Source: a virus. From it: a stretch of DNA of 64,000 nt. The stretch lies in the IMG/VR virus record IMGVR_UViG_3300048597_000133, positions 1 through 64,000 of that record. One strand, given 5' to 3'. Positions within the stretch are counted from its first letter, which is position 1. Each line of letters opens with the position of its first letter. Below, piece by piece: positions 1 to 64,000 of the stretch. The notes under the pieces are model-generated. The model was not told the DNA's origin. It made no database searches and saw only the letters and a list, made by a program, of their open reading frames with translations. Made by a program: the position numbers and the translations under genes.

Positions 1-3000
1 TTGCTTTCACCTAGAACAATATCAAATGACACTGCTAAGAACAAAAGAGAAGATAACTATCTTAAGTCCCCTACATTGCCGAAAGACATTAAGGGGGCTG
101 AGGTTGCTGTTACCTCTAGACCATTAGAAGGCAGTAAAAAAGATGAAGATAAAAAAGAAGAGAAGGCTTGGTATGAAGGCTTTTTTGAGGGATTAGCTCA
201 GATGGGTCGTGATATGACCAATACCATTAATAAAGCTGCTGACTATGTTGGGGACTTAATTGGAGACGCTGTAGGAGCTATTGGGTCTTTAATAACAGGA
301 GATTATACTCCTAATGTAAGCAAGGAGTTCGAGGAGGCCGCCAGACGTACATCTGCAAACATAGGCATACCCTATGAATATTTGATGGCCGTGATGGGGT
401 TTGAAACTGGTGGCACATTTAGCCCCTCAGAACGGAATATGGCAGGTAGTGGCGCCACTGGTTTGATACAGTTTATGCCTTCTACAGCTAGAGATATGTT
501 TGGTATAAGCACAGACCAAATGGCTTCTATGTCACAAATAGAGCAACTAGCCTACGTAGAAAAATACTACAAGAATGTATTAAATGGAAGACAGGCTTCT
601 ACCCTGACAGACGCTTATATGGTGGTTCTTTACCCTGCCGCTGTAGGAAAAGGAGATGACTATACTTTATTTCGGTCTGGTACTACTGCATATAGACAGA
701 ATGCAGGACTAGATGTAAATAAAGATGGTACGGTTACTGCCGGAGAAGCTACAGAGAAAGTTAAACAATATTTACCAAGGTCTGGTGATTCTAGAGATGC
801 CTCTAAGAACGGACCTAGTAAAAGTTATTCTCCTATGTCTGTCAATAAAGGTTCTTTTTTAGATGACTCTCCTAAAGGGTCTTATGACTACACTCTATCT
901 AGAAATGGTAAAACTAATGTAGAAATTCCAGCGCCTTTCAGTGGTGTTGTAATTAGTGCTCTACCTGAATCTAAATCGGGTGGGTATGGGGAGGACCTTC
1001 TTATATATGACCCATCTACTAATCTTACTCATCGTCTTGCCCATAACCAAAGACTTTTAGTGAAAGAAGGAGATACCTTTGTTAAGGGTCAGCCAATAGC
1101 AATACAAGGAAGTACTGGGCGCAGCAGGGGTACGCATATACATCATGAAGTACATAAGGGAAAAATTAATTATGCTCAGTCTGTGGGTGCAAGACCACAA
1201 ATGATCAGAGATAGGTCACAAAGTCGTCCTATTGTAGAAGGAATAATTAATGAATGGACCGCTGGGTCTAAAGGAGGAGAAACATCTAGTGCTAAGTCTG
1301 TAAATGATAAACCTAAAAGCTCAGTTCGTAAGGGTTGGATAACTCCTAAGTCAACTAGTGGCTCTGATTGGGTTAATAGCTCTCCTACTAGTCAGAATAA
1401 TATCCCCAGAAAAATAGCAATAGCCGCCGGTCATTGGAATACTTATGGACAAGGAGCACCAGGAGAGCAAGCCTGGAATAAACTAGTAGCTCAACAAATC
1501 GCCAATACTGGTAAAGAACGTGGCTTTGAAGTTGACTATATAGAGCCTTCGAAAACTAAAAAGATGAGTCTAGCTGAAGTAGGAGCCGCCTTAGCAGCTA
1601 AAGAGTCTCAAGGATATTACGCCGTAGAAATACACGCTGACAGAAATGATAGCGCTGGTAGGTCTGGCGTAATACCAGGTTCTAAAGTAGACGCTGCAGA
1701 TATAGCTCTAGCTAAAGTATTTGGTTCTTTCTCTAAAGGACAATACTCTGGCTATGCTTTACCACGTCAAGGGGTGTCTCTTCTAGAAACTGTCGGTATG
1801 GCTGAAGTTAATAAAATGACTCCAGAAGAACAAGCCAAATTTGCTAAAGAAATAGCTGCAATGTTCTTTGACGCTTTGGGGGGAGCTGAGCCTTCTGATA
1901 CTCCCTTTGACCCTAATCAGTTATATAGCGACGATGTTGACGTCTATAAATACCAAAGACCACAACCCCAACGCAGAAAAGTAACCTCTTGGGCAGAACG
2001 AGAACGTAAAGCTCAAGAACGTATCAAGTCTGGACAGGTTAAAAGAGAGTCCTACCAAACAAACCCCAGCCGTCTACGTAATAATGGCGTTAGACCTGGT
2101 GGTAGACCGGCAGAACCCAATCCACAAGCTAAAGCGGACTTGGATATAAAAGAGATAGTGGGTTCTAATTCAGGCTCTAAAGAGTTAGCTATAGTAGCTT
2201 CCGCTGGTGGGGACTTATCTGGATTAATACCTCAAGTCACGGCTTTAGCACCAGAACCTCAAGTTAAGAAACAGACTCCGGCGAAAGTAGAGCTTCCCAG
2301 AGAAATACGTTCTAGGGAAGTTGCTACAGTAGCAGAGACGAAAGGTAGTGTTGGTTATGGCGGCGGCTCAGGTGGGTCTAGCGGGGCGGGCGGTCAATCA
2401 TCCACAGTATCCGGTGTTGTATACACCCAAGGTGATTTAGGTTCCCCTGGAGCATTTCACTTTGATATTAAACGTGTAGAAGGCGGCTTCTATGAGCGTG
2501 AATATCTAGACAACTACGTCCAAGTAAATGGTAAACCCATTGGTTCAGGTATAACAGTTAAAGGAGGTGAGTATGGAGCACCCAGAAAATATGGCGGTCA
2601 TGGTGGTTGGGATTATGCTTTTGGTGATAAGAATGCAGGGCTGACTTTAGTCAACGGCGCCCGCTTAATTAGTGTCACACCAACCAAAACATATGGAGAT
2701 AAGTTAATCTTCCAATTACCTACTGGAGAACAGTTTGCTATTATCCATGGTCGTGCCACCCAATTAGGACGTGAGTCTGCCGGGGCAGAAGGAGCCTATG
2801 CAGCTAATGTCCCTAGTGATAGCGGCGGTGGGGGGCAAATGATGATGAGAAGGCAACCTCCTCGTAGAAAAGTAACCTCTTGGGCGGAACGAGAACGCCG
2901 AGCTCTAGAACGCATACAGTCTGGTCAAGTCGTAAGGCAATCTTACCGGACCAACTCTAGTCGTATAGCTAAGAATAACCAACAAAGCAAAGAAGATGAC

Positions 3001-3591
3001 AAAGGATTATTCGGGTTTATACAAATCCCAAATCTGTTTAAACGAAATACCACACTACCCTCTAAACCTACTAAGGATGATAATCAGTCCTTTACGCCAC
3101 CTGTAGGTAAGAAGCTTGATATTAAATCTCAAGTGTCTCAAAAAGACATTGTTAAAGCCATACCTACAAATAGTAAAGACTTAGATGTAGATGAAATACT
3201 AGACATCAAAGTCAGTCAGGCCTCTGACGCGGCAATGTCTAAAGCCGAAGTGGTAGGTAATGTTATAGCTGAAGCCGCCGCCAAAGCTCACAAACAGAAA
3301 AAAGAAAGCACCCCAGAAAAAGCAGTTAAGCATATTACTAATGTCCAACGTCCGGCAGAAACTGCACAAAATGTCAGCAGCTATACCCGGAGCATAACTA
3401 GTAACATAACCCGCGCTACCAAAACACAACCTGTCTATCAGCCAGACAACGACCAAAATGTCATTTTAGTTAGTTCTCAGATAGACCAGACTATGGTCAA
3501 TGTCAACGTTGCTAATAGTGGGATGAGGTCCCCATGCTCTGGACAGATGGCTGGTAAGAAACAAAGAGTACAAGGACCATGTGTTGCTTAA
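1..3591 (+). CDS. Large multi-domain peptidoglycan hydrolase, probably virion-associated (lysozyme/SLT-like, M23 peptidase, amidase_3-like, second M23-like domain); probably 5'-truncated by the window edge
   Basis: FETGGTF..SGATGLIQFMP (transglycosylase-like); GGYG..AHN..GSTGRSRGTHIHHE (M23); IAIAAGH..E..VEIHAD (amidase_3); HGGWDYA..YG..IIHG (M23-like). ORF is open from base 1. Confidence 0.8.
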   Translation: MLSPRTISNDTAKNKREDNYLKSPTLPKDIKGAEVAVTSRPLEGSKKDEDKKEEKAWYEGFFEGLAQMGRDMTNTINKAADYVGDLIGDAVGAIGSLITGDYTPNVSKEFEEAARRTSANIGIPYEYLMAVMGFETGGTFSPSERNMAGSGATGLIQFMPSTARDMFGISTDQMASMSQIEQLAYVEKYYKNVLNGRQASTLTDAYMVVLYPAAVGKGDDYTLFRSGTTAYRQNAGLDVNKDGTVTAGEATEKVKQYLPRSGDSRDASKNGPSKSYSPMSVNKGSFLDDSPKGSYDYTLSRNGKTNVEIPAPFSGVVISALPESKSGGYGEDLLIYDPSTNLTHRLAHNQRLLVKEGDTFVKGQPIAIQGSTGRSRGTHIHHEVHKGKINYAQSVGARPQMIRDRSQSRPIVEGIINEWTAGSKGGETSSAKSVNDKPKSSVRKGWITPKSTSGSDWVNSSPTSQNNIPRKIAIAAGHWNTYGQGAPGEQAWNKLVAQQIANTGKERGFEVDYIEPSKTKKMSLAEVGAALAAKESQGYYAVEIHADRNDSAGRSGVIPGSKVDAADIALAKVFGSFSKGQYSGYALPRQGVSLLETVGMAEVNKMTPEEQAKFAKEIAAMFFDALGGAEPSDTPFDPNQLYSDDVDVYKYQRPQPQRRKVTSWAERERKAQERIKSGQVKRESYQTNPSRLRNNGVRPGGRPAEPNPQAKADLDIKEIVGSNSGSKELAIVASAGGDLSGLIPQVTALAPEPQVKKQTPAKVELPREIRSREVATVAETKGSVGYGGGSGGSSGAGGQSSTVSGVVYTQGDLGSPGAFHFDIKRVEGGFYEREYLDNYVQVNGKPIGSGITVKGGEYGAPRKYGGHGGWDYAFGDKNAGLTLVNGARLISVTPTKTYGDKLIFQLPTGEQFAIIHGRATQLGRESAGAEGAYAANVPSDSGGGGQMMMRRQPPRRKVTSWAERERRALERIQSGQVVRQSYRTNSSRIAKNNQQSKEDDKGLFGFIQIPNLFKRNTTLPSKPTKDDNQSFTPPVGKKLDIKSQVSQKDIVKAIPTNSKDLDVDEILDIKVSQASDAAMSKAEVVGNVIAEAAAKAHKQKKESTPEKAVKHITNVQRPAETAQNVSSYTRSITSNITRATKTQPVYQPDNDQNVILVSSQIDQTMVNVNVANSGMRSPCSGQMAGKKQRVQGPCVA
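1963..2073 (+). repeat. Copy 1 of a 37-aa internal repeat (copy 2 at 2854-2964)
   Basis: QPQRRKVTSWAERERKAQERIKSGQVKRESYQTNPSR vs QPPRRKVTSWAERERRALERIQSGQVVRQSYRTNSSR; shared DNA core agaaaagtaacctcttgggc(a/g)gaacgagaacg. Confidence 0.95.
2854..2964 (+). repeat. Copy 2 of the 37-aa internal repeat
   Basis: See 1963-2073. Confidence 0.95.
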
Positions 3592-3674
3592 TGTTAGGGG
3601 CCTGCAAAGGGGCCGGCCTAGACAGTCTCAGACTAATTAACTGGTAATTATGAATTGGATTTCTGTTACACATT

Positions 3675-3708
3675 AAAAGCGGCACTATGTCTGCTTACAG
3701 TACCGCTT
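3675..3708 (-). terminator. Probable intrinsic terminator downstream of the tRNA half
   Basis: Minus strand AAGCGGTACTG..TAGTGCCGCTT hairpin ending in TTTT. Confidence 0.55.
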
Positions 3709-3813
3709 AGTCAGGTGTTATTCTTTGATATACAATGACTTTGAGGATTTCACCTGACGACATTAATCTGTCACTGTGTGGGAATTCTCGGGTGGATACC
3801 GCACATACGTGCT

Positions 3814-3852
3814 CTTGTAAGGCAGGCGCTCTACCAACTGAGCTAATCGCCC
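3814..3852 (-). other. 5' half of tRNA-Val(UAC); candidate attP core
   Basis: Minus strand GGGCGATTAGCTCAGTTGGTAGAGCGCCTGCCTTACAAG gives acceptor 5' strand, D arm, anticodon 5' stem and loop. Similarity stops there, no GTTCGA T-arm follows, and it lies about 70 nt from the integrase start. Confidence 0.85.
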
Positions 3853-3869
3853 TTTACTCGTGCTTAACC

Positions 3870-3878
3870 ACTATATCA
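3870..3878 (-). promoter_or_regulatory. Extended -10 promoter for the tRNA half
   Basis: TGATATAGT (TGnTATAGT) on the minus strand, 17 nt upstream of tRNA G1. Confidence 0.55.
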
Positions 3879-3921
3879 TAGGTTACCGTTTTCTACTAAC
3901 TTTTCAACGGGGTATCTCAAA

Positions 3922-5064
3922 ATGGCCGGTCAACCCAGAATCAAATTAGATGTTTTACCAGTATACCGAGGAATGGCTTCTTTATATTCAAGGGGTAATT
4001 CTTTGTCTGTAAGGCTACCAGATAAGTTAGGATTGGGACGTTATAAATTTATATCTTTAGGGTTACCAGCTAACGCAGAAGGAATAGGGCGGGCCATACA
4101 GATAGTCAACGACCTAAACAGAGATATAATCTACGACCGTTTTGATTTCACGCTAGAAAAATATTTACCTACCGCAGCTATAACAGAGCCACCAATTGAC
4201 TTATACGAATTGTGGTGTAAATATTGTGATTATAAGGAGGGTAAAGTTAGAGAGTCTACTCTAGAGTATCTACGCGTCACAATAGGCAGTAAGATACGCC
4301 TAATTCCTATACTTGACATAACTAAATCTGCAGCTATAAGTAAATGGGTAATATCTCATAATACAAAGGATTACGGCATTAGAGTATTAGCTAAAATTTC
4401 TGCTTTATACGAGTGGTCTATTCTCCATGAGTTGATTAACTCTAAAGAGGCTTTAAATCCATATAAAGGACATTTAGATAAAGCACGGAGCAATGTTATT
4501 GATATAGACGAAGAGCCCGACGAAGCCCGCCCACTATCTGACAGTGAGGTTAACAGCCTTATTACTGGGATAAGGCCTGTATTCCGTAACTTCGTAAAGT
4601 ATTGCTTTTTAACCGGATGTCGCCCTTCAGAAGGGATTGGTCTAGAATGGCGTGATGTAAGAGAAGACCATCTTTTTCTGGGTCGCACTTTACGGTGTAA
4701 GAACGGTAAAGTCTTTATGTCGCCTAAGAGTAAGAATAACCGTAACTGGCTATTTCCTAAAACAGAAGAGTTAGCTGACTTATTAGATAAAACTCCTAAG
4801 TTAAGTGACCAATGGGTATTCGCTCAAGATAAACCTAAAATCCAATATTTGTCTTATGACTCTTACTATAAAAACTGGAAAAAGATAATGCCAGAAGAGA
4901 CTAGTCCTTATAACACTAGAGATACATTTATTAGCCGGCAGATTTCATTAGGAATGCCGCCGGCGGTCGTAGCCAAGTGGGTTGATAACTCAGTCAGAGT
5001 TATAGAAAAGCACTACCTAAAAATAGGTCTAGATGTAGTACCCTACTCATTACCAGCTTTATAG
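3922..5064 (+). CDS. int: Tyrosine integrase/recombinase
   Basis: TGCRPSE (Arg I), YNTRDTF (Y/H-x-x-R), WVDNS, KHY (catalytic Tyr); arm-binding-like N-terminus. Confidence 0.9.
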   Translation: MAGQPRIKLDVLPVYRGMASLYSRGNSLSVRLPDKLGLGRYKFISLGLPANAEGIGRAIQIVNDLNRDIIYDRFDFTLEKYLPTAAITEPPIDLYELWCKYCDYKEGKVRESTLEYLRVTIGSKIRLIPILDITKSAAISKWVISHNTKDYGIRVLAKISALYEWSILHELINSKEALNPYKGHLDKARSNVIDIDEEPDEARPLSDSEVNSLITGIRPVFRNFVKYCFLTGCRPSEGIGLEWRDVREDHLFLGRTLRCKNGKVFMSPKSKNNRNWLFPKTEELADLLDKTPKLSDQWVFAQDKPKIQYLSYDSYYKNWKKIMPEETSPYNTRDTFISRQISLGMPPAVVAKWVDNSVRVIEKHYLKIGLDVVPYSLPAL

Positions 5065-5774
5065 ACAGTAGGTCTAGTAGGAAACTTAGGGAAAGACAAC
5101 GGAGGATTAGACTGAGAATCGGCTTCTTTCTTCTTAGGGGTGAACTTATAAGTAAAGCGACCAGACTTAACAGCCAACCGTTCTTGTTCTAGCTTCTGTA
5201 AGGCCGCCCTGGCAGCGTCCTTCCATAAATGTCGGTCAGCACGACTGGGGCTAACACGCAAGTCTAATAGCCGCGCCTTGTCCCCTTCTTTCATGTTGGA
5301 TAAGTACTGACTGTAGATGTGGTCGTTATATTCATAACTGGTAGTATCTGAGAGCCCGAACTTATCTTGGTCTAAATCAGCTTTGACCCTGTTGTAGATA
5401 TAGTCAGATATTTCTAACAGCTCACTGCGAGACCCGAATTTAAGTTCTGCTCCGGTAACCAATGGGTGCGGCACAGAGCCTCTTTTAACAATGCTATCTT
5501 TCTCTACCGGTACAGAGGGTGTGGGACTAACCTCAACGATGTTATTGAGCACTTCTGCTAAGACGTTGAGGGATTTGTAGTCTTCAGAGTTTACGGAGTC
5601 TACAGCTAATTCCTTAAGGCAGGTTAGGAGTTTGGTCTGGCACGTCTGAGACAGACTCTCTAGTAGCGTGCTCAAAGTAGGATCGAATGAGGACTTGTGC
5701 ATAACGGTTATTAAGTAAAGATTGCGTAAGTTTAACTTTTTGGTCTGGCAGTCCAAGGCAGAGGATTTGCCCAA
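5043..5774 (-). CDS. Hypothetical protein (start may be MHKS downstream)
   Basis: 243-aa ORF, no recognised motif. Confidence 0.6.
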   Translation of the reverse strand: MGKSSALDCQTKKLNLRNLYLITVMHKSSFDPTLSTLLESLSQTCQTKLLTCLKELAVDSVNSEDYKSLNVLAEVLNNIVEVSPTPSVPVEKDSIVKRGSVPHPLVTGAELKFGSRSELLEISDYIYNRVKADLDQDKFGLSDTTSYEYNDHIYSQYLSNMKEGDKARLLDLRVSPSRADRHLWKDAARAALQKLEQERLAVKSGRFTYKFTPKKKEADSQSNPPLSFPKFPTRPTVYKAGNE

Positions 5775-6006
5775 ATGGCGGCGTACCTGATATGGCTGCG
5801 ATCAGACCTTTCTCGCCACCGTCTTTATATAGTTCAATGACTTGACCAACATAAGGACTTTCTAGGTTTAGCCAATCATAAAACCTTGGCGCGGTTTCAT
5901 ATCGACGACGAAGGGACACAGCGTATGTACCGCTATGCATCCTTTTAATGTTCTGTTTAGTTCTCGGAGTAGAGGTTAGGTTTAAAACCATATATTAAAG
6001 GTGTTT

Positions 6007-6573
6007 CTAGGGGATGTTAACGCTTAATACATGACCGGTTGAGCTTACTATTATTCCAGTCGCCTCAAACTCTTCTACTGCTTCTAAGAGTCTATTGTCC
6101 AGACCTAGACTTATGTCTAATAAGGCTATGTACGGGTAATGGAAATTTAGGTTAGCGCCGCCGGCCAACATTGCAGTCATGTAGATAGCTTCATATTCAG
6201 ACAGCCCCCACATGATGTAGAGGCCGACTATTAGGCTATGACTTAAGACCTGATAATTCAACTGATAGACAAATCTTACTAAGTCACATTCGAGCAGTAA
6301 TTTGTTATGGGCCTTATATATAGCTCCTATGCAGTCGAATGCTTCTGTGAAGTAATCTATCTGGTCAAATTCGTTGTCTAGCTCATATAGGGGGTCTATG
6401 ACTGGGTCATGGACTAACCCAATAGTGACACTAGGTGTAGTTTCATCTTCAATGGGCGGCGGCGCCCGGTCAAACCCCCCTACATAAATCAAGCCATCTG
6501 AAGGTTTAATCGCTGTAGAAAGGTTTGACCATTGAAAACTAGTCAGTAACTCTAACCTTGGCAGGCTAGACAT
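6007..6573 (-). CDS. Hypothetical protein, possibly a degenerate protein-tyrosine-phosphatase-like fold
   Basis: C-terminal EAI..NFHYPYIALLDISLGLDNRLLEAV resembles predicted-PTP tails; no CX5R motif. Confidence 0.3.
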   Translation of the reverse strand: MSSLPRLELLTSFQWSNLSTAIKPSDGLIYVGGFDRAPPPIEDETTPSVTIGLVHDPVIDPLYELDNEFDQIDYFTEAFDCIGAIYKAHNKLLLECDLVRFVYQLNYQVLSHSLIVGLYIMWGLSEYEAIYMTAMLAGGANLNFHYPYIALLDISLGLDNRLLEAVEEFEATGIIVSSTGHVLSVNIP

Positions 6574-8813
6574 TCGCCTCCTCCATCTTCTGAATGATAA
6601 CTTTGGGTAACAACTTTACGTTCTAGTTCTTGTTGACGTTTAGCCGCTAATTGTCCAGACCGCCCTTCAGCATTCTGAATAGCTTGTGACCGACAATAAT
6701 ACAACGTCTTTAGACCTAAGCGCCAGGCTTCATAGTGAACTTTAGCAAAGTAGGTAGGGTCAGGCTCCGCAGTAAAGAATAGATTTACCGACTGAGACTG
6801 ACCTTGACGATGGCGGTCCATTTCTATTTGGCGCTCGGCAGCTTGCTTGATAATAGCCATCTGGTTAATCTCACGGGCAGTTAAGAATACCTCACGCTCT
6901 AACTCAGATAAGAAATTTAAGTGCTGTACACTACCACGAGCTTCTGTAATAGAATCCCAAGTCTCTTCATCATCACGACCATACTCAGCTAATACTTTCT
7001 GTAAGGTGGGATTATGGAAGAACATGGAGCCACGGCTAGTCTTCTTCTCAAAACTATTAGCAGCAAATGGCTCAATACCAGCACTGACATGACCACAGAT
7101 AATACTGTTAGTGACCGTAGGAGCACAAGTTATGGTGTGAGTATTATGGACACCGGTGCCTTGACACCATTCTGGTTCACCATACTCTTTAGCCATATCT
7201 ACGCTAGCTTTGTGAGACTCATCGGCTAAATGACGGAAGACAGCTCTATTTAGCAAGCTTGCTCCGAATGATTCGAAAGGAAGCTTACGTTCTTGTAATA
7301 AGGAATGCCAACCCATGGCCCCTAAGCCGAGCATACGACTTTTAACAGCAAAGCGATAAGCATTATCAAAGAAGGGTTCCCCTTGAATCTTATCAATGTA
7401 TTCTTGCATGACACCATCTAGGAACCAGGTAGCCCAATATACAGCGTCCGTCTCGCGCCATTCTTCCCACTTAGCTAAGTTCATAGAACTCAAACAGCAG
7501 ACGAAGGTATGACTTGGGTCAGTGTACGCGGTTATCTCGGAACAGTTGCCGGTCATTCTACCGTCCGCTAAAGCGAACATCTTTGTAGTAGGCACGGAAG
7601 TGCAATAGACCGGCACCGGTTCTTCTAGATAAACCCTGGTTACTTGTTTGATTAAGCCGGTGGCTTTATTCTTATGGGTTAATACTTCTAGCAGTGCCGA
7701 GTTAGGACGTGCATAGTGGTCATATAATTCCCGAGCTGTGATGAATTTGGTTTTTTGTGTGCCGACGACACCAAACTCTTGGACGGGTACCCTGTGTTCT
7801 GGTGTAACGTCTATGCTGGTGTCGTCGTTATAGATGATTCTTATAAAGCGGTCATATATCCCTTTCTGTTCAAAGGAGCTATTTGATACCCAGTCTTTAC
7901 CATCCCAGATACTTACTGTCTTACCAACTAAGTCTTTAATGGGGACGGCGCCGTCTTTAGTCCTTACTAACTCTTCACCCTTTAAGCATATATTAGAGGT
8001 CTTTACCTTAAGTCCCAAACGTTCGTAGCCTAGAGGATTAGTCCGATTAACGTTGTCAGTGAAGAATAAGTAAGGTTCGCCGGTTTCAATCCTAGCTCGT
8101 AATATCTGACCAAATAATTCTCGTGCTTCGCCGCCGGCTGATATGGCTTCCATATCTTCATCGGTTAAACATACAGCATGGTGTATATTCATACAGCGCT
8201 GGTTTTCATCTCCAGTAGGGCGGCGCATATTAATGAATTCTTTGATGTCTGGATGACTAAAGGGGAGGTATGCTGCCGATGCGCCCTTTCTTACCCCGTT
8301 CTGGCTGACACCTACGGTAGTAGAATCTATAATCTTACACCAAGGGATAACACCCTCAGAAATATATCCACCACTAATAGAGGCTCCTCTGCCTCTTATA
8401 TCCCCCATATAAATGCCTACTCCAGCCCCTTTAGAACTTAGGTGGGCTAGCTCAGTAACACTGTGGAATATCCCACCAAGAGAATCTTGTACGTGTGTAC
8501 TATTGCACGAGATCGGGAAACCCCGTGTGGTACCAAGATTAGCGAGTACAGGGCTGGCTGGTCCGAGCCAGCCGAGCCACATAATCTTAAAGAACTTCTG
8601 GGCCAGTTCTGGTCGTTTAAGTGATCGGGCAGAGGCTTCAGCTAGTCGAACATAGGCATCCCAAGGAGACTCACCGTCTAATAAGTAGCCCGATTTGAGC
8701 ATGTAATAGCCCTCGGCGGTCATCCAGTCAGGCACTCCATTATCCGGTTTAGTAAAACCCTTGGTGGTCTGATATTTAATGTGGGCTTGAGGCAACTTAG
8801 GGAAGATAAACAT
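6552..8813 (-). CDS. nrdA: Class I ribonucleotide reductase alpha subunit with one mini-intein, no ATP cone
   Basis: PASPVLAN, PISC, TGEPY, SNI|CSEI after intein removal, VCCLSS, APT, GLKTLYY, C-terminal CLACQG. Confidence 0.95.
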   Translation of the reverse strand: MFIFPKLPQAHIKYQTTKGFTKPDNGVPDWMTAEGYYMLKSGYLLDGESPWDAYVRLAEASARSLKRPELAQKFFKIMWLGWLGPASPVLANLGTTRGFPISCNSTHVQDSLGGIFHSVTELAHLSSKGAGVGIYMGDIRGRGASISGGYISEGVIPWCKIIDSTTVGVSQNGVRKGASAAYLPFSHPDIKEFINMRRPTGDENQRCMNIHHAVCLTDEDMEAISAGGEARELFGQILRARIETGEPYLFFTDNVNRTNPLGYERLGLKVKTSNICLKGEELVRTKDGAVPIKDLVGKTVSIWDGKDWVSNSSFEQKGIYDRFIRIIYNDDTSIDVTPEHRVPVQEFGVVGTQKTKFITARELYDHYARPNSALLEVLTHKNKATGLIKQVTRVYLEEPVPVYCTSVPTTKMFALADGRMTGNCSEITAYTDPSHTFVCCLSSMNLAKWEEWRETDAVYWATWFLDGVMQEYIDKIQGEPFFDNAYRFAVKSRMLGLGAMGWHSLLQERKLPFESFGASLLNRAVFRHLADESHKASVDMAKEYGEPEWCQGTGVHNTHTITCAPTVTNSIICGHVSAGIEPFAANSFEKKTSRGSMFFHNPTLQKVLAEYGRDDEETWDSITEARGSVQHLNFLSELEREVFLTAREINQMAIIKQAAERQIEMDRHRQGQSQSVNLFFTAEPDPTYFAKVHYEAWRLGLKTLYYCRSQAIQNAEGRSGQLAAKRQQELERKVVTQSYHSEDGGGECLACQG
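7545..7988 (-). mobile_element. Mini-intein (148 aa) in nrdA directly before the thiyl-radical Cys
   Basis: Starts CLKGEELV, block B VTPEHRV, ends PVYC..MTGN, followed by extein CSEI. Confidence 0.92.
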
Positions 8814-8849
8814 TTGTCTTAGTCAGATGGAGTAGATAAATGGAGACAA

Positions 8850-8872
8850 GGCGGAGACATTACATCTCCGCC
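8850..8872. promoter_or_regulatory. GC-rich hairpin between nrdB and nrdA
   Basis: ggcggaga..tctccgcc inverted repeat with no strong U tract. Confidence 0.4.
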
Positions 8873-8885
8873 AACGGATGACTAG

Positions 8886-11345
8886 TTATGCAAAGACGGC
8901 GTCCCAGTCAATAGCTTCAGTGTTAAATAACCCTTTAGCATAGTTAGAAACGTGAGCAGCAAAGAAATCAGTGCTGGCTTCGCCGCCGGTCATCAAATAA
9001 AACCAGCGTTCAATCTGCCGAGCTGCTTCTTTATCAACGTCAAAGATAGGCTCTAAACCTAGCTCTTCTAACTTTTGATTTGTACGCTGTTCGATGAACG
9101 ACTTAACGATGTGGGCGTTTAGCCCGGGCAACTCATGGTTATCAAAGACCATATCAATGAAGTTATATTCCAACTCCACTACAGTGCGCGCCGCATCGTA
9201 CAAGGTGTTGTTCAAGCGCTCATTGTTTAACGAGGGGAACTCTGAACGTAGTTGTCTAAATAGCCAGCACCCAGCATTACTGTGCATACAGTTGCCGGAT
9301 ATCATCACTGACTCTTTATACCTGGTGATCAAAGTCCCTTTATCCACAGTCGCGCAGTAGACATAACCTGAGTAGGTCTTAGTGTCTTTGGTGCCACACC
9401 TGGTATTCTTCCAAGCTTTGTTATCCCAAATCTTTAAACCATGACTATAACCACGAAGGGGATTAGGATAATATTCCGCTGCCCTACCAGATAAGACACA
9501 AAGAACTTGCACCATATCTGAAGCTTCTTTGTTGTTAGTGTAGAATACCTCACAAGTCCTATTAGCCGGTCTACCACGACGCCAGAATCGCAATTCCATA
9601 AGGAACTGGTCTATCCAACTTTGTGTGCAATGGGTCAACACTATCCATTTATAGCCAGCAGGCTTTAAATGACAGTCTTGTATTTTGGCTTGGAAATTGA
9701 CGCTATAAGGATTGTCCCTGACTACTGTGCAGATACCTTCTACTTCGTATAAAGCAGACACGAGCTTGTGCATCTCATCAATCTTGTGTTGTTCTCTCCT
9801 CTTAGAGAAAGTAACAGTGAGTGTATAAAGACCATCTTCATCAGGCATATCTACCCGACCACCAATGAACTCTGTGATTAAATAGAGTCGTTCAAGGGGT
9901 GTCATAGAAATCTTATTGCCTTGTAGCTTATACCCGGCAATAGGTATTTCATATTTGTTTTGTAAGTTAAGGTCGATAGCCTTAATTTTGTGGGTGCATT
10001 TTTTATTAAGATTGCGGACTACCATGTCATGGTCTTTGGTAACCCGACACTTGACAGCAGCTTTACGCTTTCCACCAAGCTCTACCATCACACCTGAGTA
10101 GCGCTTCTTAATGATTTGCTGTGGTCTTACATAGCTAATCTCTTGGGTTTCCATGTCGTATTGAGCCAAAAGACAATGCTGCGGCAGCGAATCAAACCGG
10201 ACCCAGCCTATATCAGTTAACACTTCGGTGTCTGGAGTATGACATTCATCACGCACGCTATAAGCAATCACCTCAGATACGCCTTTGAGCATGTTCTCTG
10301 ATGGTAGTTCCAAGTAGTTGCCTTTAAGACCGTACTTGTCTGTGATATCTTTGCCTCCAGCTCGGTCTAATTCTTTGATTAATCCCCGAGCAGAGAAGTA
10401 TAGTAGGACAGCAAAGTTTGCATAGAGGCTAACCCCTTCAGCAAAAGCAGAGTATACAGCTAGAGATACAGCTCTGTCTTCTAACGAGTCACTGCGGACA
10501 TTAATAAGATTTTCTATCTTGGCGGCTGCACTAGGTTCTCTTAAGAAGGCATCATGCTCTTCTAGGTTTAGTGTCTCATTCAGGTAGTTATAAGACTTGC
10601 TATGGATACTATTACCAGTGATAGTAATCTTACCGTTACGTCTGCACACTACAGTAGTATCTGGCATAGACACACAGTAGACGTATCCATTGTATTGCCG
10701 CTTAATGGGGCGCGGTAGGTGGCTAAACTCTATCAACTCATCTATTTGGATTGTAGTTAGTAGACTGCCAGTGTCAGTGCGCTCTAATAAATCCCCAGCT
10801 TTGATTTTATCTAAATCCCCGTTAGCTAAAATCACTAACATGTCATGGTTAGGTGTTACACATACATCAATGTGCTCACCTAAGAAATGGACCATGTCGC
10901 CCGTGTAACGACGCTTAATGACCTTCTCGGGCTCAGCATAACTAATAGTGCAGGTCTTCATATCCATCTGAGCTACCTTGTGTTCTTCTGTAATATCTGG
11001 GCAAGGTACCCAACCTTCAGTAGTCAATAGCTCAGTCTCAGCGTCGAAGCATTCCATACCTGCAAAGGTAAACGCCATCAGGCTAATTTCCGGCTTAGGA
11101 AACCACTGAGCCACCTTCTGTGCCCAGTAGTTACCGATATACAATTCCATCTGCGTAAAGCCGAGTAGCGTGCCGCTGATTATCTTTTTTTCCTCTTCGG
11201 TCAGCTTAGTCTCCCAATCATGCACAGAGCTTGTCATTACACACTGTGACCACAGCCAATGAGACTGTTGTTGCTTTACAAAGTACTCATGTGCCTCTGG
11301 GTATTCAAAAGGCTGATACGACTTTCTTGGTGTGATTAACGTCAT
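8886..11345 (-). CDS. nrdB: Class I ribonucleotide reductase beta subunit with two inteins (354 aa after splicing)
   Basis: PFEYP..HW, FTQME, E|SIHSKSY (ExxH plus radical Tyr), EGVSL..F, RDE|CMH, DFF..NY. Confidence 0.95.
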   Translation of the reverse strand: MTLITPRKSYQPFEYPEAHEYFVKQQQSHWLWSQCVMTSSVHDWETKLTEEEKKIISGTLLGFTQMELYIGNYWAQKVAQWFPKPEISLMAFTFAGMECFDAETELLTTEGWVPCPDITEEHKVAQMDMKTCTISYAEPEKVIKRRYTGDMVHFLGEHIDVCVTPNHDMLVILANGDLDKIKAGDLLERTDTGSLLTTIQIDELIEFSHLPRPIKRQYNGYVYCVSMPDTTVVCRRNGKITITGNSIHSKSYNYLNETLNLEEHDAFLREPSAAAKIENLINVRSDSLEDRAVSLAVYSAFAEGVSLYANFAVLLYFSARGLIKELDRAGGKDITDKYGLKGNYLELPSENMLKGVSEVIAYSVRDECHTPDTEVLTDIGWVRFDSLPQHCLLAQYDMETQEISYVRPQQIIKKRYSGVMVELGGKRKAAVKCRVTKDHDMVVRNLNKKCTHKIKAIDLNLQNKYEIPIAGYKLQGNKISMTPLERLYLITEFIGGRVDMPDEDGLYTLTVTFSKRREQHKIDEMHKLVSALYEVEGICTVVRDNPYSVNFQAKIQDCHLKPAGYKWIVLTHCTQSWIDQFLMELRFWRRGRPANRTCEVFYTNNKEASDMVQVLCVLSGRAAEYYPNPLRGYSHGLKIWDNKAWKNTRCGTKDTKTYSGYVYCATVDKGTLITRYKESVMISGNCMHSNAGCWLFRQLRSEFPSLNNERLNNTLYDAARTVVELEYNFIDMVFDNHELPGLNAHIVKSFIEQRTNQKLEELGLEPIFDVDKEAARQIERWFYLMTGGEASTDFFAAHVSNYAKGLFNTEAIDWDAVFA
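9291..10244 (-). mobile_element. nrdB intein 2 (318 aa, probable degenerate endonuclease domain) in the second ExxH motif
   Basis: CHTPDTEVLT..VTKDHDM..FLMELRFW..VQVLCVLSG..VYC..ISGN then Cys. Confidence 0.92.
10611..11051 (-). mobile_element. nrdB intein 1 (147-aa mini-intein) in the first ExxH motif
   Basis: CFDAETELLT..VTPNHDM..VYC..ITGN then Ser. Confidence 0.92.
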
Positions 11346-11560
11346 AATTTATCGGTGTTGGAATGGTCCCTGTTAGGGACGTGATTTTACCTTAGCCTTT
11401 TTGTAGACTCTCTTAAACATAAGAGAACCTTAAGAAATTATTAAGCTTTTTATTGTGTAATAAACTACAATATCACAACAAAACCAAGGCATAAGAATAA
11501 AACTCTCAAGCCTTGTTATGTATAGTGTATAGACCGCTCCACCGTATAAATAAAGCGCTA

Positions 11561-12295
11561 CTATTTGGTCTGGGAAAGTAGTTTATTTACTCCAGTATCC
11601 TTAAATCTAGCTAATATTAAAGCTTGTTTTTCAGGTAACTCTTGAAGTAGTATCTCTCTGACTATGTCTTTTACTTGTTGTAGCTCTTGCTGGGCGGTAT
11701 AACGAGCTTGGAAGCCTTCAACATTTTTAAGTAGTTGTCGGAGTTCAGCTATATACCGGACATGGTTCTCAGGGTCATTCTCTAGTTTAGCAAGCATTCT
11801 ATATATGAGGGTGCCCATCTCTTCCCAATGCCCTACAAAGTCCATAATGGACCTATTACGCTCCTTGACCTTTTCTAAAGGGGTCATCTGGTCATATAAG
11901 CGGCAGAACTTAGATATGGAACGCTCCGACAAAGAATAACGCTCTGCTATTTCCCTGTAACTCCGGCGCTCTATATTCCTCAGACGTATAATCTCCGACC
12001 CAATACCTAGGTTAGCTATAACGCCACGCACGGACGAGCTGTTCGTATCGGCCTCAGCATTCAGACTCTTTAGGATTTCCTCGCCATCTTCACTGTTGTT
12101 GAGCATGTTAAACAGCGATTCTGCCCTGGATTTGACTATGGACACCTCGGCTCTATACTCTAACCCTACGTGCTCATAGAGCTTATCTAAGTCTTTAACT
12201 ACCTTTTCGAACTGTTCGATAATAGCTAAAGCTCTTTGAGCTACAGCAACTGCTTGGTTATCTGGGGTAGCTGGGGCGCCGCTGGTTGTGTACAT
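11561..12295 (-). CDS. HTH-containing protein
   Basis: RRSYREIAERYSLSERSISKF helix-turn-helix. Confidence 0.6.
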   Translation of the reverse strand: MYTTSGAPATPDNQAVAVAQRALAIIEQFEKVVKDLDKLYEHVGLEYRAEVSIVKSRAESLFNMLNNSEDGEEILKSLNAEADTNSSSVRGVIANLGIGSEIIRLRNIERRSYREIAERYSLSERSISKFCRLYDQMTPLEKVKERNRSIMDFVGHWEEMGTLIYRMLAKLENDPENHVRYIAELRQLLKNVEGFQARYTAQQELQQVKDIVREILLQELPEKQALILARFKDTGVNKLLSQTK

Positions 12296-12309
12296 ATCAA
12301 ATAAAGGGT

Positions 12310-12567
12310 TTAGTAATCTTCGCTGAGATATTCAGTAATATCATCAATAACACAGCTTTGGTTATTAATGGCGTTAACTAGTCTACAACTGGTAGCAAAG
12401 TTATCCGCTGTAATCTCTAGAACTTTTTCTAGAATATGACATAAGACCACCACTTCAGGATTACTAGTGCTAAACCTCAGATACCCTAAGGTATTATCAC
12501 AATCCTCTATGGTTTGAGCTACTTCTTGGATATACTGCTCTGCAGCAGCCGATTCTTGGGAGTCCAT
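12310..12567 (-). CDS. Hypothetical acidic protein
   Basis: ORF in a tightly packed operon. Confidence 0.6.
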   Translation of the reverse strand: MDSQESAAAEQYIQEVAQTIEDCDNTLGYLRFSTSNPEVVVLCHILEKVLEITADNFATSCRLVNAINNQSCVIDDITEYLSEDY

Positions 12568-12579
12568 AATCAGGTCCTA

Positions 12580-13254
12580 TTACGTCTTCTTACTACCTAA
12601 CTTAGAATCCAAGAGCTCTTTCACACCAGACGGCGTTAAGTGCCCTGAAGTCAATAGCAGCAACACAGAGTCTACAGACTTTAACCAAGCCCGCTTGACT
12701 AAGTAAACATTACTGTCCAACTGTTCAGCTATAAATTCCGCCCGCTCACTCACAGGCCACCACAATAACCAAAACAACAACCAGTCTTTAGGGTTAACAC
12801 TACGGTATAACTCCACAGCCTCTTTAATCTGACTATGTTGGTAAACTACCCTAGTTACTGGGTGCTCCCAGTTATGACCCAGAACAAACCCTTCTCTTAG
12901 GTACCGCATGAAAGCATTCCGTAATTTACGGGTTGAATCACGAATACCTTTAGCCCGTAATGGCGTTATTTGTTTAGTAGAAGGTATCAGGTCCTCTAAC
13001 TGCCGAGCATTATTCCTAATGGCTCTGCCTAACTTAGCAGGGTAATATAGCCGGATATAACTAATTTTCTTGTCTTCTTTGTTAATGCTGGCTTTTAACT
13101 TACCAAGTTGACCTAAGTCGGCCTCACCATTAGCTAATAGCTCGCTGAGTATACAGTCTGCTAGGGCATCTGCTATGACTTGACTGTCGTCTTTATTAAG
13201 TCCTAGCCGGCTTTGTAAATGGTAAGTCAGCTTGTCTATAATTTGCTGGGTCAT
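12580..13254 (-). CDS. Protein with an N-terminal HU/IHF-like domain
   Basis: LQSRLGLNKDDSQVIADALADCILSELLANGEADLGQLGKL matches the HU helix1-helix2-beta pattern. Confidence 0.55.
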   Translation of the reverse strand: MTQQIIDKLTYHLQSRLGLNKDDSQVIADALADCILSELLANGEADLGQLGKLKASINKEDKKISYIRLYYPAKLGRAIRNNARQLEDLIPSTKQITPLRAKGIRDSTRKLRNAFMRYLREGFVLGHNWEHPVTRVVYQHSQIKEAVELYRSVNPKDWLLFWLLWWPVSERAEFIAEQLDSNVYLVKRAWLKSVDSVLLLLTSGHLTPSGVKELLDSKLGSKKT

Positions 13255-14372
13255 TCTAACTTCAGCATATGTTTAACTTCATCTTTGACATAATCCACAT
13301 ATCTAGGATGACATAGTTGTAAGTAAGGGCAGACTGACGTGACTTGTTTGCTTTTCCAGTCTCTTTTAATACAGGGTGTGCCGTACTCTGTGGGCATCTT
13401 AGTAGGCCAGCAGTTATTCTCATGGGCTAAATTAATAGCCTTCTGGATATCTTGGAAATGTGTAAAGGTGTCATATACGACCTTTAAGTCCACAGCGGCT
13501 ACCACTACCTCACCACTAGGTAAATGATTGATTGCTATGTAGTCAGGCGGCTTTCCTGTATCTTCGGTCCATAAGTAGGCGTACATATTTAGTTGACTGT
13601 GAAAAGCAACATCTAGACCAGAGGGTGTATCTTTACCAGTCTTATGGTCACTAATTACAGTGTGCCCATCTTTTGTTTTGTAACTGAAGTCTACGAACCA
13701 GGCCCATTCTTTATCAGTGTCCCAGGATATTTTCTTTTCTGATGTATATTCAATCCCTGTAATTTCTTCTACCCAGTCAGGGATATAGAAATTATAAAAG
13801 CAGGCTGCAGCTAAGCCGGCGGTATTACAAAGACTGATACGACGGAATTCTGGGTTAATCAAAGAGGCTAAATTGTCCAAAGCCATCTTAATCTCGTATA
13901 GCCCATGCCGTTCTATTTCGGCGCTCATTCTCTTAGGTGGGAACTTAGCCGGGTCTTTGGGCACTGACCCGTCAGCATTACGAATAGCATCTGTACCTTT
14001 ATAAACACTGCTGGCTCTATGAAGTAAATACCCGTAGACTTTAGCGTACTTAGTGAGGCTATCTACGTCTATGAACTGCAAGCCATCTAAGTCTTTAGTG
14101 TTCATATGGATAGACTCTGTGCTGAACCCACAGCTTTCTACTAACCACTCAGGGATTAACATCTCTAAGATGTCATCTTTAGCACCGCCAGTTTTAAGGA
14201 ATTCCTCAACACAGTTATGAGCTAAAGTCCCTTTCAAGAAGTAGTCTTCTAACGGTACGTAAAGCCCTTCAGGTTTATTGACATAGCGGTGGTAGAACTT
14301 AGCCGGGCACTCGGTAAAGGTAGAAAGTCTGCTGTAAGAAACTGTATTAGATAACTGTTTTGAGGAACTCAT
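13251..14372 (-). CDS. PD-(D/E)XK RecB-family exonuclease
   Basis: VSYSRL..CP, GTLAH, VD, ISDHKTG, QLNMYA, C-terminal Cys residues. Confidence 0.85.
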   Translation of the reverse strand: MSSSKQLSNTVSYSRLSTFTECPAKFYHRYVNKPEGLYVPLEDYFLKGTLAHNCVEEFLKTGGAKDDILEMLIPEWLVESCGFSTESIHMNTKDLDGLQFIDVDSLTKYAKVYGYLLHRASSVYKGTDAIRNADGSVPKDPAKFPPKRMSAEIERHGLYEIKMALDNLASLINPEFRRISLCNTAGLAAACFYNFYIPDWVEEITGIEYTSEKKISWDTDKEWAWFVDFSYKTKDGHTVISDHKTGKDTPSGLDVAFHSQLNMYAYLWTEDTGKPPDYIAINHLPSGEVVVAAVDLKVVYDTFTHFQDIQKAINLAHENNCWPTKMPTEYGTPCIKRDWKSKQVTSVCPYLQLCHPRYVDYVKDEVKHMLKLE

Positions 14373-14964
14373 TTGGTTGAGATATTCTTTTGAATTTTAG
14401 CTTAGGGTTTTCAATCCATTTTAACGTTATTAGGTCAGCTCTAACCAAACCACCGAATAGCACTCCCAAAGCATCGTACTCATGCTCCGTACCTCCTTTA
14501 AGGCGATTATTAAAATACTCCTTAGCGTATTCTTTAGTGCCTTTTAGATTTAAATGCTGTGACCATTCTTTAGCTCCGATGACTTCATAAGGGATTGATT
14601 GTTTATACAAAGCCATATGAACAGTCATCTCTGCTCGGAGTAAAGTACCGTAAGCAGACCTCCTACCCGGGTAAACTTGTTCAGTGAACACTGTAGTGGG
14701 TTTACCCTTGGCACAAGACGTTACAAAGGTCTCTAGTTGTATTAGTCGTTTGACTAACTGAGTAGAGCTAGAGCCGGATAGGAGGGTGGTGGTGTAGACG
14801 GTTAAATTTGGTATATCTAGCCAAGCCACCCCAGTATAACTAGAGCTTTGGTCTAACCCTAAGTAATAATTGCCTAGCGGCCTAGGTTTAGATTGGCGAG
14901 TGCTAGGTTTAGTGGACTTGGTGGATTTGCGCCGGGTTTTGGTTGGCGGTTTTGACAAAGTCAT
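14347..14964 (-). CDS. ruvC: RuvC-like Holliday junction resolvase
   Basis: YLGLDQSSSYTGVA, VFTE, HEYDALG. Confidence 0.75.
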   Translation of the reverse strand: MTLSKPPTKTRRKSTKSTKPSTRQSKPRPLGNYYLGLDQSSSYTGVAWLDIPNLTVYTTTLLSGSSSTQLVKRLIQLETFVTSCAKGKPTTVFTEQVYPGRRSAYGTLLRAEMTVHMALYKQSIPYEVIGAKEWSQHLNLKGTKEYAKEYFNNRLKGGTEHEYDALGVLFGGLVRADLITLKWIENPKLKFKRISQPNEFLKTVI

Positions 14965-15331
14965 TTAAAGCTGAAGTTCGATGTTCACTATAGTTTAGTA
15001 TTTCCTGCCAACAATTTATGTCATTGTTGTCTAACATCCGGCTAATACCCAAAACCCAGCGCCGAATTAAATCTAAAGACTCAACGTAACTCTTAGTGTT
15101 ACCTATACTTGGGTTTAGCTCTAACCATTCTTCATTGAGTCCAATCCAGAAACTAACCCACCATGGATTATAGTAGACATCCTCTGCACTGGTTACTGAC
15201 AATCTGATTAAGTCTCTGATTAGCCTGACTTCTATAGCTACTAACATCTCAGAATCAATAACAGAGTCTTCGCTGACTGACTCTGGTAGCCGTTGTTCTA
15301 AATATTCTAATTGGGTTTTGGCGGGTTCCAT
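14909..15331 (-). CDS. Hypothetical protein
   Basis: Overlapping operon ORF. Confidence 0.55.
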   Translation of the reverse strand: MEPAKTQLEYLEQRLPESVSEDSVIDSEMLVAIEVRLIRDLIRLSVTSAEDVYYNPWWVSFWIGLNEEWLELNPSIGNTKSYVESLDLIRRWVLGISRMLDNNDINCWQEILNYSEHRTSALNDFVKTANQNPAQIHQVH

Positions 15332-16209
15332 AAAGTTGGTGATAATTTGTGTTGATATTGTGTAGGGCTGCCATAGACGCTCATATGGGCTATATCACTT
15401 TGTTGCTTTAACCATGACTGAAACTCTTTAGGGTGTTTAGCTAATCCGAGTAACTCTACGGATGGTTTAGTAGTCTCATCCCAATAAGGCAGCTGTCTAA
15501 ATGTATGATTCCACCACTCTGGCGCCTTAGGAAGACTGCCGTCAAAGTAGTTAGTGATAGACCTTAAAGGCGCATCTAAAGTGGAAGACTCTAGGTCTAG
15601 GACCCGTAAACTAGGCAGTAAATCGTAGACGTTCTCTAAGATAAATAAATCTTCGTTATAAACCCCGTGTTGCCATAAGATACGACTAGCTCCCACATCT
15701 AGAACACCCCTGTTTTTTAGAAGGTCTAGTTGTGGGTATACTTTGCCATAGTGACTATCAATCATCCAATGACGTCGAATGGCTGTTGCGGCGGCTAATA
15801 CAGCACACTGAGAGCAATAATGTGAGGCTTTGCTAGACCGTAGATATTTATCGTTGAGATTCACATAAGGTATTGTGCATATCTTAGCTACAGTGTTAGC
15901 TGTGTCTAATTTATGTTTGGCTATGAATTTATGCGCCAGTAACCTTAATCGTCTTTGGATTAACTTCTGAGAGCCCTTAAAGTTAGCATTAAGTTCTTTA
16001 GGTGTGATAATGTCTAGCATCACATCAGGTGCCTTATGCTCTACTAAGGACTCTACATCTTTATCTTTGTAGCAAGACTGGTAGTGAGTGCAGCATTTCT
16101 TAAGGTCTGGGTCTAATCTTTTTGGTAACTGCATCCCTACTGCACACCATAAAGGGGCGGCAAAGTAGTTATTGGGCCAGTGAACGTGACAGTAGATGTA
16201 GTTCAACAT
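15307..16209 (-). CDS. Hypothetical protein
   Basis: 300-aa operon ORF. Confidence 0.6.
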   Translation of the reverse strand: MLNYIYCHVHWPNNYFAAPLWCAVGMQLPKRLDPDLKKCCTHYQSCYKDKDVESLVEHKAPDVMLDIITPKELNANFKGSQKLIQRRLRLLAHKFIAKHKLDTANTVAKICTIPYVNLNDKYLRSSKASHYCSQCAVLAAATAIRRHWMIDSHYGKVYPQLDLLKNRGVLDVGASRILWQHGVYNEDLFILENVYDLLPSLRVLDLESSTLDAPLRSITNYFDGSLPKAPEWWNHTFRQLPYWDETTKPSVELLGLAKHPKEFQSWLKQQSDIAHMSVYGSPTQYQHKLSPTLWNPPKPN

Positions 16210-17402
16210 AGCGGTAAGTCTGCTATGTATCTAGCCCAGTCACCTCTATATTGTTCACTTTGTTCCACGTATTGTTTTAGCAGCGCCACAGCCGAAGCAT
16301 CATAATTATCACCCCTTAGTAATTTCCATAGGTCTCCATGTTGTTTTGGCGTAGACCCGCCGGGTGATTGTAAAACTAACTCTACTGCCATAGTAGTTAA
16401 GGTCATAGCGTTATTAGCTAAGTAACGCTTAAACTCCACCAAATCCCAATCAATGGCCTTCATAAAGTCGTTGATGTCCTTTACACCGGACCAATTAGGC
16501 ACCATACAGCAGAATAGTTTAGTGTTTGGTAAGGCGCCGGCTAATTCCACTAAGTTAGGCAACATTTTAGACCAGCTTTTATACTGACCTGCATAATCAG
16601 ACCCCAAAGGGTATTTGTCCCTATCAAGGACTATGACTATATGACTCAGGTTTCTTAGCGCCCAAGCATGGTGGACTAGTGGGATATTCACTCCAAAGCA
16701 GGAAACTACGGGCTCCCCTAATGCTTTAAGACTAATACCATCAGTCACGCCCTCACATAAAATGACGTAGTCTTGTTCTTGGTATTTAACTTGGTCTAGA
16801 CCCCAAAGGTAATTATTGATAGCAGGTGTACCTTTAGAGTGCATCCAGCGAGGCTCTATCTCTGCTTTAGCTCGACCCGTTAAATGTACAACATGCCCAG
16901 TTAAGTCTTTGATAGCTGCTATATAACGGTTGTTGAAGCACCGGTATAAGTCGTGGTCTTGTAGTTGATTTGGGTGCCAGTAAGTGAAGTAATCAGTCAA
17001 ACTATGTTTGATGACCAGGTCTTCAGGAATACCTCGGCCATTCACTAGCCACTCTTGTACTTGACCTACATTATGTTTAGCTAATACCGTATCCCAGAGG
17101 ACGTCAAGCGCAGTAGGAGAAGAGGTAGTGTTAGTAGATTGGATATTAAAGGTGTCTGCAAGCCAGGATAAGGCTGATTTAAAGTTGTCAGCCCGTCCAC
17201 TTTTGATGACTAAATCAAATACAGAGCCTTGGCTATCACAGCGGTAACAACGAAAGTATTGGTCTCTGGTTACCTTAAAGCCGGTGGAAGAGCCACACCA
17301 AGGACAGGGGTCTCTCCTACCGGCATTTGTAATGTGAATTCCTAAATGTTCTGCTGCCCTTGATAAACTAACTTGTTCCTTTATCGTCTGGCTGAGATTC
17401 AT
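16203..17402 (-). CDS. dnaG: DnaG-like primase (Zn finger plus TOPRIM)
   Basis: CPWC..CYRC, RGI, ILCEGVTDGISL, DRD, KDINDF. Confidence 0.85.
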   Translation of the reverse strand: MNLSQTIKEQVSLSRAAEHLGIHITNAGRRDPCPWCGSSTGFKVTRDQYFRCYRCDSQGSVFDLVIKSGRADNFKSALSWLADTFNIQSTNTTSSPTALDVLWDTVLAKHNVGQVQEWLVNGRGIPEDLVIKHSLTDYFTYWHPNQLQDHDLYRCFNNRYIAAIKDLTGHVVHLTGRAKAEIEPRWMHSKGTPAINNYLWGLDQVKYQEQDYVILCEGVTDGISLKALGEPVVSCFGVNIPLVHHAWALRNLSHIVIVLDRDKYPLGSDYAGQYKSWSKMLPNLVELAGALPNTKLFCCMVPNWSGVKDINDFMKAIDWDLVEFKRYLANNAMTLTTMAVELVLQSPGGSTPKQHGDLWKLLRGDNYDASAVALLKQYVEQSEQYRGDWARYIADLPLC

Positions 17403-17535
17403 TAGAGTTAATGGTTGGTAATGGTGCTTGTTTTATTTGTTCCAGCGAAGCGTCAGAAGATAACCCAAGTTGTTTAGCTAAGCAAGGTATAACCCAATAT
17501 TCGTAGCTTTCTTTTAGCCTAGACCTAAGCGACAT
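17368..17535 (-). CDS. Small hypothetical protein (55 aa, below ORF-track cutoff)
   Basis: MSLRSRLKESYEYWVIPCLAKQLGLSSDASLEQIK..; fills the gap and overlaps both neighbours. Confidence 0.45.
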   Translation of the reverse strand: MSLRSRLKESYEYWVIPCLAKQLGLSSDASLEQIKQAPLPTINSNESQPDDKGTS

Positions 17536-17881
17536 TATATGACTCTTGGAGTAGATGGGCGGCTGATTCTAGTCGACCTTCGATTTCGAACCATTCGAAA
17601 TCATCTAAAGCACAAGCATAACCATGGGGACCAAATAAGATAGAATCCCCTTTAACCTGAGCCACGTACCAACGGCTAGGTAGAATACCGTTAAGTCGTT
17701 CTCTAGTGGTATTTGTTGACCAGCCTGCTAGGGAGTAAAAGACGTGACCAGTATCAGGGTCACGTTTAGCGATGCTATTACCGTGGAGCCAAACTGATTG
17801 CCCGTCCGTTTCAGTGTTTGACTTTTTCCATGGTGTATGATTACGCCAAGCGCTAGCTAGTTCACGGGTGATTTTTCTCAT
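17525..17881 (-). CDS. Phage hypothetical protein
   Basis: LHGNSIA..GWSTNTTRERLNGIL, a pattern recalled from phage proteins. Confidence 0.65.
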   Translation of the reverse strand: MRKITRELASAWRNHTPWKKSNTETDGQSVWLHGNSIAKRDPDTGHVFYSLAGWSTNTTRERLNGILPSRWYVAQVKGDSILFGPHGYACALDDFEWFEIEGRLESAAHLLQESYNVA

Positions 17882-17896
17882 AAGTAGTTTTGTTAA

Positions 17897-18646
17897 TTAG
17901 CTTTTGATAGCCTTTTTAGCTAACTCGAAGTAGCGCTCCCTTTCTGATAGACCATTAAGACCTCCATTGACTATCCGAGTGATGATTTTAACTGTGGCGC
18001 CGCTATCTGCTGTTTTATTAAGGTTATTTTGTTGCCAAAACCACCCGGCTGAGCAGAAGGGGTAATGTTCAGCGACGTATTTAGCACCCTGTAGGATGAC
18101 TTGTGGGTCTTTAATGTCATCAGAGAAGTGTTGGTAGTTATATCTACCGGTGAGCATTAAACCGCCCGACCCTTTAAATTTAGGACCGTCGCCTTTGCGA
18201 GTGTTACCTAACTTAAGATTTCCTTCATAGGCGTCACCGGAGGCTAATTCAACCCACCATTGACCGCCGCCGGTTTCATGAGCTACTTGAGATAAAAAGT
18301 GCCAAGCCCTGGGGCCTGGCACGATGTCATATTGTTTAAGGCAGCGGTTTAAGTCTGCTAAATGAGTTTTGCTTAGAGGTCTACCGAAGATATATTTGAT
18401 TTGGTCTGCCGATAACCAGTCTTGGGTTTGTACTTGATTGAAGCACCAGTCGAGGGAAGCTAAGGATTCATCGCCGTATTTATCTAGGTTGACTTCGTGA
18501 ACGCGGCGTTTGAATTGAGCCCATGCTAATTGAGTTTTAGGTCCGAAGATACCATCTATTGGTCCGGGGTCAATGCCAATTATCTTGAGTTTGTGTTGAA
18601 TATTACGAAGGAGGTTGGGTTGAGCGGAGGATAGAGGGAGCATCAT
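17897..18646 (-). CDS. Endolysin: peptidoglycan-binding domain plus GH19 domain
   Basis: IDGIFGPKT; FLSQVAHETGG, FKGSG..LTGRYNY, TRIVNGGLNGL..R. Confidence 0.9.
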   Translation of the reverse strand: MMLPLSSAQPNLLRNIQHKLKIIGIDPGPIDGIFGPKTQLAWAQFKRRVHEVNLDKYGDESLASLDWCFNQVQTQDWLSADQIKYIFGRPLSKTHLADLNRCLKQYDIVPGPRAWHFLSQVAHETGGGQWWVELASGDAYEGNLKLGNTRKGDGPKFKGSGGLMLTGRYNYQHFSDDIKDPQVILQGAKYVAEHYPFCSAGWFWQQNNLNKTADSGATVKIITRIVNGGLNGLSERERYFELAKKAIKS

Positions 18647-19380
18647 GTGTTGTATCTAAGGTAAGGGTTATCTTCGTGAATGCATTTAAGAATCCATTTA
18701 GACATCCAACTAGGCATATAGGTGCGGATTAGATTGTTATATAGTCGTTTGACTGGTAATCCGCGTTTAATAATGCTTAGTGCCAGTTTAACTTCCTGAC
18801 CAGTTCTGGAGTTGCTAACTGCTGCCAAAGTTTGTTGAAGGATGTTAGCTAGGAAGTGAATTGGGTTAGAGACAGGCTCGCCTTGTTTATTAAAAGGAGT
18901 AGGCTCTTCTGACTTTGGCTTTCCGACGAGGGGAGTATTAGTAGAGGAGCTTACTAAGATGTGGTCTTGTTTAGATAGGTAGACGAGGTTTTCCGGTCTG
19001 TTATCGTCAGTGACACCGTTAATGTGATGAACTTCTACAAAACCTTCTTTAGCTGTGAATCCGTTAGCTAGAGCTTTATAGCCGCCGCAGGCATAGAATG
19101 CTACTATTTGAGAGAGACCTACTATTTCACCTTTGTTAGTGGTGTGAAAATCAAAGAATCCAGATAGGTCTAATAATTCGAAGACGTACTTATTGTCAGC
19201 GCGCTTAGCGAATAGGCGCCCTGACTTTTTGCATTTGACCGTCTTGATGATATTAAGTATGATGCCGAGTCTAGTATTAGCTAGCTCGGCACCAAGTGGA
19301 GATTTATTTTTGTCTTTCATAGGCTTAATAATCGTGGTGGGCGGACACACTGATTCTATCAACAGTTTAGATAGAACCAC
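18643..19380 (-). CDS. HNH endonuclease-domain protein
   Basis: EVHHINGVTDDNRPENL..H. Confidence 0.8.
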   Translation of the reverse strand: MVLSKLLIESVCPPTTIIKPMKDKNKSPLGAELANTRLGIILNIIKTVKCKKSGRLFAKRADNKYVFELLDLSGFFDFHTTNKGEIVGLSQIVAFYACGGYKALANGFTAKEGFVEVHHINGVTDDNRPENLVYLSKQDHILVSSSTNTPLVGKPKSEEPTPFNKQGEPVSNPIHFLANILQQTLAAVSNSRTGQEVKLALSIIKRGLPVKRLYNNLIRTYMPSWMSKWILKCIHEDNPYLRYNT

Positions 19381-19661
19381 AGTTAATACGTCCAGCTCCT
19401 ACGGCTATCTTGCACACTTCGACCATTTAAATCATCTAAATGACTTAAATAACCTAGTAGAGCCACGGCCTGGCATCCCTTGTCTCTGAGAGCAGTTCCG
19501 TAGATACCTTACCGGTCCTGGCGAATTGAGCCCGTAGGCTTACCCTCTTTCTTATGCTGTTTATAGAAAGGTCCCGCGCCCAGGCACATAGGATTGTGGT
19601 ATCGACGTCCGGCCCATGTCCCCAAGAGGATGGTGTCCGGCTCGCCGATAAACTAATAATA

Positions 19662-20216
19662 TCATAGCTTGCCCAATCTTTCCAGACAATCTCTACAAAT
19701 CCCACAGTGTCCGCAGTCTACTTTATTAGACATATTTTGCAGGTCGCTATTAGATCCAAGGTCTACAGTAGTGTTAGAGCCGAAGCCCCGGGCTATTTTG
19801 CGTGCTCGTGCTTGTTGCTGTTGTAGTAGTTTCTGTTCGTATGCCCACCGACGGGCTTCTTTTTGTTCGAAAGATTCGAGAGTAATGCGAACGCCTTGGG
19901 TGGGTATAGCCACTACATTAGCTGTCTCCGGTAACATAGGTTTTAGTTTTTTATATACCTTGAGCATGTGATGCACCTTAAAGATAGTGGCCTCTTTAAG
20001 GTTATCTGTAACACCCAGAGTAAAGTTGCTGAGTTTTTTATCTTGTTGAGTAGGACGTCCGGAACATAACCACTGTAAGTAAAGCCATTGGCTAGGAGCA
20101 TCAATCCAGTCAATGCGGATATAACGAGTTTTTACTGGGTCTTGTTCTTTAGGTTTACGTAGGACACGCTCACGCTTAATTTTACGTCCTTTCTCACTAC
20201 GTCTTCTTTGCATCAA
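19662..20216 (-). CDS. Hypothetical basic protein with C-terminal Cys cluster
   Basis: CGHCGICRDC. Confidence 0.55.
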   Translation of the reverse strand: MMQRRRSEKGRKIKRERVLRKPKEQDPVKTRYIRIDWIDAPSQWLYLQWLCSGRPTQQDKKLSNFTLGVTDNLKEATIFKVHHMLKVYKKLKPMLPETANVVAIPTQGVRITLESFEQKEARRWAYEQKLLQQQQARARKIARGFGSNTTVDLGSNSDLQNMSNKVDCGHCGICRDCLERLGKL

Positions 20217-20749
20217 GTCCCTCTGATAGTGTTTACAAAGTCTAATGGTAGATTATTAGTTTCTGCCAGGTCAGCCCATTCATCTCTATGGTCTTGAATA
20301 ACACCTGCCGTCTGACAGTATAGAGGGAATAGTTGGTTAAAGTTCTCCATACCATGACTGGTAATCATAAGATAAGCGAGGTCTAGTTTACCGGCTAGAG
20401 TAGGGTTAACTGAGACGAGAGCAAGGTCGTATGATATTTTAGCTTGATTAGTGGTTAGGGCAGCATTAAAGCCCGTCCAATTGGGAGATGGTGCAGGTTC
20501 AGGTAATGGCTCTACAGACCAACCGATAGTCCAAACATCGTCAATTAGTTGAGGTTGTAGGTCTTTAACTAAGTGATGTGTTTCTGAGTTATAGATTGGT
20601 TCTGGCGCAGTGACTACGATAGCGGCGTCAAAGTCTGATAAATCTATAGAGGATAAATCTAACGGGAAGCTGGTATTAGGATAGTCATTGCGGAGACTAT
20701 GAAAGGAGTATGGATAAGTTTGGGTTGATATCTTGATGAGGTCGTTCAT
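20213..20749 (-). CDS. Tail-fibre accessory/assembly-like protein, PNWxGFN family copy 1
   Basis: PNWTGFNAAL..HRDEWADLAETNNLPLDFVNTIRG; paralogous to 47673 and 49428. Confidence 0.6.
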   Translation of the reverse strand: MNDLIKISTQTYPYSFHSLRNDYPNTSFPLDLSSIDLSDFDAAIVVTAPEPIYNSETHHLVKDLQPQLIDDVWTIGWSVEPLPEPAPSPNWTGFNAALTTNQAKISYDLALVSVNPTLAGKLDLAYLMITSHGMENFNQLFPLYCQTAGVIQDHRDEWADLAETNNLPLDFVNTIRGT

Positions 20750-20753
20750 AGTG

Positions 20754-21578
20754 TTAGCTTCCTATAACGTTTATTTGTCTGGTGCCGGGCCAGATTATAC
20801 GGACAGCTCCGTCACCTCCGGCACCACTATTTTGGGGATCGTAAGCGCCCCCACCACCTCCGCCGTATAGCCGTCCGATTCCACCGCTGCCTGACCCTCC
20901 ATTTCCACTATTAACTCCGCCGGCACCGGAAGCTCCCGCACCATATATACCTACTCCACCTCCGGAACCCCCTATAAAAATGCCAGATGCACCACCACCG
21001 CCACCACCTCCGGCACCACTGCCGCCTGAAGTAGCAGTATTAATTCCGTTTGCGCCATTACCGCCGTTACCACTATACCCACCGGCACCACCACCTCCAG
21101 CCGGCCAATTTGCATAACCGCCTAATCCACCGTTGCCACCGCCAGTTTTAAATGTGCCGTAACTATCACCTCCACTGGCGTTTTGAGTATTTATCCTGCC
21201 ACCTCCACCGCCACTTGCATACAGAAAAAACTCTTCTTCTAGGTTAACTTGTATATATATAGCTGAAGGGGTTCCCATATTTCCTATAGTACCAATACTG
21301 CTGACAGCAGCACCACCTTGCCCACACTGTATGTATAACACTTGCCCAGGAGTTACAGGAATATTATTGCCGTAAGATAATCCACCCCCTCCTCCACCTC
21401 CAGAATTCGATGCCTCGCCTTTAGAGCCACTCCCTCCACCTCCTATACACACAGCAGAGATAGATGTCACCCCTGCAGGGACAGTCCATTGATAGCCCCC
21501 AGGTGTAGTATAAATTACTTCTCCAGAAGAGGAACCTGAATCATTAGTGAATAATAAAGACTGATTAATAAAATCCAT
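20754..21578 (-). CDS. Glycine-rich tail-fibre tip/adhesin-like protein
   Basis: WTVPAGVTSISAVCIGGGG..GAGGDGAVRIIW glycine-rich domain. Confidence 0.7.
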   Translation of the reverse strand: MDFINQSLLFTNDSGSSSGEVIYTTPGGYQWTVPAGVTSISAVCIGGGGSGSKGEASNSGGGGGGGLSYGNNIPVTPGQVLYIQCGQGGAAVSSIGTIGNMGTPSAIYIQVNLEEEFFLYASGGGGGRINTQNASGGDSYGTFKTGGGNGGLGGYANWPAGGGGAGGYSGNGGNGANGINTATSGGSGAGGGGGGGASGIFIGGSGGGVGIYGAGASGAGGVNSGNGGSGSGGIGRLYGGGGGGAYDPQNSGAGGDGAVRIIWPGTRQINVIGS

Positions 21579-21585
21579 ATTTATA

Positions 21586-23076
21586 CTACTGGTTGTAATT
21601 TATAGAAGAGGAGCCGAACCATTTAGACCCATTGTTCCTAGTCACAAAGGTAAATATATGTATTTTTGAGTTAGTTAAGGTAGGTGCGGTATTGCCAGGC
21701 CAGCTTACAGATGCTGGCCATGTCACAGTCCCACTATTATGTGTAAGTTCTAAAGTAAAAGCATAAACTGTGCCGTTACTAGGCGCATTAGAAAAAGTAA
21801 AAGTAGAATTACTACTTATAGTCTTTGTGTAATAGTTACCTAACGAGCAGTCGATATTAAGAGCCGATACAGTTGTTGCTGCCCGCGTATAGCGCTCTGC
21901 CATCTTAGACTGAACAAATTCAGTCGTAGCAAATTGAGTAGTATTAGTAGTCAGAGATGGTGTAGGTCCAGCCGGCGTACCAGTAAATGTTGGAGAGTTA
22001 ATTGGAGCCTTAGCATCTAAAGTAGACTGCAGATTGGTTACAGTAGATATTGCTTGTGTCCCAGTGTGATTAGCTCTAGCTTTATTTGCTGTATCACGGG
22101 CATTTAACTGCGTAGTAGTCTCATAGTTAGTCACTGCACTTTGTACAAAAGCAGTGGTAGCTAGCTGAGTATTATTAGTACCTCCTGCAGCAGTGGGTCC
22201 AGCCGGCGTACCAGTAAACGTTGGAGAGTTAATTGGAGCCTTAGCGTCTAAAGTAGTCTGCAAACCTGACACGCTAGAAATAGCTTGGGTGCCAGTGTGA
22301 TTAGACCTAGCTCGATTAGCAGTATCTCTGGCGTTTAGCTGCGTAGTAGTCTCATAGTTAGCTAGAGCTGATGCTTGTAGTGCACTGGCCGCTAAGGAGC
22401 CTTGAGCTGCCGTGGCAAAATCTCCAGTGTTAGCTAACGCTGCAGTCCCAAAGGCTGGCTTACCAGTGATATCAGCCCAATCAGCAATTAAGTCCAAGTT
22501 TCCTAATTCATCTAGGTCGATAGCGGCCAGCTTTTGTTTTTCTAAGGTAGTGTAATTCTCTTCTGTCGCTACGTAGTTAGGGTCAATTACTATGTCTGGG
22601 TTATAACCCATAACAGTAACGCCGATGTCCACTTCCTTTAATATCGTGGAGTCGGCGTCTTCTTTATACCCAAGCGCAGACTCTACATAACCTAGAGCAG
22701 TATTGATATCTTCTAGCTCATCACTTAGTCCAGTAATGGTGCTTATACTTTGAGTGCCACTATGATTAGACCTGTCCCTATTAACTGAGTCTCTAGTGTC
22801 TAGTTGACTTGAAGTCTCATATTCAGCAAGGTCTGAAGTTTGTAGTGCTGACTCAGCTAAAGTACCTTGAGCGGCGGTGGCGAAGTCTAAAACATCAGCC
22901 AGAGCCGCCGTCCCTAAGTCTGGTTTATTAGTTACTTGAGTGTCCCAGTCGACGCTAATTTCAGACTCTAAATCGTTGAGCTTAGCTTTCTCTGCATCTG
23001 TATAAGCGTTAGTATCCGGTTGGCTTTCGTATAAAGCCTTAATCTGCCCGCCGGTTAGGTGATTTACATTGCTCAT
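21586..23076 (-). CDS. Tail fibre protein, cassette 1
   Basis: LYESQPDTNAYTDAEK N-terminus, GTAAL..ATAAQG, NHTGTQ and KAPINSPTFTGTP..TQLATT repeats, C-terminal WPASVSWPG..P.L. Confidence 0.8.
   Translation of the reverse strand: MSNVNHLTGGQIKALYESQPDTNAYTDAEKAKLNDLESEISVDWDTQVTNKPDLGTAALADVLDFATAAQGTLAESALQTSDLAEYETSSQLDTRDSVNRDRSNHSGTQSISTITGLSDELEDINTALGYVESALGYKEDADSTILKEVDIGVTVMGYNPDIVIDPNYVATEENYTTLEKQKLAAIDLDELGNLDLIADWADITGKPAFGTAALANTGDFATAAQGSLAASALQASALANYETTTQLNARDTANRARSNHTGTQAISSVSGLQTTLDAKAPINSPTFTGTPAGPTAAGGTNNTQLATTAFVQSAVTNYETTTQLNARDTANKARANHTGTQAISTVTNLQSTLDAKAPINSPTFTGTPAGPTPSLTTNTTQFATTEFVQSKMAERYTRAATTVSALNIDCSLGNYYTKTISSNSTFTFSNAPSNGTVYAFTLELTHNSGTVTWPASVSWPGNTAPTLTNSKIHIFTFVTRNNGSKWFGSSSINYNQ
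21965..22362 (-). repeat. Direct repeat in tail fibre (two ~165-nt copies, 231-nt period)
   Basis: YETTTQLNARDTAN..NHTGTQAIS..LQ.TLDAKAPINSPTFTGTPAGPT twice, near-identical at DNA level. Confidence 0.9.
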
Positions 23077-23186
23077 TAGAGGTAACAGTGCTAGACGCTT
23101 CTGCTACTAACTTAATAGCTTGAGGGTAATTGTAATCAGTGACCAAAATCAGTGGATTGGCGGCGGCTCGTTCAACAAAGGTAGTG

Positions 23187-23399
23187 TTAGGCATATTGGC
23201 GGTATTGTGGAAGGCTTAAAGTCTGAATTAGCTCAGCTTTAGTAAGTCGGCTGTACTTTTTAATCTTAGCTACTTTTGCTAGCTCCTTTAACTCCCGGAT
23301 AGTATGTCGGGATAATTTCCGCCTTTGATTACATTTAGGGGCAAAGATAACCCCCACAGCGAGGATATACAACAACACTACGACAATTAGATTTTCCAT
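23187..23399 (-). CDS. Membrane-anchored Rho-N/HeH-like small protein
   Basis: Hydrophobic N-terminus, then TIRELKELAK..IKKYSRLTKAELI. Confidence 0.65.
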   Translation of the reverse strand: MENLIVVVLLYILAVGVIFAPKCNQRRKLSRHTIRELKELAKVAKIKKYSRLTKAELIQTLSLPQYRQYA

Positions 23400-23453
23400 G
23401 GTTTTTGATTTGAATAGGGCGAGGCTATAGAGCCTCGCGTTTTTGGGTCGCTA

Positions 23454-23765
23454 TCAGAGCTTCATAAACACTAATAGCTTTATTACGTCACAATGCTCAT
23501 TATCAACACTGGACACTTTAATAGTGTTATCACTAGGAGTAATCCAGATATTTAACGAGTCGTCTTTTTGCCACACACAGGACCGCTGCAGTTGAGTTTC
23601 TTTATCTGTATATTCCAGATAAATACCATAGCGGGTGCTAGCTTCAGTTGTAGTGGCAATATGTCCGTTGACAGTGACAGCGTCTGCGTGGTCTATCAGT
23701 CTGACTAAGTCTTGAAAGGTAAGTACCGTATAATGACGAGGAAATACACCTTGTTTAAATGCCAT
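23454..23765 (-). CDS. Hypothetical protein
   Basis: Operon ORF followed by a hairpin (gcgaggct..agcctcgc). Confidence 0.55.
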   Translation of the reverse strand: MAFKQGVFPRHYTVLTFQDLVRLIDHADAVTVNGHIATTTEASTRYGIYLEYTDKETQLQRSCVWQKDDSLNIWITPSDNTIKVSSVDNEHCDVIKLLVFMKL

Positions 23766-23767
23766 AG

Positions 23768-24292
23768 TTACTTAATGCTTAAGATCATTCTGGTTTCTAA
23801 AGTAGCCCATTCTGTTGCTTGTCCAGACTTTAGAGCTAACTTCAACGCAGTCTTATCGGCAGTAACTTTAACCCGTTGATACTCGGGAGGTAGTTTATCT
23901 TCTTCTACCTTGAGCACAACAGAGCCCGGCGACTTACGAATACTAACTACACCATCAACCCCTTCTACCTTGCTCCTACCGGTCAATTCCATCTGGTGAG
24001 CTAAGTATTGCTTCAACCGCTCAGCTCTATTTTCTGCGGTCTTAGCTAAATCAGTTAACCGTTTTGCCTCTGCTTTACGCGCCTCGGCCAAGGCCGACTC
24101 ATGACGTATATAAGCAGCCACAGATAAGACTTTATCGTTAAAGTTCTCACCTAAGGCCAACCACTCTTGGAATAGAGACTCACGGGCCTCATCGTCCAAA
24201 TCATTGTTCTCATCAAGGGAGTCTACTAAGTGACGCTCTAATTCAAGCACGCCCTTAGATAACTCCCATAATTTGCTGTTTGTGTCAGACAT
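23768..24292 (-). CDS. Siphovirus Gp157-like protein
   Basis: KV..AAYI..KAEAKRL..K..EN..ERLKQYL..SIRKS..P.EY..DK..LK..LK.G. Confidence 0.8.
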   Translation of the reverse strand: MSDTNSKLWELSKGVLELERHLVDSLDENNDLDDEARESLFQEWLALGENFNDKVLSVAAYIRHESALAEARKAEAKRLTDLAKTAENRAERLKQYLAHQMELTGRSKVEGVDGVVSIRKSPGSVVLKVEEDKLPPEYQRVKVTADKTALKLALKSGQATEWATLETRMILSIK

Positions 24293-24295
24293 AGA

Positions 24296-25279
24296 TTAAA
24301 TAGTCAGGGCAAGTTGTTTAGCTTCGTCTAATAACTTACTATCAGGTCCAAACCAGATAGAGTTATATCGGTTATCTCGGTTACTAGAACGGTCTTTAAT
24401 AGCTTCTGTTATACCGTTAAACGCCGCCCACGCCGTGCCTTCTACTCCGTCTAACTGTAAGTCTGGAGAATACATGTAGTTCTCTAGGCACTTACGAGTG
24501 AAACGGTTATCCTCTAACTTCATCTCTTCTTTGGGGATGTCTAACCGTTTAGCAGAGTCTACTAACTGGCGCTCAAAGAGTTTTTCTAGATAAGTGCGGG
24601 TTTGGTCTAGGTCCATATTACGCTTAGACAACTCTTTGTAGATAGAAACTTCTTCGTCGAAACTACGACGGAATAGGTTGATAGAAGCCCGTACTTCAGA
24701 CAACTGTTGGATTTGACTGGCAGTATGGCGGATACTACGGAAATTACCCCGTTCAGCCATGGCAGCTCGAAGAGTATTAGAACATACCACTCGAACGTTG
24801 GTGAACTTCACTGTGGTACCAATAGAGCCATCATGACTAGTAGCCAGTAATAAGTAGGCACGAACGTAATCGTCTTTAACTACTTCCCGTACATTGTCTT
24901 CTATTTCAGCCAACAAGCAGATTTTCTTACCTTGGTTAAGGGAAATGGCACTGCTGATAAAGCAACCTTCGTGGAGAAAAGGCTCAAAGAACTGGAATGC
25001 TTCTTCGTTTTGTAGTGGGTGATAGCTAGACGATACGCAAGGGTTGAGAATATTCTGGTCCGTGTCTCTTACTAAGGCGTAGTAGTTATCTATAGCAACT
25101 ACTACATCTGGGTCTACCTCGTCGGTGTACGCTAAAGGGCGCTTACTTACGGTCCAATCTAAACCACCTAAGGATAAGGCAGTTTTAATGTCGCGCAGCT
25201 TTTCTGGTAGAACGACACCTAAACCGTGCCAAGCTTGCTTACCGTCAGAAAATACTCCCGATTCAAATTCGTGAGACAT
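24296..25279 (-). CDS. DUF932/DUF945-type phage-plasmid protein
   Basis: AWHGLG, LDWTV, Y..LQN..F, SHDGS, VRVVCSNTL, GTAWAAFNGITE. Confidence 0.85.
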   Translation of the reverse strand: MSHEFESGVFSDGKQAWHGLGVVLPEKLRDIKTALSLGGLDWTVSKRPLAYTDEVDPDVVVAIDNYYALVRDTDQNILNPCVSSSYHPLQNEEAFQFFEPFLHEGCFISSAISLNQGKKICLLAEIEDNVREVVKDDYVRAYLLLATSHDGSIGTTVKFTNVRVVCSNTLRAAMAERGNFRSIRHTASQIQQLSEVRASINLFRRSFDEEVSIYKELSKRNMDLDQTRTYLEKLFERQLVDSAKRLDIPKEEMKLEDNRFTRKCLENYMYSPDLQLDGVEGTAWAAFNGITEAIKDRSSNRDNRYNSIWFGPDSKLLDEAKQLALTI

Positions 25280-25338
25280 AAAGTTTAAGTTGATTTTTGT
25301 GGTTTGTTAGTTGACTTTTTGTTTGGCAGCGCGTCTAA

Positions 25339-25656
25339 TCAACGCCAAATCGTGTAGGAAGGGTACGCGTAGTCAATGTTCTCTGGGTCAGTATCGTCGT
25401 AATAGGCGTAGCTAAGACGCTTAAGCTTATCGATAGGCACTTCGTAGCTACCGGCGGCGCATTCTAATACTGTATGGATAGACTTACTGAGTATTAGAAT
25501 TAGCTTACCTTGCCAGTCATTAGGTGATACAGTGACTAGCTCATAACAGGTTAGACCGTCTAGTCTGTTATTGCACTCAGAAAACCATTCAGTCTGGCTG
25601 GGTGTAGATTTCATATTAGGTTGGTCTTGTGTAACGATGCTCATAAGGCTAATCAA
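25339..25656 (-). CDS. Hypothetical protein
   Basis: ORF only. Confidence 0.45.
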   Translation of the reverse strand: MISLMSIVTQDQPNMKSTPSQTEWFSECNNRLDGLTCYELVTVSPNDWQGKLILILSKSIHTVLECAAGSYEVPIDKLKRLSYAYYDDTDPENIDYAYPSYTIWR

Positions 25657-26358
25657 GTGATTGTAATTATCAAGAACTTAGTCTCTTCAACTCTATTACT
25701 GTCACTGGCCGGGTCTCTTACAGCGACAGTGGTGTTGGTTGGCGAGGAAGACCAAAAACCAATAAGTTATGTCAATGCAGCGGACACGAAGCATACAGAC
25801 CAACCAAGTTGGATAGAAAAGGCCGCAGACCCAGCAGTTTCTGTGCCCCTATTCATAACTTTATTGGGAGTCCTGTACTTTATCACCAGTCGCTTTTATG
25901 GAGTACACCAAGAGCTAGGGCGTGAGCGATTTTTAAACACTGTCACTAAGTCTATAGATGAGGTGTTAAGTGAAAGGCTTGACCCAAAATTAGACAGTAT
26001 GGAAAAACACATAGAGTGGTTCCATGCGGAGATTCAGGAAGTGCGCCGCAAACTGTCTAATATACAAACTAGACACTACGCCATAGAATCTAAAATCACT
26101 GAAGATGAAGAGATAATTGACGACTACTTTGAGAAAGTAGACGATGAATTATCTGAGATACTTAGTGAGATTACAGGCACCCAAATCAGAGTCAGGATAT
26201 ATAGGAATCGCCGGGCTCAAACTAAAAAAGGGCACACCAGTAGCTGGTATGCCCGGTATATTGACCCGTCTATAGAAGAACAAACTAAAGAAGCGCTTAA
26301 CGAAACAGAGACTCCGCGTACTTCTGGTCCACCACCTGGGCCGAGTCAGGATAGCTAG
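25621..26358 (+). CDS. Membrane protein with coiled coil (start probably downstream)
   Basis: Two hydrophobic segments followed by a heptad-rich region; lone plus-strand gene. Confidence 0.55.
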   Translation: MVLCNDAHKANQVIVIIKNLVSSTLLLSLAGSLTATVVLVGEEDQKPISYVNAADTKHTDQPSWIEKAADPAVSVPLFITLLGVLYFITSRFYGVHQELGRERFLNTVTKSIDEVLSERLDPKLDSMEKHIEWFHAEIQEVRRKLSNIQTRHYAIESKITEDEEIIDDYFEKVDDELSEILSEITGTQIRVRIYRNRRAQTKKGHTSSWYARYIDPSIEEQTKEALNETETPRTSGPPPGPSQDS

Positions 26359-27805
26359 CGTTTAACAACTTAATACGCTTATAAGAGTGCTGTTGTAGGT
26401 AGAAAGGCTCTTCATCAAAGAAATCGATGATGTATGCATTCTGTTTGACTCCCGACTTATCCATCCTTAAAGCGCGTCCTATTCGTTGTGTAGTTATCCT
26501 CTTGTTAGCTTGTCCTGCACAGTTAATTAACAGTTCTAACTGGGGTAAGTCTTCCCCTTCATTCAAGATAGAGCTCGCTATCAGACATTTAAGTTCCCCA
26601 GACCGGAAGGCATCTAAGACCTCCATACGCTCTTTACCTTTAACGTTACCATCTATGAACGGCACATCTTTAAGTCCTTGAGCGCGGGCTTCATCAGCTA
26701 ATATCTGACCATGCACTAATAACTTAACGATGAGTAGGACATTACCTGATTCCTCATTGGTGTCTAGGAATTGCTTTGCGTATTTAATGGCTAGCTGATT
26801 CCTCTTGTCGTTATAGACGATGTTAGCCTTATAGACATCTTCAGGGTCTGGTTTGCCATTAGGGCTCTTAGGATAAGTTTCTATTTTCTTACCGTCTGAC
26901 GCTGTTACTAGTTGTAGTCCAGGATATTGATTAGTCTGTGGTTTGACCCTTACAAAAAACGCTTTAGGGGCGTGGATTACCTTTAAATCCACCATTACAG
27001 ATGGAGGCACTATCAAAGCTTTAGGTCCGCATACGCCTTCTAATACTAAGTCAGCTCCGTCTGTCCTGTAAACAGTAGCACTCAAACCGAGACGGTACGA
27101 AGTATTGATACATGCATCACTTAATTTTTGGTAGCTTTTTGAGGCGCCTTGATGGCATTCGTCTACCACAAAGATTTGTTGCTGAGCTAATTCATCAGCG
27201 TATTTGCCGGTACAATGCTTCGACAAAGAGTTGATGATGCCTACTGTAATGCGCTGCCACTTAGATTTACCGTCGCCAATCATTCCTACCTCTTCACCCA
27301 GAACGCTTTCTAACGGTCGTTTAATGTTGTGCAAGAGGTTCACACTAGGTACGCATACTAAGACACGTTGGGTAGGAAATTTACTAATAAAGAACGCTGC
27401 TGCATAGCTTTTTCCACTACCTGTGGGTGACTGTACTACAGTACGCTGATGTTCTAACGCTGTCTTAACAATAACCCGCTGATGGTCATAGGCCCAATCG
27501 GGCAATTCCACCGTCTCATCTGGTATAACCCTTTTGTACAAGCATTTAAACTCTACTTTTACCTTAAAGGCTTCTAATATACTGGCTACGCGAGGTAAAA
27601 GGCCAGTCGGGAACTGGTGATTAACTAAGTCGTAACAGCATTCAGTTGGGTCAATCCAGTCGAATTTCTTCTGGTGGACGAGATAAGACTGAGACTTATT
27701 CTCCCAGGTAAGAGCTGAGATTATATGGTCTATAACGTTAGAGTCAATATCCCCCGTAATGGATGCCCTGGCGGCATCAAATTCAATAGTTACTTTGGGT
27801 TCCAT
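26297..27805 (-). CDS. SF2 DExH helicase (UvsW-like)
   Basis: SPTGSGKS, DECH, SAT, EGEDLP, QRIGRALR. Confidence 0.9.
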   Translation of the reverse strand: MEPKVTIEFDAARASITGDIDSNVIDHIISALTWENKSQSYLVHQKKFDWIDPTECCYDLVNHQFPTGLLPRVASILEAFKVKVEFKCLYKRVIPDETVELPDWAYDHQRVIVKTALEHQRTVVQSPTGSGKSYAAAFFISKFPTQRVLVCVPSVNLLHNIKRPLESVLGEEVGMIGDGKSKWQRITVGIINSLSKHCTGKYADELAQQQIFVVDECHQGASKSYQKLSDACINTSYRLGLSATVYRTDGADLVLEGVCGPKALIVPPSVMVDLKVIHAPKAFFVRVKPQTNQYPGLQLVTASDGKKIETYPKSPNGKPDPEDVYKANIVYNDKRNQLAIKYAKQFLDTNEESGNVLLIVKLLVHGQILADEARAQGLKDVPFIDGNVKGKERMEVLDAFRSGELKCLIASSILNEGEDLPQLELLINCAGQANKRITTQRIGRALRMDKSGVKQNAYIIDFFDEEPFYLQQHSYKRIKLLNASYPDSAQVVDQKYAESLFR

Positions 27806-27814
27806 AATAAAGAA

Positions 27815-27841
27815 AAAGCCGCCAATAGTTAGTTGACGGCT
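27815..27841 (-). terminator. Intrinsic terminator
   Basis: Minus strand AGCCGTCAA..TTGGCGGCT followed by TTTT. Confidence 0.55.
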
Positions 27842-27870
27842 ATATACAAGTTGATTCAGTTCACTGTTGT

Positions 27871-29310
27871 TTAGTCAATGTCCGGGGCAGGAGCAGTAAA
27901 AGCACTAAAGGAAGTAGTGGGTTTAACTACCTCTTCTTCTACAACTTCTACTTCTACTGGGGTATCCGCTTCCTCTTTATTTGGTTGTGGCATAGGACAC
28001 GCCTCTGAAGCACTAGTAGGTAATGCTTGAGGACTGCTGGTAGAGTCAACTGGGTTAACCTCACCATTAATCAAAGCTTCTTCGTACTGAAGACATTGTA
28101 AGGAGAGTTGTAACCAGTCGATAGGAGTCAAGCCTTCGCCGCGACTAATGACGTTTGGGTCAGTGACTGGACAGAATACTGGTAAGTGAGTAGCACCAAA
28201 TTCAGGCTTCTTAAGCTTAGCCAAATGAACCTCCGTAACTACCGGGAATACTGTATTGCCGAATAGAGCTAGTCGGCGGGGCTCACCAGTAACATTACGG
28301 GCGTTTAAGTAGTTACGGTAGTAATCACCCCAAGAGTAATATTGGGCTCCTTCCGGTAAGTAACATTGACGACCATTAGTAACAATGTCACGTTCATAGT
28401 CGCCGCTACCTAGAGACCTGTGTTGTACAGGACCCATACCAGCAATCTTAAGAATAAACGGAGCTTCACGCTGAGCGCTGAATCCAGTCGGATGGTAATA
28501 AGTTAGGTTAGCGTCCTTAACATCTACCCACTTGATGGTAGGCTTACCACCTTTAAGCACTGCAGAAGAGTCTAAGATACCTAATTGAAAGACACAGAAC
28601 TTTAAGTAACCCTCTAGTTTACACTTAGGGATTTCTGTATTCGGGTCTTGGAATTGGTCTAAAGTGCCTACATAGTGTTCGCCGGCAGCAACACATTCTG
28701 CACAAGTGCGGGTTTCAGAAGTCTTTACACCTTCTGGTGTGCCAACTGGAGGGCGGGAACCTTTAAGGGTCAACCAAGGGCGCTCAGCTAGCCAGCTATT
28801 GATGGTGTGAGGATTTTTCTTTGATTGGTTGATCTTATTGATAGGAATCTCTAACGGGTGGCTATCGGTAATAGTTGTGCCACTGTCTTGGTCGATCAAA
28901 GCCGTAGTCTGACAGAAGTTAGTGAATTTATCGCCCACTTTACCAGACATGCGAAAGCCATAGGCTACTTTAACTACTACACCCCGCAGAGCCACAAAGT
29001 GATGTTCTGGAATGGGGGAGACCTCATTAGGCTCTTCTACCCCTTCTTTAGCCAAACGTTCTTTATCCGCTTTGGTTAGTGGATAATTCCAGCTAAGTCG
29101 GTCAGAAGATCCAAACTTACCTTCCACATGTGCCTGCCAACGGCGGTCACCTGACCCAGAACCAAACCCCTCTTTAATAGCTAGTGAGTCATTAGACTGT
29201 TTAGCTTCTTCTACGAGTTTCTTAAAATCACTAAGGTCGATGGAGCCTAAGTCCTGAGGAGCTGTAGCTAAACCGACAGCAGACTGAGTGATACTGTTAC
29301 TTGTTTCCAT
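27871..29310 (-). CDS. Hypothetical replication-region protein with acidic tail (possible SSB/annealing protein)
   Basis: 479 aa, CxxC, low-complexity acidic C-terminus. Confidence 0.4.
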   Translation of the reverse strand: METSNSITQSAVGLATAPQDLGSIDLSDFKKLVEEAKQSNDSLAIKEGFGSGSGDRRWQAHVEGKFGSSDRLSWNYPLTKADKERLAKEGVEEPNEVSPIPEHHFVALRGVVVKVAYGFRMSGKVGDKFTNFCQTTALIDQDSGTTITDSHPLEIPINKINQSKKNPHTINSWLAERPWLTLKGSRPPVGTPEGVKTSETRTCAECVAAGEHYVGTLDQFQDPNTEIPKCKLEGYLKFCVFQLGILDSSAVLKGGKPTIKWVDVKDANLTYYHPTGFSAQREAPFILKIAGMGPVQHRSLGSGDYERDIVTNGRQCYLPEGAQYYSWGDYYRNYLNARNVTGEPRRLALFGNTVFPVVTEVHLAKLKKPEFGATHLPVFCPVTDPNVISRGEGLTPIDWLQLSLQCLQYEEALINGEVNPVDSTSSPQALPTSASEACPMPQPNKEEADTPVEVEVVEEEVVKPTTSFSAFTAPAPDID

Positions 29311-29368
29311 TTGTTCGTTAATTAATTAGTTAGTTGAGGATGCGTTTGATTTTCTTTTTACTTAGCGG

Positions 29369-30400
29369 TCAGTAGCTCAGACTCTCTATTATTTTAGCGA
29401 ATGCCTGCCTAGCTTTTACACTGGGTTTAAAGTTCCAATATGGTGCTTTAGCCTTAAACCCAGTAGTCTGATAAAACCCTTCATATCCAGGCTCAGCGTA
29501 AACATGATTACAGGACCAAACCCATAAGGCAAATCTAGATAACATGAGTGGCGCCAAAGTAAGATTGTCCCGCATCTGGTCTAAGAAAGGTTCTAGGTAT
29601 AAGGCTAACCCCCAGGCCCGCCCAGTCTTTAATGCGATAGGGATAGCCTGCCCTTCTTTATTGCCGTCTACGTAGACAAGAAACCATTTGAAGTAGTTAT
29701 GGCACTCAGGGAAGTGGTACCACTGATTAACCCCGTCTTCAGTAGGTAAAGATTCAAAGAGTCGTATTACTGCAGCTGTTTCCTTGTCATACGGCTGGTG
29801 TTCTTCTGTGGCATTATTCCACTGCTGCGCCAAATAGGGCAAATAAAACCTGTTATCCTCTTGTAATAACACAGCGTGCTCTAAAGCAGTCATTGGGAAT
29901 TTATTAAGCCACTCTGTTTCTCCAGGTACTCCGAGCAAACCGACTTCAAAATCTACAGTTCTGAGGTCTAGTAACTTAAAACAGCCCCCCTCTAAAGACT
30001 TAGCCTTAGCCAAGGCACTTTTATCTATCTCTCCTGTTATAGGGTCAGCTAATACAACAAAGATAAATTTACTGCGCGGCACTACTACCGTCTGATCATT
30101 AGGGATTAACTCCTCAGTGCTAGTAGGTTTTAAGGTGCCATAGGTTTTAGGTCCATTTCTTATACGTCCCGTGCCTTCTAGCCTTGGATAAAAAATAACA
30201 TCGGCACTAGGTCCGTATAAAGGAGTTGGGATAAGTAGCCGGCGGAATTGTTGGACTGTAGGGTTGTAGTGTCTTTGAGTGTGCTTTACTAATCCGCCAC
30301 TCAACCTAGTAACTTGTTGACCTGTGCCTATGGTTAGGTATATGTTGCCAGGCTCTAACTGGTTTCGAATTGTTCTAAAACTGATCTTGGTCTTCATCAC
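29369..30400 (-). CDS. Hypothetical protein next to the clamp loader (possible accessory subunit)
   Basis: 343 aa, overlaps the dnaX-like gene; no clear motif. Confidence 0.4.
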   Translation of the reverse strand: MMKTKISFRTIRNQLEPGNIYLTIGTGQQVTRLSGGLVKHTQRHYNPTVQQFRRLLIPTPLYGPSADVIFYPRLEGTGRIRNGPKTYGTLKPTSTEELIPNDQTVVVPRSKFIFVVLADPITGEIDKSALAKAKSLEGGCFKLLDLRTVDFEVGLLGVPGETEWLNKFPMTALEHAVLLQEDNRFYLPYLAQQWNNATEEHQPYDKETAAVIRLFESLPTEDGVNQWYHFPECHNYFKWFLVYVDGNKEGQAIPIALKTGRAWGLALYLEPFLDQMRDNLTLAPLMLSRFALWVWSCNHVYAEPGYEGFYQTTGFKAKAPYWNFKPSVKARQAFAKIIESLSY

Positions 30401-31520
30401 CGGTAGGTATGCCTAAGTCTAAGTGATTAAACATAGCTAGATAATCATTGAGGATGATTGACCTTGAGTGTTGGACAAACCGCATAAGATAATCTATAGC
30501 TAATAACTGGTCATCAATGTTTCCTGCTCGACGCTTGATGGCACGTTGAATGTCACCAATCAAGTCTAGACCCAGCTGTTTAAAGTTAGCCGGGTCATAG
30601 ACTTTTGCTAGTTTAGTCAGACACTGGTCGACCTCATACCATTTACCAAGTCTGACTGATTCCCATAGTGGTAATCGGTCTGAGGGGTCGGTATAACTGA
30701 GGAAATACTTTACGGTTCCTGGACGAAGATATTCACAACCAAGGTCATAGGGAGCTACTAACCCATAATGAGCTATTGCCTGGCGTAGGGAGTAACCGGA
30801 CCTTAATGCTATGATTTTCGCCTCAGCTGGCCCGACTTTTGGGTAACCGAGCGGCGCTGCTTCAGATACCCTAGATACTAAATATTCTTCTATCTCTTCG
30901 GGAAGAAGACCCTTCAAATTTATAGTTATTCCTCGACTAGCCAAAGCAGTCCGGTTTTGTTCTCCTAATTCCTCTTCGGACATCGTGATAAAGAAGAATA
31001 AGGTATACGCTGGCGACGCCTCTGCCTGTAGCAAAACGTCCTGTCTTAATCCTTTGTCGACTCGCTGCCACTCATCAAAAATGATAAATCTATAGGCCTT
31101 ACGACTATTAAGAATTGTCGGTGGCACTTTGGTTAATTGCAGCGCTTCTTTAACCTGGGCGTTTATCGTAGTAGAGTCTCCCTTGCCATGTTGGACGAGC
31201 TTGATATTGTTGTAGTTAGAGGCTGTATCTCTAAAATCTACTTGCATCTTACAAGTTTGGCATTTACCACACGGGTCTACTTTTTCATATGTGACGCCGT
31301 CCAGTGTATAGTCTTTAGGGTCCTCACACATGTAAGAACGGATCATTAAATTGACCAAGGCTGTTTTGCCTGTGCCGGTGTAACCAGCCACGTAGAAACT
31401 ATTGGGGGTCAGTTTTGAGTTGTTAGTTATGCAACGTAGAAGGTAATGGACGATTCGTTTATGCCCATAGTAATTTCCCCAGCGCATAGGCGCCAGGTAT
31501 CTAGGTAAATTAATGCTCAC
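30375..31520 (-). CDS. dnaX: DnaX-like clamp-loader AAA+ subunit
   Basis: P..W..YYGH, GYTGTGKT, C..PCGKCQTC Zn module, IIFDE, ALASR, SLRQA. Confidence 0.8.
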   Translation of the reverse strand: MSINLPRYLAPMRWGNYYGHKRIVHYLLRCITNNSKLTPNSFYVAGYTGTGKTALVNLMIRSYMCEDPKDYTLDGVTYEKVDPCGKCQTCKMQVDFRDTASNYNNIKLVQHGKGDSTTINAQVKEALQLTKVPPTILNSRKAYRFIIFDEWQRVDKGLRQDVLLQAEASPAYTLFFFITMSEEELGEQNRTALASRGITINLKGLLPEEIEEYLVSRVSEAAPLGYPKVGPAEAKIIALRSGYSLRQAIAHYGLVAPYDLGCEYLRPGTVKYFLSYTDPSDRLPLWESVRLGKWYEVDQCLTKLAKVYDPANFKQLGLDLIGDIQRAIKRRAGNIDDQLLAIDYLMRFVQHSRSIILNDYLAMFNHLDLGIPTGDEDQDQF

Positions 31521-31526
31521 GCTAGC

Positions 31527-31877
31527 TTAGCCTCTAAAGAATTTATGTGGTTTCTTAGTTATTGGGACACCTTTAAACAGTTCTTTTAAGGGGGTCCGAA
31601 ACTTAGCTGAACAAGTAAGGTCCAGCTTTGCTTGTGATTGAGACCAATAGATTACGCCTTTAATGTCCTTTTTACAAAACAGTAACCCGGCGTCGAGCCG
31701 AGCCTGTAGATATTGTTCAACGCTGGCTATTCTCTTTTTATAGAGGACTTCATTAACAATATCTTTTTTAGGATAAGTAGCCACCACAATATCAGTTACT
31801 GTGCGGGCTACTTCAGAATCAGATAAATACTGCTCGACCTTAATTCGATATGGAGGAGTTACTGGAGGCTGCGGCAT
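31527..31877 (-). CDS. Hypothetical protein
   Basis: Operon ORF. Confidence 0.5.
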   Translation of the reverse strand: MPQPPVTPPYRIKVEQYLSDSEVARTVTDIVVATYPKKDIVNEVLYKKRIASVEQYLQARLDAGLLFCKKDIKGVIYWSQSQAKLDLTCSAKFRTPLKELFKGVPITKKPHKFFRG

Positions 31878-32049
31878 TTTTCTCTGCTATTAGCTTGGTG
31901 ACCTCTTTTAATATACGTGTGCCAGCCCACCGATGGTTAGCTAACATCTCTAATTCGCCTACAGATAACTGGTTGAGATGATATTGGAGTTCATCTTCGG
32001 CGTAATAATTTAATCTATTAAGCGTTCTTAATGGGTCAAAGGGTCTCAT
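31840..32049 (-). CDS. Hypothetical protein
   Basis: Operon ORF. Confidence 0.45.
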   Translation of the reverse strand: MRPFDPLRTLNRLNYYAEDELQYHLNQLSVGELEMLANHRWAGTRILKEVTKLIAEKNAAASSNSSISN

Positions 32050-32144
32050 ATCTACATGAATGAAAAATAAAGAGGCAGCCTATATAACCAGACTACCTCT
32101 TTATCTAAAATCTTGGACTCTTCTCACAGCTTAAAGAAACTGGG

Positions 32145-32417
32145 CTAATTAACCCGTTCTTTAAACTCTTTGCCGACAGTAAACACTACGACATTACGTG
32201 CAGGGATAGTCAAGGTCTCTCCTGTTTTAGGATTGCGACCTTGTCGTTCTGCCCGACTTTTTAGCTTCCAGCTACCAAAACCAGGGACAACAACCGCTTC
32301 TTGACCCTCAACAGCATCAATGATGAGATTGAATAGGGTATTGACACAGTTGCCTGCTTCTAATTTAGTAAGTCCGGTCTCGTTAGCTAATTTGTTAACT
32401 AGGTCAGTCTTAGTCAT
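32145..32417 (-). CDS. hup: HU family DNA-binding protein
   Basis: MTKTDLV..GFGSW..RAERQGRNPKTGETLTIPA..F..GKEFKERVN. Confidence 0.95.
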   Translation of the reverse strand: MTKTDLVNKLANETGLTKLEAGNCVNTLFNLIIDAVEGQEAVVVPGFGSWKLKSRAERQGRNPKTGETLTIPARNVVVFTVGKEFKERVN

Positions 32418-32464
32418 GTCTAATTTGGTTCAGTGTATATCTGACGGGCATTTTAGCACGAATG

Positions 32465-32908
32465 TTAGTCAGCCATACGTTTGAGGTCGTCGGCGTACTG
32501 ACGTTGATAGGTAACGAAGTAAATGCCGGGGTCTAGTAGTTGGTCACCATGCTCAGGGTGAGTCACCAAAGTTTCTACTTCGTTGACCCAAATAGGACCT
32601 TGAAGAGGATTGGCATTAGACCGCACATAGAACTTAGCATTCTGAACGCTTTCTGAGTCCAAGCAGTGGCGGGAACCACGGGTATTACCAGGAGCTAACT
32701 GGTATACAGGGCTGGTCTCGCTGATATCACCTAGGTCAGAAAGAGATTCTACTTTCCAAATATTGATGTCACCTTGGGCGCTAAAGCGGTCATTGTCGAT
32801 TAATACTGGACGGGCAGCAGAGTCGTTGGCGTTCTCTTGACCGTGACGGATGATTTGTTGGATTACTTCGGCAGCGGTCATGTTGGTGGTAACGGTGGAA
32901 TTACTCAT
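32465..32908 (-). CDS. Phage protein with QGD..H..HPEH motif
   Basis: AQGDI, GNTRGSRH, THPEH..L.PG.Y.V..QR.Y. Confidence 0.65.
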   Translation of the reverse strand: MSNSTVTTNMTAAEVIQQIIRHGQENANDSAARPVLIDNDRFSAQGDINIWKVESLSDLGDISETSPVYQLAPGNTRGSRHCLDSESVQNAKFYVRSNANPLQGPIWVNEVETLVTHPEHGDQLLDPGIYFVTYQRQYADDLKRMAD

Positions 32909-32916
32909 ATGTTAGA

Positions 32917-32949
32917 GATAATGGGTTGATAATGGGTTGATAATGGGTT
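32917..32949. repeat. Three tandem copies of gataatgggtt
   Basis: Direct reading; just upstream of the 32908 start. Confidence 0.9.
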
Positions 32950-32978
32950 GGTTGGTCAGGCGTGTCAGGCACAACTAA

Positions 32979-33436
32979 CTAATTATAATCATGTTGACCG
33001 GTGATTTCGCAGAGTGTTACATCTATTGACGCTGCAACCATGTCTGAGATGATTAACTGTGTTGGGCCTCCTTGATAGGTAAGAGCAGCATAAGCAAGGA
33101 CTAAGACTTTACAACAACCGTCAATAATAGGGTTGAAGTATATAATCTTAGACTCTCTTACGGAGACCATATTCCTCGTATCTAGTTTGTGAATGGCAGC
33201 TTTACTAATCATTAGTGGAAGGACTGCTTAAGCCCTAATTCTACGGCGATAACTGTGGATGAGTAAAACATATCAGTACCGCCGAAATAAGTGACTCGTT
33301 CAGGACCTCTAATGTTTTGCTGCAAAGCACTCAGTTTGGTATTCACCGAACTAGTTAGGTCCCGGCAATAAATTACTAGACGACGTTGTAAATCCGTCTG
33401 CTCGGTTATCTTATCTACCGTAGCTCTAGTAACCAT
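32979..33436 (-). CDS. Two small ORFs of M-[LIV]-x-K/R type (33212-33436 MVTR; 32979-33212 MISK)
   Basis: 74 and 77 aa, coupled stop/start. Confidence 0.5.
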
Positions 33437-33501
33437 ACCCGAACCTTCCTGTTTTGGTGCTTGTAGTCTTCTTTTTACTTATCGGGAATTTAGCCATACC
33501 C

Positions 33502-35214
33502 TTAAGACCCTAGTAAACGCCTTACTGCTTCGGCAGGGCTAAGGTCGCCGCCATTATTATCTGGGTCTCCATCTAAGTCATCTAAGTCAAAATCCATTAA
33601 TAACTTAGAGCCCCGGATTTTCTCTACGGCTAAAGCAACTTGGTGCGTGTCTATCAACCCATTAGTGTAAATGTAATGGGTATTGACTTCTTTATTTGGG
33701 TTACCAGGTCTAACAGCCCGTTTAAGGCTCTGCAAAATAGATAGGCTAGACCAACCACAGCAGTAATAAATAACGTCTGAGGCTGCTGTCAAGTCAATTG
33801 ATTGGGAAGCCAGGTTTAAGGAAAAGACTCCAGCTTTAATATTGGGGTCGTATTGAAACTTGGTGCGCCTGTCTACTTGTTGTTCTTGACTAAGACTAGT
33901 GGGAGTAGCTAATGGGTCTGTAGCATATAACCTAGTTATTGAGTCAGTCCCTAAGTACTCAGTAAGGTAGTCAGTGACTAGTCTGGCAGAGGCTACATAA
34001 TGACAGAAAATCACTACTTTACCTACGGCCTGCTCAACTAACTTACGGACCTTAATGATTTTATTAGAGTCTTTGGCTCCGTTAGCTACTTGAATTAGAG
34101 GCACGATCAGGCGTAAAGTCTGGGCGTTAGGTCCATTCTTATGGGTAGCTAACGTGAGTTGATGCCGGTGGGCGGTCAAATATGCCTTATGCAGTTCTAA
34201 TTGGTCTGGGGTAGCTTCTACTGGGTGCATATGGACAATAGAGTCCGGCACTGTAATACAAGACTTAACCTGTGGGTCGTCTACTCTCACACGATAAACA
34301 TAGCGACGCATCAAATCGTAGTATTCCGGCGCCTTAGTAGTATCTAAGGCTTTTAACCACCGTTCAGGACCATTGAGTGTATTAGCCTGTCCTGTGTAAT
34401 TGGTTCTGAGTTTTTGCTTAGTGCTGAAGTGTTGGATGAAAACATTACGGTCCTTATACGGGAACTCACCTCTATATATGAGGTCCGCACATACCGTATA
34501 GATATGATTTATTTCTGTAAGGGTGCCAGTTAATCCTATGCGTCGTTTAGCACTACGCCCTACTAGAGATAATTGCTTGGTCCTGCTAGAGCCAGCTTGA
34601 CAGTTATGAATCTCGTCTATAACCAAACAGTTGGGTTTACAGTGGCGACGAATCCATCTGCTTACAGTGGCTCGCTTACCTGTATAAGCCCTACATCTAT
34701 TTTTAGGGAAGTCGTGATTGTATATTAATACTGGGGCTGTGGATTGTCGTAGCTGTTTATCGGTACGAATCACTTCGTACTCAATTGGGTGTGGGAGTAA
34801 CTTATTAAGGCGGTCTAGGTCTTCTGTCCAACGACCGGCACTTAATAGATTAGGCACGGTAATCTGAATAGCCCCTCGGCGTCGGCCGACCATAGGATAA
34901 TACACGGAGTATAAAGCCAACAGAGTTATAGTCGTTTTGCCTAAACCTAGTCCGTGGGTCAACACATGATTAGGTCTGGTACAGAGGATGGCAGCATCAT
35001 TTACTTGATATGGTCGGAATTCTAGGTTTGTGTTCTGCTTGACTAACTCAGAATACAACTCATTTATACGTTGTCTGTGTTGACTATAAGAGTCTAGCTC
35101 TGTCAGAAGGTCTTCTTCTAACAATTCGAAGTTTTCTAGCTGCACGTAATCAGTCAATACCACCTTATCTTCTGTGCTAGGAGGTGAATTACTTTGAGTA
35201 TAGGTAAAGGACAC
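33502..35214 (-). CDS. SNF2-like helicase/ATPase
   Basis: RPYQ, GLGLGKT, DEIH, LTGT, KVVIF, SIDLT, QSLKRAVRPG. Confidence 0.85.
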   Translation of the reverse strand: MSFTYTQSNSPPSTEDKVVLTDYVQLENFELLEEDLLTELDSYSQHRQRINELYSELVKQNTNLEFRPYQVNDAAILCTRPNHVLTHGLGLGKTTITLLALYSVYYPMVGRRRGAIQITVPNLLSAGRWTEDLDRLNKLLPHPIEYEVIRTDKQLRQSTAPVLIYNHDFPKNRCRAYTGKRATVSRWIRRHCKPNCLVIDEIHNCQAGSSRTKQLSLVGRSAKRRIGLTGTLTEINHIYTVCADLIYRGEFPYKDRNVFIQHFSTKQKLRTNYTGQANTLNGPERWLKALDTTKAPEYYDLMRRYVYRVRVDDPQVKSCITVPDSIVHMHPVEATPDQLELHKAYLTAHRHQLTLATHKNGPNAQTLRLIVPLIQVANGAKDSNKIIKVRKLVEQAVGKVVIFCHYVASARLVTDYLTEYLGTDSITRLYATDPLATPTSLSQEQQVDRRTKFQYDPNIKAGVFSLNLASQSIDLTAASDVIYYCCGWSSLSILQSLKRAVRPGNPNKEVNTHYIYTNGLIDTHQVALAVEKIRGSKLLMDFDLDDLDGDPDNNGGDLSPAEAVRRLLGS

Positions 35215-35223
35215 GATAAGTAG

Positions 35224-36063
35224 TTATAGATATGGTTTTAGCATTAATAGGTCTTGGTGAAATGACCAAGAAGGACTACCAGGTAGGTAAGGGGTCAGCC
35301 ATTGGTTACTGGTGACCACGTTGTTGCCTTTTTTGTATTTGGTGGTGGATTCTATGCGTGGCTCACATCTTGCGGGACGGGCTGGATTTAAGGTAAAAAC
35401 CGTCGGATGTCTGCCTAATTTCAGGTCAGACCGCCGACGGCAATCATTCAAGCCCATTCCATCCAACACCTTGGGGTATAACAACCGTAAACCTCTAAAG
35501 GCTAACGATCCGCACACCAACATTGGAACAGTAGATGGTAGTGTCTCTAACTCTAGCTTTAGCCACGACAAAACACAAGGCTTCACATGTGTATGCAATA
35601 AGGGCTTACGCGCCCCTGGGTCGCACTTTAAAACATTAGTAACCCAACAATCATCGTAAGTATTCAAACCATATATCTGATTTAGTTTGTACCTGATATA
35701 GCCGCCGGCATTGTACGGTCTCAACAACCCGCTTTTAAGTCGGTCACCGTTTTCCCCTCTACGGGTGTCCCAAAAAGGCTCACCATTAGCTGCTTCCCAA
35801 TGTCCGCTAAAATCACTGATTACTATCAGCTTCACGTCGTTGACATCATCAGGACCAGCTCCTGGCGCTACTAAACTCAATGGCTCTGTACGGCGTGAAC
35901 CATCATTAGCCATATTGGCTTCAGTAGCCTTCTTGTTTCTGGCTTCACGTACCTTACCTAAAGGACAAATTGTACATTTAGTATCACAACGAATAATAGG
36001 GTGGTCTCCGGCTAAGTATCTAGTTGGAGGCTGATTTGGTAATTGAGGCTCTAGTGCTTGCAT
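35224..36063 (-). CDS. Uracil-DNA glycosylase family 4-like protein, divergent active site
   Basis: CTICPL, GAGP, ISDFSG..E..GEPF, AG, TNVLKC.P, C..WL..E, TLNPA. Confidence 0.7.
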   Translation of the reverse strand: MQALEPQLPNQPPTRYLAGDHPIIRCDTKCTICPLGKVREARNKKATEANMANDGSRRTEPLSLVAPGAGPDDVNDVKLIVISDFSGHWEAANGEPFWDTRRGENGDRLKSGLLRPYNAGGYIRYKLNQIYGLNTYDDCWVTNVLKCDPGARKPLLHTHVKPCVLSWLKLELETLPSTVPMLVCGSLAFRGLRLLYPKVLDGMGLNDCRRRSDLKLGRHPTVFTLNPARPARCEPRIESTTKYKKGNNVVTSNQWLTPYLPGSPSWSFHQDLLMLKPYL

Positions 36064-36976
36064 AATTCCTATTAAAGAAACTGGGGTCGTCAGTTTTGAT
36101 AATCACCGCGTGGTGATGTCCTTTAGGTCTCCAAAGTTCCACCAACTCATTAATATTAGGAGCTTCTCCATTAGGGCTATTCCTCAAGGACCAGACGTTA
36201 TTGCTACTCTTAAGCGCCACAAAGGGAGCCTTTGGGTACATATGATATAACTCTTTAGCAATGTCGCTGATAAGTGGACGCTCATTATTTCTGAGCATCA
36301 CATATGGAATGTTATTTATACCAGCTACCTGACCAAGTTTATGCCTTTTGACTACTCTGCCTATAGACTGCTGGAAAGGTCCATTAATCTTCGCTCCTAG
36401 GGGGCACATATAATCTAAGAGCTCTTCTTTAGACATAGCTGCCAACTTTTCATATAGCTCAAAGGACCGTCCCGTTAAACCATAAGCAGCGTGGACTAGG
36501 ATAGTCTGCTCTAATCTATTGAGCATAAGGTCCCGGTCACTAATATATTTAAGAAACTCGGGTACAGGCTCGTCAGGAAAATAATGTTGCCAGCAAGTAA
36601 TAGCGGCAGACTGCTCAAAGTTGACTACTAGAGTAAGATTGGGATTATCTAATTCAGCGTCTAGTAAGTCTTTAGCCGCCAAATGGTGGTCAATCATAGT
36701 AACCTTGTGCCCTTGCTTAAGCCAACGCTTTAGGGTTTTAGCCGGGTAATGGTAGTCAACTATGTATATGTTTTTGGGGTTGTCGCCAAAGTATAGTTTA
36801 TTGTTTTCATACTGGTGGCTACGCCCAACCATTTTTATACTGGTTATGTTTTGTTGTCTTAGCCAACGGTCAACCACCCAAGCGGCGGCATAACCGTCTG
36901 GGCAGATTTGGCTGGTATTTACCATGTGGTAAATGATGTAATTATTCGGCATCGTCGTTAATGACCTCCAGCACAA
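36020..36976 (-). CDS. DHH-family phosphoesterase
   Basis: YH..CPDG..AAW, IVDY, IDHH, DRDL, SLR. Confidence 0.85.
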   Translation of the reverse strand: MCWRSLTTMPNNYIIYHMVNTSQICPDGYAAAWVVDRWLRQQNITSIKMVGRSHQYENNKLYFGDNPKNIYIVDYHYPAKTLKRWLKQGHKVTMIDHHLAAKDLLDAELDNPNLTLVVNFEQSAAITCWQHYFPDEPVPEFLKYISDRDLMLNRLEQTILVHAAYGLTGRSFELYEKLAAMSKEELLDYMCPLGAKINGPFQQSIGRVVKRHKLGQVAGINNIPYVMLRNNERPLISDIAKELYHMYPKAPFVALKSSNNVWSLRNSPNGEAPNINELVELWRPKGHHHAVIIKTDDPSFFNRNYASTRASITKSASN

Positions 36977-37175
36977 TGCGCGGAGGCTCTCCTTGAATTG
37001 GTGATCTAGTTACATGGTCAACTTTATAAATTGTAGGGGGTGTATCTGGGTCATCTAAGTGTTCATCTATTAATACTTGTCCCCGTCGAAGTACCCACTG
37101 GCGCCGGCGCCAACTCATAAAATGCGGGTACTTCAACTTACTTTTGGGGTCTACCGCTTTGTTACGTCTTGACAT
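36942..37175 (-). CDS. Hypothetical protein
   Basis: Operon ORF. Confidence 0.5.
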   Translation of the reverse strand: MSRRNKAVDPKSKLKYPHFMSWRRRQWVLRRGQVLIDEHLDDPDTPPTIYKVDHVTRSPIQGEPPRIVLEVINDDAE

Positions 37176-37195
37176 ACGTCTCCTTGAAGTTAAGC

Positions 37196-38611
37196 TTAGT
37201 CTGCTATTTGGTCTAAAGATACTTCAGTAGAACAACTAAGACATATGGAGAAGTCTTCAGAGTAGGGCACTGAATCTACAAACATAGTCCATAGCTCTTG
37301 CTCTTCTGAGTAAGACTGAGTCAGACACATTAAATGGTCGTTGTCTGTATTGTCTACTCCTCCGTTTAAATCATTATCAGTCCAAAGCATCAAGTCATCT
37401 GGGTCTTCTGGTAGCTCACTGCCCGCATCTTCATATAACTCATCCTCTGTTAACAGCTGACAAAATTTGTAGGTGGCTATAAGTGCACACATAAGATAGC
37501 TATGGTTGATGATTAAAGACCTCCAAGGGGTCTCTTCGCCTGTTAATTCGGCAAACAGAGCAAAGGACTTATCTTTCTCCATCAAGTCTGAAGACTTCGT
37601 TAATTCTAGATGGCTTTCAAGGCAGCGTAGTCTGACTCCTTCTGACTCGTTAGCCGAGCGCTTTTTCTGAATATTGGTTTTATGGATGAGTTGCTTGGCG
37701 GCGAATATCCGGCTACTCATATTAGTCAGCGGCATGTTGTTATTAAGGATAACAGGAGCATATTCACTGACAGCTCGACTTAAATATGCTTCGGTGGTGG
37801 GCAACAATAGCCAATCTTTACCAGACCATACTTGGACGTGCTTTTGGTCAGAAGTGATTCTAAAATTAAGGTCCCCATTAACCTGTAAATTAAGTATTCT
37901 TACTAGATGTCTGGCCGGGACACCAAAGCTTATCTTGTCTAATCCTTCGATGGTGCACTGGGCGTCTATACCTACTTTGATTAGGCTAATGCCGGTATCC
38001 GCGCCGCTATACTCAGAACCAAATACCTGTAATTTGCCTAAATCTTTGTTGTAGTAAAACCAGACGGACCGGTGACTTGTGTCATTAGCGTATTTGCTAA
38101 AGGTATTTAATATGGCAACCCGCCTCCGAAATGGAATTAAGTCTGGGATGTTAATGCATCCAGAGAGCCAGTCTGTAAAAGCAGGAGGCCGGAACTCATC
38201 AAAACTTCCCGTATATATGGGACTGGTAATGTGGTCTACCATTTCCGGGTCAGCACTGAGACTACAATCCGTAAGGCATTGAACCTCTATTTCATTACGT
38301 TTGGTGGCTCGTATCCTCATTGGATTACTAACCCATGGCTCTTCTTTTAATTGTTTAATATCAGAGCCGTCAATCAGGAACTGAGATTCGCCCACTATAC
38401 CGGAGCTGGGGATTACCTTAGACCCCCAAGTAGACCGCTTTAATAAGGCAGTCAGTCGACAATGAGACTCATCTATCTGGGCTAGTCTCATATAACGCAA
38501 GGCAGAGCCAGCGGGGCTGGCCTCTTCGTCTAAGTCCAGCAAAAATTTAACTGCCTGGACTAATTGAGCACCAGTGGCAAAGTCCAGGTAGTTCAGGTTA
38601 TTATTTTTCAT
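37196..38611 (-). CDS. Probable DnaN-like sliding clamp (divergent)
   Basis: DTSHRSVWF..LQVFGSE..VPARHL and IINHSYLMCAL resemble the beta-clamp patterns R..L.GV.F..L..VATD..IP.K.L and FN..YL.DAL; dnaX-like gene nearby. Confidence 0.5.
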   Translation of the reverse strand: MKNNNLNYLDFATGAQLVQAVKFLLDLDEEASPAGSALRYMRLAQIDESHCRLTALLKRSTWGSKVIPSSGIVGESQFLIDGSDIKQLKEEPWVSNPMRIRATKRNEIEVQCLTDCSLSADPEMVDHITSPIYTGSFDEFRPPAFTDWLSGCINIPDLIPFRRRVAILNTFSKYANDTSHRSVWFYYNKDLGKLQVFGSEYSGADTGISLIKVGIDAQCTIEGLDKISFGVPARHLVRILNLQVNGDLNFRITSDQKHVQVWSGKDWLLLPTTEAYLSRAVSEYAPVILNNNMPLTNMSSRIFAAKQLIHKTNIQKKRSANESEGVRLRCLESHLELTKSSDLMEKDKSFALFAELTGEETPWRSLIINHSYLMCALIATYKFCQLLTEDELYEDAGSELPEDPDDLMLWTDNDLNGGVDNTDNDHLMCLTQSYSEEQELWTMFVDSVPYSEDFSICLSCSTEVSLDQIAD

Positions 38612-38669
38612 TTGTTATAGGAACGATTAGGGCGGGGCGGGCAGAGCCCCATTGATAATATCTGTTAGT

Positions 38670-39014
38670 CTACTTTTTAGTGAGCAGACCTTCAGCTTTA
38701 TCTAACCAAACACCTAAAGAGAATTCAGAGAGCACCGCTTGTTTTAGGTCTTCCCTCAGTTTGCTGTCTTCTAACTCTTCTGGCAGAATGGCGTCGTCTA
38801 CAAAATTAAAAGCTTCTGCTAACTGACCATCTAGTTTATCTAGAGTCTGTTGTAGATACTTATCTTTGACATATGAGTAGGATTTACGCCCTAGGCTAGC
38901 AGCTAGAGGTTCTACTACGGACTTAGATGCAATGGTAAGAAAGAAGCCCAGGCCGACGCCTAAGACTAAATCAATAGCATGCGCGATGAAGTTAATCACA
39001 GCCAGTCTCTCCAA
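38670..39014 (-). CDS. Membrane protein downstream of lysin (holin candidate)
   Basis: N-terminal TM segment; overlaps the lysin stop. Confidence 0.45.
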   Translation of the reverse strand: MERLAVINFIAHAIDLVLGVGLGFFLTIASKSVVEPLAASLGRKSYSYVKDKYLQQTLDKLDGQLAEAFNFVDDAILPEELEDSKLREDLKQAVLSEFSLGVWLDKAEGLLTKK

Positions 39015-39886
39015 AGTAAAGTAAAGTCAAATCGGGCAGCTCGGTTGGTTTTATACTGAGTCGAGCTTTTAACTAGTTTCATGAAGTTAAGAAACTGGTT
39101 AGGGTCGCGGATGACAACACAACCAGCGCTCCAAGTACTTATGTACGAGTTAAAAGCGCCACGCCAACCAGTCGTTTTAGTAGTATGCAAGTTAATTCCA
39201 TTCCAGTACTCAGTAGTGACGCGGTCATCCCTATAAAAGTTACGATTAGCGTCACGGACTAAGATGGCAGGACCTACTTGTTGTAAAGCTTCATAACCAC
39301 GATGGCGACCAACAGTCCAGATTTGTCGATGTTGTCCTAATTGAAGGCGGGCAGCCCCACCTCTATTTAAAGGATTAATGGTATAGTATCTGCCCGGCTC
39401 TGTAGTCCCAACGTAAAGACAAGACCATTTAGGTTGATTTAAAGCATCAAATTGCATGATACCGATTAGGTCATTCCAGCGGTCAGGCGCGTCATTGTTA
39501 GCTGTACCGTCTAGATTAAGACCTTCTATGCCGATGATATTAATGGCGCCGGGGCGCTGGTCTAATATAAAACCCCGCTCGACACAACAACGGAATGCGC
39601 GGTCCACTATGGAGTTACTACTGGGTAGTTTAGGAGTCTTTAAAAGTTCAGCCAAAGACCCTGCACCAACCAACTCCGGAGACTTTTGGTGGATAGTATT
39701 CTTAAATGTATTCCAACCACCTTGAGTAAGAGGACCATAAAGTCCGTCAATGCGGTCTTTAGGGTACAACCCTCGATGAGATAGTAAGGTTTGCAGTTCT
39801 TTAAGTTCTGCAGAAGTGAGAGCTTTTACTGCTTTGGGGTCTCCTTTCGACATTAAGGCAGTAAGAGCCGGGTATAGATTGCTCAT
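38996..39886 (-). CDS. Lysin: peptidoglycan-binding domain plus His/Cys (YkuD-like) peptidase
   Basis: IDGLYGPLT; TTEPG, GINLH..WSAGCVV. Confidence 0.75.
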   Translation of the reverse strand: MSNLYPALTALMSKGDPKAVKALTSAELKELQTLLSHRGLYPKDRIDGLYGPLTQGGWNTFKNTIHQKSPELVGAGSLAELLKTPKLPSSNSIVDRAFRCCVERGFILDQRPGAINIIGIEGLNLDGTANNDAPDRWNDLIGIMQFDALNQPKWSCLYVGTTEPGRYYTINPLNRGGAARLQLGQHRQIWTVGRHRGYEALQQVGPAILVRDANRNFYRDDRVTTEYWNGINLHTTKTTGWRGAFNSYISTWSAGCVVIRDPNQFLNFMKLVKSSTQYKTNRAARFDFTLLWRDWL

Positions 39887-39909
39887 AATGATGGCTAGGG
39901 CTTAGTAGC

Positions 39910-40254
39910 TTATACTTTCAACCTAGTCAGAACACCTTCTAAAGCGGTAATCAGTTCCATATGGCGGTGGGCAGTGATTACCTTTAAAGACCCTTTCTCT
40001 TCTACTTCTGCGATATATGGGTATCTAGAACTGGGGCGGCTAACGACGACAGTATAGTCTTTAGCCTTACTAGTTCTATCCTTTAAGGAGACCCATACTT
40101 CCTCGTCATCTACGTCTTTAACTGTTACAGAAAAAGTCGTACCCAGAACTTTTCTAATGGTTCTACGGATACTACGTATTTGGTCCTGTGTCATAGTTTT
40201 GCTACTCAATAATCGACTTAGTGAGCCCAAACCGGGGCGATAGAATAAGAACAT
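39910..40254 (-). CDS. Hypothetical protein (probable start MTQDQ)
   Basis: Operon ORF. Confidence 0.5.
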   Translation of the reverse strand: MFLFYRPGLGSLSRLLSSKTMTQDQIRSIRRTIRKVLGTTFSVTVKDVDDEEVWVSLKDRTSKAKDYTVVVSRPSSRYPYIAEVEEKGSLKVITAHRHMELITALEGVLTRLKV

Positions 40255-43131
40255 GCTCCTTTAATCTCAGACCCTAAAGCCTCAAATTGTTCGGTTTGTA
40301 CCTGTTCCATTATCTGTTTAATAGACTCAGCTATCTCTAATGCTAGGACATCATGCTCGAAGACTAACTCTGTGTATAGCCCGTCGGCGCTCTTCTTGCT
40401 CTTGTCCCAGTCAATGGTAGACTTACCTGGAGCGTAGATTAAGATTTCCAATCGGTGTTACGCCCTACCCGATTCCGATAGGGCTCCTTAGCTTTCACTA
40501 AGGGTCAGACTATATCATCAGCATTATCATGCTGCAACCTGTTTCGAGGTCTCTTGACCCCTACTCCCTTGCGGGATAGTCGTTGGACGGTCAAAGAGTC
40601 CTACCTTGTAATACATACCATACAGCTTATTCTTACAGATAAATGATTCTACAAAAGAGCCGAACGCGCTAGCGCCTTTAGTCCCTATATATAGATAGTT
40701 ATAACTTTTACCACTTTTCTTGACGTCTTTCCGCATTGCAGGTCTGAAACTTAGCAGTGATTCAAACTTATCTATCAGATGCAAAGTCTCTTCATCATTT
40801 AGCATGTTGCAGTAAAGGTGCATAAAGTGTTTCTTTTTATGCCAACTACCGTCATCTAAGTACCAAATTATTAACTCGTTTATAGAGAGCCTATCTATAG
40901 CTTCTTTATAGGTTAAGTCAGCTAAGACATCAGCGTAGTAGAAAGGCGATGTCCTAAACGAATAAATAGGTTTATCTCCGTAAGAATCTGGATGTTGTTC
41001 ACTCACTCGTAACCTATCTTCGTATCCAACATATTTAGCCTTCCATTTTATATAGTCGGCGTCCGTACCACTAAACGTTATTTGATGATGTCTACAGCTC
41101 TTTTGTTTAGATATACACCCATCGCCTAATTTAGCTGTCAGATACAAGTTTATAGGAGTCATTTATAGTAGAGTAAGGTAAGGACTCTAAGCTTCGCTGC
41201 TGATTGCCCAATCTTATGTAATTATAAGCTCTAAGGGGTTCCCAGCAATTAAGGTTGTTTACCCACGACAAAATCTATCGTGCACCTGTCCGATAAGCTG
41301 AACTCTGTTATCATTGAATATAGGGTGGTTATCAATCCACTTCTGTATCCTCAACATTGACTCCTTCGTTTGTGAGCAGCTGAGGCTTTGAATGGCACAA
41401 TTAACAGCAGCGCGCACCGCAGAGTCGCCGTCCTTGCCGCCTGACCGCTCTTCGGACACCCACCTCCATCGTCCAGTCAAGGGCACAATACAAAACCCCC
41501 GTGCGGAGGCTAATGCCCCATAACTTTCAGCCCATTCATAATACCCGGCATAGGTCTTACGATGATTAGCCACCCAGGACTCTGCTACATCCAACTTCAC
41601 ATGGTTTCGTTCACTGATTGACTGACTAGTACTTAAGTACAACATCGCAAAATTGAGCGTCTTTGAGATGTCTCGTGGTTTACGCTTTTCTCCAGGCTGT
41701 ACAACGCGAACAATAGCGTCCCACTCTGACTCAGGCTTCCCTTCTATAAGATGAGGATGGGTGCAAGTGCACCCAGTTAATGTATGAAGGTCAGAGTAGG
41801 GGTCTGGGTATTCTGTCCCATCTGGTAACTTCTTTTTCTTGGGCAATAATTGAGCCTTAGTCATAGCAGGGTCTTTGCTTAATACCGTAGCTACGGCTAT
41901 TTCTTGCAGTATTGTTATCATTGAGTTCTTTATCTCAACTTCTTATGGTTTACTATCCCATAAGCTCAGACTATATCATCTTCCTGTACATACAGGAAGG
42001 AGGGCGCTCGTGGCTGCATTACTGTCTGTTCTAGACTCGGCAGCTAGTCGTTACACTTTCCTACTATCCCTAGTAGACTTAGCTCGGGATTATCCTTAAA
42101 TACTCAGAGGACGTTCCCCGAATTCACCCCCTTTGCTCCTAAACATTACTATTTAGGGGAGCCGGACTTACTACCTAGCAGAATATCTCTCTTTCTATGG
42201 AGAGCTGGCGCTGATAAATCACTATACAAATAGCTTATAAACTTCCTTCTGTTATCAGATACGCCTGATACGTATGCTGCATGTACATTTTCTTTTATAA
42301 GTCTATACCAACAATTAACGCCTTGTGATTGCATATAATCAAGCGCTTGGTCTATAAAAGATTTACTGCCTGAAAATATGTAAGTTGATGTTTTATGAAC
42401 TGTACCGTTCCCATCAAAGTACCCTCGGATAAAATCCCAGGTGAAGTTAAAATTTAACTTAAGGGTAAGGCTTTTTCTCGGTGTAATACCTAAAGAGATA
42501 AGGAAGTCTACAACCATCACATTAGAGAATCCTACGGCATATTCATATACGCCATATTTTTTATTCCAAGACCTGTTCACATTTACAGGTGCTTTTAAGA
42601 ATTCAATATACTTCTCTAAGTGTTCTGGGTCTTTATTTGTACAAATACGTACGCAGCTGGCTTTGCCTTTAATGTCACTAACACAACCGTCGGATGCTAT
42701 ATAACCCAACCAGTACTGAGTTTCAGGATTGGTTAAATCAGCAAATGGATTATGGTGAACTTTTCGTAGTCTATCTCCTGTAGAGATTAGAGGTATGTTA
42801 TTACGCAAAAGAATTCTCCTAACGGAAGTATTGTTAGCTAAACCTGTTTCTTTAGCTATCTCTACTGTGTTTAATCCTTGTTTGTATAACGATACAACTA
42901 ATTCTTCAGTTTCTTTAGAGCAACGCTTAGGCATAATTTCTACTGTAGTTAGTGTTTTTGACTCGAGTAATCTAAAGATACTATACAGCTCCCAGAGCCA
43001 TCACCGCAGGTAAAGCCATTACGTGGGTTGCTGACAAAAGATACAACTTCTTCCTCAGTCTGTGGTTTGTCTAAGGCTACAGCAGTTTGGTTGGTGCCGG
43101 GCCTAGTAGTTATTCTTCGTTTTCGTTTCAT
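40218..43131 (-). CDS. polA: Family A DNA polymerase, C-terminal part; exons 43131-42961, 41906-41277, 40448-40218 (343 aa spliced)
   Basis: Splicing restores motif A SLDYSS|QEIAV and motif C QVHD|EILI; motif B RDISKTLNFAMLY and RAAVNCAIQS lie in exon 2. Confidence 0.9.
40449..41276 (-). mobile_element. Group I intron 2 in polA motif C
   Basis: Exon ends in U; P1 CACGAU/GUCGUG; P10 AGAUUUU pairs with exon 3 GAAAUCU; AAUUGCUGGGAA, AAUCAGCAGC, CAACGACUA, GAUAUAGUC core elements; terminal G. Confidence 0.92.
40527..41162 (-). CDS. Intron-encoded LAGLIDADG homing endonuclease
   Basis: LTAKLGDGCI and IIWYLDDGS motifs; 3' end overlaps the intron core. Confidence 0.88.
   Translation of the reverse strand: MTPINLYLTAKLGDGCISKQKSCRHHQITFSGTDADYIKWKAKYVGYEDRLRVSEQHPDSYGDKPIYSFRTSPFYYADVLADLTYKEAIDRLSINELIIWYLDDGSWHKKKHFMHLYCNMLNDEETLHLIDKFESLLSFRPAMRKDVKKSGKSYNYLYIGTKGASAFGSFVESFICKNKLYGMYYKVGLFDRPTTIPQGSRGQETSKQVAA
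41907..42960 (-). mobile_element. Group I intron 1 in polA motif A
   Basis: Exon ends AGU; GAAUUCGGGGAA, AAUCCCGAGC, GUAACGACUA, GAUAUAGUCU core elements; ends ..AUACUG before CAA GAA ATA. Confidence 0.88.
42149..42934 (-). CDS. Intron-encoded LAGLIDADG homing endonuclease with N-terminal HTH
   Basis: YWLGYIASDGCV and FIRGYFDGNG motifs. Confidence 0.9.
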   Translation of the reverse strand: MPKRCSKETEELVVSLYKQGLNTVEIAKETGLANNTSVRRILLRNNIPLISTGDRLRKVHHNPFADLTNPETQYWLGYIASDGCVSDIKGKASCVRICTNKDPEHLEKYIEFLKAPVNVNRSWNKKYGVYEYAVGFSNVMVVDFLISLGITPRKSLTLKLNFNFTWDFIRGYFDGNGTVHKTSTYIFSGSKSFIDQALDYMQSQGVNCWYRLIKENVHAAYVSGVSDNRRKFISYLYSDLSAPALHRKRDILLGSKSGSPK

Positions 43132-43364
43132 GGGCGGTCACTTAGTTCCTTGAGCTTTTGTTTGCCTTTTTTGGTTAAGGTGAGCGGAGCTGACTGTTTA
43201 AGCAAATCTTTACCCTTGAGAGATTTAAGGGCGTCGGCAATTTGCTGTTTAGTTAGCCCCCCGCAGTCTATAGGATAAGCAATAGGGTTGTGGTCTATAA
43301 AAGACTGCAACACCAATTGCTCATCTTCTGTTAACTGCGGACCAAAGTTATTGGACTGGGTCAT
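43128..43364 (-). CDS. Small winged-HTH-like protein
   Basis: GLTKQQIADALKSLKGKDLL..LTKKG; ATGA-coupled to polA exon 1. Confidence 0.5.
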   Translation of the reverse strand: MTQSNNFGPQLTEDEQLVLQSFIDHNPIAYPIDCGGLTKQQIADALKSLKGKDLLKQSAPLTLTKKGKQKLKELSDRP

Positions 43365-45828
43365 GGGCGGCGGTGGCGCGTAAGGTCTCTAACTCATTAA
43401 TAATGTCTAACAACTGCCACGACTTATCCATGTCATAGCTATATGGATAACCAGTTACTAGCTCTCGGTACTGCCAAATCACGTCACCCATAAGCAAGTA
43501 AGAGTCTTCAACTTTTCTATGTAAGCCTACCTTTATGCGACGGTATTCTTCACACAAAGCTCTAAATTCAGGACTCCAATCAGCAATGCGCTTAGTGGTT
43601 ACTGGGATAAACCTGCCCAGTCTCATACGAATGCGGGGGTAGATATTACCACACATGTTTGAGTCTCCGGCAAAATCTAGAATGTCTGCTGAGTGTTTAC
43701 TTTCTAACCATTCGAAAAGGCTCTGTCGAACTTCTTGTATGCTGACCCAATTACATAAACCAGCTTGCCTTAAGGTCGTGATCTTATCTGCCGCGTTGCT
43801 TGATACAGTAAACCGAAAAGGATGGTAGTGCTTAATGAAACAGCGCGGCGCCATAGCTACACACTTATAGTTCTTATCAGTGGATATAAACCCATGGTCA
43901 TTATCAGACTCTAGATAAATAATCCGTTCAGATAATAACGCTTCGTTAATGTCATCTAAGTTCTCTACAGTGTGTACATGCGCCCAGCTACCTACTGGAA
44001 TGTAATCTTTGGACGTGTTACGTAGCTGACGCATCAAAACAGCCAGGTTTACCCCAGTCTTAGCCTCCACCTCATCCTTCTTACTTTTGTTTGTTGGTTT
44101 AGACTTAGGGCTGCTATATACCCCCAGATAATTAATAAGGGCGCCATAGGACTTAAATAGACGGTCGATTTCGTTAACAGATGCCTCGCCGTTAGCTAAC
44201 TTTAAGACTAATATTGGTCCATCGACACGTTCTTTATAGACCCGCTCAAGTTGCTTCAATGTCACATCTTGCCCGCGCGTCGCCACTACAGTAAGACCTA
44301 AGCCCAACACCTTTAACCTATTTATCTTTGTGCCACCTTTCGGCACCGCTTTAATCCTATGATGTACGTAGTTATCCCGTAGCTCCTTACATAGGTCATC
44401 TTCATACCTATAAAGGTGATCTTCGTGAGCCAGGATATAAAACTTAGAGACAGCCCAAGACGCATTTATGTCGTTGTTATTATCTTGATAAGACTTTAAC
44501 CCGGTTGCATGTGGGTGCAAAAGGTTAATGGTCTTAGTATCCCCTTCGTATAAGAACTCAGGGTACGTAGATTCAGCATGTTCCCCGCCTTTATAGCAGA
44601 GAGTATACTCACCAAACTTGACGGTGTAAGTAAGGTTATTCAGCCTATAACAAGACAACACAGCCAAGACCTTACAGCAAAACTTAAAGAACGTGTTAGC
44701 TAAGGTCGTCGCGTTGTCTAACTCATCTACGTTCTTTATATAGACATCAAAAGCCTTTTGGATATGTCGCCCTATTTCCTGGTTGAATACTTCTGTAAGA
44801 GCTTCGTAGGCAAGCTGCTTTACGGATTCTAAGGTCAACCGTTTGAGGTCATTATCTAGTAGCTCTTCGCGACTAGTGTTAAGAGGTAAATAGCCGGGCG
44901 GTACCCGAATAACCACAATATAATGTGACTCAGTACTTAACTGCCTAAATCGTTCAACGAAGGACAAAGCGGTTTCAATAGTATCTTGCCGTCTAAGTCT
45001 GAGACCGCTACCTGACGAGTAATATGACCTGCGGTTAAGTGGGTATAATGCACCGCCCAAATCTAAAACTAGATACTCACCACTAAACCGGTTAGCCAGA
45101 TAAAAGTCTACAGTGATGTCTACACCTTTATTGTCTTTGATAGGTAAAGACCAGCACTTAAACTCTTCTAGATTATGGTTAAACCACCAGTCATCGTCTT
45201 CACTATCTTCGTGAAAAGACTCTCCTTTGAGAATATTGACTTTATACCTAGACACCTCCGTTAAATCTAAGACATTGGAGATTATGGTGTCCACAGAGGT
45301 TTTAGCCGTAGGTATAGTCACCTCTAATCCAGTATTGTCGGCGGGCACCGGCTCCGGCCCAGACCAAACAGTCAGCTCAGGGATGTGATACTCATTGAGA
45401 TTACAGAGGTATAGAGTTTCATAGCCGCCGTGAAAACTACGGATATAGAACTGTTTGGAGAATGCTAATGGCGCTAAGCGACCTACACCGTAAGCGCCAA
45501 TGGCGTTGGCATTATCCTCCTTAGTGCTTTCTCCAATGTGGGTATATAACCCGTGCATTTGCTCATCACTTAGCCCTGGCCCGTGGTCTCGAATAACAAC
45601 CCGGTCTTTTTCTATAGTGATGTCTACGGCTAATCCAGGCGCTACTTCGTTATTAGCGTCGTAGGCATTGCTAATAATCTCCCGTAGGGCGGCGGTCAGT
45701 GGGTTGGCATATTGCTGGGTAATTAAGAGCTGACTTAGTTTAGCCAGTTGCTGTCGCTCTAACTTAATAGTGAACTCTTTACCAGACTCGTTTTTAATGG
45801 CAGTGCGGGATTCTAAGATGGGTTTCAT
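43348..45828 (-). CDS. rIIA-like protein with GHKL (HSP90-type) ATPase domain
   Basis: Y.NP..A.REIISNAYDA, IRDHGPGL, STK, IGAYGVG, TGLEVTIP. Confidence 0.8.
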   Translation of the reverse strand: MKPILESRTAIKNESGKEFTIKLERQQLAKLSQLLITQQYANPLTAALREIISNAYDANNEVAPGLAVDITIEKDRVVIRDHGPGLSDEQMHGLYTHIGESTKEDNANAIGAYGVGRLAPLAFSKQFYIRSFHGGYETLYLCNLNEYHIPELTVWSGPEPVPADNTGLEVTIPTAKTSVDTIISNVLDLTEVSRYKVNILKGESFHEDSEDDDWWFNHNLEEFKCWSLPIKDNKGVDITVDFYLANRFSGEYLVLDLGGALYPLNRRSYYSSGSGLRLRRQDTIETALSFVERFRQLSTESHYIVVIRVPPGYLPLNTSREELLDNDLKRLTLESVKQLAYEALTEVFNQEIGRHIQKAFDVYIKNVDELDNATTLANTFFKFCCKVLAVLSCYRLNNLTYTVKFGEYTLCYKGGEHAESTYPEFLYEGDTKTINLLHPHATGLKSYQDNNNDINASWAVSKFYILAHEDHLYRYEDDLCKELRDNYVHHRIKAVPKGGTKINRLKVLGLGLTVVATRGQDVTLKQLERVYKERVDGPILVLKLANGEASVNEIDRLFKSYGALINYLGVYSSPKSKPTNKSKKDEVEAKTGVNLAVLMRQLRNTSKDYIPVGSWAHVHTVENLDDINEALLSERIIYLESDNDHGFISTDKNYKCVAMAPRCFIKHYHPFRFTVSSNAADKITTLRQAGLCNWVSIQEVRQSLFEWLESKHSADILDFAGDSNMCGNIYPRIRMRLGRFIPVTTKRIADWSPEFRALCEEYRRIKVGLHRKVEDSYLLMGDVIWQYRELVTGYPYSYDMDKSWQLLDIINELETLRATAAHDPVQ

Positions 45829-46184
45829 TAGTTCTTGATGGGGAATTTGGACTCGAAGGATTCTTTGAGGGCATTAGCTAACTGAGTGCCTTTATCTAAG
45901 GCCATATCACTTAGCTCTTTAGGGTCTAATCCTGGATAATCTTCAATTAGCTGCGGGAGATAAATTATGGCGCAGGTCAATGCTTCAGTTGCCCAATACT
46001 CGTCGGAATTAATATAAGGGTCTTGCTCTTCAGCTAAAAGCGTATAGAGGTCGCATAACTGGTCTTCGATGGAAGACAGGTATTGATCCCGGTCAGCGAT
46101 TTGTTTGAGGTAATGGGCGCCGTAGACCACGGCCTTCTGAATAGTCTTGAGGTAGTTAAGAACGTGAGTCAGTGGATTGTTCAT
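45828..46184 (-). CDS. Hypothetical protein
   Basis: TAATG-coupled to the rIIA-like gene. Confidence 0.6.
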   Translation of the reverse strand: MNNPLTHVLNYLKTIQKAVVYGAHYLKQIADRDQYLSSIEDQLCDLYTLLAEEQDPYINSDEYWATEALTCAIIYLPQLIEDYPGLDPKELSDMALDKGTQLANALKESFESKFPIKN

Positions 46185-46524
46185 TGGTTTGGTTTAGGTA
46201 GGTAAAACAAAGCCCGCCGATTACTGTATCGACAGGCTTTTCGCAAAAGGTGTTGATTAAGTGCTAGCGCCATTCAGGCTCAGCTTTCTGTAGCAGAGTC
46301 GTGAGGTTGGCACGCCTATTCTTTACCTTAAGCCTTTTGTTGGTGTTTAGGCTTCTAAGATATGCAGTGGTTTTTGTCTGGTAATTAGTAGTTGAGTTCA
46401 TGGATTTGGTATCAAAATATACCATTTGATTATAGCGCGGCGGTTGATAACCTTTTTGTTTAGCGGCGGCTAGAAGTGGACTAAGTTGAGTGTAGTCGAG
46501 CTCCTATTTTGTCTATGAGTAGTT

Positions 46525-47673
46525 ATGGCTAGTTTAAAAGAGCTGTACAGATTACAGAGCACGCTGACGGGCGAGCAGGTTAAGAGTTTATACGAAGGGG
46601 AGTTTGACACTAACGCCTACACTGATGCTGAGAAAAATCGCTTAGCTAGTCTTTATTACACCCCTACAGCCACTAAGACTTCTAACTATACAGCTGTTAA
46701 TGGTGAAGAAGTTAGGTGTGATACTACAACCGCCGGGTTTACAGTAACCCTACCTCTTAGTGGCTCTGTAAGGATAGTAGACATAGTGGGCACAAATATA
46801 AACAGTGGCTTTGGGACTAACTCGTTGATGTTGGTAACACAAGCTGGCCACACTATATTGGGTGAGTCAGACTTAGAGTTAGATGTTGGCGGGCTCCGTC
46901 TTGTGCTGGCTTTGTATGGTAGTGACTGGAAGGTTATAGATGCTTTAGGACCACAATTTGCTGCCCTTGAATGGGATATGGTCCTTAATAAGCCGGCATT
47001 TGGCACAGCAGCGTTAACAGATAGTACTGAGTATGCTACGGCAGAACAGGGTGCTAATTCTGTTCAGGTGACAGGTAACCAAACTATTGCTGGAATAAAA
47101 ACTTTTACTTCTCCCCTTATCCTTCCTGACAATTCCCGCATCAATGGGGTAGAGCATTTTTATAGAACTACTAAGCCCACGGCAAGAGGGGATGGGAGTG
47201 CGTTGGTTGCTGGTGATAAGTGGTACAAAAAAGATACTGGAGAAGAATGGTGGTGGAATGGGACTTATTGGGTTGGGGATATCATTGTAGCCTCAAATTC
47301 TTCAAGTCACAGTATAACTACCACAACGGAAGGGTATGGGGTTCCTTCGCCCACCTACCCTCAAATACTGATTGAATTTATTTCTAGCTACTTTTATCTT
47401 AATGATATCGATGCCACTATTGATCCAGAAAATTATCATGTATTAAGACTTTATAGAAATGGTAGCACTTATGTTGCTGATCTTTTAATCCGTCCCGCTT
47501 CGGGAACACAGTCTGGCGCAATTAATTACATTAGCCCTCAACTTTCAATTTATTCGTCAACAACCGGGGGGTTTCAGTTTTCGTATCGTTACGACGCAGG
47601 TAATGGTACTCCTGGCCCTGTGAATACGCAATCGGTTGTCAAGACTTTGTATTACAGAAATGTATTTATCTAA
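46525..47673 (+). CDS. Tail fibre protein, cassette 2
   Basis: LTGEQVKSLYE..DTNAYTDAEK, KPAFGTAAL..ATAEQG, GNQTIAGIKTF. Confidence 0.8.
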   Translation: MASLKELYRLQSTLTGEQVKSLYEGEFDTNAYTDAEKNRLASLYYTPTATKTSNYTAVNGEEVRCDTTTAGFTVTLPLSGSVRIVDIVGTNINSGFGTNSLMLVTQAGHTILGESDLELDVGGLRLVLALYGSDWKVIDALGPQFAALEWDMVLNKPAFGTAALTDSTEYATAEQGANSVQVTGNQTIAGIKTFTSPLILPDNSRINGVEHFYRTTKPTARGDGSALVAGDKWYKKDTGEEWWWNGTYWVGDIIVASNSSSHSITTTTEGYGVPSPTYPQILIEFISSYFYLNDIDATIDPENYHVLRLYRNGSTYVADLLIRPASGTQSGAINYISPQLSIYSSTTGGFQFSYRYDAGNGTPGPVNTQSVVKTLYYRNVFI

Positions 47674-48143
47674 TGAAACGCAACTCAACTACTTTATTCC
47701 TCGTGTCCCCCGGTGCTACTACTCCCATTCCATGGGTAAATGGTGCGCCTGATTTCTCTGCTTTCACAGAACCAACGCTATCCGTTTTGCAAAATAGCTG
47801 GCAGGCATTTCTTGATAGTGGGCAGGAGTTAGAGGTAGTACCTGATCCTGAACCAATAGTAGAACCTCCTACACCTAACTGGGATGGTTTTAACGCCTAT
47901 ATGCTCACCGACTCCACTTTCAAAACATATCGTGATTCTGTAAGACAAGCTGACGGCGACCTTAACGCTGCTTTATTCAACGCGTATGCGTTAGTAGTGA
48001 GTAATGGAGTAGCACCATTCGCTTTAATATGGGGCGTCTGGTGTCAGTTAGCCCAAATTACTGCAGAGGATAAGGAGCAAATAGCCACCGCAGCTGAAAG
48101 CTTTAACCTTACTAACGACTTTATTAACACTATAAGGGGGTAA
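47673..48143 (+). CDS. PNWxGFN family tail-fibre accessory, copy 2
   Basis: PNWDGFNAYML..AESFNLTNDFINTIRG. Confidence 0.65.
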   Translation: MKRNSTTLFLVSPGATTPIPWVNGAPDFSAFTEPTLSVLQNSWQAFLDSGQELEVVPDPEPIVEPPTPNWDGFNAYMLTDSTFKTYRDSVRQADGDLNAALFNAYALVVSNGVAPFALIWGVWCQLAQITAEDKEQIATAAESFNLTNDFINTIRG

Positions 48144-48145
48144 CT

Positions 48146-48631
48146 GTGCCTAAGATATCAGAAAAATTAAAGCTAAAAGGGCACTTAGACGGCACGGAAA
48201 TCAAATCCTTATACGAAGGCGTCCCAGATACCAATGCTTTTACTGATAGTGAAAAGTATAAGCTTAATAACTTAGTAGGCAATATAGAAACTTTTATTCT
48301 GCTACTTACTCCACCGGAAGTAAATATCACCCTCGACGCCAATATACCGGCTATCAATTACTTTCCTTATGCAATGACCGTCACTTCTATACTGGCTAGT
48401 TTAGATATAGCACCCACTGGTTCGGCGGCAGTGATTAATGTGTTCAAAAACGGTACAACAATGCTCAACGCCAGCAAGTTAACCATAGCGGCTGGGACTA
48501 AAACTGTGGTCGGCACTTTGGTCACTACCACCATTGCGGCTGGGGATGTGATTAGCGCATCCATCGACCAGATTGGGGCGACGGTTCGAGGTCAGTATTT
48601 AAGCATAACAATTAATGGGGAGAGGGCTTAG
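48146..48631 (+). CDS. Short tail-fibre/adaptor protein, cassette 3
   Basis: LDGTEIKSLYE..DTNAFTDSEK anchor, then APTGS..GDVI..IDQIG domain. Confidence 0.7.
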   Translation: MPKISEKLKLKGHLDGTEIKSLYEGVPDTNAFTDSEKYKLNNLVGNIETFILLLTPPEVNITLDANIPAINYFPYAMTVTSILASLDIAPTGSAAVINVFKNGTTMLNASKLTIAAGTKTVVGTLVTTTIAAGDVISASIDQIGATVRGQYLSITINGERA

Positions 48632-48633
48632 AT

Positions 48634-49422
48634 ATGGGGACTACTGTTGTTTATTGCTACGATATTAGCCTTGATCCAGATGCTTACAATTACATTAAGG
48701 CTGTAGAAACAGCGGATGGTCAGGCATTAGAACCAACCACCAGAAAAGCATACGATAAGTTTATTCGGTCTTGTAAACAAGATGGAATGCTGGATTTAAT
48801 AAAAGCCTGTTGTATTTTGGCGGGAGCAAGAACATTAAATGGAGCTTTGGTGCCATTGAAAGGAACTGCGCCGACTAATTTTAATTTTGTGGGTAGTGAT
48901 TATAACCGCAAAACGGGGTTAAAGGGAGATGGAAGCAACAAGTATTTAAGGACAGCAACAACACTAAACGATATAAATATTGATGATTTTACCTTGTTTT
49001 GTAACATAACAGAAGCGCAGACTGTTAGCACTGCCGGTTGGGTTTCGGCAGCGCAATCTAACGAGACAACTTTGTATTTGGGGAGTTATAACGCTGGATC
49101 AGCAGATGGTGTTTCGGTTGGGCTTGCTACAGGAAGGGCAGGGCTGACTAGAACCACAGCTGTTGGATTTCACGGGGGGAGGGGAAACAGTACAAACTAC
49201 AGGGAATATTATTGGGATGGACTAATTAGAAGTACAAACACAACCTCTCAGGCACTTATTACATCTAGTGCTAATTTTTGTATATTCAGAGCAGGAGAGA
49301 ATGTACTTGGTCAATTTTCAAATCCTAGAATGTCCATTTGTGGATTAGGCAAATTTCTAGATTTAAGTTTACTTAACAACTGTGTAACCCAACTAATGAC
49401 CGACATCAACAACGCATTTTAA
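48634..49422 (+). CDS. Putative receptor-binding/lectin-like tail protein
   Basis: DA..YI.AVE.ADGQALE..GARTLNGALVPL..GLKGDG; position within the cassette. Confidence 0.55.
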   Translation: MGTTVVYCYDISLDPDAYNYIKAVETADGQALEPTTRKAYDKFIRSCKQDGMLDLIKACCILAGARTLNGALVPLKGTAPTNFNFVGSDYNRKTGLKGDGSNKYLRTATTLNDINIDDFTLFCNITEAQTVSTAGWVSAAQSNETTLYLGSYNAGSADGVSVGLATGRAGLTRTTAVGFHGGRGNSTNYREYYWDGLIRSTNTTSQALITSSANFCIFRAGENVLGQFSNPRMSICGLGKFLDLSLLNNCVTQLMTDINNAF

Positions 49423-49427
49423 TTATC

Positions 49428-49934
49428 ATGTCTAAAATTCTTTATCACCAACCAACCAATCAAATCGTTGCTTATAACCGATTGGACAGCGATTTGCCTG
49501 TAGGTTTAGATGATGTTTATTTGGTACTTGACCAGATAACAACTAACCTACCAGAGTATGACGAGAAAACTCAGATTGCTACACCATCTTGGGTGATTGA
49601 CGTTGAGAATTTGCAATACCGCCAAGAGTGGATAGTGAGTGACAAACCAGAACCGGAACCTGTACCTAACTGGGATGGCTTTAACGCCGCTATATTAAGC
49701 TCTGTTGAATTTAACACTTATTATGGCACTGGACTTCAAGCTGCCCCGGCTATCACCACCTCTATCCCAACTGCATTAGCCCAAGTATCTACCAACGGTA
49801 TCAATGCTTTTGCTTTAACATTTAATGGATTTTGTCAAGCTGTGAGCGTTACTCCTCAACACCGTGGGGAATGGGCAGATATGGCAGTGACATTCAACTT
49901 ACCGGAGAACTTTGTTAGCATCGTCCGTGGCTAA
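49428..49934 (+). CDS. PNWxGFN family tail-fibre accessory, copy 3
   Basis: PNWDGFNAAIL..HRGEWADMAVTFNLPENFVSIVRG. Confidence 0.65.
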   Translation: MSKILYHQPTNQIVAYNRLDSDLPVGLDDVYLVLDQITTNLPEYDEKTQIATPSWVIDVENLQYRQEWIVSDKPEPEPVPNWDGFNAAILSSVEFNTYYGTGLQAAPAITTSIPTALAQVSTNGINAFALTFNGFCQAVSVTPQHRGEWADMAVTFNLPENFVSIVRG

Positions 49935-50101
49935 CCATTAACTACAAAATACTCACATTTCTGTTCATCGGCGGCTAATACCGGGGCAAACCATATTTGA
50001 TTTGAGTTAGCCGCCGCCCGACCAGAGTCAGCGTGTCTCCAACATAGTTTACTGCTAGGGCAAGTGGTGTTAGCACACATGGCGCTGTCTTGTTTAATCA
50101 T
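49931..50101 (-). CDS. Small Cys-rich protein (56 aa, below cutoff)
   Basis: MIKQDSAMCANTTCPSSKLCWRH..QKCEYF. Confidence 0.55.
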   Translation of the reverse strand: MIKQDSAMCANTTCPSSKLCWRHADSGRAAANSNQIWFAPVLAADEQKCEYFVVNG

Positions 50102-50102
50102 T

Positions 50103-50540
50103 TTAAATCCTCGGCGGTAGCATATCTCTTAGTCTAGTTTTTAGAGCGGCATCCCAGTCAGCCCGCCGCTTTTCTGCTATCTTCTCCTTGTTAACCTCAC
50201 TCAGGTTAGCCACAATAGGCTCAAGGTATTCCTCTAAATCAGAGATTAACTCTTTTAAGAGGTTATTTAAGTTATGGCTGGTGTCATATAAATAACGGCA
50301 GCGATACGTTTTTCTATACTCTGGATAGTTATCTGCCCGCCGTATAAGAATAGTGACAGTGTCCATTACGGGGTCGTAGTCTACTCCCATCACAGGAACT
50401 AAATCCTTAACTGTACAGCATAAGTCTTCTGCCTTATCTTCTAATATCTGACAAAAAGCCTTATCTATTACAGAAAGGTTTGGGTTATACGACTTTACTG
50501 CTGCTGTAAATTGGTCTATGTTCATCTTTGAGTTAACCAT
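50103..50540 (-). CDS. Hypothetical protein
   Basis: Operon ORF. Confidence 0.55.
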   Translation of the reverse strand: MVNSKMNIDQFTAAVKSYNPNLSVIDKAFCQILEDKAEDLCCTVKDLVPVMGVDYDPVMDTVTILIRRADNYPEYRKTYRCRYLYDTSHNLNNLLKELISDLEEYLEPIVANLSEVNKEKIAEKRRADWDAALKTRLRDMLPPRI

Positions 50541-50827
50541 TCTTCTAAAGTAAGTATTCCACTACGGTCCACGTTGTCCATATGCAACCGGCCGTACATG
50601 GCATGGATTCTATACGCGCAATTATCAAACACTCTATCTCCCGCAGCTATAGCAGAGCCTACGCAAATCCTCTGTTGAGAAGCCGGCAACCGTGTAGTCT
50701 TATGGCAAAGGAAAGGTTTGTCTTCTTCTATGATGCTATGAGCTATCTCACGTTTGCGAGCCGGCTCTAAGGATTTAATAAATGGTGAGCCTTCACGGAA
50801 AGGGCAGTCTCTACATGGTTTTTGCAT
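50522..50827 (-). CDS. Cys-motif phage protein
   Basis: PCRDCPF..FLCHKT..CVG. Confidence 0.65.
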   Translation of the reverse strand: MQKPCRDCPFREGSPFIKSLEPARKREIAHSIIEEDKPFLCHKTTRLPASQQRICVGSAIAAGDRVFDNCAYRIHAMYGRLHMDNVDRSGILTLEEWLTQR

Positions 50828-50835
50828 TATGTGTC

Positions 50836-51276
50836 CTACAGGTTTTCTAACTGTTCTAAATCGACTAAAGGATCATCAAAGCATGGGTCTGTTTTATAAA
50901 CTTCAAGGTGTAATAGAGATATAGGTCCGTAGCAGTATGGTTCGCAATGGACCACGGCCTCTTCAAATGACCAGGTGCCGGGTCTTTTAAACCTTTGGTC
51001 TGTGTAGAACACAGACATATCTTCATACTTTGACCGGACTGCATCTCCTCTTCCGTATGCCGCCCACATAGCAGCTCCTTCACGACAAGTAGGCCCTCCG
51101 CTAATCTTTAGTAGGTCTACTAAAAGCCGCTCTCTTTTATTTAATGGCTCCTCTGGGTCATCACAACACAACTGAGCCACGGCGGCGGCAAAAGACCGGT
51201 GGTATTGTGAGTGCGCCCCCGGGCGATGACTTAACCCCCACTTGAGCGCCTTATAGTAAGTTTTGATGATGTCCAT
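50836..51276 (-). CDS. Hypothetical protein
   Basis: Operon ORF. Confidence 0.55.
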   Translation of the reverse strand: MDIIKTYYKALKWGLSHRPGAHSQYHRSFAAAVAQLCCDDPEEPLNKRERLLVDLLKISGGPTCREGAAMWAAYGRGDAVRSKYEDMSVFYTDQRFKRPGTWSFEEAVVHCEPYCYGPISLLHLEVYKTDPCFDDPLVDLEQLENL

Positions 51277-51445
51277 TAAAGTACCTTCTTAAGGCTTGAG
51301 CTATACCGCTTATCTTATAATTCTGCTGGTATATTACCTTATCCACATTAATGAGCACGCCAAGATGCAGAAGTCTATTGCGGAGGATTACCTCTATCGG
51401 CATCAATAGCATGTCGTATTTTCTAAGGTTGGTTTTGCTGAGCAT
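51251..51445 (-). CDS. Small M-[LIV]-x-K type protein (MLSK)
   Basis: 64 aa with the shared N-terminal motif. Confidence 0.5.
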   Translation of the reverse strand: MLSKTNLRKYDMLLMPIEVILRNRLLHLGVLINVDKVIYQQNYKISGIAQALRRYFNGHHQNLL

Positions 51446-51474
51446 AAAATAAAAGCTCCTATGTAGATAGGAGC

Positions 51475-51570
51475 TTATACTGATTCTTCTAGAAAATGCA
51501 CAATCTTCTTATTTTCCACAATGGGAAATAGGTCATAAGTTTGGACTACTACTGTTTGGACACTAGCCAT
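51475..51570 (-). CDS. 31-aa peptide MASVQTVVVQTYDLFPIVENKKIVHFLEESV
   Basis: AGGAG Shine-Dalgarno 6 nt upstream; terminator-like hairpin AAGCTCCTA..TAGGAGCTTTT directly after the stop. Confidence 0.55.
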   Translation of the reverse strand: MASVQTVVVQTYDLFPIVENKKIVHFLEESV

Positions 51571-51632
51571 AAAGTTCTCCTTTGTGTTTTGGGTTTGATG
51601 GTCTTTTTTGCTTTACGGGCTACAACAGGCTT

Positions 51633-53909
51633 TTATACTGTGTAGTTAGAGACCAAATAACCTCTATGCGGCTCACTTCTTTGATACTCTTCAGCATGTA
51701 CGCGGTCTACGAAGAAATACCCGTCTGTGGCAAATAGGACTTTATCAGGGGACTGTTCTAGTTTTCTAAGTAGAGAATTATCCGCATGGTAGACACGATT
51801 AGTGGACAAGTCCCATGGCTCACCGTCTATATAACAGAGCTCTTCTTCCTTATTCAGATAATAATCCCCATATTTAGGATGCTTAAAAGTTACAACTTCA
51901 GAATCGTCTTTACCTACTGCTTGAGTGAGTAACACGTATTCAGTGAGGGTTGGTGTTAGTTGGCAGGATAATACTTTTTGGGTTGGCATAGAAGTGATTA
52001 AGTGGAGGTCAAAAGTGTAATTATAAGTCACTCTTCATTCTCGGTAGCCGTTGTAAACTTCTAGCCACAGCATCTCCCTCCACCCTTCTGGCAGCTTGTC
52101 TACGACGTGGTCTTCCTCTCTTTCTGTTTGAGAGTAATACTCTGGGGGATTGCCCTCGTCGTCGTAGTCTTGTAGTTGGAAAGGTATGTCGTAGTCTTCA
52201 ATTGTGGCGCGAACTACTAAAGCAGTGTACATTGTCACCCCTATTCGCAGTAAGTCTTGAAGACTATGTAGTTCAACCATAGTGCCAGTCTTTGGTGGGT
52301 TGGTTACAGCCGGTTTGTTGCAATGCAGGGGGTGGTTGGAGTATTTGATTAGGAATTGCATTGGTCAGGGTTGAGGAATATAAGAGTAGGTATTTGGTCG
52401 TCTTCACCTCGCTTATACCCAATAAAGTCTCCTTGATTGCCGTCTATATAGGGCATAATCCACTCAAAGAAGTCTTTGATAAAGCCGGAGTATTTGGTAT
52501 CCCCTTTGCCTAATAAAGAGTAGCAATACTCATCTTTAGTGAGCAGACGGCAAGCGGTGTTAGGCGTGTAATAGCTGGCGGAGTAAAACAGGTATCTCCA
52601 CGACTGCTGTTCCTCTGTTAGCGCTTCTAAGTCAGCGTCTTCATGGTCACACATAACCTTAAGGACGTTAATAACGTCTTCAGGCACGGTGTCTTTGAGG
52701 TCTACATTAATATAGATTTCTGTGTAGTAGCCCATTTAGTAGTTCAGTTAAGTATGTTTGGTGTCTTTCTCAGTACACGCGAGATAGACAAGCCTAATCG
52801 GTTAGGAATATCTTTTAGCCCGGCGATGTAGGAATAGGGATAATTCAGTCTGAGGAGAACGTTTTCTATCTCTTTATCCGCTGCCGCAGAGATAATGTGG
52901 TCTGACCTCACGCCTATCAGTTTTCTTTTTAGGATCATGGTTAGTCTGACGCGTTTAATATATTTGCCATATGCCAAGGTAAAAGCCTTCCTAATCTATT
53001 AGGACTGTTAAGTCTTAATGCAATAGTAGGGTGATAAAGAGGTGCGAACCTCGCACATATGTCATCTATCCTTTTTTCAATCCTTGATGCAACAAGCATA
53101 TCTGACTTGACTTCTATCAGTGTTCTTTTTATGACCATGGGTGCAAGTCTGCTCATTGGTTAATAACTTGTTGTACTCGTAACCACTCAGCCAGGTCGCA
53201 GTCGTCTCCTAAGTGCCGGAATGCAGAACCAGCATCCCTATCCTCACTATCTCGCTTTATTGCTTTGTTGAGTTCCTTGCTGATTAGGTCTTGAGTGCGT
53301 TTAGGTAGAGTAGACCATTGCTGGATAAGTAAGTCGCAGAAATCTGAGACAGCGTAAGAGCGGCGCCCGAGCCAAAGCGTTAGTAGCTGGGGGTCATTCA
53401 TTCTCGTCCTCCTCATCTTGATTGTCGTCTAAGATATTCTTCAGGCATTCCTTGCCTAGGATCTCTAGAGAGGACCAAAACAGTTGGTTGAGATAGTCGT
53501 CACACATGCGCGCTGCTATGATGTCTAGGTGCTCTTGGGTGATTAAACTAGTTTGCTCATCTGTAAGGTCCAGAGCACATTGAACGTCATTTGGTGTGAT
53601 GTAAGTAATAGCTGATTTCATTTGAGTTCCTCTTTAATACCAACTAAGTTCTACGGAAGGGTCTACACAGACATGGATGTCTACGTGTTCCTTAATCACA
53701 GCTAAGACGTCCTTCTTAACATGGCGGCTCTTGTGACGCTTAACTGCAGTTAATAGTTTTTCCAGCTCCTCTACGTAATCTACTTCGAGTATGTCGGAGT
53801 TCTTCACAGCCTCTTCCCAGACTTCAGGTGTGGTTTGCTGCTTTAAGTCCTCCAGTTGTTGTTTTAGGTTCTTTAGCTCTTGTTGGAATTGAATTTGGTC
53901 AGTAGTCAT
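51633..53909 (-). CDS. Cluster of small hypothetical genes (51633-52031, 52035-52361, 52349-52735, 52744-52938, 52941-53138, 53153-53416, 53394-53621, 53634-53909)
   Basis: Tightly packed ORFs; 52744 and 52941 are paralogs (M.[IL]KR.LI.V.SD..PNRLG..NILN). Confidence 0.6.
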
Positions 53910-53983
53910 AATTGTGTTGGTCCTTTAAAGAAAATACCGCCCTCGGTTGGGGCGGCGGTTCAGTATAACTTTATAAAGATAAG

Positions 53984-54565
53984 TTATACAGGCTGTCGCA
54001 GCTTAGACTTAAGGTTGGCATTTTCTGTTAGTAGTTGTTCAATGAGTACCTGGGCTTTCTCTAGTTCTAACTGTAATTGTCGTTTGGTAAGCCCAGCGTG
54101 CGTTTGCTGTTGGTCTTGTTCTAACCAGTATTGGTCAATAGTTAGTTCTTCTTCTGGACGACTGGCAGCCGTTTGTTCTAAATACCAATCAATAATCCTT
54201 AGGGTTCTACTCAACCTCATAGATTTAGATAGACTCTTAGAATCACTACAGTCTTGCATTCCTAGCTTAAGAACTATATCCCAATTCTCTGCCAGCTTTA
54301 TGCACTTATAGCAGTAGGTACGCTTCATATCCTTAAACCCTTCGTCTAAAAAGTGGTTGAAAGACCTGAAAACCCCCAAATCTGTCTCTATAGGATTAGT
54401 TTTAGTGGCGTCCTTTAAAGCTGACCGTATTTTAATGAGAGCATCACCAGCACACTTAAGGGCTAATATAGCTTCCATTCGAAGTCTTTGTGAGTCATCA
54501 AACTTACTGTCATGTAGGCTAATCATAGCTTTGGCTTGCTGAAGGTCCTGCGATATACTTAACAT
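53984..54565 (-). CDS. DUF3102-like protein
   Basis: AGDALIKIR..F..FL..F..KRT.Y..IKLA. Confidence 0.45.
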   Translation of the reverse strand: MLSISQDLQQAKAMISLHDSKFDDSQRLRMEAILALKCAGDALIKIRSALKDATKTNPIETDLGVFRSFNHFLDEGFKDMKRTYCYKCIKLAENWDIVLKLGMQDCSDSKSLSKSMRLSRTLRIIDWYLEQTAASRPEEELTIDQYWLEQDQQQTHAGLTKRQLQLELEKAQVLIEQLLTENANLKSKLRQPV

Positions 54566-54584
54566 AGTTATGCTTTAAAAAGGT

Positions 54585-54625
54585 AAATAGTTGTACACGT
54601 TTTTCTGTTTTGTGTACAACTATTT
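54585..54625. promoter_or_regulatory. Perfect 14-bp inverted repeat (operator or hairpin)
   Basis: aaatagttgtacac-N13-gtgtacaactattt, 20 nt upstream of the 54565 start. Confidence 0.6.
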
Positions 54626-55649
54626 CAGTTTAGCATATACTATATTAAGTGTATGGGAGCTTTCTAACAGTTCTAATTATGCTCGAATAATAATGCGGCT
54701 CTCCTAAGTGATAAAGACCGACTTTAAGCATAACCACATTATTCACGGTACGTCCAATAGTCATAGACACACTACTCCTCACGCTTTGTTTACTGGTCTG
54801 GTATTTGGTGAGCAGACAAGCGCAAAAGTGCTAAGTAGACTTATCTGTGTAACTAACAGACTATGGGTCTTAGTCAGCATATATCTTAAATAATTGTTCT
54901 AAATAAGCCAGCCGTATTTTCTGGTGACCCATAGGAATAAAGTCTACTGGGACGGCAGATAAAGATATGCCAGCGCTGGCGCTAAGGATTACATACGCCC
55001 TAAGGAGCTTCTTCTTTTCAGAGGGCTGACCAGTATGAGTTTTATCTAACATGTCTTCTAATAGAGTGGTGTAGCACTGAGTGATAAGGCGATATGTTGG
55101 GGATAGCGCCCCGCTTTACACCAAGTACGATGTAGAGGTATACGTTAAGGTTATTGATATAGCGCTGCTCTATGACCTTATAGGTGCGGCTTTTAACCAC
55201 CGCAGTTTTCTTACGGTGTGTAGTCTTAGTTATCACGGCAATGATAGTGAGTCAACGAAGTTTTTTATCATTCGGGTCATTACCTCCAGGTAGATAGGTG
55301 GGTTTTCTACTGCTATCTCGCATCGTCCGTTATCGTGGACACGAACTAAGAATCCGCATAACAGGTCTAAGTTTAAATAAGCATCGTACAGAGCATCGTG
55401 CCCATTGCGGGTAACGGGCAGGTGGGTTTTGGTTAGCATGGTTGGGTAACTAATCTAATCCTATAGTCTTATAAAGCCCGCCGATGATAAACCTAAAGCG
55501 GGCTGGTGGTCGGATCGACGCATAGAACCTAACTTGCTGTTTGTATGGTTGAGTTAAGTATTTAACTGACACGCCTACTTCAGAGATTGCTGTGTCAATA
55601 TGCTTGAAGACATTATTGCGCCGAGGTCGGCATTGGCAGTGCTTCTTTG

Positions 55650-55735
55650 TTACCATCTGCTTAAGACCCTATAAGTACTGCCACTAATAGATCTAAAATA
55701 AGCGGGCGGTCGTATGCAATGCTTTTTGTTATCAT
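55650..55735 (-). pseudogene. Internally deleted, frameshifted paralog of 55450-55656
   Basis: Adding one A gives MITKKHC-IRPPAYFRSI.. vs neighbour MVTKKHC..IRPPARFRFI. Confidence 0.65.
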
Positions 55736-55908
55736 TCCTCTAATATCCTGCGAACTGCCATAGAATTACGTTAATTGAGCGGAATTGATTGGGCGCCTCA
55801 ATCTGAGGATAGAAATACAGTCTGTATCCCGTTGGGTGATATAAGTAACCAACCTGCATGCCTATGTCGTATACGGTTTTCGTGACTGTTCTTGCGGCGG
55901 GGTTGTCA

Positions 55909-56631
55909 CTATTTCGGCGGTACTTCTTTGCTATCATTTGTCTTTTTATCTATATGTGCCCGAAGCTTGAATAAGATGTCATTAATTTTGAAGTAATAAT
56001 GTAAGCCTCTGCTTCGACCTCTCTTAGGAATTAAATATGACCAACCTATTTCTACCCAGTTGTCATCTACAACATCTTCCACGTTAAAGTTATGGGCTGG
56101 GTGGATGTAGTAGATTTTTCCCTGTAAGTTCACAGCGACTTTTACGTCTATTAAGTCGCCAAGGTTATTCTTAATGCCTAACAGCATTGACCGATGACGG
56201 AAATACTCCCCCAAACTTTTAGCGGCTGCAAATCTATCTTCTGGCGACTCTAGCTCGACGGCACTTAATGCCTTAAGCATATCTAAGGTGACAGGGAGTA
56301 GCCGGTCATAGACTGTGATTAGCTCCGTAGTTGGTGACTGTAAGTCAAACTTGTACATACTGTGGTTACCTACAGGTTTCTCTGTTGTATAACCAGGGTT
56401 TTCTATTAAATCCACTAGATAGATACTGAGTCTGGCTTGGTCTTCGGTGGGATTGTATTTAGGTAGTTGTTCGCGTTTGAACTTGTCTACGGCGGCGACT
56501 ATCTCTTTCTTAGTGCCTCCCTTAATATAGTCTTCGTATCGTTCTATAGTTGAGTATTTAGCTTCTGAGTCGTCTAGATTGTAGAAGCTTATGGTTATTT
56601 TGTAGAGCCGTTTGGTTTTTTGTTTGGTCAT
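55909..56631 (-). CDS. Hypothetical protein (240 aa) inside the array
   Basis: Long ORF, no recognised motif. Confidence 0.65.
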   Translation of the reverse strand: MTKQKTKRLYKITISFYNLDDSEAKYSTIERYEDYIKGGTKKEIVAAVDKFKREQLPKYNPTEDQARLSIYLVDLIENPGYTTEKPVGNHSMYKFDLQSPTTELITVYDRLLPVTLDMLKALSAVELESPEDRFAAAKSLGEYFRHRSMLLGIKNNLGDLIDVKVAVNLQGKIYYIHPAHNFNVEDVVDDNWVEIGWSYLIPKRGRSRGLHYYFKINDILFKLRAHIDKKTNDSKEVPPK

Positions 56632-58389
56632 TTCTTTAGTTAGCAGATAGTTGAGTTATTAGTAGTCTGCATATATACCGCAAGACGACTAAGCCTACCG
56701 TTTGGTTCATACACTCTCTGTAGTAGGTCACTTTTATAAGTTCACCTTCAATATAGGAGCTCAATCTCTCCACTACGACGTTGCAATAGAAACCCCTTCT
56801 AAGATTGTATGTGGGTTTAGGAATCATTTCTTTAATGGTCCATAACGCACTATATGAAGTTTAAGCGCCCAACCAGCCGGGCAGATTAGATTGGAGTATG
56901 AGCTTAAACCATATTGCCAATAGAATAGTGGCTGGTCACGTAAAGAGGTATATAGTCTATCTCTAGTGACACCGTAATATACCCATTTAAAGTCGTGAGT
57001 GTGCTTAGATACCATGTAAAACCCGCCGCCTTACTATAGTGTTTACAGTGTCGTACTTTTTGGTGCCGTCTATAGCTACGAAACTATAATAAGGGTCAGC
57101 TCTAAGCGTATAGGGCCCCCTAAGCGGACAGATTTTATCTGCGAAGACTGCCGGTAATAACAGGACCTTAGTGGTCCGGCGTTTTACACTTGGTGGTTTG
57201 GCTATCATATCTTATGCTGTTTTAACAGGGAAGGTACATATTCGCTAACTACGTCGCTCATAATGCGGAAGTAGCGCGGCGATTTAGCTGATACTGAGAC
57301 CTCGTACCAAGTCGCTTCACGGTTTCTAGTTATAGTCTTCACATATCCTGTGTACATAGCCAAGTTCACGAATGTGAGTAGCAGCTCTTTGCGTATTACA
57401 CGTGCTTGGCGTGGTTTAGCCAGCATATGTGATGCCCTTAATATAGAGGCAAAGAGGAGTACGGATACTTATGTGAAACCAAGTTAGCCCGGTGTCATAG
57501 GTTATTTCTTCAATGAACCCTGTAGATTTAGATAAGAGTACATAAGCTGAACGGATATCTTTCTGCTTCCTATTGACTTTAGTGTTGTATTTAGTCAGCA
57601 TAAAACCTCCATCTTAAATACATACACTTGTAGGCTGTATCACTCATGACATAAAAGCAGTAAGGTATGATTAATACCAACTGGTGCCATAGCATTTCAT
57701 CACCATTAACCATTTCTGTCACTATATATTTATAGTATTCAGCTAAGACCATAGAAGTCTTACTTAGTTCTTCGGGTTTTATGTTATATCGGCCATGTGA
57801 TTTTGTTAACATATTCATTTTTAACAAGTTGGTCTACAATACTTCCTATAACAAAGATATGGGACGGTGTGTTTATAGGAACATCGTCCCAATGTAATCC
57901 TTTAGTCACGTACTGTATAAGACCACTCCTATTTGCCAGTAACAAATAAGGATTCTTAGGTTTTGCTGATTTACTTAGTCTCATATCTACAAAGGAGGCT
58001 TTGGTCAACATGATAGCTTCTCGATATATCGTTCGAATACACCCCATAAGGCAATGATATAAGAAGGTGTACTTATAGGCACTTGATGCCATATCTCCTG
58101 CCTTCTGACATAGCATACACGTCTGCTAGCTTCTGCCAGTAGTACCCAGGGCTTAGGTCTTTTTCCATACGCCATAGTCATAGGATTAAGACTAGTCTTA
58201 GTTAGCATAGGCCGTATTTATATAATTCGAATATATCGTCCAAGACAATAATGTGAAGAGGTGTTCTTAAGTTAACCCCTAGCCATTCCTCTTGTTTTCT
58301 GACATGGGTTAGAGGACTAGTGCTTGAGGCTATTAACGTATACACTTTAGACCTTTTATCTAGGTCTGAATCGATAAGGCTAGTTTTAG

Positions 58390-58578
58390 TCAGCATGAGA
58401 AACTTCTAGCGTATTGTTCGAATGCACTGTCCAACGCAATAATATAAGAGGGCGTATCTATAGTCACCTAGTGCCACCCTTCTTGCTTTCTAACCTGCAT
58501 TAAACGAGTAGCATTCCGCACTATCATAGAAGATTTTTTATGTTGCCGTGTATTTACAAATTTAGTCTTGGTCAATAT
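58390..58578 (-). pseudogene. Pseudogene of the MLTK family
   Basis: ATA in place of ATG, then LTKT..VRKQEGWH*VTIDTPSYIIAL; in-frame TAG at 58468-58470 where paralog 58005 has WHQVPISTPSYIIAL. Confidence 0.8.
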
Positions 58579-58580
58579 AT

Positions 58581-58991
58581 TTAAACTTGGATATTTAGAA
58601 CGTCATGCAGAGTTAAAACAAACTTAGCCACCGACAATTCTTTTGACATCTGCAGTTGTATTTTCTCTTTGGCAGGTCCCCAATAAGTATAAACTGACTC
58701 TTCAGGTATAGTGGCACGCTGAAGATACTGCTCTGGTAAAAATACCATCACTGACTCGCCAAAGTTCCACCAGCGCTTGCTTTGTTTCGTAATGCGTATA
58801 TAAACGCCGCGCGTAGGGTGAATCATATAGCCTACACTCAAAGTGGCGTCCCACGTAACCGTTAACGGTTCGTTTATATCCTTTATAAGTTTAGAAATAG
58901 CTTCTACATGTTGAGAGATAAGACCTTTTAATCTTTGTCTTTCTTGATAGTCCTGGTCGTCTATTAACTTTTTGGCGTCGCTGTAATTCAT
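58581..58991 (-). CDS. Hypothetical protein
   Basis: 136-aa ORF. Confidence 0.6.
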   Translation of the reverse strand: MNYSDAKKLIDDQDYQERQRLKGLISQHVEAISKLIKDINEPLTVTWDATLSVGYMIHPTRGVYIRITKQSKRWWNFGESVMVFLPEQYLQRATIPEESVYTYWGPAKEKIQLQMSKELSVAKFVLTLHDVLNIQV

Positions 58992-59160
58992 AATTTGTGT
59001 GTTGTTGCTTAGTGGACAAGGTCGTACAAGCTACGACTTGCAACTACTGATTATTAATGTAATCATTGAGGTCATAGAAAACTTCTAGTAAGTAGACTAT
59101 GTGGTGGAGCGTAGTTCTGACTGTTGGATGAGAAGCCCAAGCAGAACTAACTGTGTCCTG

Positions 59161-59202
59161 TGATAGACCTCCTTAAATTCACTATTTAAGGGAGGTCTAT
59201 CA
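59161..59202. repeat. Near-perfect 18-bp-stem palindrome
   Basis: tgatagacctccttaaat-tcact-atttaagggaggtctatca with one bulged base. Confidence 0.8.
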
Positions 59203-59230
59203 AAATAGAATAATGTCTGCGGTGTCTTCC

Positions 59231-60421
59231 TCACTCGTAATCTCTGAACGTTACGCCGATGGGAAAACGTGGTAGCCCGTCGTTTGTATAGCCAAAGTGC
59301 TTGATGGTTAAGGGCGTCATTTGCGGCGGCTTGTTATTGTACAAAGCCTCTTTCTGGGCAACAGTGCCTTGCATCTTTGCTTTGAAGGCTCCGTCTTTAC
59401 TGCCAGCGATACAGACTGCAATCAGATCCTCTACGCCCCGCTGCCCCAACTCAAAGTCAAGAAAGGGGAACTCATTAGAGTCGTACTCTTTAACTTTCAA
59501 CAGGTTGGAGCTGCGCTGACCTTGGTCATAGCTGCCGTCTAGCAGGCGCACCATCACACCTTCATAGCCTTCTTGAACGTAATGGTCGTGGAGTTTTAAT
59601 ACTTCTTCTTTGTTAATGCAAAGATGCCCGGGGACTACGTGAGAATATAACCAAGAATTAGTAGCGAACAGCGAACTAATAGTCTCCCACCTTACTACTT
59701 GTGTGGAGTCAGAAACAACGTCATAGACCATATACCGTAAGGTTAGAGATTCATCTCGGTATTTCTTAACGCAGGCTACTATCTCTTGGAAGGTGAGTCC
59801 GTGTGCGTAAATCTCACCGTCTAAGATAATGGGTTTTGTAAGACTATCTTCTAGTTCCTTCGTTATGTGGGGTAAAGTGCTATACGTCTTGCCAGTGCGG
59901 GATAACATAGTGACTTTTTCCCCATCAAAGATACAAAGGCAACGGACTCCGTCGTATTTGGGCATTACAAGGCAACCATAGTTGACTTTCTTCCAGTTTA
60001 CTGACTTGGCCAGCATTGGTTTTACATTGCCCTGGGCGTCAGTCATATAGGTAGGTAAAGCCTCTTCTAAAGCGTTCTTAAGCGTTGAATAGAGTGTGTT
60101 GTTGTATGAGAAAGCGGAGGCTGTTGTTCCTTGTACCCACTCAATACCTAAATCTTCTATAGTCTTGTAGCCTTGGTCTTTCTTTTTCTTCCAGTCGGAC
60201 TCAGCCTGGCTCTTGGCTTGCTCTAAGGGAGTCGTTTGATTCGCGCGTCCCAAGTTTTTGCCTTCTTGAACATGTTCGATGTTCTCTAAGGGTTTGTCGG
60301 TGCCGTACTGTCCAGAGGTTTTGGTAATGATAGCTGTGCCGTCGGCTTGGGCAGTAACATCAATCTCCCAGAATTGTATCGCGGTCGTGCGGGTGCGTTT
60401 GTAGAGCAGGGGCAGCTTCAT
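59231..60421 (-). CDS. lig: ATP-dependent DNA ligase
   Basis: PMLA, PKYDGVR, LDGEIY, YDV, EGVMVR, LLKVK, PRFP. Confidence 0.95.
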   Translation of the reverse strand: MKLPLLYKRTRTTAIQFWEIDVTAQADGTAIITKTSGQYGTDKPLENIEHVQEGKNLGRANQTTPLEQAKSQAESDWKKKKDQGYKTIEDLGIEWVQGTTASAFSYNNTLYSTLKNALEEALPTYMTDAQGNVKPMLAKSVNWKKVNYGCLVMPKYDGVRCLCIFDGEKVTMLSRTGKTYSTLPHITKELEDSLTKPIILDGEIYAHGLTFQEIVACVKKYRDESLTLRYMVYDVVSDSTQVVRWETISSLFATNSWLYSHVVPGHLCINKEEVLKLHDHYVQEGYEGVMVRLLDGSYDQGQRSSNLLKVKEYDSNEFPFLDFELGQRGVEDLIAVCIAGSKDGAFKAKMQGTVAQKEALYNNKPPQMTPLTIKHFGYTNDGLPRFPIGVTFRDYE

Positions 60422-60425
60422 GAGA

Positions 60426-61083
60426 TTAATCAGAATAGAATGTTGTGCGTAGGTTAAGAGGGTCCGCGGCGGTGGGACTATCCATCGTACGCATAGGGAT
60501 TTTGGTTAGGTAATAGGTGGACATTAACGCTTTACTATTGCCGGATGCGTTGAGATCGACCCACCTCTCGTGGACTACTTGTGCGTAGTAGACTTCTTCT
60601 TTTTTATCCATATTCAGTTGAGAATATTGGTAGTTTTAGGCAGCTTAAAACCTTTTGTTGATAATCCGCATCCAGTCGCTGCTTAATTACCTCTGGGTTT
60701 TCCTCAGTTACTTGCTCATTAAGACTCCACGGCGTGTTGTAGATGGCTTTCCGAGCTGTCCACCTAATCCAAATAGTACCAAAGGGCGTGCCTGCAATGT
60801 ATTCATTGCAGGCTCCATAGTCTTCACTTTCAGGCCAGTGGGTCATTTCCCAATCTAGGGGTTTAACAAGGTTGTTCATGGGTTAAAGAGTAGTGGTTAT
60901 GTTCTTAATGGTTAGGGCTAGGTGCTCTACTTCGGCTTGATCTGGTCGACAGTTGTACAACCTCAATACTCCTTTGTAGAGCCTGATATCCGGCGGCAAC
61001 ATTAGCTTGGTACCTTTTTTACCAATGCTGTGGAGCCACCTTAAAGTCTCCCCGAGGTCTACTAGGGCGGTGAGGTTCGGCAT
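60426..61083 (-). CDS. Small hypothetical genes (60426-60611, 60604-60879, 60883-61083; the last may be the 3' part of an interrupted gene)
   Basis: Packed ORFs; the 60883 frame stays open upstream to the tnpB element boundary. Confidence 0.5.
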
Positions 61084-61197
61084 ATAGTAGACGTCGATTA
61101 GGTCGTTGTCGGGGAAGGTTAAGGGGGTTTGAAACTGTTGGCATAAATCTGTAGAAAATAGTAGAATCTAGTAGTAATGGTTGCACAGCGTAATTCC

Positions 61198-62406
61198 ATG
61201 AGACAAGTTGAACGAACATACATTAAGCTATCGAGTGCCTATTTCTCCACAGTGGATGATTTATCGTGGAGGGCAAAGAATTTATACAACTTAGCCAACT
61301 ACCACATCAGACAAGAGTTCTTCAAGTCTGGTGGATATATTGGATTCTTTGACCTTTATCACCTCCTAAAGGGGACAGAGGCATACTTGGACTTGCCTAC
61401 AAAGGTGTCCAAACAGATAGTTAAACGTGTTGCTCAGACCTGGAAAGGTTATTTAGCCGCACACAAAGACTGGAAGCGTAATCCACATAAGTACCTAGGA
61501 GAGCCAAAGATTCCTGGTTACTTGGATAAGGAAAAAGGACGTTATTTAATCCCGTATCCTATAGACGCAATCAGTCGTCCTGCGCTTAGAGAAGGATTCA
61601 TTAAACCGTCCATGACGAAGATGCGTATCCCAACTCAAGTCAAAGACGTTAAGGTCTGCGAGGTGCGCTTTGTGCCTAAAACAGATTGCTACGTTATGGA
61701 AGTTGTGTACGAGGTAGAAGGCAAGGAACTTACCGAGGATAATGGTGTAGTTGCTGGATTAGACCTAGGGCTTAACAACCTTTGTACAGTCGCTACCAAT
61801 CGACTCGATGTTGCCCCTCTTATTGTTAACGGAAGGGGACTAAAGTCTATAAACCAGTTCTACAACAAGACTAAAGCTGACATCCAGTCTAAGTTAAGCG
61901 GGAAGCGTAAATCCTCTGCAAGGTTGCGCCTATTAACTCAGAAGCGGAATCAGCGTGTAGATTCTGCTCTGCATCAAGCTAGTAGAAAGGTAATTGACTA
62001 CTGTGTCGAAAACCTAGTAACGACGCTTGTAGTGGGCTACAACAGCTTGTGGAAACAAGAGATTAACATCGGTAAGCGTAACAACCAGCAGTTTACTCAA
62101 ATCCCCCACCGTAAACTGATAGACCAAATCACATATAAGGCGGCGCTTGTAGGTATCAAGGTAATAGAGACAGAGGAAAGCTACACCAGCAAATGCTCTG
62201 CTTATGACCTAGAACCTGTCAAGAAGCATAAGTCCTATGTAGGTCGTAGGGTTAAGCGTGGACTGTTTAAGACTGCCACTGGATTGTTGGTTAATGCCGA
62301 CGTTAATGGAGCATTAAATTGCATCTTAAAAGTATTCAGCAACGAGGTTATCTTCGAGTTGATAGGGGCTCAGCCGTTGCGCCCTAGAGTGGTTAATCCA
62401 ATCTAA
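61198..62406 (+). CDS. tnpB: TnpB RNA-guided nuclease (IS200/IS605 superfamily), rearranged RuvC-II type; no tnpA present
   Basis: MRQVER..AKNLYN, AGLDLGLNNL (RuvC-I), LVVGYN..WKQ, EESYTSKC, NADVNGA (RuvC-III). Confidence 0.92.
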   Translation: MRQVERTYIKLSSAYFSTVDDLSWRAKNLYNLANYHIRQEFFKSGGYIGFFDLYHLLKGTEAYLDLPTKVSKQIVKRVAQTWKGYLAAHKDWKRNPHKYLGEPKIPGYLDKEKGRYLIPYPIDAISRPALREGFIKPSMTKMRIPTQVKDVKVCEVRFVPKTDCYVMEVVYEVEGKELTEDNGVVAGLDLGLNNLCTVATNRLDVAPLIVNGRGLKSINQFYNKTKADIQSKLSGKRKSSARLRLLTQKRNQRVDSALHQASRKVIDYCVENLVTTLVVGYNSLWKQEINIGKRNNQQFTQIPHRKLIDQITYKAALVGIKVIETEESYTSKCSAYDLEPVKKHKSYVGRRVKRGLFKTATGLLVNADVNGALNCILKVFSNEVIFELIGAQPLRPRVVNPI

Positions 62407-62441
62407 AAACATTACCTCGTATTTCTACAGGTTTTGTGAAC

Positions 62442-62525
62442 GGTTAGGGGACATAAGACTAGCTCAGCTAGCTGTTCCTGTTTGAGCCCCGAATCCCATC
62501 GGCTTTAGCCGTGGGAGTGGGTCAA
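62442..62525 (+). mobile_element. IS200/IS605-type right end / omega-RNA scaffold
   Basis: ggggaca-taagac-tagc..gctag-c-tgttcct stem, gaatcccatcggctttagccgtgggag hairpin, ends gtcaa. Confidence 0.75.
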
Positions 62526-64000
62526 TCTCCAAGGAATTAGAGTAGGAGTAGTTAGGTGTTGTTTAGCTAGCATAATTTTTAAGTGCGGCGCGGGCAACTG
62601 TTTCAGCAAAACCTTTAGAGTTACCAACATGGCTAGTGTAGAGCCAATAGCCTTTAAGTAAGAGTCCCTCCTCATGTGAAAACTTCTTAACTTCGCTACA
62701 CATACGCTGAGACAAAGTGTGATGCTTATTATCGTTACACCAGTTAGATAGCAGTGAGTAGAATTCCCTCAGCTTTAATTCTTTCAGTTGAGCGCCGGCT
62801 AACTTACGGCACTTGGCTTTGTCAAAAATCATCTTTTGTTTCTAATCCTGTTGGCTACAATATGTACAGCAAAGCAATAGTTAAAGTGCCTTGTGTCCGG
62901 GTCATACTTAGGATACACGTCATACTCTGACCTAATATCATTGCGTAGTTTAAAAGCCAAGTCGAAGGTAGTCATTCTACTAAAGGGCGACCTTTTCCTG
63001 CTGATGGTTTTCTTTTTAGTTAGCATCGGCCCAGATACTGTATTAAGGTGTAGTGCATCTTATTGAGAGCTGGTAGATTAGACCTATATAGCGACTCTCG
63101 GAACACATTACGCCTGGAGATGTGGGACTTTAAGTTAAACTTCAGACCGGCTGGAGCCAAACCACTATTAGGCTTCTTTAGCATAAACTGTCATATCGTT
63201 ATGATTTATATAGTTCAGGTATTCGCCTACTTCTACGTTTATATAGGTGATGTTAAACCTGCTGTCCCTTTTCATGACAGCAGCAAGTATCACGGTATAT
63301 AACTCAAGGTGCAGTTTCTGTGATACATAGCCGGGTCTACAGAGCTCATCGGATAAATTAAGTTTAGATATCATACGTGTAGTATAAGCAGACCCCGACT
63401 CGGGCAACCATCAACGTATAAACTGCTCTCATCTTTAATATGTACGGGTCAGGGAGGCATTCTTGTAGGTCTGACAGTGTATTACATACGTCGGAGCAGC
63501 AGGTAGTAGCGCCGGCCTTCACTGTGTTAGTCTTTATTAACATACTTTGGTAGTGTAAAGCGTTGTAGGTCCACCGCTAGTGATATTCGCCAGTTTACTT
63601 TAAATGAGTGCCGATACATAACTCTATATTTAAGGGTGTTTAATGTCTGCTCAAGCACACCATAGCTACAAACTGCTCTTTTATCTTTTAGGTGCGCTTT
63701 GTTAATCATTAAATCCCCTTAAATACTCATGTAATGTAAGACCTAATAATCTATGAGCTACTATTGGAGTTTTAAATAGGAACCTTTCGCACCACAATGG
63801 ACTAGCTATTCCTTCTAATACTCGGTGTAGTTTGCCATAACAAAGAAAGTTCTTTTTGCTTCTTGACTGTCTCTTTCCTAGCATACTAATAGGTAGTTAC
63901 AATGACGCCAGCGCAGGCCCAAGACAATACTGTCAGCAGAGCAACTTGCAATTTGATAGGTAGACGGTAATGATTGACCCAGTATAAGGCAATAACGCCG
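62526..64000 (-). repeat. Array 2 of small M-[LIV]-x-K genes, continuing beyond the window
   Basis: Starts 63884 MLGK, 63709 MINK, 63543 MLIK (59 aa), 63374 MISK, 63184 MLKK (54 aa), 63026 MLTK, 62832 MIFDK, 62573 MLAK (cut by the IS end); each overlaps the previous stop by 4-17 nt. Confidence 0.8.

Follow-up and report, generated by a model that had tools for sequence, protein, structure and literature searches.

The question raised by this locus is why the 5' half of a tRNA-Val(UAC) gene should lie next to an integrase gene in a viral genome. The window, the 64,000-nucleotide stretch of DNA that was analysed, is the first 64 kb of the linear record IMGVR_UViG_3300048597_000133 (97,522 bp; CheckV completeness estimate ~56%). 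The answer reached here from the sequence is that the integrase module and the 5'-half tRNA-Val(UAC) probably constitute a functional attP of reversed polarity, carried by a free large cyanophage. The features on which the argument draws are as follows.

1–3591, plus strand: ORF of >1196 aa, open at its 5' end, with M23 peptidase and SLT domains, matches to baseplate-hub and peptidase PHROGs, and a weak amidase_3 region.
3672–3708, minus strand: terminator-like hairpin of 12 bp (stem 3708–3677) with an 8-nt loop and a short U tract (dG -17.1 kcal/mol, z -3.5).
3710–3758, minus strand: hairpin with a perfect 8-bp stem, GUCAGGUG/CACCUGAC (dG -12, z -2.9).
3779–3813, minus strand: apparent remnant of a decayed tRNA 3' half, with CCCA at its end, at the start of the putative P' arm (MAFFT alignment, gapped score).
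3814–3852, minus strand: nt 1–39 of tRNA-Val(UAC), an exact cyanobacterial match, with the anticodon loop (3821–3815) as the predicted crossover region.
3853–3899, minus strand: copy of the sequence upstream of the host tRNA-Val gene, on the P-arm side of the putative attP (BLASTN and global alignment to Synechocystis salina).
3878–3870, minus strand: extended -10 TGATATAGT (TGaTATAGT), 17 nt before G1, with TG-n-TAT invariant in six host loci.
3922–5064, plus strand: tyrosine integrase of 380 aa, apparently intact (PF00589, PHROG 1).

On the minus strand, the sequence from 3852 to 3814 reads GGGCGAT TA GCTC AGTTGGTA GAGC G CCTGC CTTACAA G, which comprises the 5' strand of the acceptor stem, the whole D arm, the 5' strand of the anticodon stem, the loop CTTACAA and G39, with the anticodon UAC at 3819–3817. 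The preliminary description of this DNA had noted a tRNA-Val(UAC) fragment extending from G1 into the anticodon loop, and this was found to be exact over 39 nt. The first 38 nt were found without mismatch in 94 stretches of species-representative genomes (one genome per species), nearly all from cyanobacteria, where ARAGORN calls the host copies tRNA-Val(tac), and G39 of the phage fragment also agrees with the host genes. Such exact agreement over 38 nt with cyanobacterial tRNA-Val is evidently not due to chance. The exact 38-mer was not found in other viral contigs. ARAGORN detected no complete tRNA in the window or in the whole 97.5-kb record, and the Rfam tRNA model scored 18.1 bits on 3779–3852, under the 29-bit cut-off. 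A matching 3' half elsewhere in the phage, which had been named at the outset as an observation that would speak against an attP, was not found in the 97.5 kb, where ungapped comparison with the two host-type 3' halves gave 19/35 at best, a chance-level value.

The 94 host stretches were compared with the phage using BLASTN, and most share just the 39–43 nt of the tRNA. The best shared block, 79 nt at 96% identity (window 3814–3892), was with the Synechocystis salina LEGE 00031 locus (L023), and three other Synechocystis-like loci share 67–70 nt at 87–88%. In a global alignment, similarity to the S. salina locus reaches about -47, with 43 of the 47 upstream nucleotides identical, and TG-n-TAT is found at the same distance from G1 in 6/6 host tRNA-Val loci aligned with the phage. 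TGaTATAGT was not listed by a consensus promoter scan because it has no -35 hexamer. The putative promoter upstream of the tRNA fragment is clearly a copy of the host tRNA-Val promoter, as judged from this alignment; the TGnTATAGT motif reported earlier is present, but it is not of phage type and is not the phage's own promoter as had been supposed.

The S. salina locus is an empty, native site, as five other Synechocystis-like genomes share its upstream gene in synteny, the tRNA-Val 5' half occurs only once in the S. salina LEGE 00031 genome, and no integrase homologue was found near the locus. The comparison with cyanobacterial tRNA-Val genes that had been suggested for host prediction points to a Synechocystis salina-like cyanobacterium as the predicted host, and other Synechocystis genomes agree less well with the attP than the S. 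salina locus does. A 697-nt contig (L046) in the bin Nodosilinea sp. BSH.14 also holds a tRNA-Val locus of Synechocystis type, together with the syntenic gene upstream. This locus is unlike the bin's other copy of tRNA-Val (L030), and the contig is probably misbinned.

The sequence that follows the break (3813–3779) was aligned with the Synechocystis-type 3' half using MAFFT, and 16/35 positions are identical, for which a plain binomial test gives p of about 0.02. The gapped alignment gave p values of 0.006 against shuffles and 0.0016 against random segments of the phage genome. The 74-nt tRNA-like stretch (3779–3852) does not fold as a tRNA (z -0.14). Relative to the host there are 0/39 changes in the 5' half, 4/47 upstream and 19/35 in the 3' half, with the switch at the anticodon loop, a sharp asymmetry not expected if a captured gene had decayed uniformly. 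The attP looks like a copy of a whole tRNA gene with a perfect 5' half and a decayed 3' half, and not like a bare 5' half.

Beyond the remnant, the inverted pair 3710–3717/3751–3758 given in the preliminary description is present and extends to 15 nt at 80% complementarity; an 8-bp inverted pair at such spacing is itself only marginally above chance. The 12-bp hairpin begins 106 nt past the break. The sequence after it is UUAAUGU, and of just 4 U in total, two belong to the stem. A canonical terminator scan did not call the hairpin because of this weak U tract. The terminator placed ~105 nt downstream in the earlier account is therefore matched by a strong hairpin, but its U tract is weak and non-canonical and it is best described as a putative terminator. 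The U run is exclusive to the minus-strand transcript, so that the orientation would be right to stop transcripts going in the direction of the tRNA. A promoter-like sequence, TAGTCA-17-TACAAT (9/12), was also seen on the plus strand in the P' arm (window 3708–3736), pointing across the core to int. Should int be transcribed from this site, the two would become separated on integration.

The divergent integrase gene noted earlier is encoded on the plus strand and matches both PF00589 (29.9 bits, just above the 27.1 cut-off) and PHROG 1 (6.7e-28). It is divergent from the tRNA fragment and lies 69 nt from G1. Conservation of residues ahead of Met18 supports 3922 as the start, as does the match to a relative in another virus record (L216, see below), which begins at residue 1. 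In an alignment of 10 clade members that share 39–43% identity with the phage integrase, R234, R333, W353 and Y365 never vary, and all ten have Tyr330 at the position of the first His of HxxR. The profile of the clade matches Tn1549 Int structures at 2e-07, with Arg234 (TGCRPSE) and Arg333 aligned with Tn1549 Int arginines; the structure alignment ends before Trp353 and Tyr365. The closest homologues are P0002–P0010, which include P0008 in Synechocystis sp. CACIAM 05, and P0008 was absent from the 89 family genomes searched. When viral contigs were queried with the single protein no close integrase relative was found, whereas a query with the alignment yielded L216.

The attachment sites of integrase relatives were examined in ~75 integrase-homologue loci from cyanobacterial genomes, metagenomes and viral contigs. 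Where a complete tRNA gene lies beside int, its 3' end is always towards the element, in tandem or convergent orientation, and in several relatives without a complete tRNA a tRNA fragment is divergent from int. The G209 genome has a complete tRNA-Pro(UGG) and, 2.8 kb away, its 3' part repeated over 47 nt; in G188 the 3' part of tRNA-Gly(UCC) is likewise repeated, over 45 nt and 5.2 kb from the complete gene. In both, int (30–31% identity to the phage integrase) adjoins the 3' fragment and is divergent from it, and the direct repeats begin at nt 26–30, within the 5' side of the anticodon stem. These repeat boundaries, together with the layout, show that anticodon loops are the integration sites of this integrase sub-family, that int lies to the tRNA-5' side of the core, and that the part normally retained is the 3' one.

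The closest relative among the metagenomic loci examined (L136; integrase 41% identity) is arranged in this way too, its fragment being nt ~28–76 of tRNA-Ala(UGC) with a vestigial 5' part. In virus record G375 (locus L216; integrase 40% identity), int is divergent from a complete, centrally diverged tRNA-Ala(UGC). This tRNA-Ala(UGC)-like gene (L216:5830–5903) scores 46.9 bits and has two mismatches in the anticodon stem, and the copy, including ~42 nt upstream, is 85% identical overall to a host locus in G013. The phage shares the int-to-core geometry of G209, G188, L136 and L216/G375 but keeps the 5' side of the tRNA. A sample of 401 cyanobacterial genomes contained no integrase of >33% identity and no further 5'-retaining site.

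Other members of the integrase family were found beside a different kind of sequence. Some integrase homologues in cyanobacterial genomes adjoin short matches to the tmRNA 3' end, at L256:1330–1347, L259:1265–1282 and L261:2861–2877, suggesting that part of the family may target ssrA instead of tRNA genes.

Virus record G375 (216,563 bp; 96% complete) is also related to the phage outside the integrase. Several phage genes share 50–70% aa identity with it, and the ribonucleotide reductases are 60–62% identical. The int cassette of G375 is located among genes that map to 87–93 kb of the phage record, indicating that the module is placed differently in the two phages. No close isolated relative of the phage was found, the best ribonucleotide reductase match among GenBank phages being at 50% identity. 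The ORF at 1–3591 probably encodes a virion-associated cell-wall hydrolase. To the right of the integrase are ORFs without an assigned function and then the ribonucleotide reductase alpha gene (RNR alpha). The earlier view that both flanks are phage-like agrees with the baseplate-hub and peptidase PHROG matches on the left and ribonucleotide reductase on the right. Phage genes on both sides, together with a decayed, non-host 3' half after the break, indicate the unintegrated form, and the phage is, on this gene content, a free large cyanophage of at least 97.5 kb.

The reading of the region as an attP, already advanced in the preliminary description, is strengthened by the end of host identity at nt 39, by the repeats starting at nt 26–30 in elements with homologous integrases, and by the common geometry. 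A crossover in the anticodon loop would fit both boundaries, that of the phage and that of G209 and G188. The predicted event is strand exchange by the tyrosine integrase within the anticodon loop of tRNA-Val(UAC) in a Synechocystis-like host. Written in the direction of the tRNA, attP would be P-O-P' and attB B-O-B', with integration giving B-O-P' and P-O-B'. Here, P would consist of int, the promoter copy and nt 1–31, O of the anticodon loop, and P' of the decayed 3' half and the hairpins.

At attR (P-O-B'), located beside int, the phage promoter and phage 5' half would be joined to the host 3' half, and the tRNA-Val formed would be wild-type because the phage 5' half is identical to that of the host. 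This junction would read the phage-specific upstream variant, then ...CTTACAAGCAGGATGTCGGCGG. At attL (B-O-P'), the host promoter and host 5' half would lead into the decayed 3' half, the hairpins and the terminator-like stem. The attL product would be the host promoter and 5' half joined to GAGCACGTATG..., the junction would read the host upstream sequence, then ...CCTTACAAGAGCACGTATGTGCGG, and the 12-bp hairpin would terminate read-through from the host promoter. Recombination at this site, the exact crossover and termination of read-through by the hairpin are steps that we infer from the sequence.

Several observations count against the attP reading. The phage site is the only 5'-retaining one among the ~75 integrase-homologue loci, and the 3' strand of the anticodon stem is unconserved in the attP, making the usual symmetric core-binding sites imperfect. 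No arm-type direct or inverted repeats above shuffled expectation were found around the core (3592–3921). Stable lysogeny is also not assured for a large phage with its own ribonucleotide reductase and a 216-kb relative. The record itself, at ~56% estimated completeness, covers little more than half of the genome. Searches of species-representative genomes and viral contigs yielded no integrated copy with attL and attR repeats. Only two broken copies of tRNA-Val were present in the species-representative genomes, both with other phage arms. None of the public sequencing runs contains the phage, the matches holding just 4% of its words, probably from the tRNA part. The polarity itself is already described: for recombination with the 5'-distal part of tRNA genes, PMC6563490 cites Zhao & Williams 2002 (also referenced in PMC1635311) and archaeal cases, and calls it 'considerably less frequent' than 3' recombination. 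The preliminary description likewise noted that most attPs targeting tRNA genes carry the 3' part.

The tRNA-Val(UAC) gene is occupied by other prophages in two cyanobacteria, Leptolyngbya sp. CCNP1308 (G001; C4:35833–110432, loci L008/L079), with a prophage of 74.5 kb, and Tildeniella torsiva (G002; C37:65849–135587, loci L073/L043), with one of 69.7 kb. These prophages are related to each other and include tail-collar and HNH endonuclease genes, and tblastx found them to be unrelated to the phage. Both are bounded by 78–82-bp direct repeats of the tRNA-Val promoter and 5' half, with the upstream copy of the repeat broken just past the anticodon loop. No match to PF00589 or PF00239, and no recognisable integrase or resolvase, was found between the repeats. 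Repeats consisting of the promoter and 5' half indicate that cyanobacteria tolerate the 5'-retaining polarity at tRNA-Val.

Other explanations of the locus were considered. The tRNA-Val sequence could be a dead relic, picked up by aberrant excision and now decaying, with an integrase that is inactive or uses another site. The clearly decayed 3' half would be expected of such a relic, as would the lack of any lysogen or junction among the sequences searched and of arm-type repeats above chance, and the tRNA-Ala copy beside int in G375 is likewise diverged in its centre. However, the decay is uneven, switching exactly at the sublocation used by the family for crossover, the fragment is in the usual family geometry only 69 nt from an apparently intact integrase, and no other tRNA-like site is present in the 97.5-kb record. 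Given the sharply asymmetric conservation, a relic is unlikely. Alternatively, integration could occur by host homologous recombination of the Campbell type over ~86 bp of homology, with the integrase dispensable. The homology block of 79–86 nt is long for a core site, and the 70–75-kb prophages in Leptolyngbya and Tildeniella have repeats of 78–82 bp with no PF00589 or PF00239 match between them. This is nevertheless very unlikely, as the right edge of the homology coincides with the anticodon loop, which is also the case for the G209 and G188 elements that carry integrases, and the integrase is conserved and adjacent; ~80 bp is also a short substrate for RecA-type recombination.

The region could also produce a transcript of ~180 nt, containing the 5' half, the pseudo 3' half and the hairpins, that acts as a tRNA-like small RNA, for example a decoy, independently of integration. 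A conserved extended -10 lies 17 nt upstream, a 213-nt transcript folds better than 200/200 shuffles (z -2.9), and the transcript would end at the strong hairpin. Against this, the tRNA-like stretch has no cloverleaf fold (z -0.14), its Rfam score is under the cut-off, no conserved counterpart was found in other viral contigs, and an attP already accounts for the layout beside int, making a small RNA highly improbable as the explanation. A split or intron-interrupted tRNA-Val with its 3' half elsewhere is barely conceivable, as the chance-level match reported above is the best in the record, no group I or group II intron match was obtained in 3000–6000 at E <= 10, and a decayed 3' half directly follows the break. 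Within the 97.5 kb, this arrangement is excluded by the lack of both a 3' half elsewhere and an intron-family match.

If the region is a reversed attP, its origin can be sought among the related sites. Aberrant excision of a classically oriented ancestor would bring the host promoter and 5' half beside int, and the result would be a whole-gene attP, the state seen in G375, in which either half would then be dispensable. The phage would represent a lineage whose 3' half decayed. An origin by capture of a whole gene followed by decay of the unneeded half is likely, though it is reconstructed from three related states and not from a tested phylogeny. The sites form a series in which L136, G209 and G188 keep the 3' part, G375 has a whole diverged copy, and the phage has the promoter and 5' half. 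We tentatively suggest that, in one clade that spans large cyanophages and cyanobacterial islands, attP polarity may have been flipped via an intermediate with a whole tRNA gene plus promoter. If so, the series would be a caught-in-the-act view of how attPs of reversed orientation arise.

The phage is a clear added example of the rare 5'-retaining attP, a kind already described, and, set beside its relatives, it points to a route by which tRNA attachment sites can change polarity. It also provides a specific host prediction and a testable integration site for an uncultured lineage of large cyanophages that has no close isolated relative. With its 80-nt attP and a target that is a single-copy tRNA gene in the Synechocystis group, the integrase might be developed into an integration tool for this model genus.

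In the tRNA-dependent lysogeny of actinobacteriophages, a common core of ~10 bp destroys the host tRNA and a separate, complete phage tRNA complements it (PMC10865867). The phage resembles this system in having a tyrosine integrase that would act on a tRNA gene without the usual 3' replacement. However, no complete tRNA is present in the phage record, and the 5' half and promoter would rebuild the gene. Among cyanophages, P-SSP7 and S-TIP37 have int/attP modules that match host tRNA-Leu, and for S-TIP37 integration using int and attP was shown experimentally, although no lysogens formed and stable lysogeny was not obtained (PMC8776855). Integration without lysogens in S-TIP37 urges caution in equating the module of the phage with lysogeny. 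They resemble the phage in that a genome of lytic-type gene content has an integrase as well as a perfect match to a host tRNA, but they are small and T7-like, and their attP is downstream of int and corresponds to a region of tRNA-Leu.

The classical tRNA integrases that use the anticodon-loop sublocation were reportedly described by Williams in 2002 (Nucleic Acids Res 30:866). The phage has in common with G209 and G188 a homologous tyrosine integrase, a boundary in the anticodon stem-loop, and a divergent int on the tRNA-5' side. The tRNA-Pro and tRNA-Gly elements of G209 and G188, which we take to represent that class, keep nt ~27–76 and have the rebuilt tRNA far from int, whereas the phage keeps nt 1–39 and the promoter, and the rebuilt tRNA would be beside int.

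Elements that integrate into tRNA genes in the reverse orientation, with the rare 5'-retaining polarity, are said to have been described by Zhao and Williams in 2002 (J Bacteriol 184:859). Like these, the phage carries the 5'-distal part of the tRNA, so that a promoter must come along with it. Unlike them, it is a free cyanophage of at least 97.5 kb with a relative of 216 kb. It is further set apart by a promoter copied from the host and by a 3' half that is still visible in decayed form, and its close integrase relatives have the opposite polarity.

Follow-up and report, generated by a model that had tools for sequence, protein, structure and literature searches.

The window analysed here is a stretch of 64,000 nucleotides within a 97.5-kb contig of a large uncultured phage, the hosts of which are probably filamentous cyanobacteria. 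Between positions 54,645 and 58,578 it carries an array in which every ORF lies on the minus strand, and 16 intact ORFs of 33-75 aa (54779-58396) begin with the motif M-[LIV]-x-K, referred to below as the tag. ATG is the start codon of 15 of them and GTG of one. Two copies have decayed, one into a clear pseudogene and the other by truncation, and our count of about 18 units agrees with the "about 18 consecutive ORFs or remnants" listed in the first-pass annotation of this DNA. This array is the largest of five on the contig, over which about 44 tagged ORFs are spread. About 26 tagged ORFs fall within the window, compared to about 30 counted in the first pass. The units are listed in Table 1.

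Table 1. Tagged units and interspersed genes in the window
Positions	Strand	Unit	Remarks
51251-53138	minus	Three outlying tagged units	51251-51445, 52744-52938, 52941-53138
54645-54782	minus	Untagged 45-aa ORF	GTG start; other frame
54779-54880	minus	Truncated 33-aa copy	Last unit of the array
54779-55439	minus	Four further tagged units	55233-55439, 55042-55236 (GTG start), 54870-55052, 54779-54880 (the truncated copy above)
55450-55937	minus	Subfamily F2, two paralogs	55740-55937, 55450-55656; HMM search, alignment A4, BLASTP E = 4e-6
55909-56631	minus	Untagged 240-aa orphan gene	Non-member, unrelated to the family; splits the array
56636-57208	minus	Three tagged singletons	57005-57208, 56824-57015, 56636-56827; 63-67 aa; overlaps 4, 11, 4 nt
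57205-58396	minus	Subfamily F1, six adjacent intact paralogs	58202-58396, 58005-58208, 57784-58011, 57591-57812, 57416-57601, 57205-57426; 61-75 aa; overlaps 7, 7, 29, 11, 11 nt; iterative HMM search
58390-58578	minus	Pseudogenised first unit, subfamily F1	Three-frame translation; start now Ile (I-L-T-K); in-frame stop after 36 codons
62829-63884	minus	Six tagged units forming a second array	Extends past the window to 66586

The pseudogene at the head of the array is similar to 58202-58396 (BLASTP E = 1e-4), and 15 of 25 residues in its tail are shared with 58005-58208. An iterative HMM search performed without the first 8 residues returned exactly the six F1 members, whose alignment (A3) has the invariant columns M1, L2, K4, W40 and P48. 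The weak core that had been ascribed to a subset of the units is real only in these six adjacent genes, with W40 and P48 unchanged in all of them, and does not extend to the whole set. F2 is the sole subfamily with recognisable relatives in a second phage (G001, positions 186152-186911). For the three singletons no paralog was detectable, while the outlying units 52744-52938 and 52941-53138 are mutual paralogs (BLASTP E = 9e-8). The 240-aa orphan gene had no Pfam or PHROG match and no homolog in G001. The short ORF at the end of the array (54645-54782) could represent the remainder of the truncated unit in a shifted frame, but it is similar to none of the family members and its status is therefore uncertain.

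The arrays are head-to-tail chains with frequent start/stop overlaps. Coverage by ORFs of at least 45 aa is 69-100% on their minus strand but 0-19% on the plus strand, and Markov resamples reach 8-10%, so that the tiling is far above chance. Overlapping junctions account for 13 of 16 in the array at 54645-58578 and for about half of all junctions, so the earlier statement that most units overlap the stop of the preceding one is correct here but not overall. Throughout the contig ATGCTRACTAA is confined to the minus strand, with eight occurrences; when one mismatch at most was allowed, the window contained 10 matches, where 3.8 were expected. Promoters, terminators and DNA repeats inside the array were at chance level, and Rfam and tRNA scans of the arrays gave no matches. 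Reading the start as a -35-like TTGACT promoter element was rejected, as no -10 box lies downstream, and fusion of units by frameshifting was also rejected, as the required geometry is limited to 16 of 102 junctions.

One close relative, the 205-kb genome G001 with about 60 tagged ORFs, was recovered from IMG/VR using a capsid-region protein as query. DNA ligase as query retrieved no relative from IMG/VR, a nucleotide search of GenBank phages was empty, and an IMG/VR search with two-start DNA patterns returned G001 and three chance matches. A conserved flanking protein had no match in two metagenome scans, and no prophage relative was present among 401 cyanobacterial genomes. Between the two phages, anchor genes are collinear and flanking genes are 55-90% identical, and the array contents are unrelated, with almost no members recognisable from one genome to the other. 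The description of the family as tiled and hypervariable was upheld. Paralogs sit side by side, which indicates growth by tandem duplication of single genes. In G001, duplication of a three-gene block probably occurred as well, judging from a clear match in two of the three gene pairs. Copies are also lost by decay, as the pseudogene testifies. What is retained across more than 100 copies is the N-terminal tag, a basic start of 10-15 residues with few acidic ones, the protein length and a net positive charge. These genes constitute a new, lineage-restricted multigene family that is evolving very fast.

The tag itself was found in 88 of 103 small ORFs in arrays and in 4 of 341 (1.2%) elsewhere (Fisher P = 2e-71), an enrichment over other gene starts of the kind that the first-pass annotation had proposed to test for. 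Taken over 104 members, the consensus reads M-[LIV]-[TSN]-K-polar-polar-[LTAV]-[KR]. There was no enrichment inside large proteins, none of which carries the tag, and a 16-residue tag profile, too short for such a search, had no match in five cyanobacterial genomes. The tag is maintained as a peptide. All six Leu codons, Ile and Val codons, all four Thr codons and both Lys codons occur in it; codon 4 of the tagged array ORFs encodes Lys in 88 cases and Asn in none, even though AAY would preserve the TAA; and at 79 of 102 junctions (about 80%) Lys4 is unforced by overlap. Thus, conservation of the N-terminus exceeds the constraint imposed by stop/start overlaps.

The tag also serves as a stop/start connector, since its codons are biased towards stops in both other frames. 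We considered whether the 12 conserved bases, ATG-NTR-ANT-AAR, are mainly a genetic junction, a start codon combined with stops in both other frames. Regardless of the frame in which the upstream unit ends, ribosomes would then stop within the start region of the following unit and initiate again, with M-[LIV]-[TSN]-K as the by-product. Residues 2-4 are indeed the translation of this module, and out-of-frame stops exceed the expectation from synonymous usage at nt 9-11 (56 of 104 members, 32 expected) and in both frames together (41 and 18). Thr at codon 3 is encoded by ACT in 59% of cases compared to 30% in the bodies, and Ser at the same codon by AGY in 12 of 15 compared to 44%. The hidden stops are actually used at 23 of 102 junctions, and Shine-Dalgarno-like sites are uncommon in the phage. 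However, the complete absence of Asn at codon 4 is not expected from a junction alone. Moreover, the stop is missing at nt 9-11 in 46% of members and at nt 5-7 in 39%, the latter position showing no enrichment (63 and 57 expected), positions 5-8 and the acid-poor head play no part in a junction, and 30 of the 31 other overlapping genes of the phage manage without the module, only one coupled non-array gene having the motif. We regard a connector as the main function of these bases as unlikely.

Downstream of the tag, little is shared. Members have about 64 residues and a mean net charge of +5, with Lys plus Arg amounting to 20-25% of residues 1-15 and acidic residues to 2-3% of positions 1-10. 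A whole-set HMM run with decoys placed no member above the decoys, and only small neighbouring subfamilies were detectable; hhalign of F1 against F2 with the tag removed gave P = 0.011 and a probability of 4%. AlphaFold models reached a pLDDT of 46 for F1 and 60.5 for F2; in the latter, a hairpin lies between two helices and the tag is disordered. Foldseek searches of PDB and BFVD found nothing under E = 0.7, and the ESM Atlas provided no usable match (pLDDT of the Atlas model, 0.53). The common fold offered in the first pass as an alternative to a common tag was accordingly not supported. When 44 members were compared with Pfam and with PHROGs, each library gave one chance-level match (E = 0.002-0.006), and PDB profile searches gave nothing under E = 1. 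The F1 core-subfamily profile, searched against 5.8 billion proteins, returned the window's own proteins only, and the F2 profile had no match among 1.84 billion representatives, in agreement with the proposal that the system is undescribed. A shared Pro-capped C-terminal helix was not significant (25 observed, 19.6 +/- 3.8 expected). CsrA/RsmA, brought up by the size, the M-L start and that helix, was unmatched in Pfam, PDB sequences and Foldseek. A library of RiPP precursors was rejected, as a long leader is absent and a modifying enzyme was not seen.

In composition, the bodies resemble random translation (distance 0.049) more closely than they do the large proteins of the phage (0.065), and codon positions carry a weak signal (G at the first position, 0.23 compared to 0.32). 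Weakly constrained proteins would also be compatible with such values. The units could then be nearly neutral ORFs, either decaying duplicates or proto-genes, kept open only since downstream genes need uninterrupted translation of the operon, an idea to which the low codon scores, the lack of orthology between relatives and the existence of decayed copies lend themselves. On the other hand, drift should scatter starts and stops, at odds with the observed tiling, and it does not account for the narrow size range (5th-95th percentile, 48-79 aa), the persistent positive charge or the retention of a peptide-level tag in more than 100 copies. We therefore consider neutrality very improbable.

We favour, at about even confidence, the view that the accessory micro-proteins form a birth-and-death family whose members have an N-terminal handle in common. 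The target of selection would be this common handle together with generic properties rather than a single fold, and the tag is therefore probably the means by which all members contact a single common partner. The closest precedent is that already pointed out in the first-pass annotation, the internal proteins of T-even phages, which are small and mutually non-homologous, have a common short N-terminal leader, lie in variable hot-spots and differ as sets between related phages (PMC12373910, PMC7697877). In T4, the leader of about 10 residues is a capsid targeting sequence (PMC7697877). As in Ip1, Ip2, Ip3 and the polymorphic ip loci, non-homologous bodies at a variable locus share only their N-termini here. 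The T4 leader reads M-K-T-Y-Q-E-F-I-A-E, is also present on larger cargo such as Alt, and is removed at a conserved site, after Glu, by the head maturation protease. The array tag, M-L-T-K followed by basic residues, is unlike this leader and occurs on no large cargo. Neither a conserved cleavage site, acidic or other, in the first 20 residues nor a conserved Glu/Asp column in the first 24 positions of the 104 members was found. The Pfam model of the HK97-type S78 prohead protease found nothing in either genome, nor did that of Peptidase_S77, but the S77 model also left the control genomes unmatched and its result is uninformative. The two phages have 45-60 genes each, all coding for about 64 aa and traced to tandem duplication, whereas T-even phages have 3 to about 10 Ip genes. 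By analogy with the T-even leader, the mechanism that we prefer for the handle, although at clearly less than even odds, is a sorting signal that would load the micro-proteins into the virion for co-injection.

The handle might otherwise be a basic arm for binding nucleic acid or the ribosome, which we think rather doubtful. In that event the members would be unpackaged early or accessory proteins for host takeover or counter-defence, an explanation about equally doubtful, and the tag would belong to a binding surface instead of a sorting signal. The charge of the members, their nearly acid-free first ten residues and their Lys and Arg content are what such an arm would have, and the arrays lie amid genes for DNA ligase, kinase/RNA-ligase, phosphoesterase and TnpB rather than amid structural genes. 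In a post hoc comparison, the N-terminus of cyanobacterial uL16 (M-L-S-P-R-R-T-K-F-R-K) scored 4.3 bits on the tag matrix, above all 308 sampled host ORFs of at least 120 aa (maximum 0.8), but the likeness extends over about 11 residues and violates the invariant Lys4. There were no matches to a known nucleic-acid-binding fold or family, and a binding arm leaves the retention of 45-60 diverged copies unexplained. A degradation or adaptor signal is a further role for the handle that we consider quite unlikely.

The most specific form of the preferred reading, which is speculative and in our estimate improbable as a whole, is that the octapeptide, uncleaved, serves a cyanobacterial jumbo phage as a previously unknown sorting signal for encapsidating 45-60 different basic micro-proteins as a library of injected effectors or DNA-coating proteins, with the gene starts acting as universal stop/start connectors. 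Connector-type starts would allow new units to be added by duplication with expression retained. A comparable combination of a short conserved N-terminal trafficking motif, hypervariable bodies and clustered birth-and-death evolution is known from the RxLR effectors of oomycetes and the PEXEL proteins of Plasmodium. Those systems are neither homologous nor biologically related to the phage arrays, for which a trafficking role is an analogy only.

Should the tag prove to be a signal for sorting or recognition, the arrays would provide a second and independent example of what is seen in T4, one leader serving many unrelated cargoes, in a very different phage and on a scale several-fold larger than the T-even Ip set, and would supply a short portable tag for cyanophage work. 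The family accounts for about 8.5% of the contig and for 6% of the genome of the relative, and has gone undetected by all protein libraries searched. Its start region is dual-coded, the tag being read in one frame while each of the other two frames contains stops, and the arrays are a clear natural case of extreme birth-and-death evolution, in which 4-8 residues, size and charge are what survives.

The largest of the five arrays, at 54645-58578 on the minus strand, held 16 intact ORFs of 33-75 aa (54779-58396), all starting M-[LIV]-x-K, together with a pseudogene whose tail matched unit 58005-58208 at 15 of 25 residues and a truncated final unit; a 240-aa orphan gene breaks it up. The run of such ORFs in the first-pass annotation is thus real. 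The whole IMG/VR virus contig (97,522 bp, CheckV completeness 56%, the window being its first 64 kb) carried about 44 tagged ORFs, that is, ORFs sharing this N-terminal motif, in five arrays of about 8.3 kb summed, and nearly all of its genes lie on the minus strand according to a simple custom gene caller. The annotation had called for comparison with other gene starts: of the 103 ORFs sized 40-110 aa in array regions of both this contig and its sole relative found, G001, 88 had the motif at or just past the first Met, compared to 4 of 341 elsewhere (P = 2e-71). ORFs of at least 45 aa spanned 69-100% of the array minus strand, versus 8-10% in Markov resamples and 0-19% on the plus strand. Coverage and enrichment together indicate that selection maintains the array reading frames.

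Features of the contig (G000; window positions equal contig positions) and of G001
Feature	Position	Strand	Remarks
5'-open ORF	1-3591		1196 aa
205-aa protein	14347-14964	-	starts M-T-L-S-K-P-P-T-K-T-R-R-K
Group I intron	41942-42194	-	Rfam RF00028, 59.4 bits, full length; distant from arrays
Hairpin with T-rich run	51453-51476	-	10 bp; ends 7 nt short of ATG of tagged ORF at 51445
Perfect inverted repeat	54585-54625		14 nt, 13-nt loop; gap downstream of last array unit, upstream of 193-aa gene
F2	55450-55937		two paralogs, plus four G001 genes
F1	57205-58396		six adjacent paralogs
Pseudogene	58390-58578	-	start codon now Ile; in-frame stop after 36 codons
ATP-dependent DNA ligase	59231-60421		396 aa, uninterrupted; near array
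TnpB (IS605 OrfB)	61177-62406	+	near array, between arrays
Second TnpB (IS605 OrfB)	67027-68334	-	past window, between arrays
DUF6745 protein			past window end
Kinase + T4-type RNA-ligase gene (AAA_33 with RNA_lig_T4_1), metallophosphoesterase gene	73171-75221		past window, adjoin an array
G001 DNA ligase	C1:151499-153766		759-aa open frame
G001 TnpB fragment	190140-190553		96% identical to first TnpB

The tag consensus (n=104) was M-[L 71%, I 21%, V 8%]-[T 56%, S 14%, N 8%]-K-[Q/R/T/S]-[N/T/K/S]-[L/T/A/V]-[K/R], leading into a basic head, with the first ten residues acid-poor. At position 2, Leu was written with six different codons, Ile with three and Val with four; the tag Thr appeared in four codons and the Lys in both of its own. 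Of 102 successive junctions, 16 had an 11-nt overlap, which forces NNT-AAR, and 7 a 7-nt overlap, while in the remaining 79 the upstream stop was clear of codons 2-4. Codon 4 was Lys in 88 tagged array ORFs and Asn in none, though AAY would keep the overlapping TAA. Among non-array genes of the contig whose start overlaps the upstream gene, only 1 of 31 had the motif, which is therefore no general requirement of coupling. These observations argue that the tag is conserved as a peptide, and that the N-terminus is conserved more than stop/start overlap alone requires.

A nucleotide layer was also present. With amino acids fixed and synonymous usage modelled, 56 of 104 members had an out-of-frame stop at nt 9-11 (32 +/- 4.6 expected), 41 had stops in both other frames (18 expected), and codon 3 over-used ACT and AGY, indicating that the start module also acts as a stop/start connector; that this role is the main driver of conservation seems doubtful. 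Shine-Dalgarno-like motifs were rare throughout, preceding 25% of members and about 10% of non-array genes, whose upstream regions are A-rich and G-poor across the contig. The hairpin before the ORF at 51445 lies too close to the start codon for a ribosome-binding site to fit between them.

Members were narrow in size (median 64 aa, 5th-95th percentile 48-79 aa) and positive in 85% of cases (mean net charge +5), with much Arg, Ile, Tyr, Leu, His and Cys and little Gly, Glu, Ala and Asp. In composition they resembled a random translation of the DNA that encodes them more than they resembled the large proteins of the phage, and the G excess at codon position 1 usual in genes was weak (0.23 vs 0.32); a nearly neutral translated filler, the reading such values might suggest, is improbable beside the maintained frames. 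Detectable similarity was confined to neighbours: F1, F2, several pairs and a three-gene block in G001, probably duplicated, in which two of three gene pairs match clearly. The common fold proposed earlier was not borne out, since an F1+F2 HMM without the tag ranked no other member over shuffled decoys, AlphaFold models reached pLDDT 46 (F1) and 60.5 (F2; helix, hairpin, helix, with residues 1-9 disordered), and Foldseek returned no structural match. The hhalign comparison of F1 with F2 gave P = 0.011. A shared Pro-capped C-terminal helix, a visual impression, was statistically non-significant. Consistent with the undescribed status first suggested, members matched nothing in Pfam, PHROGs, PDB sequences or 1.84 billion representatives, and only the window's own proteins among 5.8 billion clustered proteins.

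The lineage is known from two genomes. G001 (205,544 bp, 91% complete), found through a capsid-region protein (85% identical), has about 60 tagged ORFs, all within 151-193 kb and on the strand of its remaining genes. The anchor genes that flank the arrays follow the same order in both phages, at 55-90% identity, and similarity between the array ORFs they enclose is limited to one 34-residue match and F2. The G001 ligase aligns as two segments with about 1 kb between them, and looks like a carrier of an intein-type insertion that the window ligase lacks. G001 also has two giant ORFs (6114 and 5274 aa, joined loci); the window's 5'-open ORF is perhaps a piece of such a gene. The kinase/RNA-ligase and metallophosphoesterase genes may form an RNA-repair module. 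No close GenBank phage was found; the best relatives of the first TnpB, in filamentous cyanobacteria (such as Anabaenopsis, Dolichospermum, Microcoleus and Hormoscilla; 50-77%), weakly suggest a cyanobacterial host.

Where a short N-terminal segment is conserved on hypervariable bodies, it generally serves as a signal for trafficking or processing. T-even internal proteins (Ip) are the phage precedent, with a leader of about 10 residues cut off by the head protease (PMC7697877). However, the tag does not match their leader sequence and their cleavage motif is absent from members, so membership of the Ip family fails. No S77 or S78 prohead protease was found in the two genomes, but the S77 model matched none of the control genomes either, and no large protein carries the tag; a tag acting as an Ip-cargo-like leader on array proteins is the leading mechanism, tentative and unproven. 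The only larger protein with a tag-like start, with one extra residue (13.4 bits), was the 205-aa protein. A basic arm binding nucleic acid or ribosome is a less likely alternative. In a post hoc comparison that gives a lead only, the N-terminus of cyanobacterial ribosomal protein uL16 (M-L-S-P-R-R-T-K-F-R-K-Q; Anabaenopsis gene) reached 4.3 bits against the tag matrix, whereas the best of 308 sampled host ORFs reached 0.8; it breaks the invariant Lys4, however. Whichever role the tag that we tentatively read as a leader may have, sequence comparison supports well an evolution of the family by tandem duplication, fast divergence and decay, with purifying selection limited to tag, size and charge.
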